Positions 1 through 32,000 of a stretch of 32,000 nucleotides of DNA are shown one piece after another. The notes under the pieces were generated by a model. That model worked only from the letters and a program-made list of their open reading frames with translations. It did not search any database and had not been told where the DNA came from. The first letter of the stretch is position 1, and each line of letters starts with the position of its first letter. Position numbers and translations under genes: made by a program. The stretch comes from Methylophaga frappieri (GTDB taxonomy: Bacteria > Pseudomonadota > Gammaproteobacteria > Nitrosococcales > Methylophagaceae): NCBI RefSeq assembly GCF_000260965.1, contig NC_017856.1:2640001-2672000 (forward strand), written 5' to 3'.

Positions 1-1
1 T

Positions 2-1396
2 GGCCTGACGCCTGAGTTACTCGACGAAATTCCCTCGCAGAACCAACCTGATTTACTGCTGACCGTGGATAACGGTATTGCCGCAGTGGCAGGCGTTGAT
101 GCGGCTAAAGCGCGTGGTATCAAGGTACTGGTCACCGATCACCATCTTGCTGGTGAAACGCTGCCACAAGCTGATGCCATTATTAATCCGAATCAGCCTG
201 GTGATACGTTTCCCTCTAAAAATCTGGCCGGTGTTGGCGTCTGTTTTTACCTGCTATTAGGCTTGCGTCAGGCTTTGCGTGAGCAGAGCTGGTTTGATGT
301 TCAGGGCCTGAAACAACCCAATGTCAGCGACTGGCTGGATCTGGTGGCATTAGGCACCGTCGCGGATGTGGTGCCGTTGGATCAACTCAACCGAACCTTG
401 GTGGATGTTGGTTTGAAGCGCATGCGCCAGCGTCGCGCCTGTGCTGGTATTCTGGCTTTGGCACAAGTTGCCGGACGGGAAGCCGTCAAGCTGGCCAGCC
501 CGGATTTAGCTTTCAGCATCGCCCCCCGACTCAATGCCGCGGGTCGTATGGATGATATGGGCTTGGGTATTAACCTACTGCTGAGCGATGACTGGCAGCA
601 GGCGCTGACGGCGGCTGCACAACTGGATCAGATTAACTTGGACCGACGCAGCGTCGAACAGCAGATGCAGCAGGATGCTTTAAGCATGCTCGATAAGCTG
701 TCATTGGACACCGACAATACCGCTCCCGGATTTTGCCTGTTCGATTCCGACTGGCATCAGGGCGTCATTGGTTTATTGGCCTCACGTATCAAGGAAAAAC
801 TGCACCGACCGGTGATTGCCTTCGCACCGGGCAATGAAGGTGAAATCAAAGGCTCAGCGCGTTCGATTGCCGGTGTGCATATTCGCGATGTATTAGCCCG
901 CATTGCCTCCCGTCACCCGGCCATGCTGCAACGCTTTGGCGGTCATGCCATGGCAGCTGGGCTAACCTTAAAGCTGGATGATTTCCAGACCTTTTCCCAA
1001 GCATTTGAAACCGTGCTGACAGAAATGGTTGATCCCGCGGTCTACCAGCAACACCTGCATTCCGATGGTGAGCTTCACCACGGAGAAATCAATCTGGATT
1101 TGGCGGAACAATTACCCAATGCCGCCCCCTGGGGGCAGGGCTTTGAAGAACCCCGCTTCCACGGTCTATTTGAAGTCGCAGACTGGCGGTTGGTGGGGCA
1201 GGATCAGGATCACTTACGCCTGAGTTTAAGCCTGCCCGATAACCGGAAAATCACCGCCATGGCCTTCAGACAAGGCAAACCCGACTGGCTGGAGCGGGGT
1301 ACACAAGTGCTGATTCGTTACCGGCTGGCCGTTAACGAGTTTCGAGCCACTAAGTCGGTACAGTTTCTGGTGGATGATTTATTGCAGCCGGTTTGA
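2..1396 (+). CDS. recJ: Single-stranded-DNA-specific exonuclease RecJ, 5'-truncated by the window edge
   Basis: The ORF is open from the window start (phase 2). It carries DHH-family motifs (TVDNGI, VTDHHL) and the GGHxMAAG motif (FGGHAMAAGL), and its length and architecture fit the RecJ C-terminal two-thirds. Confidence 0.93.
   Translation, partial: GLTPELLDEIPSQNQPDLLLTVDNGIAAVAGVDAAKARGIKVLVTDHHLAGETLPQADAIINPNQPGDTFPSKNLAGVGVCFYLLLGLRQALREQSWFDVQGLKQPNVSDWLDLVALGTVADVVPLDQLNRTLVDVGLKRMRQRRACAGILALAQVAGREAVKLASPDLAFSIAPRLNAAGRMDDMGLGINLLLSDDWQQALTAAAQLDQINLDRRSVEQQMQQDALSMLDKLSLDTDNTAPGFCLFDSDWHQGVIGLLASRIKEKLHRPVIAFAPGNEGEIKGSARSIAGVHIRDVLARIASRHPAMLQRFGGHAMAAGLTLKLDDFQTFSQAFETVLTEMVDPAVYQQHLHSDGELHHGEINLDLAEQLPNAAPWGQGFEEPRFHGLFEVADWRLVGQDQDHLRLSLSLPDNRKITAMAFRQGKPDWLERGTQVLIRYRLAVNEFRATKSVQFLVDDLLQPV
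1026..1357 (+). repeat. Copy 1 of a duplicated recJ 3'-end segment. It lies inside the intact recJ and is the partner of 1835-2143.
   Basis: Hand alignment of 1061-1357 against 1859-2143 gives 95 aligned codons, about 41/285 nucleotide mismatches and one 12-nt indel. Similarity is weaker but still visible back to 1026/1835. Confidence 0.85.
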
Positions 1397-1442
1397 ATTT
1401 AGCCCGAAGTACGAACTAAGTAATAGAAAAAGTGAATCCGAC

Positions 1443-1826
1443 ATGGAAAGTCAAACACGATTGAAAAATGTAATCATCGGCACATTTCTGGCTTTGTTAA
1501 TACTTTATGCGATGTGGTCAGTTTTTTTGATGCTAACCAGTTTTCAATTACACAATCTGACATCGCGTGAAATTTGCATTGAGGAGATAGACGTTGGCGT
1601 ATTTTCGTTTCTTGATGACAAGCCTGCCAAAATTCGTGAACTCATCCATTTTTCAGGATTCTCTCCCCGTCAAGTCGATGTCGCTTTAACTTACTCAAAT
1701 GGATTGTGTAATTCGACAGAAAAAGAAATGATTACCTCACATTGTCTGCTTGAAAGACATGGAGCAGACTACTGCTATTTATCACTCTTTCAAGACGAAA
1801 AGCTGAGTTGTGAGTGCTATGAATAG
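1443..1826 (+). CDS. Small membrane-anchored six-cysteine protein, paralog A (unknown family)
   Basis: It has an N-terminal hydrophobic helix (VIIGTFLALLILYAMWSVFLML) and a C-terminal domain with six Cys spaced identically to the paralog at 2222-2626. It ends KLSCECYE. I chose the ATG at 1443 over the ORF-track start at 1374, which lies inside recJ. The start is uncertain because the RBS is weak. Confidence 0.6.
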   Translation: MESQTRLKNVIIGTFLALLILYAMWSVFLMLTSFQLHNLTSREICIEEIDVGVFSFLDDKPAKIRELIHFSGFSPRQVDVALTYSNGLCNSTEKEMITSHCLLERHGADYCYLSLFQDEKLSCECYE

Positions 1827-1834
1827 AAATCAAG

Positions 1835-2143
1835 TTGGCTGACCCCTTGATACCTTCTTCCGATGGTGAATTGCATCACGTTGAAATCAACCTGGATCTG
1901 GCTGAACGATTACCCAATGCTGCGCCCTGGGGGCAAGGCTTTAAAGAACCGCGATTCCACGGTCTGTTTGAAGTCGCAGACTGGCGCTTGGTGGGAAAGA
2001 ACCAGGATCATTTACGCCTGCCCGATAGTCGTAAAATCACCGCCATGGCCTTCAGGCAAGGCAAAACCGACTGGCTGGAGCAGGGCACAGAAGTCCTGAT
2101 TCGTTACAGGCTGGTCGTGACCGAATTTCGAGCCATCAAATCA
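1835..2143 (+). pseudogene. Detached second copy of the recJ 3' end (RecJ C-terminal domain fragment)
   Basis: Its translation matches the RecJ tail at about 87% amino-acid identity (SDGELHHVEINLDLAERLPNAAPWGQGFKEPRFHGLFEVADWRLVG...). It lacks the first ~320+ codons of recJ and the last 12. The open frame runs on into unrelated AT-rich sequence to 2218. There is no convincing RBS, and only a TTG start. Confidence 0.8.
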
Positions 2144-2221
2144 TATTACGTTATTTTTTTGTTGCTTTTTAATATACAAGTAATATTCGGATCCAATGTA
2201 ATGATTAGAGTTGGCTAACAA

Positions 2222-2626
2222 ATGAGGTTTCCAAATAAGGCATCTGATAAGTCAAAGATGAAACCATTTGTTATCAGCATGATGCTAATTATGCTATTGC
2301 TTTATTTAGCATGGTCAACTTCTCAACTCATGACCCAAGTTCTTATTCACAACAATTCGCTTAGTAAAATTTGTATTAAGAAGGTCAAGCTGGGGGGAAT
2401 GCAATCTTATGTTAATGAAGAATCAGTCGAGGCTGCAGGGAGCACAGCCTTTATGGCTTTAGTGCCCAAGGAAGAGCGGGTGTTGCTAGCGTATTCATAC
2501 GGACTGTGCGGTGCAGGTGATGATGAGTTGTACACCTCAAATTGTATGCTTAAAAAAGGTACATCATACTCATGCTATGTATCAATCACTAGACATGGAA
2601 AGTTGAGTTGTGAGTGTAATGAGTAG
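2222..2626 (+). CDS. Small membrane-anchored six-cysteine protein, paralog B (unknown family)
   Basis: It has an N-terminal hydrophobic helix (PFVISMMLIMLLLYLAW). It shares motifs with paralog A (ICI, YSxGLC, TSxC, YxCYxS, KLSCECxE) with identical Cys spacing. A possible promoter, TTGTTG-N16-TAATAT, lies at 2159-2186. Confidence 0.65.
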   Translation: MRFPNKASDKSKMKPFVISMMLIMLLLYLAWSTSQLMTQVLIHNNSLSKICIKKVKLGGMQSYVNEESVEAAGSTAFMALVPKEERVLLAYSYGLCGAGDDELYTSNCMLKKGTSYSCYVSITRHGKLSCECNE

Positions 2627-2646
2627 CCATTTAATATTCTAAGACC

Positions 2647-2775
2647 ATGAAAAATCGCTTCACCCGCAGACAAAGTCTTAAAATGCTCGCTGCCAGTCTG
2701 GCTGTGACGCTGCTATCACCGCTGCCAAGCCTGGCCGCAAGCAGAGTTGTTTCGGAAACGCTATTCAAAGGATAA
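2647..2775 (+). pseudogene. 42-codon stump encoding a twin-arginine (Tat)-like signal peptide; probable remnant of a periplasmic protein gene
   Basis: It translates as MKNRFTRRQSLKMLAASLAVTLLSPLPSLAAS RVVSETLFKG then a stop. TRRQSLK fits the S/T-R-R-x-F-L-K Tat motif and is followed by an h-region and A-x-A-type site. It is too short to be a mature Tat substrate. Local GC is higher than in the flanks. Confidence 0.3.
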
Positions 2776-2857
2776 AACGCTGCCGGTGACTGGTATGGGG
2801 AGATCAATGGGGGCAGACATGATTGAAAATCGATCGACCCTGAACTCCTCAGATTCA

Positions 2858-3532
2858 TTATTGAATAACATCATCAGGAGAGGCTATCTTTAATTTAATC
2901 GCAAGATGGGTTAATTCAATATCATTGGCAACGCCCAGTTTGTTTTTGATTCTGTAGTGACAATTCGCTGCTGTTTTAGGGCTGATATTCAAAATCTCGG
3001 CGATCTGTTCAGCTGACTTAGCCATCACGATCAGTCTTAATATTTCGAATTCTCTCGGAGAGAGCTGTTTGATTGCCTCCGTCTGACTCGCAACATGCTC
3101 AATTGCCAATGCATGCTCTATGTCTGGACTTAAAACAAGTTGTTTATGTCTCACCACATGACGAATCGCATCAATTAATTTGTCTGGGTTGCTGTTCTTT
3201 GTAATATAACCACGAGCGCCAGCCTTAATGCTTTTAGCCGCAATCAATCCGGACAAATGCATGGTAAATACAATAATACGGGCCGTAGGGTCATAAAAGC
3301 GGAGCTTATTAATGGTTTCAATACCGCTCATTTCAGGCAGATTTATATCGAGTAAAACTACATCGGGTTGTATAGATTTATAGAGTTGATAGCCCGTTTC
3401 TCCGGTGTTGGTCTCAGCCGCAATATGGATATCAGAGTAGGAGTTAATGAGGGCCCGATAGCCTTCACGTACGATAGCGTGGTCGTCAATCATTAGCACT
3501 TTTATGCAATCCGCCTGCATCAGGTTATTCAT
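2858..3532 (-). CDS. Two-component response regulator, NarL/FixJ (LuxR-type HTH) family
   Basis: It has an N-terminal receiver domain (MIDDH..., phospho-acceptor context VVLLDINLP) and a C-terminal GerE/LuxR HTH (LSPREFEILRLIVMAKSAEQIAEILNISPKTAANCHYRIKNKLGV). Its start overlaps the kinase stop by 8 nt. Confidence 0.9.
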   Translation of the reverse strand: MNNLMQADCIKVLMIDDHAIVREGYRALINSYSDIHIAAETNTGETGYQLYKSIQPDVVLLDINLPEMSGIETINKLRFYDPTARIIVFTMHLSGLIAAKSIKAGARGYITKNSNPDKLIDAIRHVVRHKQLVLSPDIEHALAIEHVASQTEAIKQLSPREFEILRLIVMAKSAEQIAEILNISPKTAANCHYRIKNKLGVANDIELTHLAIKLKIASPDDVIQ

Positions 3533-4874
3533 CTGGCCTGTTCAGTGACATAACGACATTCAGTTTTAAGCCGCCGTCTGGAGGACTGGTGAGCGTTAAT
3601 TTTGCACCCAAGGCTTCAACTCGTTCAGATATACCGATCAATCCATGTCCAGCTGATAACTGAGTGACATTTGTCAGTTTCCCATCATCCTCAATGTCCA
3701 GTTCAAGCTGTGATTTTTGCGAGTCTAATTGAATGGTAATAAATGCATTTTTGGCTTGTGCGTGTTTGGCAATATTGGTGACGGCCTCCTGAACAATTCG
3801 AAATAACTGTAATGAATTTGCGCTTGAAACTGTATCTAACTGAGCACTCATTTCCAACTGATAGTGTATGCATGGACAATGTTGCTGCCAGTAGTTAATA
3901 AGTGATTGTAGACAGGCACTTAAGCCCAGATTCTCAATGTCTGTAGGGTTTAAGTAATCCAAAATATGCCTGAGTTGAATATGCATTGATGCTGTTACGG
4001 TGCAAGCCCTGCTTAGTGTTGTCTGAATGGCATCTGAGTCACTGTCGACAAGTTTCATCAGAAGACTGTGTGACGCCGTTAAGCCCGTCAGTGATTGCCC
4101 TAGTTGATCATGTAGCTCACGGGCCAGATATTTACGTTCCTCTTCTTGGACATTCATCAATCTAAACAGCAACTGTTGGTTTTCTTTCTGTGATTGTTTC
4201 AGTCTCTGCAGCATGTGATTTACGGTATTTGCCGTATCGTTCCATTCGACAATAGTAAAGTTAGGCAAGGAAGTCTCTAGGTTTTGATAGGCGATTTGAT
4301 TGAGTCTGGAATGGATTAGTTTTAATGGCCGCATTACAAAACTGATACTGAAAAAAAGCAAGACAGACAAACTGATAAAGAGCAGGAGTGAATAGCTCAT
4401 CAACTGATGTATCGCAGACCATGCAGTGCTGACTTGAACTGATTTATTCTGGCTTATCGATAATTCACCATAAGCTTTGTTTACGTGGTCAATAATGTGT
4501 TTCGTTTCTTCTTGAGGTGAAAAAATGTGCCAGTAAAGGGTCTCAAACCAAGCTGGCGTGACTTCTTGAATATCGGTTCCGCGACAGCGTCCTGCCTGAC
4601 GATTTGAATGGTAAGCAAGAAAGCTGATGCAAACGCCTGGCGCATTACCCATTTCATCCCACAAAATATAATCGGGTAATCGTTTGATGTACTCAAACCC
4701 AGTCGCAATTCGAGTCACCTGTAAGTTCAATGTATTTAATGCTGAAGTTTCAGCGTGTCTAAATTGGGCTTGTGTGTATTTATTGGCTTTGAACAACGTA
4801 TATGCAGATACCGTGATTAAACATAGGCTGGAACAGATAAACACGACGCTGATGAGATAGGTTGTGAGCCGCAT
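3525..4874 (-). CDS. Sensor histidine kinase, HisKA_3 (NarX/DegS-like) family, with an uncharacterised periplasmic sensing domain
   Basis: Two TM helices flank a ~130-aa periplasmic region containing two Cys. Also present are an H-box (ARELHDQLGQSLTGL), an N-box (QEAVTNIAKHA) and a G-box (DDGK...GHGLIGISERV). Confidence 0.9.
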   Translation of the reverse strand: MRLTTYLISVVFICSSLCLITVSAYTLFKANKYTQAQFRHAETSALNTLNLQVTRIATGFEYIKRLPDYILWDEMGNAPGVCISFLAYHSNRQAGRCRGTDIQEVTPAWFETLYWHIFSPQEETKHIIDHVNKAYGELSISQNKSVQVSTAWSAIHQLMSYSLLLFISLSVLLFFSISFVMRPLKLIHSRLNQIAYQNLETSLPNFTIVEWNDTANTVNHMLQRLKQSQKENQQLLFRLMNVQEEERKYLARELHDQLGQSLTGLTASHSLLMKLVDSDSDAIQTTLSRACTVTASMHIQLRHILDYLNPTDIENLGLSACLQSLINYWQQHCPCIHYQLEMSAQLDTVSSANSLQLFRIVQEAVTNIAKHAQAKNAFITIQLDSQKSQLELDIEDDGKLTNVTQLSAGHGLIGISERVEALGAKLTLTSPPDGGLKLNVVMSLNRPDE

Positions 4875-5016
4875 AGCTAATTCGTTGGTAAAGGGGATTC
4901 AATTCTATATGACATCGCGGCTGTTTTGCGCTTAACAGAGATATTCGGGCAAAACACCCGTCTAATACGGTCAAAAACGGGTAAGTCTGGTGCTTGCGAT
5001 GAAGTTAGGATAGTGA

Positions 5017-5033
5017 CTTTTCAAACTGAAAAG
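5017..5033. promoter_or_regulatory. Perfect palindrome CTTTTCA-aac-TGAAAAG directly upstream of the cupin gene start; candidate operator or RBS-proximal hairpin
   Basis: A 7-bp perfect inverted repeat with a 3-bp spacer ends 8 nt before the ATG at 5042. It sits in the divergent intergenic region shared with the two-component operon. Confidence 0.2.
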
Positions 5034-5041
5034 GCGCAAAA

Positions 5042-5494
5042 ATGACGACTTATGAATTTGATTATTACGCTGTAAATTGGCAGCAATTAACTGATTTTAA
5101 TAATTTCTATTATTATATTTTTGATGTTGATGAAACACACCAACTGGTTGATGTGATATTCCATTTCTTGCCACATACGCCCATTGTGTTACACCGACAT
5201 TGTGCGATTAACCACACATTCGTGATTCATGGTGAGCACCGCATTTATTATCCAAACGGAGAATTAAAAGAAATCAGACCGACGGGAAGTTATACCATCA
5301 GTCAGCCTGATGATTCACCACATAGAGAGTGTGGTGGGGATGATGGGACCATTGTCTTGTTTAATATTCGGGGGACACGTGGTGTGATGTACGAAATTAT
5401 GGACGATGACGGAACCGTTATTGCTGAATTTGATATGGCGGCATTTAAGGAGCTATTTAAATTACAAGAGATAGGCACTGTTTTAACAGACTAG
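5042..5494 (+). CDS. Hypothetical cupin-fold protein (ChrR-like cupin_7 type)
   Basis: The pattern PIVLHRHCAINHTFVIHGEHRIYYPNGE...GSYTISQPDDSPHRE resembles the H-x-H...G...H metal-site layout of ChrR-type cupins. The ORF is clean but has very AT-rich codon usage. Confidence 0.6.
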   Translation: MTTYEFDYYAVNWQQLTDFNNFYYYIFDVDETHQLVDVIFHFLPHTPIVLHRHCAINHTFVIHGEHRIYYPNGELKEIRPTGSYTISQPDDSPHRECGGDDGTIVLFNIRGTRGVMYEIMDDDGTVIAEFDMAAFKELFKLQEIGTVLTD

Positions 5495-5993
5495 TTTTTG
5501 TTGAGATAAAATCGTGTTAGATACGATTGAAAAGCTAAATTTTGATTTATATTTTGGGATGATAAAAACGATGATTGAATTATATATAGACATAGGGTTA
5601 GCACGAGAGAACTAAAAAGAATTGAGCATTAGCATCTTAGTCAAAAGTACCTTAAATAGAGGACAGAAAAGCATATATCCAAAGATTAGATTTAATTAAA
5701 ATTTGTAATCTTTAAGATTTCAAAAAATGGAGAGGCTAGGTACGAAATTGATAAAAAATCCATAGGCCAGAAGATCAACCTTTAGATCAATTTACAAAAG
5801 AATTTGTGAAGTCGCAGGCCTTTTCACTTATGACTGCATAGACGCATCGCGTTTTTAGTTTGGAATGATTAGAGTTCGTTCTACAAACACGCTGTTGAAA
5901 TCACACTGATAATTAAATTGCATCAAGTCAGTAAGATGCGGACAATATCAATTCTTGCACCATGAACCAGCTACCTGAGTTTGAGGAAAATCA

Positions 5994-8074
5994 TTGACGG
6001 ATTCGATTTACCAGCAGATCGCAGAAAAAATCGATGGTTTCCAAGTCAGGCTGCAGCAGCAACAGATGGCAGATTTTATTGATGCACAACTGCAGGTTGT
6101 AAATGGTCCTCGAATGGCGGTGGTGGAGGCGCCAACCGGCGTTGGTAAGACATTGGGCTATCTGAGTGGGGCACTCCGCACCGCCCAGCAGCAAAAAAAC
6201 TGTTGGTAATCAGCACCGCAACGGTCAATTTGCAACAGCAATTGATGCGTAAAGATTTGCCTGCTTTTTCTGCTGCTTTGGCCGAGCCAATTCGATTTAT
6301 TCAAATAAAAGGCCGTCGGCGTTATCTTTGCCCGAGTCGGTTAGAACAGCTGGTCACTGAGCCACAGCAAACTGCACTGGATTTGGACGTCGATGAAAAA
6401 TATCAGAACGCTATTTTTCAGGCTCAGGGAAAGCAGCTTTGGCAGCAGTGGGAATCCAATCAATGGGATGGTGATCGGGATCATTGTCAGCTCCCACTAC
6501 AAATGCCGTTATGGCAGCAAATATCGACAGATTCTGAAGGCTGTGCGGGTAAAAGCTGCCGGTTTTATCAAACTTGCCCGTATTATGTTTTGCGGCGGGC
6601 CTTGACGCAGGCGCATGTTGCGGTGGTCAATCATGATGTGATTTTGAGCGATGCCGATTTGGGCGGCGGGCTGGTATTACCGCCGCCGGAAGAAATGGTC
6701 TTGGTTTTCGATGAAGCGCATAACTTGCCTCGAAAAGCTTTGGATCATGCTGCTAAGACATTGGATTTTATGCAGCTTGAACAAATGCTGGAATCTGCGG
6801 AAAAAATGCTTAAAAAGCTGCCGACAATTTTGGCTTATCGGACCGCTGATTTCGGCTATATTTTTAAAGAGTCTCGTTCGGCAATTTCAGCTTGTAATCA
6901 ACACTTGCAATCGTTACAAACGCTGCTTGCTGATACCGATATGGTTAGCGATATGTTGCGTGGTGAATTGAGTGAGCCGCGCATATTTGCTGATCAGCCG
7001 TTATTTTCTGCCTTGTCTGTGCCGATGATAGCGTTGATGCAACAGGCAAATACACTTTATAAGCATGTTGTTTTGCTCGGCAAATGGCTTCGAGAAGGCA
7101 TGGAGTCATTGAAGATTCCAGCACGGGTTGGCGAGGCTATTTTGCCGCAGGTTGGCACAGTTCAAAACCTGACAGGCTACCTATTGGATTTTGTTCAATT
7201 ATTTTTAGCCGAACAGGTAGCGGATAAGCCACCGAATGTACTTTGGCTGTCTTTGTTGCAAACAAATCAGGATAAGCGCTTGTTGATGCATGCGGGGCCG
7301 ATGACCGCAGCGGATTTTCTTGCCAAAACGCTTTGGTATCGCGCTTATGGCGTCGTGATCACGTCGGCAACGTTGCGCGGTATGGGCCGCTTTCAACGCT
7401 TTCGCCATGATTGTGGCTTGTATCAGTATGATTCCAGTTATTTTTTGGCGGTACCCTCGCCATTTAAATATCAGCAACAAGCCACATTGAATTTGCCGGC
7501 GATGCGCTATTTACCCAGTGAGTCGCCGCAAGAGTGGCAAATTGAGTTATCAGAAAAATTGCCAGATTTGGTTGATCTCAGCAGCGCGACATTGGTTTTG
7601 TTTACTTCTAAAGTGGTGATGCAGTTTGTTTATCAACGACTGCCTAAGGCATTGACGCAAGTTATTTTGATGCAAGGCGAAGGGTTGACGGCGAAACGGA
7701 TGATTGAAAAACATTGTGAGCGCGTTGAATCTGGCCTGGGCAGTGTTTTGTTTGGGTTGGATAGTTTTGCAGAAGGGGTGGATTTACCGGGAGATCTGTG
7801 TACGCATGTCATTATCACCCGGTTGCCTTTTCCGGTTTTTACCCGGCCGATTGAACAAGCCCGTCAGGAATGGATTATCGCCAAAGGCGGCAGACCTTTT
7901 ACGGCGCTATCTCTACCTGCCGTCAGTGTAAAATTGATTCAGGCTTGTGGACGACTGCTTCGTAAAGAAACGGACTATGGCAATATTACGATTTTGGACA
8001 GGCGATTATTGACCAAGGGCTATGGTCGTCAATTGCTGGCAAGTTTGCCGGATTATCGTTTGGAAAGACACTGA
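5994..8074 (+). pseudogene. DinG/YoaA-family ATP-dependent DNA helicase (XPD-like, Fe-S), with its reading frame broken at an A7 run
   Basis: The N-terminal 71 codons (TTG start at 5994 with a GAGGA RBS; Walker A AEAPTGVGKT) are in one frame and the remaining 623 codons are in the -1 frame. The junction is at A7, 6193-6199. Four Fe-S Cys are present (CPSRL; CAGKSCRFYQTCPY) along with a DEAH box (VFDEAHNL). The N-terminus aligns with E. coli YoaA from residue 1. Confidence 0.85.
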
Positions 8075-8081
8075 GTGATTA

Positions 8082-8110
8082 GCTCAACCCGGCGGTGAGC
8101 CGGGTTGAGC
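8082..8110. terminator. Perfect 12-bp hairpin between the convergent helicase and ppiC genes
   Basis: The sequence is GCTCAACCCGGC-ggtga-GCCGGGTTGAGC. Neither side has a clear U-tract, so its terminator function is uncertain. Confidence 0.4.
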
Positions 8111-8121
8111 CAACAATACCA

Positions 8122-8400
8122 TTAACTGCGGCTGGTGACCTCAAGCAAATGGTATCCGAATTGCGTTTTTACTGGGCCTTGTACCGTACCCACTGGCGCC
8201 GAGAAGACGACTTTATCAAACTCAGGTACCATCATTCCCGGGCCAAATTCACCCAGATCACCGCCTTGCGCTGATGATGGGCAAGATGAATGTTCTTTGG
8301 CAACAGCAGCAAAGTCTGCGCCTTGTTCAATTTCACGTTTTAATTCGTTACAAATTTCTTCACTTTCAACAAGAATATGTCTCGCAGTTGCTTTAGTCAT
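8122..8400 (-). CDS. ppiC: Peptidyl-prolyl cis-trans isomerase C (parvulin)
   Basis: A 92-aa protein from the internal ATG at 8400 (MTKATARHILV...GGDLGEFGPGMMVPEFDKVVF...FGYHLLEV), typical in size and motifs for parvulins. The longer ORF-track start would add a non-homologous extension. Confidence 0.88.
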   Translation of the reverse strand: MTKATARHILVESEEICNELKREIEQGADFAAVAKEHSSCPSSAQGGDLGEFGPGMMVPEFDKVVFSAPVGTVQGPVKTQFGYHLLEVTSRS

Positions 8401-8432
8401 GATCAATCCTATGGTTAGAAAAGTTATAGATT

Positions 8433-9113
8433 TTATGAATTTAAGGCGTCGAGCAGTGCCTGCGCCGTTTCGGCAGAAGAGGCCGGGTTTTGACCGGTGA
8501 TCAATTTGCCATCGACTTGGACTAATGACGCCCAATCTTCACCTTTGTGATAAATTGCGCCGCGTTCTTTAAGCGCGTCCTCTAGTAAAAATGGCACAAC
8601 TTGGGCCAGACCAACTGCTGATTCTTCACTATTAGAAAAAGCTGTGACGTTTTTGTCTTTGACCAGATACTCGCCATCGCTGGTTTTCACATTTAGCAGG
8701 ACGGTTGGTGCGTGACAGACGCTCGCTACTGGTTTACCCGCGGCATAAAGCTGTTCAATGAGTTTTATTGAAGCAGGATGATTGGTGAGGTCCCAAAGCG
8801 GGCCATGACCACCAGGGTAAAAAACAGCATCGAAATCGCTTGAATTAACACTGTCCAAACGAACCGTATTAGCCAGATGCTGTTTGGCTTGTTCATCTTG
8901 ATTAAATCGATCGGTGTCCGCTGTTTGGAAATCAGGTTGATCGCTTTTTGGATCCAGTGGGGGTTGACCGCCATTAGGTGATGCCAAAACGATTTCCGCA
9001 CCTGCATCTTTTAAAACGTAGTAAGGTGCTGCAAATTCTTCGAGCCAAAAACCGGTTTTTTCACCGGTATTCCCCAACGCATCATGCGAGGTGAGTACCA
9101 TTAAAACTTTCAT
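8433..9113 (-). CDS. DJ-1/PfpI family (type 1 glutamine amidotransferase-like) protein
   Basis: It begins MKVLMVLTSHD...GFWLEEFAAPYY and has a nucleophile-elbow Cys in ASVCHAP. The ATG at 9113 is preceded by a GGAGA RBS. Confidence 0.85.
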   Translation of the reverse strand: MKVLMVLTSHDALGNTGEKTGFWLEEFAAPYYVLKDAGAEIVLASPNGGQPPLDPKSDQPDFQTADTDRFNQDEQAKQHLANTVRLDSVNSSDFDAVFYPGGHGPLWDLTNHPASIKLIEQLYAAGKPVASVCHAPTVLLNVKTSDGEYLVKDKNVTAFSNSEESAVGLAQVVPFLLEDALKERGAIYHKGEDWASLVQVDGKLITGQNPASSAETAQALLDALNS

Positions 9114-9171
9114 GACGATTTCTCCCAAGCTAAAAGATAGTTATCAGACATGGGGTTGTCAGATCGATATC

Positions 9172-10230
9172 TCAAGTCATTGTGGCTTGGGATTGCCACT
9201 GCAGCATTTCGCCGGCACGCAGTGGAATCAATTGCGAGTCCGCAAAGTCTAGTGACTCTGGGACTTGCCAAGCTTTGCGGTGTAAGGTGATGGTGCCTTT
9301 GTTACGCGGTAAACCATAAAAATCTGGCCCATGAAAGCTGGCAAATGCCTCTAATTTATCTAAGGCATTCATGGATTCAAATGCTTCGGCATAAAACTCA
9401 AGTGCTGCGTGAGCACTGTAAATGCCTGCACAGCCACAACTGCTTTCCTTATCGTGTCGTGGATGTGGCGCGCTATCCGTGCCAAGGAAAAACTTATTAC
9501 TGCCGCTGGTTGCGGCTTTAAGTAAAGCCTGCTGATGAATATTGCGTTTCAGAATCGGCAGGCAAAAATAATGTGGACGAATACCGCCAACCAACAAATC
9601 ATTTCGGTTATAGAGTAAATGATGGGGCGTGATCGTTGCCGCTAAGTAGGCGTTTGCTTCATTAACGTAATCTGCGGCATCTTTGGTCGTAATGTGTTCA
9701 AAAACGATTTTTAGTTCTGGAAAATCTCGGCGCAGCTGAATCAGCTTATCTTCAATAAACCGTTTTTCTCGATCGAAAATATCAATTTCCGGGTCAGTGA
9801 CTTCTCCATGGATGAGCAATGGCATGCCAAGTTTTTGCATCATTTCCAAAGTATTGGCGCAATGTCGTAGGTGCGTTACCCCAGCATCGGAATTGGTTGT
9901 CGCCCCAGCAGGGTATAATTTGACCGCTTTGACAAACTCGCTGTCTACGGCCATTTCAATTTCTGAAGCGGGCGTATTGTCGGTCAGATATAGTGTCATC
10001 AGCGGTTCAAAATCGCTGTTGTCAGGGCGAGCCGCGAGAATACGTTGCCGATAATCATTGGCCATGGCCGTTGTCGTAACGGGCGGTCTTAAATTCGGCA
10101 TAACAATCGCACGAACAAATTGGCGCGCTGTATCGGTGACGGTGCGTTGGAGCGCAGTATCATCGCGAAGATGTAAATGCCAATCGTCAGGCCGCGTGAT
10201 GGTAAGTGTGTTTGTTGAGCTTGATATCAT
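9172..10230 (-). CDS. pyrC: Dihydroorotase (homodimeric type)
   Basis: It has the N-terminal [11 protein letters not shown] metal-binding motif, FLGTDSAPH, and is ~350 aa like E. coli PyrC. Confidence 0.93.
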
Positions 10231-10401
10231 GGTTGAACATTATGCCATAGCAGTGGCTCAGGCGGTGACAAGAATCTTCTTGTGATGGCGTCATGACGTC
10301 GATTGACGGCGTTTTTTCTTGACCGTTTTAGTCAGACAAAGTAACTTTACCCGTTTAATATCAAGCAGCATAATCGCGTGTGCGATTCGAGAGAGGAAGA
10401 C

Positions 10402-12143
10402 GTGGAATTAAGCGGTGGCGAAATTCTGGTCCATTGTCTAAAAGACGAGGGCGTTGAGTTTTTGTTTGGCTATCCGGGTGGTGCCGTATTGCATATTTAT
10501 GATGCACTGTACCAGCAGGATGCGGTCAAGCATATACTCGTCCGCCATGAGCAAGCAGCAACCCATGCTGCTGATGGCTATGCGCGTGCGACAGGCAAGC
10601 CAGGTGTGGTCTTGGTGACTTCAGGTCCTGGTGCGACAAATGCCGTAACGGGTATTGCAACTGCTTATATGGATTCCATTCCGATGGTGGTAATAACCGG
10701 TCAGGTTGCCACCGCGAATATTGGCAGTGATGCGTTTCAGGAGGTCGACTCCGTTGGTATCACGCGGCCTTGTGTTAAGCACAACTTTCTTGTTAAAGAT
10801 ATCAACGATCTTGCTGCGACGGTTAAGAAAGCTTTCTACGTGGCGACAACCGGCAGACCTGGCCCCGTTGTTGTTGATGTGCCTAAGGATATTACCGATC
10901 CGAATATTAAAATTCCTTATGTTTATCCTGAAAGTGTTTCAATGCGCTCGTATCAGCCGGTAACCAAAGGACATCCGGGGCAAATCAAACGCGCGATTGA
11001 GTTATTGTTAACGGCCAAGAAACCAATGGTTTATACCGGTGGTGGGGTTGTTTTAGGTCAAGCAGCTGCGCCGTTACGTGAGTTTGTGAAAAAACTGGGT
11101 TACCCGGTAACAACGACTCTGATGGGCTTAGGCTCCATTCCTTGGAATGATGATCAGTTTTTGGGTATGTTGGGGATGCATGGCACCTATGAAGCCAATA
11201 TGGCAATGCATCAATGCGATGTCCTCATTGCGATTGGCGCCCGTTTTGACGACCGGGTAACCGGGAAAATCGCGGAATTTTGCCCGGATGCAAAAATCAT
11301 CCATATTGATATTGACCCTTCTTCCATTTCGAAAACGATCAAAGTTGATGTGCCGATTGTCGGCGGAGTCGCGGATGTTTTAAATGACATGAATCATCTG
11401 CTCGATATCAGTAAGTCAGCACCAGATAGGCAAGCCATTGATGATTGGTGGACATTAATTAACAGTTGGCGTGCGAAACAATGCATGAGCTATGACCGTG
11501 GTAGTAGCAAAATTAAACCTCAAGCGGTTATCGAGATGGTGCACGAAATTACGGGCGGTAATGCCTATGTGACTTCGGATGTCGGACAACACCAAATGTG
11601 GGCGGCGCAATATTATGGTTTTAGTGAGCCAAATCGCTGGATTAACTCCGGTGGGCTAGGCACCATGGGGTTTGGGCTGCCTGCGGCAATGGGTGTTCAA
11701 TTGGCCTTTCCTGAAGAAACCGTCATCTGTGTGACAGGTGAAGGCAGTATTCAAATGTGTATCCAGGAACTGTCAACGTGTCTTCAGTATGGACTGCCAG
11801 TGAAGATCGTTGCGCTTAATAATCGATATTTAGGCATGGTTCGTCAGTGGCAAGAATTTTTCTACGAAAATCGTTATTCGCATTCTTATATGGAGTCGTT
11901 GCCTGACTTTGTAAAACTGACAGAATCTTATGGCCATGTCGGGATTCGTATTGAACGTGTTGAAGATCTTCGTCCCAAACTGGAAGAAGCGTTTGCACTT
12001 AAAGATCGATTGGTCTTTCTCGATATCGTGACCGACCAAACAGAAAATGTTTATCCAATGATTGCGCAAGGCAAAGCACATAACGAAATGCATATGTCAC
12101 CACACTGCGAGCCACCACAAGATCCTGAGCGGGAGCTATCGTG

Positions 12144-12144
<1 letters not shown>
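10402..12144 (+). CDS. ilvI: Acetolactate synthase (acetohydroxy-acid synthase) large subunit
   Basis: It has [15 protein letters not shown] and the ThDP-binding motif [15 protein letters not shown]...NN. I prefer the GTG at 10402 (RBS GAGAGGAAG 2-10 nt upstream; the product starts (M)ELSGGE, like IlvI) over the ORF-track GTG at 10378. Confidence 0.92.
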
Positions 12145-13690
<1,546 letters not shown>

Positions 13691-13707
13691 ACGTTTTTTG
13701 CTCTCCC

Positions 13708-13743
13708 AAAAAGGCCGGTCGCGTTACGCGGTCGGCCTTTTTT
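13708..13743 (+). terminator. Rho-independent terminator after ilvC
   Basis: An 11-bp GC-rich stem (GGCCGGTCGCG / CGCGGTCGGCC, including two G-U pairs) with a 3-nt loop is followed by T6. A preceding A5 gives it bidirectional potential. Confidence 0.7.
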
Positions 13744-13803
13744 GTAAGTGTTGTTTTCGCCTGTCATAATGCAAGATTAGTTTACCGGTTACGGGGAGTA
13801 TTT

Positions 13804-14547
13804 ATGGTTCAGCACAAGCAGCAAAATCGCGGTATTTATTTGTTGCCTAACCTGTTTACCACGGCAGGTTTGTTTGCTGGTTTTTATGCCATTGTCGCAG
13901 CGATGCGGGGTGATTTTGCGACCGCTTCCATTGCCATTTTTGTTGCGATGCTGATGGATGGTCTGGATGGACGCATTGCCCGATTGACTAATACGCAAAG
14001 TGCTTTTGGCGCAGAATACGACAGTCTCGCTGATATGGTAGCCTTTGGCTTGGCGCCGGCGCTGGTGATTTTCGAGTGGGCACTGTCGGCAACCGGTAAG
14101 TTTGGTTGGATGGTTGCTTTTATCTATGCGGCATGTGGTGCACTGCGTTTAGCCCGATTTAATACGCAAGCTGATCATGCAGATAAACGCTTTTTTCAGG
14201 GCTTACCCAGCCCGGCTGCGGCTGCATGTGTTGCCGGTTGGGTCTGGGTTGGTGACACTTATCAAGTCGATTTATCAGTGATTTCAACCGTCGCCGTTCC
14301 ATTAACGTTTATTACTGCGATTTTAATGGTCAGTACGGTGCGCTACCACAGCTTCAAAGAGCTTGATCTGCGTGGCAGGGTGCCCTTTATGGTGATCTTG
14401 GGTTTGGTTTTGCTGTTTGCGCTGATTGCGATTGATCCGCCGCTGATATTATTTTCGGCTTTTTTACTCTACGCTGTTTCGGGGCCTGTATTGACGTTGA
14501 TTTTGATTCGCAAACGTCGGCATGAGCGAACGCAATACAATCGGTAA
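13804..14547 (+). CDS. pssA: CDP-diacylglycerol--serine O-phosphatidyltransferase (CDP-alcohol phosphatidyltransferase family)
   Basis: It has the motif DGLDGRIARLTNTQSAFGAEYDSLAD (D-G-x2-A-R-x8-G-x3-D-x3-D), is multi-TM, and has a GGGGAG RBS. Confidence 0.88.
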   Translation: MVQHKQQNRGIYLLPNLFTTAGLFAGFYAIVAAMRGDFATASIAIFVAMLMDGLDGRIARLTNTQSAFGAEYDSLADMVAFGLAPALVIFEWALSATGKFGWMVAFIYAACGALRLARFNTQADHADKRFFQGLPSPAAAACVAGWVWVGDTYQVDLSVISTVAVPLTFITAILMVSTVRYHSFKELDLRGRVPFMVILGLVLLFALIAIDPPLILFSAFLLYAVSGPVLTLILIRKRRHERTQYNR

Positions 14548-14629
14548 GTGGCTTTGTATTTGTGCTTACAAAATGGTTTCTGATGAATCTGTATTATTTG
14601 CTACGTAGCGTTACTGAGGTATCTCGCTA

Positions 14630-15046
14630 ATGACACTGACGACGTTGCAGCGTCAAGTTCTACGCGAGATGGGGATCCCTGCCTGGCAGCAACGAGGGCA
14701 GGCTGCTGCGCAGGCGATGTCGACAAAACAGCTGGTTATTCAAGCGCCTTATCTGATTTTGTTGACAACCCCGTTATCTGCTATGGCGCAACGTTTGTTG
14801 GTAAACATATTAACGGCGGTCAATATCGGTGATGCCAACACGCAAGTTGAAGTAGAACAGACATTTTCTGAGCTATCCGATCCGCAAAGTCAACTTCATC
14901 ACGTGCTCTATTTTTCGGCGCAGGTGCCAGCTTCATTGTTGACTGATACCGGCAAGCTGATTCACCTGCCAGACTTGGAGCATGTCATACATCAGCCGGC
15001 CCAAAAAGCAGAAATCTGGTCGTTATTACAACCACTATGTCAGTAA
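14630..15046 (+). CDS. holD: DNA polymerase III psi subunit (probable)
   Basis: Its N-terminus (LQRQVLREMGIPAWQQR) resembles the E. coli HolD N-terminus. It is ~137 aa and sits immediately upstream of rimI, as in the E. coli holD-rimI operon. This family is weakly conserved. Confidence 0.6.
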   Translation: MTLTTLQRQVLREMGIPAWQQRGQAAAQAMSTKQLVIQAPYLILLTTPLSAMAQRLLVNILTAVNIGDANTQVEVEQTFSELSDPQSQLHHVLYFSAQVPASLLTDTGKLIHLPDLEHVIHQPAQKAEIWSLLQPLCQ

Positions 15047-15055
15047 CATTAGATC

Positions 15056-15529
15056 ATGGCTGAGTCACGCCAAGTGATGCTTAATACGGATTTGCCAGCT
15101 GTTATCGCGATTGAGCAAGCGGCCAATCAATTTCCCTGGAGCGCGCAGAATTTTCGAGATTGTTTGCAGTCAGGTTATCAAAACTACGTATGGCGACAGC
15201 GCGCGCAAATCGTTGGGTTTTCGATAACACAAACGGTGCTGGATGAATTACATATTTTGAATATCTGCGTTTCACCCGCGCATCAGGGTAATGGGATCGG
15301 ACGCTGTCTTCTTGAAGCCATTATTGCCCAAGCTGCTGAACAATCAGCCACATTAATCGTGCTTGAGGTGCGTGCAAGTAATCAGCGGGCACAACAGCTG
15401 TATTTTTCTTGTGGATTCAACGAAATGGCTACGAGGCGAAATTATTATCCAACACAGCATGGAAGAGAAGATGCTTTATTGCTGGGATTAAGCTTATCGC
15501 TGCGTGAGGAAGGTTGGTTTAATGGGTGA
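15056..15529 (+). CDS. rimI: Ribosomal-protein-alanine N-acetyltransferase (GNAT)
   Basis: It has a GNAT acetyl-CoA motif (VSPAHQGNGIGRCLL), an N-terminal FPWS motif, and synteny with holD. Confidence 0.85.
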   Translation: MAESRQVMLNTDLPAVIAIEQAANQFPWSAQNFRDCLQSGYQNYVWRQRAQIVGFSITQTVLDELHILNICVSPAHQGNGIGRCLLEAIIAQAAEQSATLIVLEVRASNQRAQQLYFSCGFNEMATRRNYYPTQHGREDALLLGLSLSLREEGWFNG

Positions 15530-15610
15530 AGCTATGGTGTCTAAACTTGCCTTAAATGCCGTGCTGGCTTAGACTTAGCAATTACTTTTCAAAGACTGAT
15601 GGGAGTTTTT

Positions 15611-16192
15611 ATGACTTTTGAATTGCCAGCCTTGCCTTATGCTGAAAATGCACTTGAGCCACATATTTCTGCTGAAACAATTGCATTTCATTACGGCAAA
15701 CATCATCAGACTTACGTGAACAACTTGAATAACCTTGTTCCGGGCACCGAATTTGAGGGACAGACGCTGGAACAAATTATTACTAATTCGTCAGGCGGTA
15801 TTTTTAATAACGCAGCACAAATCTGGAATCATACCTTTTATTGGAACTGTTTAACGCCGAATGCCGACGAAGCGCCAACAGGTTCGCTTGCTGAAGCAAT
15901 TAACCAGACGTTTGGTTCGTTTGATGCCTTCAAAGAGCAGTTTACTAAGTCGGCTACAACCAATTTTGGCTCAGGCTGGACATGGTTGGTAAAAAATGCC
16001 GACGGCAACCTTGAAATTGTCAATACCAGCAATGCTGGTTGCCCACTGACCAACGGCCAAACGCCGCTCTTGACCTGCGATGTTTGGGAGCATGCTTACT
16101 ATATTGATTATCGTAATGCACGACCTAAATACCTGGAAAATTTTTGGGGCCTGATTAATTGGGAGTTTGTTGCTGCAAATTATGCAGCTTAG
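15611..16192 (+). CDS. sodB: Superoxide dismutase [Fe]
   Basis: It begins [32 protein letters not shown] and has [14 protein letters not shown] (Fe-type signature) and DVWEHAYY. The internal ATG at 15611 is preceded by a GGGAG RBS. Confidence 0.95.
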
Positions 16193-16246
16193 CCAATGAA
16201 TCCAGGCGCGATGAAGCGCCATCATTAATTAACGTACATACTGAAT

Positions 16247-16279
16247 AATGGCAGTTTCTCCTGAGACTGCCATTTTTTA
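16247..16279 (+). terminator. Rho-independent terminator after sodB
   Basis: A 9-bp stem (AATGGCAGT / ACTGCCATT) is followed by a T6 run. Confidence 0.65.
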
Positions 16280-16340
16280 TTTTATTACTGGCATAAATTG
16301 CCAACATCGCCATTAGAAGGATGGCAGGGAGTGCAAAGTC

Positions 16341-17540
16341 ATGGCTGAGAGTGTCATGCCGACTTATGGTCGTTTAGAGGTTAGCTTTCAACGGGGCGAG
16401 GGGGCTTGGCTGTTTGATGCCAACGATACCCCTTATCTGGACGCGTTGAGCGGTATCGCAGTGACCAATCTGGGCCATTGTCATCCAAAGGTAACACAAG
16501 CAATTTGTGAGCAAGCAGCCACATTGATCCATACCTCAAATGTTTACCACATTGCTTTACAACAGCAGTTGGCGGATAAATTAACCCAGCTATCCGGGAT
16601 GGATCAGGTTTTTTTCTGTAACTCTGGTGCGGAAGCAAACGAAGCGGCAATCAAACTGGCACGCAAATATGGTCATCAAAAAGGGATTGAGAAGCCGGTT
16701 ATTATCGTTATGGATGGCAGTTTTCATGGCCGTACTATGGCGACCTTAACGGCGACGGGTAACAGCAAGGTTCAAGTTGGTTTCGAACCATTGGTGCCGG
16801 GTTTTGTGCGTGTTCCTTATAACGATCTGGACGCGTTACGAATGGCAATAAGTCACTGGCCCGAAGCGGTTGCGGTGTTGTTGGAACCGATTCAAGGAGA
16901 AGGTGGGATCAAAATTCCAGATGCTGATTATCTCCGTTTAGTACGCGAGCTCTGTACGCAACGCAAGCTGTTAATGATGCTGGATGAAGTGCAGACGGGT
17001 ATTGGCAGAACAGGAAAATGGTTTGCATTTCAACATAGCGAGGAACTGCTGCCGGACGTCATGACCTTGGCTAAAGGATTGGGAAATGGCATGCCTGTTG
17101 GTGCCTGCTTGGCAGCAGGGCCGGCCCTGGGAGTATTGGAAGCGGGCAACCATGGTTCAACTTTTGGTGGAAATCCGCTTGCGGCAAGAACGGCATTAGC
17201 TGTGCTGGAAACCATTGCTTCCGAGGGGGTGTTGCACCAGGTCGAAACGCTGGCTGAACGAATGAATACTGGGTTTCAGGCCAAATTGGGCGGTGTGGAT
17301 GGGGTGAAACGGATTCGCCAGAAAGGCTTCATGATTGGTATTGAGTTGGCTTATCCCTGTGCCGAACTCGTCAAGGCGGCGCTGGCAGAGCAGCTTCTTA
17401 TCAACGTCACAGCGGAAAAAGTGATTCGCCTTTTGCCACCCTTGATTATCAATGAAGATCAAGCCGATTTGATTGTAAACAAAGTCAGCACGCTGGTTAT
17501 TGCGTTTCTGGCTAAACAAGCTGAAGTGAGTGTTGCCTGA
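16341..17540 (+). CDS. argD: Acetylornithine aminotransferase (class III PLP aminotransferase)
   Basis: It has [27 protein letters not shown], the PLP-lysine context TLAKGLGNG, and is adjacent to argF. Confidence 0.88.
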
Positions 17541-17541
17541 A

Positions 17542-18438
17542 ATGAAACATTTTTTAACTTTGCGTGATTTGACCCCATCAGAGCTGACCCGGCTGGTCGA
17601 GCGTGCAACCGAGCTAAAAAAAATGCAACAACAGGGGGAGGTTTATGAGCCTCTGAAAAATAAAGTATTGGCGATGATTTTCGAAAAATCATCGACTCGT
17701 ACCCGGGTATCGTTTGAATCTGCAATGATTCAGTTTGGGGGCGGATCGATATTTTTGTCACCTCATGACACGCAGCTGGGGCGTGGCGAGCCGGTTGAAG
17801 ATTCTGCGCGTGTTATTTCCAGCATGGTTGATGTCGTGATGATTCGGACTTTTGAGCATCGTAAAGTTGAGACCTTTGCCAAATACTCCAGCGTGCCAGT
17901 CATTAATGCGTTGACCGATGAATTTCACCCATGTCAGTTATTGGCAGATATGCAAACCTATTTTGAGCAGCGTGGTGATATTCGAGGTAAAACGGTTGCC
18001 TGGGTTGGTGATGGTAATAATATGTGTCACTCCTACATTAATGCAGCGCAGCAATTTGGTTTTAAATTAAATATTGCGGCACCGGCTGGTTATGAACCGC
18101 AGCAGTCAGTGATTGACGCAGCTGATGCCGAGCTGTTTATCTGTCATGATCCCAAAGCAGCCGTCAGTAACGCGGATTTGGTTGTGACTGATGTTTGGGC
18201 CAGTATGGGCCAGGAAGAAGAGCAGCGAAAACGAGAAGCTGCTTTTGCAGACTTTCAAGTTAATTCTGCACTGATGGCCTTGGCTGACAATGATGCTTTA
18301 TTTATGCATTGTCTGCCGGCTCATCGGGGTGAGGAGGTGTCAGCAGAAGTCATTGATGGACCACAAAGTGTTGTGTGGCAAGAAGCGGAAAATCGCCTGC
18401 ATGCTCAAAAAGCGTTATTAGAACTATTATGCGCTTGA
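17542..18438 (+). CDS. argF: Ornithine carbamoyltransferase
   Basis: It has the STRTR carbamoyl-phosphate motif, HPCQ and [10 protein letters not shown]. The ATG at 17542 lies 1 nt after the argD stop. Confidence 0.93.
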
Positions 18439-19116
18439 GGTATTGCGGCTAAGTAAATGCCTATTTAAGGCTTCTAATCTTTCGACTGTACCAATATCTG
18501 ACCAAGTGCCATCGAAATACGCTCCTGTAGCCCGCTGAGTGGCAATAGCCTCTAAAAGTAAAGGTTTGAGTGGCCTTTTTCGATCATCGAGCCCCGCAAA
18601 TAAGCGCGGGTGATACACCCCGATACCGCTATAGGTATATTTTTTGTCGCCCGTTAAATCAAGTAATCCAGCCTGAGTAAGTGCAAAATCGCCATCAGGA
18701 TGGTGTGCTGGGTTATGGGTTAGGATCAAATGGCAGTCTTTGTTATCGGCCAGGGCATGACGGAGTTTCCTAAACGGATAATCTGTCCATATATCACCAT
18801 TTACCACAAGAAACGGTGCAGAGCCTAGAATCGGTAATGCATGGATAATTCCACCTGCTGTTTCAAGTCCACCGTTATTTTCTGCCGAATAAGTCAAATT
18901 GGCATGCCATTGATGTCCATCGCCAAGCACCGCTGGAAATTGTTCTCCTAAATGCGCGTGGTTAATGACGATTTCGTTAAAACCGGCACTGACAAGTTGC
19001 TGAATAAGATGAACGATTAAGGGTTTATTGCCGGCGAGAAGTAAGGGCTTTGGCGTATGGTCAGTTAACGGCCGGAGTCGTTCGCCTCGTCCTGCAGCAA
19101 GAATCATAGCTTTCAT
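18427..19116 (-). CDS. murU: N-acetylmuramate alpha-1-phosphate uridylyltransferase (sugar nucleotidyltransferase)
   Basis: It begins [23 protein letters not shown] (G-x-G-x-R nucleotidyltransferase motif), is ~229 aa, and is translationally coupled (ATGA overlap) to an upstream AmgK-like kinase, as in Pseudomonas amgK-murU. Confidence 0.75.
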
Positions 19117-20087
19117 ACGCGTTGTTCTATTTTATTTTCGTCTAAAAATGCGGCCAAAGGTTGTAGTTCAGGATACCGGCTACACACCTCGGTAACATAG
19201 TTGAGTACGACTTTTAAATCATTTAGATATTGTGATTTATTATCACGATAGTGCAACCTGCAAAAGATACCTAATACCTTTAAATGTCTTTGTAATCCCA
19301 TAAATTCAAATGATTTTTTAAAATTATCAAAGTCGGTAAACGTCACGTTATGATGATTGGATCGTTCATAATAATACCTAAGCCATTGGGTGATTTTATG
19401 GGCTGGCCATTGGATGTAAGCATCTTTTAACAGCGAAACCAAATCGTAGCTTGCTGGCCCCCAAACAGCATCTTGAAAATCAATAATACCGACCGAACCA
19501 TCGGATAACTGCATTAAGTTACGTGAGTGATAATCTCTGTGAACAAAACATTGTGGCTCACTCAGTGCATTATCAAGCAGCAGCGGATATAGCTTTTGGA
19601 GTAACGCAGGCGGCTTGAGTTGTAAATGCCGTTCCAGAAACCACTCATCAAACAGGGTTAACTCGCGCATTAATAATGATGCGTCATAAAGCGGGATGTC
19701 TGGCGGCTGCGCAATTGCCTGCATCTGAATGATCTGGTCAATTGCTTGATGATATAGCCGATCAGCAGAATCGGCTGTCAGAATATCCAAATAGGGTGTT
19801 GTGCCAAAATCATCAAGCAATAAAAAACCTTGCTGGGCGTCTTCGGCATAAATGTGAGGTACGGGTACATCATGCCGACTTAAGAGGCGGGCTATTGTGA
19901 CAAAAGGGCGTACATCCTCATGCTCTGGCGGCGCATCCATGATAATTTTACTGCCGTTTGCAACTTTTAAACGAAAATACCGTCGGAAACTTGCGTCATT
20001 TGAAGCGACAGATATTTGAAAATTATTTCCTTTGTAAAACAGTTGTAGCCATTTCAGCATCAGTTGATATCGGGTTGTATTAGACAT
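19113..20087 (-). CDS. amgK: Anomeric MurNAc/GlcNAc kinase (aminoglycoside-phosphotransferase fold)
   Basis: It has the APH-family catalytic motifs HRDYHSRNLM and IDFQDA, and is paired with murU. Confidence 0.75.
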   Translation of the reverse strand: MSNTTRYQLMLKWLQLFYKGNNFQISVASNDASFRRYFRLKVANGSKIIMDAPPEHEDVRPFVTIARLLSRHDVPVPHIYAEDAQQGFLLLDDFGTTPYLDILTADSADRLYHQAIDQIIQMQAIAQPPDIPLYDASLLMRELTLFDEWFLERHLQLKPPALLQKLYPLLLDNALSEPQCFVHRDYHSRNLMQLSDGSVGIIDFQDAVWGPASYDLVSLLKDAYIQWPAHKITQWLRYYYERSNHHNVTFTDFDNFKKSFEFMGLQRHLKVLGIFCRLHYRDNKSQYLNDLKVVLNYVTEVCSRYPELQPLAAFLDENKIEQRV

Positions 20088-20203
20088 TGTTTGTGAAACA
20101 GATAAATTTAAAAAAACTCAGTGTATAGTATCAATTAGATATAGCGATAATGACGTTATAAAATGAAAGTTTCAGTGAGTACGTAAAGTAATCGGAGTTA
20201 TCA

Positions 20204-20596
20204 ATGAAAAAAGTATCTTTTTGGCATGTCCCAATGTTGATCATGTTGCCCTTTACGGCACGTGCTGAAAATATTACCGCCCCGGCCGATATGCCTGAGG
20301 CGGCCCAATTTGCCATGACAACGCTCATAACTGAATATAATAAATGTATGATGTCATCCCGGTTAGATGTGGCTGCCAATGGTAAAGATGCGCAAAACCA
20401 TGCTAACGAGATTTTGCAGTCTTGTGAAAACCATTTAGTTGAATTGCAGAACCTGCTTGATGAGCAAAATGTTAATGCATCACTTTCTTTTGGCATGATT
20501 AAAACACTACGGTCCAGAGCAGCAAGAAAGTTAATGGCACAAACGATGAACAACCTTGCTGCACAAGCAATGGCAGCTGAAAACGCCAAAAAATAA
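20204..20596 (+). CDS. Hypothetical secreted, helical protein
   Basis: It has a GGAG RBS 6 nt upstream and a Sec signal peptide (MKKVSFWHVPMLIMLPFTARA|EN). The mature part is alpha-helix-prone with two Cys. I do not recognise the family. Confidence 0.6.
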   Translation: MKKVSFWHVPMLIMLPFTARAENITAPADMPEAAQFAMTTLITEYNKCMMSSRLDVAANGKDAQNHANEILQSCENHLVELQNLLDEQNVNASLSFGMIKTLRSRAARKLMAQTMNNLAAQAMAAENAKK

Positions 20597-20603
20597 TGAT
20601 TGC

Positions 20604-21185
20604 CTAACGCAACACATCAACCCCTTCGGAAGCGAGAAAATTAACCAGTTGAATCAATGGTAACCCAATCAAGCTATTAGGGTCCTGACCATTTAATGCC
20701 TGAAAAAGACTGATTCCCAAGCCTTCGGATTTAAAGCTGCCGGCACAATCCAGCGGCTGTTCTTTTTCAATATAGCGCGTAATTTGTTGGGTGGTGAGTG
20801 AGCGAAAATGCACTTCGTAAGGTTCGACCAAGGATTGCATGGTGCCGGTTCTTGCATTAAACAATGCTAGCCCGGTTAAAAAGGTCACCATATTGCCGCT
20901 CGCTTCAGTCAACTGTTTGATGGCCTTTTCTGTAGTGCCGGGTTTGCCCATTATTTTATTATTTAAAACGGCCACCTGATCCGAGCCGATTATCAGTGAA
21001 TCGGGATGACTTTCAGCAACTTTACGAGCTTTGTTTTCAGCAAGACGCAACACAAGCTGTGCTGGGGATTCGCCCAAAAGCGGGGATTCATCAATTTGCG
21101 GTGAGGCCACTTGGTAATCAAGGTGTAACTTGTCGAGTAAGGTAGCCCGATATGGGGAGCTAGAGCCAAGAATCAAGGTTTGCAT
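20604..21185 (-). CDS. yceF: Maf-like nucleoside triphosphate pyrophosphatase, YceF subtype
   Basis: It is collinear with E. coli YceF throughout (LILGSSSPYR..., IIGSDQV, CAGSFKSEGLGI, DPNSLIGLPL). Confidence 0.88.
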   Translation of the reverse strand: MQTLILGSSSPYRATLLDKLHLDYQVASPQIDESPLLGESPAQLVLRLAENKARKVAESHPDSLIIGSDQVAVLNNKIMGKPGTTEKAIKQLTEASGNMVTFLTGLALFNARTGTMQSLVEPYEVHFRSLTTQQITRYIEKEQPLDCAGSFKSEGLGISLFQALNGQDPNSLIGLPLIQLVNFLASEGVDVLR

Positions 21186-21191
21186 AAGTTG

Positions 21192-22829
<1,638 letters not shown>

Positions 22830-22962
22830 TTATCCCATAATAGAAAATAGTCGGACAAGCTAGCCTGACCATGCTAATGCACTATACTGACTACCGAATC
22901 CAGTCTCAACAACTCTGCATTTGTGTTAAGGGTGAGGCAATTAAATTATTCAGGAGATAAAT

Positions 22963-23544
22963 TTGCAGCATAGGTGGTTTAACGATGAGTGGTTGTGGGC
23001 AGCGGTTTTAATTTTAATCTGTTTATGTATTTGGTTGTATATCCGGATCCGACGTCGTGATTTTTCTCCAGAACAACAAATTCAGCGAATTCTGAAGCCT
23101 TATCTGGTAGCGCAATCAAGAAAGGTACTGGTGCCAGATGGCATTGGTGGTTTAATGGAAATTGATCATCTTATTTTGCTTCGGCAAGGCTTTCTTATCT
23201 TGCAATCATTACCTTTAAATGGACATTTGTTTGGATCGGATCAGACCGCACAATGGACCCAGTTAACAGAGGGTCGTAGCTATCCTTTTACAAATCCACT
23301 GCATTATCTGCAAAATATGCAGCAATCTTTAACGGTATTGGTGCCACAGATTCCAGTCTATACGCATATCGTGTTTACCGGTCGTTGTAACTTTCCTAAA
23401 GACAAACCGGCACGAGCATCGCTGATCAATACTCTGGAAGCGGACTTATCTTCAGTATTTTCCGCCAAACCATTGCCGGAAGCCGTGTTAAATGAAGCCT
23501 GGGAAACGGTCACCGAAAGTATTAAATTGGAGTCAGTGGGGTAA
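22963..23544 (+). CDS. Membrane-anchored NERD (nuclease-related domain) protein
   Basis: It has an N-terminal TM helix (WLWAAVLILICLCIWLYI) and the NERD-like pattern EIDHLILLRQGFLILQS...G...W.Q...FTNPLHYLQN...HIVF. The start is TTG, with an AGGAG RBS 6 nt upstream. Confidence 0.6.
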   Translation: MQHRWFNDEWLWAAVLILICLCIWLYIRIRRRDFSPEQQIQRILKPYLVAQSRKVLVPDGIGGLMEIDHLILLRQGFLILQSLPLNGHLFGSDQTAQWTQLTEGRSYPFTNPLHYLQNMQQSLTVLVPQIPVYTHIVFTGRCNFPKDKPARASLINTLEADLSSVFSAKPLPEAVLNEAWETVTESIKLESVG

Positions 23545-23549
23545 AAGAA

Positions 23550-24497
23550 ATGACGCAATCCTCAACAGCATCTGTTGCCAAACCACTGGTTGTTGCCATT
23601 TCCTCTCGTGCTTTATTTGATCTGGACGAAAGCCATCGCATCTACGAGCAGGAGGGTACCGAGGCTTACTGCCAGTATCAGATAGCGAATGAAGATAAAC
23701 CCTTACCGCCAGGCGGTGCCTTCAATCTGGTTAGGAAGCTGCTTTCTTTAAACGATAACAACCCCAAAACACCGCGGGTTGAAATCATTCTGTTGTCTCG
23801 TAATAGTGCTGACACCGGGTTGCGGGTGTTTAATTCAATTCAATATCATAATTTGCGTATCAGTCGCGCTGTATTTACTTCAGGGGATAGTCCTTACCGC
23901 TATGTTTCCCCATTTAGTGCGAATCTGTTTCTGTCAACCAGCCCGGAAGATGTCAGAATGGCCCTGGATGCGGGTATTGCAGCAGCAACGATTTTTCCTT
24001 CAGATGTTGGCAATAATACGGAATTTGATGAGTTACGCATCGCCTTTGATGGCGATGCGGTTTTGTTTTCAGATGAATCAGAGCGCATTTTTAAAGAACG
24101 TGGTCTGGAAGCATTTACCCAAAATGAACAGAAAACAGCCCGCCAACCCATGACCGGCGGGCCATTCAAAGATTTCTTAATGGCTTTAAACCGCATTCAA
24201 ACTGAGTATCCAGAAAACTCCGCGCCCATTCGAACGGCGCTGGTCACGGCACGGTCAGCGCCAGCGCATGAACGGGTTATTCGTACGCTGAGAGAGTGGG
24301 GGATTCGGATCGATGAAGCCATTTTTTTGGGCGGAATGGCCAAGGGACCGTTTCTTAAAGCTTTTGGTGCAGATATTTTCTTTGATGATCAGGAGCAGCA
24401 TTGTGAGTCGGCAAAGGCGCACGTTGCGACAGGTCATGTACCTCATGGTATTGCTAATACTGCGCAGGCCGAGCCGCCGGAAACTAAACAGCAGTGA
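23550..24497 (+). CDS. 5'-nucleotidase family protein (bacterial cytosolic 5'-nucleotidase-like)
   Basis: The N-terminal pattern VVAISSRALFDLDESHRIYEQEG..AY and FDGDAVLFSDESE resemble the bacterial 5'-nucleotidase (PF06189-type) family as I recall it. It starts 5 nt downstream of the NERD gene. Confidence 0.65.
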   Translation: MTQSSTASVAKPLVVAISSRALFDLDESHRIYEQEGTEAYCQYQIANEDKPLPPGGAFNLVRKLLSLNDNNPKTPRVEIILLSRNSADTGLRVFNSIQYHNLRISRAVFTSGDSPYRYVSPFSANLFLSTSPEDVRMALDAGIAAATIFPSDVGNNTEFDELRIAFDGDAVLFSDESERIFKERGLEAFTQNEQKTARQPMTGGPFKDFLMALNRIQTEYPENSAPIRTALVTARSAPAHERVIRTLREWGIRIDEAIFLGGMAKGPFLKAFGADIFFDDQEQHCESAKAHVATGHVPHGIANTAQAEPPETKQQ

Positions 24498-24601
24498 ATT
24501 TGCTACAATTTATTTACCACTAGCATAGGCTGGTTTTAGCCGCTTTAACGGGCTATAATACGCGACTGAATTTCATTAGGGGTTACCCTAACAAGAGTTT
24601 T

Positions 24602-24686
24602 GCGAGAGTGGCGGAACTGGTAGACGCGCTGGATTTAGGTTCCAGTAGGGCAACCTGTGAGAGTTCGAGTCTCTCCTCTCGTACCA
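24602..24686 (+). tRNA. tRNA-Leu, anticodon UAG
   Basis: It folds as a cloverleaf by hand: acceptor GCGAGAG/CTCTCGT (terminal G-U), anticodon stem CTGGA/TCCAG with loop TTTAGGT (anticodon TAG at 24636-24638), a long variable arm, T-arm GAGAG-TTCGAGT-CTCTC, and an encoded CCA. A perfect TATAAT lies at 24555-24560 upstream. Confidence 0.93.
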
Positions 24687-24746
24687 TCATAAAGATTGTG
24701 GGGTTAAATCACCCAATATTCTGACCCCCCATATTTGAGGTAAAGA

Positions 24747-26045
24747 ATGCAAGTAACAGTAGAAAATGTCAGCGAGCTGGGCAGAAAAATGACGATCACG
24801 GTTGAAGACGTCAATATTAAAGAAGCAGTTCAGCAGCGCTTGGCGTCAATTCGTCCAAAAGTCAAAATGGCTGGTTTCCGCCCGGGCAAAGTGCCTATGA
24901 AAATGGTGGAAAAAACACATGGTATGTCAGCACGCAGTGAAATCATTGATGAACTGGTGCAAAAAAGCATGCGTGAAGCTTTTGAGAAAGAGAAAGTCAA
25001 TCCAGCGAGCACGCCACAAGTTGATAGCTTGAAGGAAGAAGACTCTTCTCTGATATATACGCTGAATTACGAAATTTTTCCGGAAGTAAAAACGGTAGAA
25101 CTGAAAGGGCTTGAGCTCGACAAATCTGTTGCTGAAGTGACGGATGAAGATGTCGATAACATGCTTAACACCTTACGTGAGCAACGAGCAACCTGGGATC
25201 CGCTAAAACGCGCCGCGAAAGAAGAAGATGGCGTTACCATTGATTTTGTTGGCCGGATTGACGGTGAAGAGTTTCAAGGTGGTAAAGGTCAGGACGTGCT
25301 GGTTGTGATCGGCAACGGCAGTATGCTGCCGGAGTTTGAAGAACAACTTGTTGGCGTTAAAGCTGGTCAAGACACAACCGTTACATTGACCTTTCCAGAT
25401 GATTACCGAGCTGAGCACCTGCGTGGTAAAACAGCCGAATTTGCGGTAACGGTTAAGCAAGTTGCTAAGCAAAAACTTCCTAAATTAGACAAATCATTTG
25501 CTGAGTTATGTGGTGTTGAGGGTGGCTTGGCCGCATTGAAAAAAGAAGTTCGCACCAATATGGAACGTGAACTTGCTAATACCTTAAAAAATCTCAACAA
25601 ACGTCAAGCACTGGACAAATTAGCTGACAATAATCAGTTTGCACTCCCTGAAGCGGCAGTAGAACGTGAAGCTCAGCATTTGATGGAACAAGCTAAAAAC
25701 AACCTGCGCCAACAAGGCGTTAACGTCGAAGGACTGCCTTTTGAGTTGGAAACCTTCAAGGGCAATGCCACAAAACGGGTTAAGCTAAGCCTGCTGGTCA
25801 GTAAAATTATCGCTGACAATGACATTAAGCCTGACGAAGATAAAGTTAAATCGGCGATTGATGCTATTGCCGCCAGTTACGAAGATCCTGAAGATGTTGT
25901 GAACTATTACCGTAACAATCAAGACAAACTTTCTGAAATTCAGATGATGGTAGTGGAAGATAGTGTTGTTGATTGGATCTTTGACAATGTTAAAGTAACG
26001 GAAAAAACGTCAACGTTCTCTGAGGTGATGAACGCGGCACGGTAA
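24747..26045 (+). CDS. tig: Trigger factor
   Basis: It has the ribosome-binding motif GFRPGKVP and a central FKBP-type domain, is ~432 aa, and sits upstream of clpP-clpX-lon. Confidence 0.95.
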   Translation: MQVTVENVSELGRKMTITVEDVNIKEAVQQRLASIRPKVKMAGFRPGKVPMKMVEKTHGMSARSEIIDELVQKSMREAFEKEKVNPASTPQVDSLKEEDSSLIYTLNYEIFPEVKTVELKGLELDKSVAEVTDEDVDNMLNTLREQRATWDPLKRAAKEEDGVTIDFVGRIDGEEFQGGKGQDVLVVIGNGSMLPEFEEQLVGVKAGQDTTVTLTFPDDYRAEHLRGKTAEFAVTVKQVAKQKLPKLDKSFAELCGVEGGLAALKKEVRTNMERELANTLKNLNKRQALDKLADNNQFALPEAAVEREAQHLMEQAKNNLRQQGVNVEGLPFELETFKGNATKRVKLSLLVSKIIADNDIKPDEDKVKSAIDAIAASYEDPEDVVNYYRNNQDKLSEIQMMVVEDSVVDWIFDNVKVTEKTSTFSEVMNAAR

Positions 26046-26067
26046 GTCGATTGTCAAGACTGAATCA

Positions 26068-26106
26068 GGCCCGAGCTCAGATTACTGGGCGCGGGCTTAT
26101 TTTTTT
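26068..26106 (+). terminator. Possible terminator or attenuator between tig and clpP
   Basis: An imperfect GC stem (GCCCGAGC / GCGCGGGC, one mismatch, ~12-nt loop) is followed by TTATTTTTTT. Confidence 0.4.
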
Positions 26107-26128
26107 GGGGTGAAATAACAGGAATTTT

Positions 26129-26764
26129 ATGAGCAATATTTTTAGTGGAGAAACCCAATCGGTCAGTAATGCACTGGTTCCTATTGTTGTTGAGCAAACT
26201 TCTCGTGGAGAACGTTCTTACGACATATACTCCCGACTGCTTAAAGAACGTGTTATTTTTCTGGTCGGTCAGGTTGAAGATCACATGGCCAACTTAATTG
26301 TGGCGCAACTGTTATTTCTTGAGTCGGAAAATCCGGATAAAGATATTCACTTGTATATTAATTCACCAGGTGGGGCGGTAACCGCTGGCTTGGCAATTTA
26401 CGATACAATGCAATTTATCAAGCCGGATGTCAGTACGCTGTGTATTGGTCAGGCGGCTAGTATGGGGGCCTTGTTGCTGACTGCCGGTGCGGCAGGTAAA
26501 CGCTTTGCTTTGCCTAACTCGCGCATGATGGTTCATCAGCCCTTAGGTGGTTTTCAAGGGCAGGCCTCTGACATTGATATTCACGCCAAAGAAATTCTTA
26601 GTATTCGTGACCGGTTAAATCGAATCATGTCACACCATACGGGTCAAAAAATTGAGCAGATCGAAAAAGACACGGATCGTGATAACTTTATGAATGGTGA
26701 GCAAGCGGCAAAATATGGCTTAATTGACTCAGTATTGACAGAAAGACCAGATACTACTTCCTGA
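26129..26764 (+). CDS. clpP: ATP-dependent Clp protease proteolytic subunit
   Basis: It has a catalytic Ser context (GQAASMGA), a His context (MVHQP), and [17 protein letters not shown]. Confidence 0.96.
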
Positions 26765-26791
26765 ACCCGACATCGTTAGGAATGAATTGCA

Positions 26792-28063
26792 ATGAGTGAC
26801 GACAAAAAAAACGACGAGAAATTACTTTACTGTTCTTTTTGCGGCAAAAGTCAGCATGAAGTTAAAAAACTGATTGCGGGTCCTTCCGTATTCGTTTGTG
26901 ATGAATGTGTCGAACTGTGCAATGACATCATTCGCGAAGAATTACAGGAACAAAAGACCGACTCGGCTGAGGCTCGACTGCCAACACCGCATGAAATCAA
27001 TACGGCGTTGGATAATTATGTTATCGGTCAGGAAAAAGCGAAGCGCGTTTTATCAGTGGCTGTTTATAACCACTACAAACGGCTTCGTCATGGGCAAAAG
27101 TCAGACGATGTTGAGCTTTCAAAAAGTAATATCCTGTTGATAGGGCCAACGGGTAGCGGTAAGACTTTATTGGCTGAAACCTTGGCGCGTCAGTTAAATG
27201 TCCCCTTTACGATGGCCGACGCGACCACGCTGACCGAAGCCGGTTATGTGGGTGAAGACGTTGAAAACATTATTCAGAAATTACTGCAAAAATGTGATTA
27301 TGACGTTGACAAAGCGGAAACGGGTATCGTCTACATCGATGAGATAGATAAAATATCCAAGAAATCGGATAACCCGTCGATCACCCGTGATGTTTCAGGT
27401 GAAGGCGTACAGCAAGCGCTATTAAAGCTGATCGAAGGCACGATTGCATCTGTTCCACCTCAAGGCGGGCGCAAGCATCCTCAGCAGGAGTTTTTGCAGG
27501 TTGATACCAGTAAAATTTTGTTTATCTGTGGTGGCGCTTTTGCGGGACTAGATAAAGTCATTCGTAATCGATCGCACAAAGGCGGTATTGGCTTTTCAGC
27601 TGAAGTAAAAAGTGTCGAAACGCAAAGAAGCTTTAGTGAAGCCTTGCAAACCGTTGAGCCTGAAGATTTGATTCAATATGGCTTAATCCCAGAGTTTGTT
27701 GGCCGGTTACCGGTCGTTGCGACGCTTAATGAGTTGGACGAAGCAGCATTGATTCAGATTTTGACTGAACCCAAGAATGCTTTGACCAAACAATATCAAA
27801 AAATGTTTGAACTTGAAGAGTGTGAACTGGAGTTTCGCGAAGATGCATTACGCGCCATTGCGCAAAAAGCAATGGAACGTAAAACGGGTGCACGGGGCCT
27901 TCGTTCTATCATTGAAAATGTCCTGTTAGATACGATGTTTGATCTGCCTTCATTGAGCAGTGTGAGTAAAGCTGTAGTTGATGAAAGTGTGATTAATGGT
28001 GAAAATCCACCTATTTTGATGTATCAAGATACTGAGAAAAATCTCGCAGCAAGCGATAAATAG
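26792..28063 (+). CDS. clpX: ATP-dependent Clp protease ATP-binding subunit ClpX
   Basis: It has an N-terminal C4 zinc finger (CSFCGKS...CDEC), a Walker A motif (GPTGSGKT) and a Walker B motif (IVYIDEIDK). Confidence 0.96.
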
Positions 28064-28085
28064 TCGTTGCTCTGCTATGCCTGAT

Positions 28086-28119
28086 ATCAAGTGGTCGAGT
28101 TCGGCCGCTTGATTTTTTT
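28086..28119 (+). terminator. Rho-independent terminator after clpX
   Basis: A 12-bp stem (ATCAAGTGGTCG / CGGCCGCTTGAT, two G-U pairs) with a 4-nt loop is followed by T7. Confidence 0.6.
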
Positions 28120-28135
28120 GTGGCTGCCCCAATAT
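28108..28135 (+). promoter_or_regulatory. Candidate sigma-32 (heat-shock) promoter for lon
   Basis: CTTGAT-N13-CCCCAATAT matches the E. coli sigma-32 consensus CTTGAA-N13/14-CCCCATNT. It lies 52 nt upstream of the lon ATG. Confidence 0.45.
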
Positions 28136-28187
28136 CCCTTACATCTTTAAATAATCCTGCTTATTGCAGGGCAATGAGGTTCCCTTG

Positions 28188-30617
28188 ATGGAAAATAAAA
28201 CGACCACCGTGACCGAAGACACACTGGAAAAATTACCCGTGTTACCCCTGCGGGATGTTGTGGTCTATCCGCATATGGTTATTCCATTGTTTGTTGGCCG
28301 AGAAAAATCCATTAAAGCGCTTGAAGTGGCCACCGATGAAAATCAGCCTATCTTATTAGTTGCGCAAAAAGACTCTGGTGAAGATGCGCCATCTGCTGAC
28401 AATCTTTACGATACCGGTACCGTTGCCAATATCCTGCAGCTTCTAAAGCTGCCTGATGGTACGGTAAAAGTACTGGTAGAAGGGACGCAACGCGCTCAAG
28501 TGACACGTATTGACGATAGTCAAGAGTATTTCGAAGCCGACATTGTCATGCTCAGTGATGCGCTTCCTGAAGAGCGAGAAGCCGATGTTCTGATGCGTAC
28601 GCTACTCACGCAATTTGAGCAATACGTAAAATTAAACAAAAAAATTCCGCCTGAAGTGATTGCCTCACTTTCCGGTATAGAAGAGTCTGCGCGGATGGCA
28701 GATACAGTTGCTGCGCACATGACGCTCAAACTGGAAGATAAACAGCAATTGCTGGAGATGGCAGACGTCAAAGAACGTATCGAAAAGCTGATGGCTTATC
28801 TGGAATCGGAAATCGATATTCAGCAAATCGAAAAGCGCATTCGTAACCGTGTCAAAAAACAAATGGAGAAAAGCCAGCGCGAGTATTATCTTAATGAGCA
28901 GCTTAAAGCTGTCCAAAAAGAGCTTGGTGAGCTTGATGAAACAGCCAACGAAAATGATGAGTTAGCTGAGAAAATTGCTGAAGCTGGCATGCCGAAAGCG
29001 GCACGTGAAAAAGCCGAGTCTGAGCTGAAAAAACTAAAAATGATGTCGCCGATGTCCGCGGAAGCGACTGTAGTGCGAAATTATATTGAGTCATTGCTTG
29101 AAGTGCCGTGGAAGAAGCGTTCCAAGGTGACGTTGGATCTGGATCGTGCTCAAACGATTCTTGATGAAGATCATTTTGGCCTTGAAAAAGTCAAAGAACG
29201 TATTGTCGAGTATCTTGCAGTACAAAAACGGGTCAAAAAGATCAAAGGCCCTATTTTGTGTCTGGTCGGTCCACCGGGTGTGGGTAAAACGTCTATCGCG
29301 CAGTCTATCGCCAGAGCAACCAATCGTAAGTTTACGCGGATGGCACTTGGCGGCGTTCGTGACGAAGCCGAGATACGTGGTCACCGCCGCACTTACATCG
29401 GTTCAATGCCCGGCAAAGTGATGCAGAATATCGCCAAGACAGAAGTTAAAAATCCACTTTTCTTGCTGGATGAAATTGACAAAATGGCAATGGATTTTCG
29501 TGGTGATCCTGCATCAGCGTTACTTGAAGTGCTGGATCCTGAGCAAAACTCAACCTTTGCAGATCATTATCTTGAGGTGGAATACGATCTGTCCGATGTA
29601 ATGTTTGTCTGCACGGCGAATACACTGAATATCCCTGATGCATTGCGTGATCGGATGGAAATTATTCGTTTGGCGGGTTATACCGAAGATGAAAAACTCA
29701 ACATTGCGCTGCAATATCTGTTGCCAAAAGCGCTGAAAGACACAGGATTAAAACCTTCAGAAGTTGACATTACCAGCCAGGCTGTCATGGAAATTATTCG
29801 GCGCTACACCCGCGAAGCCGGCGTGCGCAGTTTACAACGTGAAATTGCCAAGGTTTGTCGAAAAGTATTGAAGCAAATTCTGAAAACGTCAGACTCAGAC
29901 AAAATTGTTGTGACAGCCGATAACCTGGAAGATTATCTTGGTGTTTACCATTATCAATATGGGGTCGCTGAGGAAAGTGATCGTATTGGTCAGGTCACCG
30001 GGCTCGCCTGGACGGAAGTTGGTGGTGAGTTATTAACGATTGAATCGGCCGTGATGCCAGGCAAGGGCAAGGCAAGTTATACCGGTAAGCTGGGCGATGT
30101 CATGCAAGAATCTATTCAGGCAGCGACCACAGTAGTGCGATCTCGTGCAGCGGAGTGGGGCGTTGCAGATGATTTTATTCAAAACCATGATTTGCATATC
30201 CATGTGCCAGAAGGCGCAACGCCGAAAGATGGTCCAAGTGCTGGTATCGGAATGTGTACTGCCTTACTGTCTGCGATTACGGGTATTCCCGTTAAAGCGA
30301 ATGTCGCGATGACCGGTGAAATTACCTTGCGAGGTGAAGTTCTTGCCATTGGCGGACTAAAAGAAAAACTGCTGGCAGCGCATCGTGGGGGGATTGATAC
30401 CGTTTTAATACCTAAAGATAATGTGAAAGATCTCCGAGAGATTCCGGATAATGTTAAAAAAGGATTGAAAATCATACCGGTACGCTGGATTCAGGAAGTG
30501 CTGGAAGTGGCTTTGCAGCAATTGCCAGAGCCACGCAACACGTCTGAACCATCACCGGCCGTGATGAGTGGTGAAAAACCGGGATTTCACGAGGTGAACA
30601 CACAAAACCGGCATTAA
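28188..30617 (+). CDS. lon: Lon protease (LonA)
   Basis: It has the LonA N-domain (LPVLPLRDVVVYPHMV), a Walker A motif (GPPGVGKTS), and the catalytic Ser in PKDGPSAGI with Lys in a TGEITLRG context. I prefer the ATG at 28188 (GAGG RBS) to the ORF-track TTG at 28164. Confidence 0.96.
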   Translation: MENKTTTVTEDTLEKLPVLPLRDVVVYPHMVIPLFVGREKSIKALEVATDENQPILLVAQKDSGEDAPSADNLYDTGTVANILQLLKLPDGTVKVLVEGTQRAQVTRIDDSQEYFEADIVMLSDALPEEREADVLMRTLLTQFEQYVKLNKKIPPEVIASLSGIEESARMADTVAAHMTLKLEDKQQLLEMADVKERIEKLMAYLESEIDIQQIEKRIRNRVKKQMEKSQREYYLNEQLKAVQKELGELDETANENDELAEKIAEAGMPKAAREKAESELKKLKMMSPMSAEATVVRNYIESLLEVPWKKRSKVTLDLDRAQTILDEDHFGLEKVKERIVEYLAVQKRVKKIKGPILCLVGPPGVGKTSIAQSIARATNRKFTRMALGGVRDEAEIRGHRRTYIGSMPGKVMQNIAKTEVKNPLFLLDEIDKMAMDFRGDPASALLEVLDPEQNSTFADHYLEVEYDLSDVMFVCTANTLNIPDALRDRMEIIRLAGYTEDEKLNIALQYLLPKALKDTGLKPSEVDITSQAVMEIIRRYTREAGVRSLQREIAKVCRKVLKQILKTSDSDKIVVTADNLEDYLGVYHYQYGVAEESDRIGQVTGLAWTEVGGELLTIESAVMPGKGKASYTGKLGDVMQESIQAATTVVRSRAAEWGVADDFIQNHDLHIHVPEGATPKDGPSAGIGMCTALLSAITGIPVKANVAMTGEITLRGEVLAIGGLKEKLLAAHRGGIDTVLIPKDNVKDLREIPDNVKKGLKIIPVRWIQEVLEVALQQLPEPRNTSEPSPAVMSGEKPGFHEVNTQNRH

Positions 30618-30634
30618 TTTAACGGGGAACAGTC

Positions 30635-31372
30635 ATGACACCGACGCAACAACAACGCCTGATAGGTGCCGCAGTTTTGCTGCTGATTATTGTGGCTTTA
30701 GCCTTTACGGTGTTGAACAAAGTGGGTGAACATCAGCGTGAAAAGGATGTCACGCTACCTGAACCAATTGACTTTACTTCGGTTATTGAGCCACTCGAAT
30801 CGACTCCGCCAACGGAAACAATGGTGGATGCGGACACCTTGAAAGACGCAGATCCCCTCGCTGAAAATGACTCGGAAAGTTTACCTGACAGGGTAAGTCA
30901 AGCCACTGAAGCTGATCCGGAGCAAGTGACAACGTCAGCAGCAGCTGATGTTGAAAGTGAATTCAACGAATCATCATCAAGCGCATCCGAGCAGGAGAAT
31001 CTGCCATCACCAGTACCGACGCCAAAACCGGTTGAAAAAGTGCCAGCGACACCGGAAACGGCTCAGTCGTCAGTTTCGGCCGATGCTAACAAAAACGAAA
31101 CAGCGCTGACGTCGACAACGGTTGATTCGACGTCACCCACTGAGCGTTGGCAAGTTCAACTCGGCAGTTTTTCAGTTCAGGAAAATGCCTTAACGCTGCA
31201 GAATAAGGCAAAACAAGCGGGATTCGAGGCGCATATTGAAAAAATAACCCTCGCGGGCGTGGTGAATTATCGTGTGCGCATGCCTTCATCGGCTAACCGG
31301 TCCGCTGCAGATGATTTGGCAGCAAAACTGGCCCAAGCCCTCAATATTAAAACTCAAGTGATGCAACCCTGA
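30635..31372 (+). CDS. SPOR-domain cell-division protein, DedD-like
   Basis: It has an N-terminal TM helix, an acidic Ser/Thr/Pro-rich linker and a C-terminal SPOR pattern (WQVQLGSFSVQENALTLQNKAKQAGFEA...YRVRM). It sits upstream of cvpA-purF, like E. coli dedD. Confidence 0.7.
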   Translation: MTPTQQQRLIGAAVLLLIIVALAFTVLNKVGEHQREKDVTLPEPIDFTSVIEPLESTPPTETMVDADTLKDADPLAENDSESLPDRVSQATEADPEQVTTSAAADVESEFNESSSSASEQENLPSPVPTPKPVEKVPATPETAQSSVSADANKNETALTSTTVDSTSPTERWQVQLGSFSVQENALTLQNKAKQAGFEAHIEKITLAGVVNYRVRMPSSANRSAADDLAAKLAQALNIKTQVMQP

Positions 31373-31473
31373 TTTTATTAGTCGGCCCTTGTCTCGATTT
31401 CGATATTTTTCTGTGGCTAGTCTGGGCAATCTGTTAAAATACGCTTTTAGTTTGCAGCGTGGTGACATCGTCG

Positions 31474-31962
31474 ATGAACTGGGTTGATTTTCTGATTATC
31501 GCCATAATTCTGCTGTCCGCTGGTATTAGTATTATTAGAGGCTTCGTCCGGGAAGTATTATCTTTGATAAGCTGGGTGTTGGCTTTTTGGGTAGCGCTGA
31601 CTTTCTATACCTATCTGGCCGGCCTTCTTGTCCCTTATATTGATACTCTTTCAATACGTTTGTTTGCGGCATTTTTTGTGTTGTTTGCGGTGACCTTGAT
31701 CTTGGGTGCACTGGTAAATCACACGATTGCTCAGCTCGTTGATAAAACCGGATTAAGTGGTACCGATCGTGCACTTGGCGTGATTTTTGGTTTATTGCGT
31801 GGCATCGCTATTGTCACTGTGCTGGTGATTCTGGCTGGTCTGACACCAATGCCAACTGACGATTGGTGGCAGAATGCCCTGTTGTTGCCACAATTTGAAA
31901 GGCTGGCAACTTGGGCATTAGGTTTTGTGCCGGCTGATATTGCTGCGCATGTCAATTTTTAA
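31474..31962 (+). CDS. cvpA: Colicin V production protein CvpA (inner-membrane protein)
   Basis: It is collinear with E. coli CvpA from MNWVDFLIIAIILLSAGISIIRGFVRE, and includes KTGLSGTDRALGVIFGLLRG. The internal ATG at 31474 matches the homolog's start. Confidence 0.88.
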   Translation: MNWVDFLIIAIILLSAGISIIRGFVREVLSLISWVLAFWVALTFYTYLAGLLVPYIDTLSIRLFAAFFVLFAVTLILGALVNHTIAQLVDKTGLSGTDRALGVIFGLLRGIAIVTVLVILAGLTPMPTDDWWQNALLLPQFERLATWALGFVPADIAAHVNF

Positions 31963-31985
31963 TTCATCCTGGCAGGACTGATTTT

Positions 31986-32000
31986 ATGTGTGGAATTATT
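31986..32000 (+). CDS. purF: Amidophosphoribosyltransferase, first 5 codons only (3'-truncated by the window edge)
   Basis: The ATG is followed by CGII, which matches the MCGI(V/I) Ntn-amidotransferase N-terminus. It also follows cvpA, as in cvpA-purF synteny. Only 15 nt are visible. Confidence 0.5.

Follow-up and report, generated by a model that had tools for sequence, protein, structure and literature searches.

The 3' end of recJ is present twice in Methylophaga frappieri, and the second copy is a detached, decaying fragment that was probably derived from the recJ of another lineage. We lean, with slightly better than even confidence, towards reading the locus as the scar of several recombinations in the plastic stretch that separates recJ from a DinG-like helicase gene, and not as a working device. 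The analyzed region, hereafter the window, is a stretch of 32,000 nucleotides of contig NC_017856.1. Each recJ tail is followed by a spacer and a small cargo gene (A or B), and we refer to these units as modules 1 and 2. The features of the locus are listed below.

2 to 1396, forward strand: recJ, the live gene, with its 5' end outside the window; DHH, DHHA1 and RecJ_OB domains (Pfam)
1053 to 1357, forward strand: tail 1, the part of live recJ that occurs twice
1190 to 1396, forward strand: recombinant patch in live recJ, near-identical to relative L001 (5 mismatches in 207 nt)
1404 to 1442, forward strand: region upstream of gene A; homology to relatives stops at 1403, 7 nt beyond the recJ stop codon
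1443 to 1826, forward strand: gene A (Q7C_2642), 127 aa; an N-terminal membrane helix, then a six-cysteine beta-sandwich
1828 to 1851, forward strand: REP hairpin AATCAAGTTGGCTGACCCCTTGAT, exactly between the gene A stop codon and tail 2; member of a RAYT-associated repeat family
1852 to 2143, forward strand: tail 2, a detached recJ pseudogene fragment covering recJ codons -114 to -14, with a 12-nt deletion at 2010|2011
2144 to 2533, forward strand: hyper-divergent block that comprises an AT-rich spacer and gene B's 5' two-thirds, with synonymous sites saturated relative to gene A
2222 to 2626, forward strand: gene B, a paralogue of gene A; 134 aa, or 123 aa from the ATG at 2255
2534 to 2626, forward strand: 3' third of gene B, moderately diverged from gene A 1734 to 1826 (dS about 0.5, like the tails)
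2647 to 2800, forward strand: aldo/keto reductase remnant, a frameshifted 5' piece with a Tat signal; intact directly after recJ in relatives
2858 to 5494, no strand assigned: low-GC replacement DNA, in place of the relatives' reductase, membrane-protein, PfkB and dehydrogenase genes
2858 to 3532, reverse strand: LuxR-type response regulator, within the replacement DNA
3525 to 4874, reverse strand: histidine kinase, within the replacement DNA
5042 to 5494, forward strand: uncharacterised ORF of 150 aa, within the replacement DNA
6203 to 8074, forward strand: DinG-like helicase gene, conserved and bounding the variable interval on its far side

Positions 1053-1357 of live recJ and 1852-2143 share 86% nucleotide identity with one 12-nt in-frame gap, which confirms an earlier note that had reported the duplication from the letters of the sequence. 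Local alignment and a repeat finder delimited two recJ blocks (1053/1060-1212 against 1852/1858-2010, and 1225-1357 against 2011-2143); the 12 nt at 1213-1224 of tail 1 are missing from tail 2, and these blocks are the sole long repeats within the window. The note had placed the start of module 2 at 1835, but recJ homology begins only at about 1852, and 1828-1851 is the REP element. Tail 2 matches the Pfam RecJ_OB profile at positions 2-100 of 107 (6e-17). Its recJ homology stops 39 nt ahead of the recJ stop codon, so that the last 13 codons are missing; the corresponding 13 C-terminal residues of RecJ are nearly invariant across Methylophaga.

Over the 95 aligned codons of the tails, 9, 7 and 26 mismatches fell on codon positions 1, 2 and 3, respectively. 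There were 24 synonymous and 13 non-synonymous codon differences, close to the counts given in the note, where a different gap placement yielded 12 of the latter. The Nei-Gojobori method gave a dS of 0.62, a dN of 0.062-0.067 and an omega of 0.10-0.11 (bootstrap 95% interval 0.05-0.20; Fisher p = 4e-11), values that rest on a small number of synonymous sites, 66 in the tails. The reported excess of silent changes is thus real.

Assignment of substitutions to branches, with relatives as outgroups, revealed that the two tails had evolved differently. Tail 2 carries 10 non-synonymous and 4 synonymous unique changes in addition to the 12-nt deletion, whereas all 10 unique substitutions of tail 1 are synonymous (Fisher p = 6e-4). 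The pattern of tail 2 agrees with neutral evolution (p = 0.75), and omega values of 0.1 or lower are rejected for it (p <= 3e-4). Residues invariant in 14 of 14 aligned RecJ sequences are altered in this fragment (E>K in the GFEEP motif, Q>K, P>T and N>T). A phylogeny of the detached tail against full recJ genes, which the note had called for, placed tail 2 outside the clade of tail 1 and the Methylophaga MAGs L001 and L002 with 91% bootstrap support, although recJ mosaicism weakens this placement; its dS to each of these three sequences is 0.58-0.65. The live recJ is 95% identical to those of L001 and L002 at the amino acid level. By clock arithmetic, the approximately 14 clearly neutral-type changes of tail 2 in 285 nt correspond to 0.05 per site, compared with a dS of about 0.3 per branch since its lineage split from that of tail 1; therefore, tail 2 would have spent about three-quarters of its time under recJ-type constraint in another genome. 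These comparisons support the derivation of the tails from two recJ lineages separated by about 0.6 synonymous substitutions per site, and a decay of the detached tail that probably began only recently. Tail 2 is thus a dead fragment that appears to have gathered most of its divergence inside the working recJ of another lineage, much as the note had proposed.

The live gene also bears the mark of recombination. It is 97.6% identical to L001 within the 207-nt patch, which runs up to the stop codon, and 84.4% identical upstream of it (186 mismatches in 1,189 nt). The maximum chi-square method placed the breakpoint after position 1189, with none of 200 permutations reaching the observed value, and within 1225-1357 the match to L001 is 131 of 133 nt. 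This patch is not the event behind the tail duplication, since tails 1 and 2 differ by 17% in 1053-1212, but it substantiates the idea that recombination at this locus has used the recJ 3' end as an arm.

The cargo genes differ from the tails in their divergence. The products of genes A and B are 32% identical (BLASTP, 7e-23) and share six conserved cysteines and the N-terminal helix; the AlphaFold2 model of the gene A product has a pLDDT of 89, and the GC content of gene A is about 38%. Nucleotide identity between A and B is 70% in the 3' thirds and 48% in the remainder, where the first 95 codons have a pS of 0.72, and the similarity breakpoint lies at A1734/B2534 (0 of 1,000 permutations reached the observed value); the dS of about 0.5 in the 3' block is based on just 18 synonymous sites. 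No similarity beyond chance was found between the spacers of the two modules. The modules are therefore three-block mosaics, in register at offsets of 798, 786 and 800. The two cargo blocks do not share a left junction: it lies 7 nt past the recJ stop codon in module 1 and 39 nt before its equivalent in module 2, which speaks against a fixed target site. Cargo borders are tight, with the REP 1 nt past the gene A stop codon and the end of gene B 20 nt before the ATG of the next gene.

No match to A or B was found in Pfam, PADLOC or NCBIfam. Their homologues in other bacteria are located upstream of genes for DUF6973/calcium-repeat proteins, and no homologue adjoins recJ; a link between this gene family and recJ thus found no support. 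We regard A and B as membrane-anchored, disulfide-rich and fast-evolving beta-sandwich proteins, and because the homologues are always paired with a downstream gene for a secreted DUF6973/calcium-repeat protein, we would tentatively suggest that here they may be partner or immunity-like genes left orphaned.

In-situ tandem duplication of an approximately 0.8-kb unit (recJ tail, spacer, cargo and REP), joined at the REP and followed by fast evolution of the cargo and by patches from relatives in either copy, is a less likely origin of the two modules, although it deserves some weight; the foreign yet functional look of tail 2 would then reflect an imported patch. The two modules run collinearly, have almost the same length and show three closely similar offsets, the new joint runs exactly from the unit end (REP) to the unit start (recJ 1053), imported patches are known at the locus, and there is a precedent in the same gene family, as L081 contains an in-situ tandem duplication around cargo homologues. 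However, divergence is uneven along the unit, passing from 86% identity to none, then to 48% and 70%. A neutral tail 2 at a dS of 0.6 should carry about 80-100 changes with a non-synonymous to synonymous ratio of about 3:1, far from the approximately 14 clearly neutral-type changes found, and the two tails do not group together. Duplication in its simple form was rejected because the three-block similarity, the clock and the substitution ratio all fail it, in contrast to L081, where the copies are 95.7% identical over the whole unit. The extended form still requires inter-lineage recombination and differs from our preferred explanation in the first step only.

The interval from recJ to the helicase gene is variable, as the note had expected, with at least eight layouts among 14 Methylophaga genomes and a low GC content across 1400-6100 in the window. 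The joints at 1851|1852, 2143|2144 and 2644|2645 are abrupt and lack target-site duplications. For the joins at 2143 and 2644, no partner sequence was identified; at 1851|1852 microhomology amounts to at most 3-4 nt, ACC[T], the 3' limit of the REP being inexact.

The 24-mer at 1828-1851 is a REP of a RAYT-associated family. Its hairpin folds at -5.1 kcal/mol (z = -3.5), and only 1 of 200 shuffled sequences folds as well. At least 120 metagenome stretches contain an exact match, and the copies, several to a contig, are extragenic, in both orientations and also arranged as doublets; the family is common in marine metagenomes and has no Rfam family. A RAYT gene is its neighbour in at least 15 loci; this gene codes for a Y1_Tnp protein of 236 aa, is separated by 30-66 nt from an inverted copy and overlaps a REP copy with its 3' end (stop region). 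RAYTs belong to the HUH nucleases and cut at REP hairpins (Messing et al. 2012, PMC3479197). Across about 200 kb of Methylophaga sequence, REP copies were found only directly downstream of recJ, in two species: that of the window and L006, where two inverted copies enclose an ORF of 114 aa with no relation to A or B.

In the note the locus was regarded as one where cassettes arrive repeatedly next to a conserved targeting arm and push older modules downstream; with REP/RAYT as a possible driver, such cassettes would be bounded by REPs and delivered beside recJ. Besides the REP positions in two Methylophaga species and RAYT cleavage at these hairpins, the tight cargo borders at gene A/REP and gene B/next ATG are consistent with such a site. 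Nevertheless, a second recJ tail or an A/B-like gene was found in 0 of 13 other Methylophaga species (a sample that does not extend to strain-level relatives of JAM7) and in 0 of 80 recJ loci. No RAYT gene was found in the window, and neither an integrase, an att site nor an attC was present, the ORFs in 1397-6110 being limited to A, B, the reductase remnant, the regulator, the kinase and the 150-aa ORF. The left junctions of the modules do not coincide, and the window contains one full REP copy, while a second REP-like motif at 2206-2219 is not above chance. A/B homologues were absent from 650 kb of REP-bearing metagenome loci, REPs were absent from the loci of cargo homologues, and the L006 cargo is related to neither A nor B. 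A dedicated exchange site is accordingly improbable. We give equally little credence to the more general possibility that REP hairpins, with RAYTs cutting at their foot, capture or join small foreign gene cassettes, a process that would explain the joint at the REP 3' foot, the post-recJ REPs in two species and the bracketed ORF of L006. If it were true, REP/RAYT systems would move protein-coding DNA, and the recJ 3' border would be a favoured landing site for fast-evolving envelope-protein genes.

It is very improbable that tail 2 belongs to a functional gene, namely the ORF 1835-2218 (127 aa) encoding a stand-alone RecJ OB-domain protein under selection: although this frame is uninterrupted, matches RecJ_OB and shows an overall omega of 0.10 relative to recJ, the changes on its own branch are of the neutral type and alter invariant residues, the last OB strand is missing, the TTG start lies inside the REP without a ribosome-binding site, the frame ends in AT-rich hydrophobic read-through, and with about 14 substitutions it would be expected to stay open by chance. 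An assembly chimera of two recJ alleles from a mixed sample is just as hard to credit, since the isolate genome is recorded as one contig of 2.70 Mb, the two copies diverge by 14% and are each flanked by unique sequence, the pseudogene-type changes and internal deletion of tail 2 are unlike a second live allele, and repeat collapse loses duplications instead of gaining them.

In the history that we propose, DNA of a related Methylophaga lineage that had diverged by about 0.55-0.6 synonymous substitutions per site would have joined the resident locus. In both partners a recJ end would have been followed by a spacer and then by a cargo gene; this arrangement is hypothetical for the donor, since no sampled relative has a cargo gene beside recJ. 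One end of the incoming DNA could have been incorporated by homology, in recJ or on the far side, and the other joined illegitimately, linking the REP 3' foot just past gene A to recJ at about 1053. This would leave recJ intact and followed, in order, by gene A, the REP, a redundant recJ tail and the second cargo gene. This tail then began to decay neutrally, as is visible in its unique changes and the slippage-type 12-nt deletion. The block from 2144 to about 2533 was probably swapped for a far more divergent homologue, with the conserved 3' third of the cargo gene as anchor and a second illegitimate join inside the dead tail, in which the last 13 codons would have been lost. A separate homologous patch from an L001-like lineage overwrote 1190-1396 of live recJ, leaving the mosaic described above. 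The REP could also have been inserted after the joint had formed, and Campbell insertion of a circle may have taken the place of one-sided homologous recombination with an illegitimate join. The latter combination, which has been put forward to explain displaced fragments of effectors and arrays of orphan immunity genes (PMC5361080), is our best reading of the mechanism, and there is no sign of its recurrence.

The three-block mosaic of the modules, the separate patch in live recJ and the REP at the joint between module 1 and tail 2 are new here. The locus offers a clean, datable natural case in which a conserved housekeeping gene serves as the homology anchor for swapping adjacent variable DNA, with the leftover gene fragment preserving a record of which lineage was the donor and how long ago the event took place, and displacement-type stacking is not limited to toxin loci. 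As a single, non-recurrent scar, it leaves the general picture unaltered. Side products of the analysis that may prove useful more broadly are a widespread marine REP/RAYT family at a recombination joint and a small family of uncharacterised membrane-anchored six-Cys beta-sandwich proteins.

Among known systems, integrons are characterized by an attC site, an imperfect palindrome of the form RYYYAAC ... GTTRRRY after each cassette, and by an intI/attI platform. An integron cassette was rejected because the palindrome after gene A is a RAYT-linked REP (AAATCAAG/CTTGAT stem), its GTTGGCT does not fit GTTRRRY, and there is no integrase. We know of no established role of REPs in moving protein-coding cassettes. 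As in REP/REPIN and RAYT systems (Bertels and Rainey 2011, PMC3116915; Messing et al. 2012), the repeat is a short, extragenic and highly repeated palindrome that flanks a single Y1-transposase (RAYT) gene. Unlike the usual REP, the window copy is a lone singlet with no RAYT nearby, and its place at a gene-fragment joint is unusual. The locus also resembles genomic islands that target 3' ends in that the target gene is intact and a partial 3' copy is displaced to the far side of the insert. It differs from them in lacking a tyrosine or serine recombinase gene, in an insert of only 0.8 kb, and in repeats of about 290 nt with 86% identity instead of short identical att sites, the displaced copy being 3'-truncated.

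Jackson and colleagues reportedly described, in 2009, C-terminal displacement and orphan modules at rhs and cdi effector-immunity loci, to which the earlier note had likened this locus. Such displacement and orphan-module arrays are documented for rhs, cdi and T6SS loci (Kirchberger et al. 2017, PMC5361080). The analogy holds in form: a new 3' end arrives with a small adjacent gene while the old pair is pushed downstream and kept, the stack runs tail 1, A, tail 2, B with the displaced fragment followed by its own small gene, a conserved upstream gene part would act as homology anchor with an illegitimate far join, and divergence is much greater in the small genes than in the anchor. It fails in content, since recJ encodes a housekeeping exonuclease and no polymorphic toxin, and the displaced 3' end is conserved and not a variable toxin domain. 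No toxin or secretion system is present in the window; the small gene is not an immunity gene against a toxin of the tail, which is an OB domain, its homologues pairing instead with a downstream DUF6973 protein; and the single stack does not recur in 13 related species. Homology-facilitated illegitimate recombination is documented for natural transformation (de Vries and Wackernagel 2002; Prudhomme et al. 2002; both as cited in PMC5361080). The joint of M. frappieri differs from that description, as far as it is summarized there, in lying at the foot of a REP hairpin. As in that process, the locus would combine, judging from its sequence, one homologous anchor with one microhomology-type illegitimate joint, and foreign DNA was probably trapped at the border of a conserved gene that itself became mosaic.

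The last part of the live recJ gene (tail 1) is repeated downstream as a detached copy (tail 2), and each copy is followed by a spacer and a small cysteine-rich cargo gene, A in module 1 and B in module 2. The features of the two modules are as follows.

Up to 1396: live recJ, starting beyond the window start
1443–1826: gene A, identical to the hypothetical protein Q7C_2642 of Methylophaga frappieri
1828–1851: 24-nt hairpin AATCAAGTTGGCTGACCCCTTGAT, assigned to a short repeated hairpin (REP) family, between the gene A stop and tail 2
1852/1858–2143: tail 2
2222–2626: gene B

Positions 1053/1060–1212 and 1225–1357 are repeated at 1852/1858–2010 and 2011–2143 with 86% identity, and this pair represents the sole long repeats in the 32-kb window. 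The only gap consists of 12 nt (1213–1224 of the live recJ) absent from tail 2, with a GCCTG direct repeat at the flanks of the deletion. Tail 2 matches Pfam RecJ_OB without the last seven profile positions. Homology to recJ in module 2 begins at about 1852, rather than at 1835 as the earlier note had it, and stops 39 nt short of the position of the recJ stop, which also differs from that description. Over the 95 aligned codons, the tails differ by 24 synonymous and 13 non-synonymous changes, with 9, 7, and 26 mismatches at the three codon positions. The Nei-Gojobori estimates were dS 0.62 and dN 0.06, giving an omega of 0.10–0.11 (bootstrap interval 0.05–0.20; Fisher p = 4e-11). Thus, both the duplication and the excess of silent changes claimed in the earlier note hold.

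The objects for comparison were the recJ loci of 80 species representatives, 13 of which belong to Methylophaga. The fetched recJ tails are collinear with tail 1, their C-terminal 13 residues are nearly invariant, and the 12-nt gap of tail 2 was found in none of them. The differences between tails 1 and 2 were assigned to branches using two Methylophaga loci, L001 and L002, and five further outgroups. Fourteen changes were unique to tail 2 (4 synonymous and 10 non-synonymous) and 10 to tail 1 (10 synonymous and 0 non-synonymous), while 17 were homoplastic and not assignable (14 synonymous and 3 non-synonymous). Four of the non-synonymous changes in tail 2 (E>K in GFEEP, Q>K in VGQ, P>T in KPDW, and N>T in VNEF) affect residues conserved across every aligned Methylophaga RecJ, and the E>K and N>T sites are conserved in the Thiohalophilus sequence too. 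The 10:4 ratio of tail 2 is compatible with neutrality (p = 0.75) but not with omega <= 0.1 (p <= 3e-4). The difference between this ratio and the 0:10 of tail 1 is significant (Fisher p = 6e-4). Therefore, tail 2 is a dead fragment.

Tail 2 carries about 0.05 clearly neutral-type changes per site, against about 0.3 synonymous substitutions per site that separate its lineage from the node common with tail 1. By arithmetic on the branch counts, recJ-type constraint acted on this lineage for roughly three-quarters of its separate history, which is possible only within another functional recJ. In the neighbour-joining tree, tail 2 fell outside the clade of tail 1, L001, and L002 with 91% bootstrap support (60% with third positions alone), and within the group relative to a further Methylophaga locus, L006 (87%). 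Its dS was 0.62 to tail 1, 0.65 to L001, and 0.58 to L002. The proposal that one of the tails comes from a different recJ lineage is supported and sharpened.

The live recJ is a mosaic too. Its positions 1–1189 are about 84% identical to L001 (186 mismatches), while the last 207 nt (1190–1396) are 97.6% identical (5 mismatches); none of 200 permutations gave a breakpoint as strong as the observed one, which is thus significant. Homology to L001 disappears no more than a few bases from the recJ stop codon. A recent exchange with an L001-like lineage has therefore affected the recJ 3' end as far as the border of the variable DNA, and 1190–1396 is a recent homologous import ending at the stop codon. 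This patch was ruled out as the event that brought gene A or made the duplication, since tail 2 differs from 1053–1212 by about 17% (17%–17.5%) over the corresponding stretch.

The two modules are in register, with offsets of 798 and 786 in the tails and 800 at the cargo 3' ends, and comprise three blocks.

Block 1, tails: dS 0.62
Middle block, spanning the recJ-end position, the spacer, and cargo codons 1–95: synonymous sites of those codons saturated (pS 0.72)
Block 3, last 31 cargo codons: dS about 0.49, dN 0.36

The cargo breakpoint lies at A1734/B2534 and was reached in 0 of 1,000 permutations. Third-position mismatch between A and B is 59% on its 5' side and 13% after it, and the last 93 nt of the two genes are far more alike than the remainder, which differs from the earlier description of the cargo genes. 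Both flanks of the divergent block are about equally old, and the middle is far older or of different origin. Local alignments for homologous spacers, or for a third cargo-gene remnant in 2144–2221, were no better than shuffles (47–142 of 300 shuffles reached the score). The 11-mer AGTTGGCTRAC is present twice, and two or more copies occurred in 18% of shuffles too. In the simplest account, two allelic modules separated by about 0.55 dS, each with a recJ tail, a spacer, and a cargo gene, would have been stacked. A distant homologue may later have replaced the block 2144–~2533, anchored at one end by the cargo 3' end and joined illegitimately at the other inside the already useless tail 2. Such a join would explain why tail 2 lacks the recJ end.

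A genuine in-situ duplication contrasts with the window modules in its uniform identity along the unit. In L081, a locus with homologues of A and B on a 2.2-Mb metagenome-assembled contig (ERZ26694059), a 1.05-kb tandem duplication at 6500–8639 has 95.7% identity over its whole length. Its unit includes an RTX C-terminal fragment, a 36-codon N-terminal GH108 lysozyme-like fragment, an A/B homologue (P0012, P0011), and the start of a DUF6973-RTX gene.

The 24-mer at 1828–1851 is a REP of a widespread marine family associated with RAYT (Y1-transposases); REP/RAYT systems for comparison have been described (PMC3116915, PMC3479197). Its pattern with two free positions matched at least 120 metagenome stretches (L093–L212), and many of these contigs carry several copies, which occur in both orientations and also as doublets. 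In at least 15 loci, a 236-aa Y1-transposase (Pfam Y1_Tnp) begins 30–66 nt from an inverted copy, and the last codons of the RAYT gene (KNQVG-stop) form the 5' half of a REP copy. The hairpin folds at -5.1 kcal/mol (z = -3.5); no Rfam family was found for it. The REP consensus has an extra A before the core and TT after it. In the window, tail 2 begins where this TT would stand, which places the novel joint at the 3' foot of the hairpin. Mean GC in the metagenome loci with a REP is 40%, and these loci are not Methylophaga-like. Across the ~200 kb of Methylophaga DNA examined, the sole copies were at two sites just after recJ, in the window and in L006, where the inverted copy has a 16-nt exact match to the window REP and 22/24 identity overall. 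The REP may have come with gene A, aided the formation of the joint, or inserted later.

The L006 locus (Methylophaga MAG BWSM_61) has a 508-nt low-GC insert (7396–7903) between convergent recJ and PfkB genes. It contains an ORF for a 114-aa membrane protein within an inverted REP pair (half copy 7429–7441, full copy 7861–7884). In L003 and L011, recJ and PfkB overlap at their stop codons without an insert.

Proteins A and B are 32% identical (E = 7e-23), and both have six conserved cysteines and a hydrophobic helix at the N-terminus. Only six further small homologues came out of an exhaustive profile search covering 1.84 billion representative proteins; all of them have this helix, the six cysteines, and a ...C-x-E-C-Y-K/E motif at the C-terminus. 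A word-indexed protein search for close relatives returned the query proteins alone, and no matches were obtained in exact-sequence look-ups of four start variants, in metagenome and viral scans with the A/B alignment, or in Pfam, PADLOC, and NCBIfam. AlphaFold2 confidently predicted a helix and a nine-strand beta-sandwich (pLDDT 89), for which Foldseek found generic beta-sandwich matches only (E >= 4e-3, TM < 0.5), none informative. The A/B profile (positions ~32–104) also gave many weak repeated matches to tandem Ig-like repeats of the giant surface proteins P0003, P0006, and P0010 (1,058–5,123 aa). These agree with the predicted beta-sandwich but do not point to specific homology.

In all five independent contexts recovered (L081–L092), the A/B homologue is followed after 30–34 nt by a gene whose product has DUF6973 at its N-terminus and then calcium-binding RTX or TSP3 repeats; the two genes form a conserved pair. 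No DUF6973 partner gene was found in the window; the partner has no PDB relative, and the literature search found no mention of it. Judged only by gene neighbourhood, our best guess for both A and B is an orphan envelope protein of the partner or immunity-like type. The DUF6973 segment AEAVRQGYPEWLVR (L084, L091, L092) resembles the RecJ tail segment AMAFRQGKPDWLER (window 1256–1297 and 2042–2077) in 9/14 residues (tblastn E ~0.2). This was noted because the recJ tail holds the position after gene A that is held elsewhere by the DUF6973 gene; the resemblance is probably due to chance.

The interval from recJ to the gene for a DinG-like helicase has at least eight forms among 14 Methylophaga.

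Layouts between recJ and the helicase gene
recJ directly beside the helicase: L004, L033, L010
One dehydrogenase gene between: L008, L009
PfkB and dehydrogenase: L003, L011
REP-bracketed ORF and PfkB: L006
About 1.5 kb of other DNA, then PfkB, then helicase: L007
Tat-signal aldo/keto reductase, membrane protein, PfkB, and dehydrogenase: L002, L005, L020
The same with an extra 2.7-kb insert: L001
A, tail 2, B, reductase remnant, two-component pair, and unknown ORF: window

The part of the window interval after gene B contains the following.

2647–2800: frameshifted 5' remnant (~52 codons) of the Tat-signal aldo/keto reductase gene, which is intact directly after recJ in L002, L005, and L020
2858–5494: LuxR-type response regulator and histidine kinase (a foreign pair) and an unknown ORF, replacing the remainder of the reductase gene and three following genes

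GC content is 31%–47% in the interval versus 52%–58% in recJ. Just upstream of the helicase gene, the region 5400–6000 is very AT-rich (GC 31%–36%); it contains no long ORF, and its GC skew is strongly positive. Promoter- or terminator-like sites around the modules were not above chance, and the sole tRNA in the window is 22 kb away. A literature search for recJ as a known insertion site gave nothing relevant. The earlier note also viewed the recJ 3' end as a cassette site with a conserved targeting arm. This view was not supported, since none of the other recJ loci among the 80 species representatives (13 Methylophaga) had a second recJ tail or an A/B homologue. The stack itself is unique among the recJ loci compared, though the locus is plastic.

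An integron reading of the palindrome as attC was rejected in favour of REP/RAYT, and an integrase-type island differs in that the window has neither integrase nor att. Closest in form are rhs/cdi C-terminal displacement and T6SS orphan immunity arrays, where the proposed mechanism is one-sided homologous recombination with an illegitimate join (PMC5361080 and papers cited there). However, a housekeeping exonuclease serves as the anchor in the window, what was displaced is a conserved OB domain and not a toxin domain, neither toxin nor secretion system is present, and the stack does not recur in available relatives; therefore, it does not belong to these arrays. The arrangement is best read as a scar of several recombination events at a variable spot. 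As a finding it is of modest interest, and the REP at the joint is its one feature deserving pursuit.
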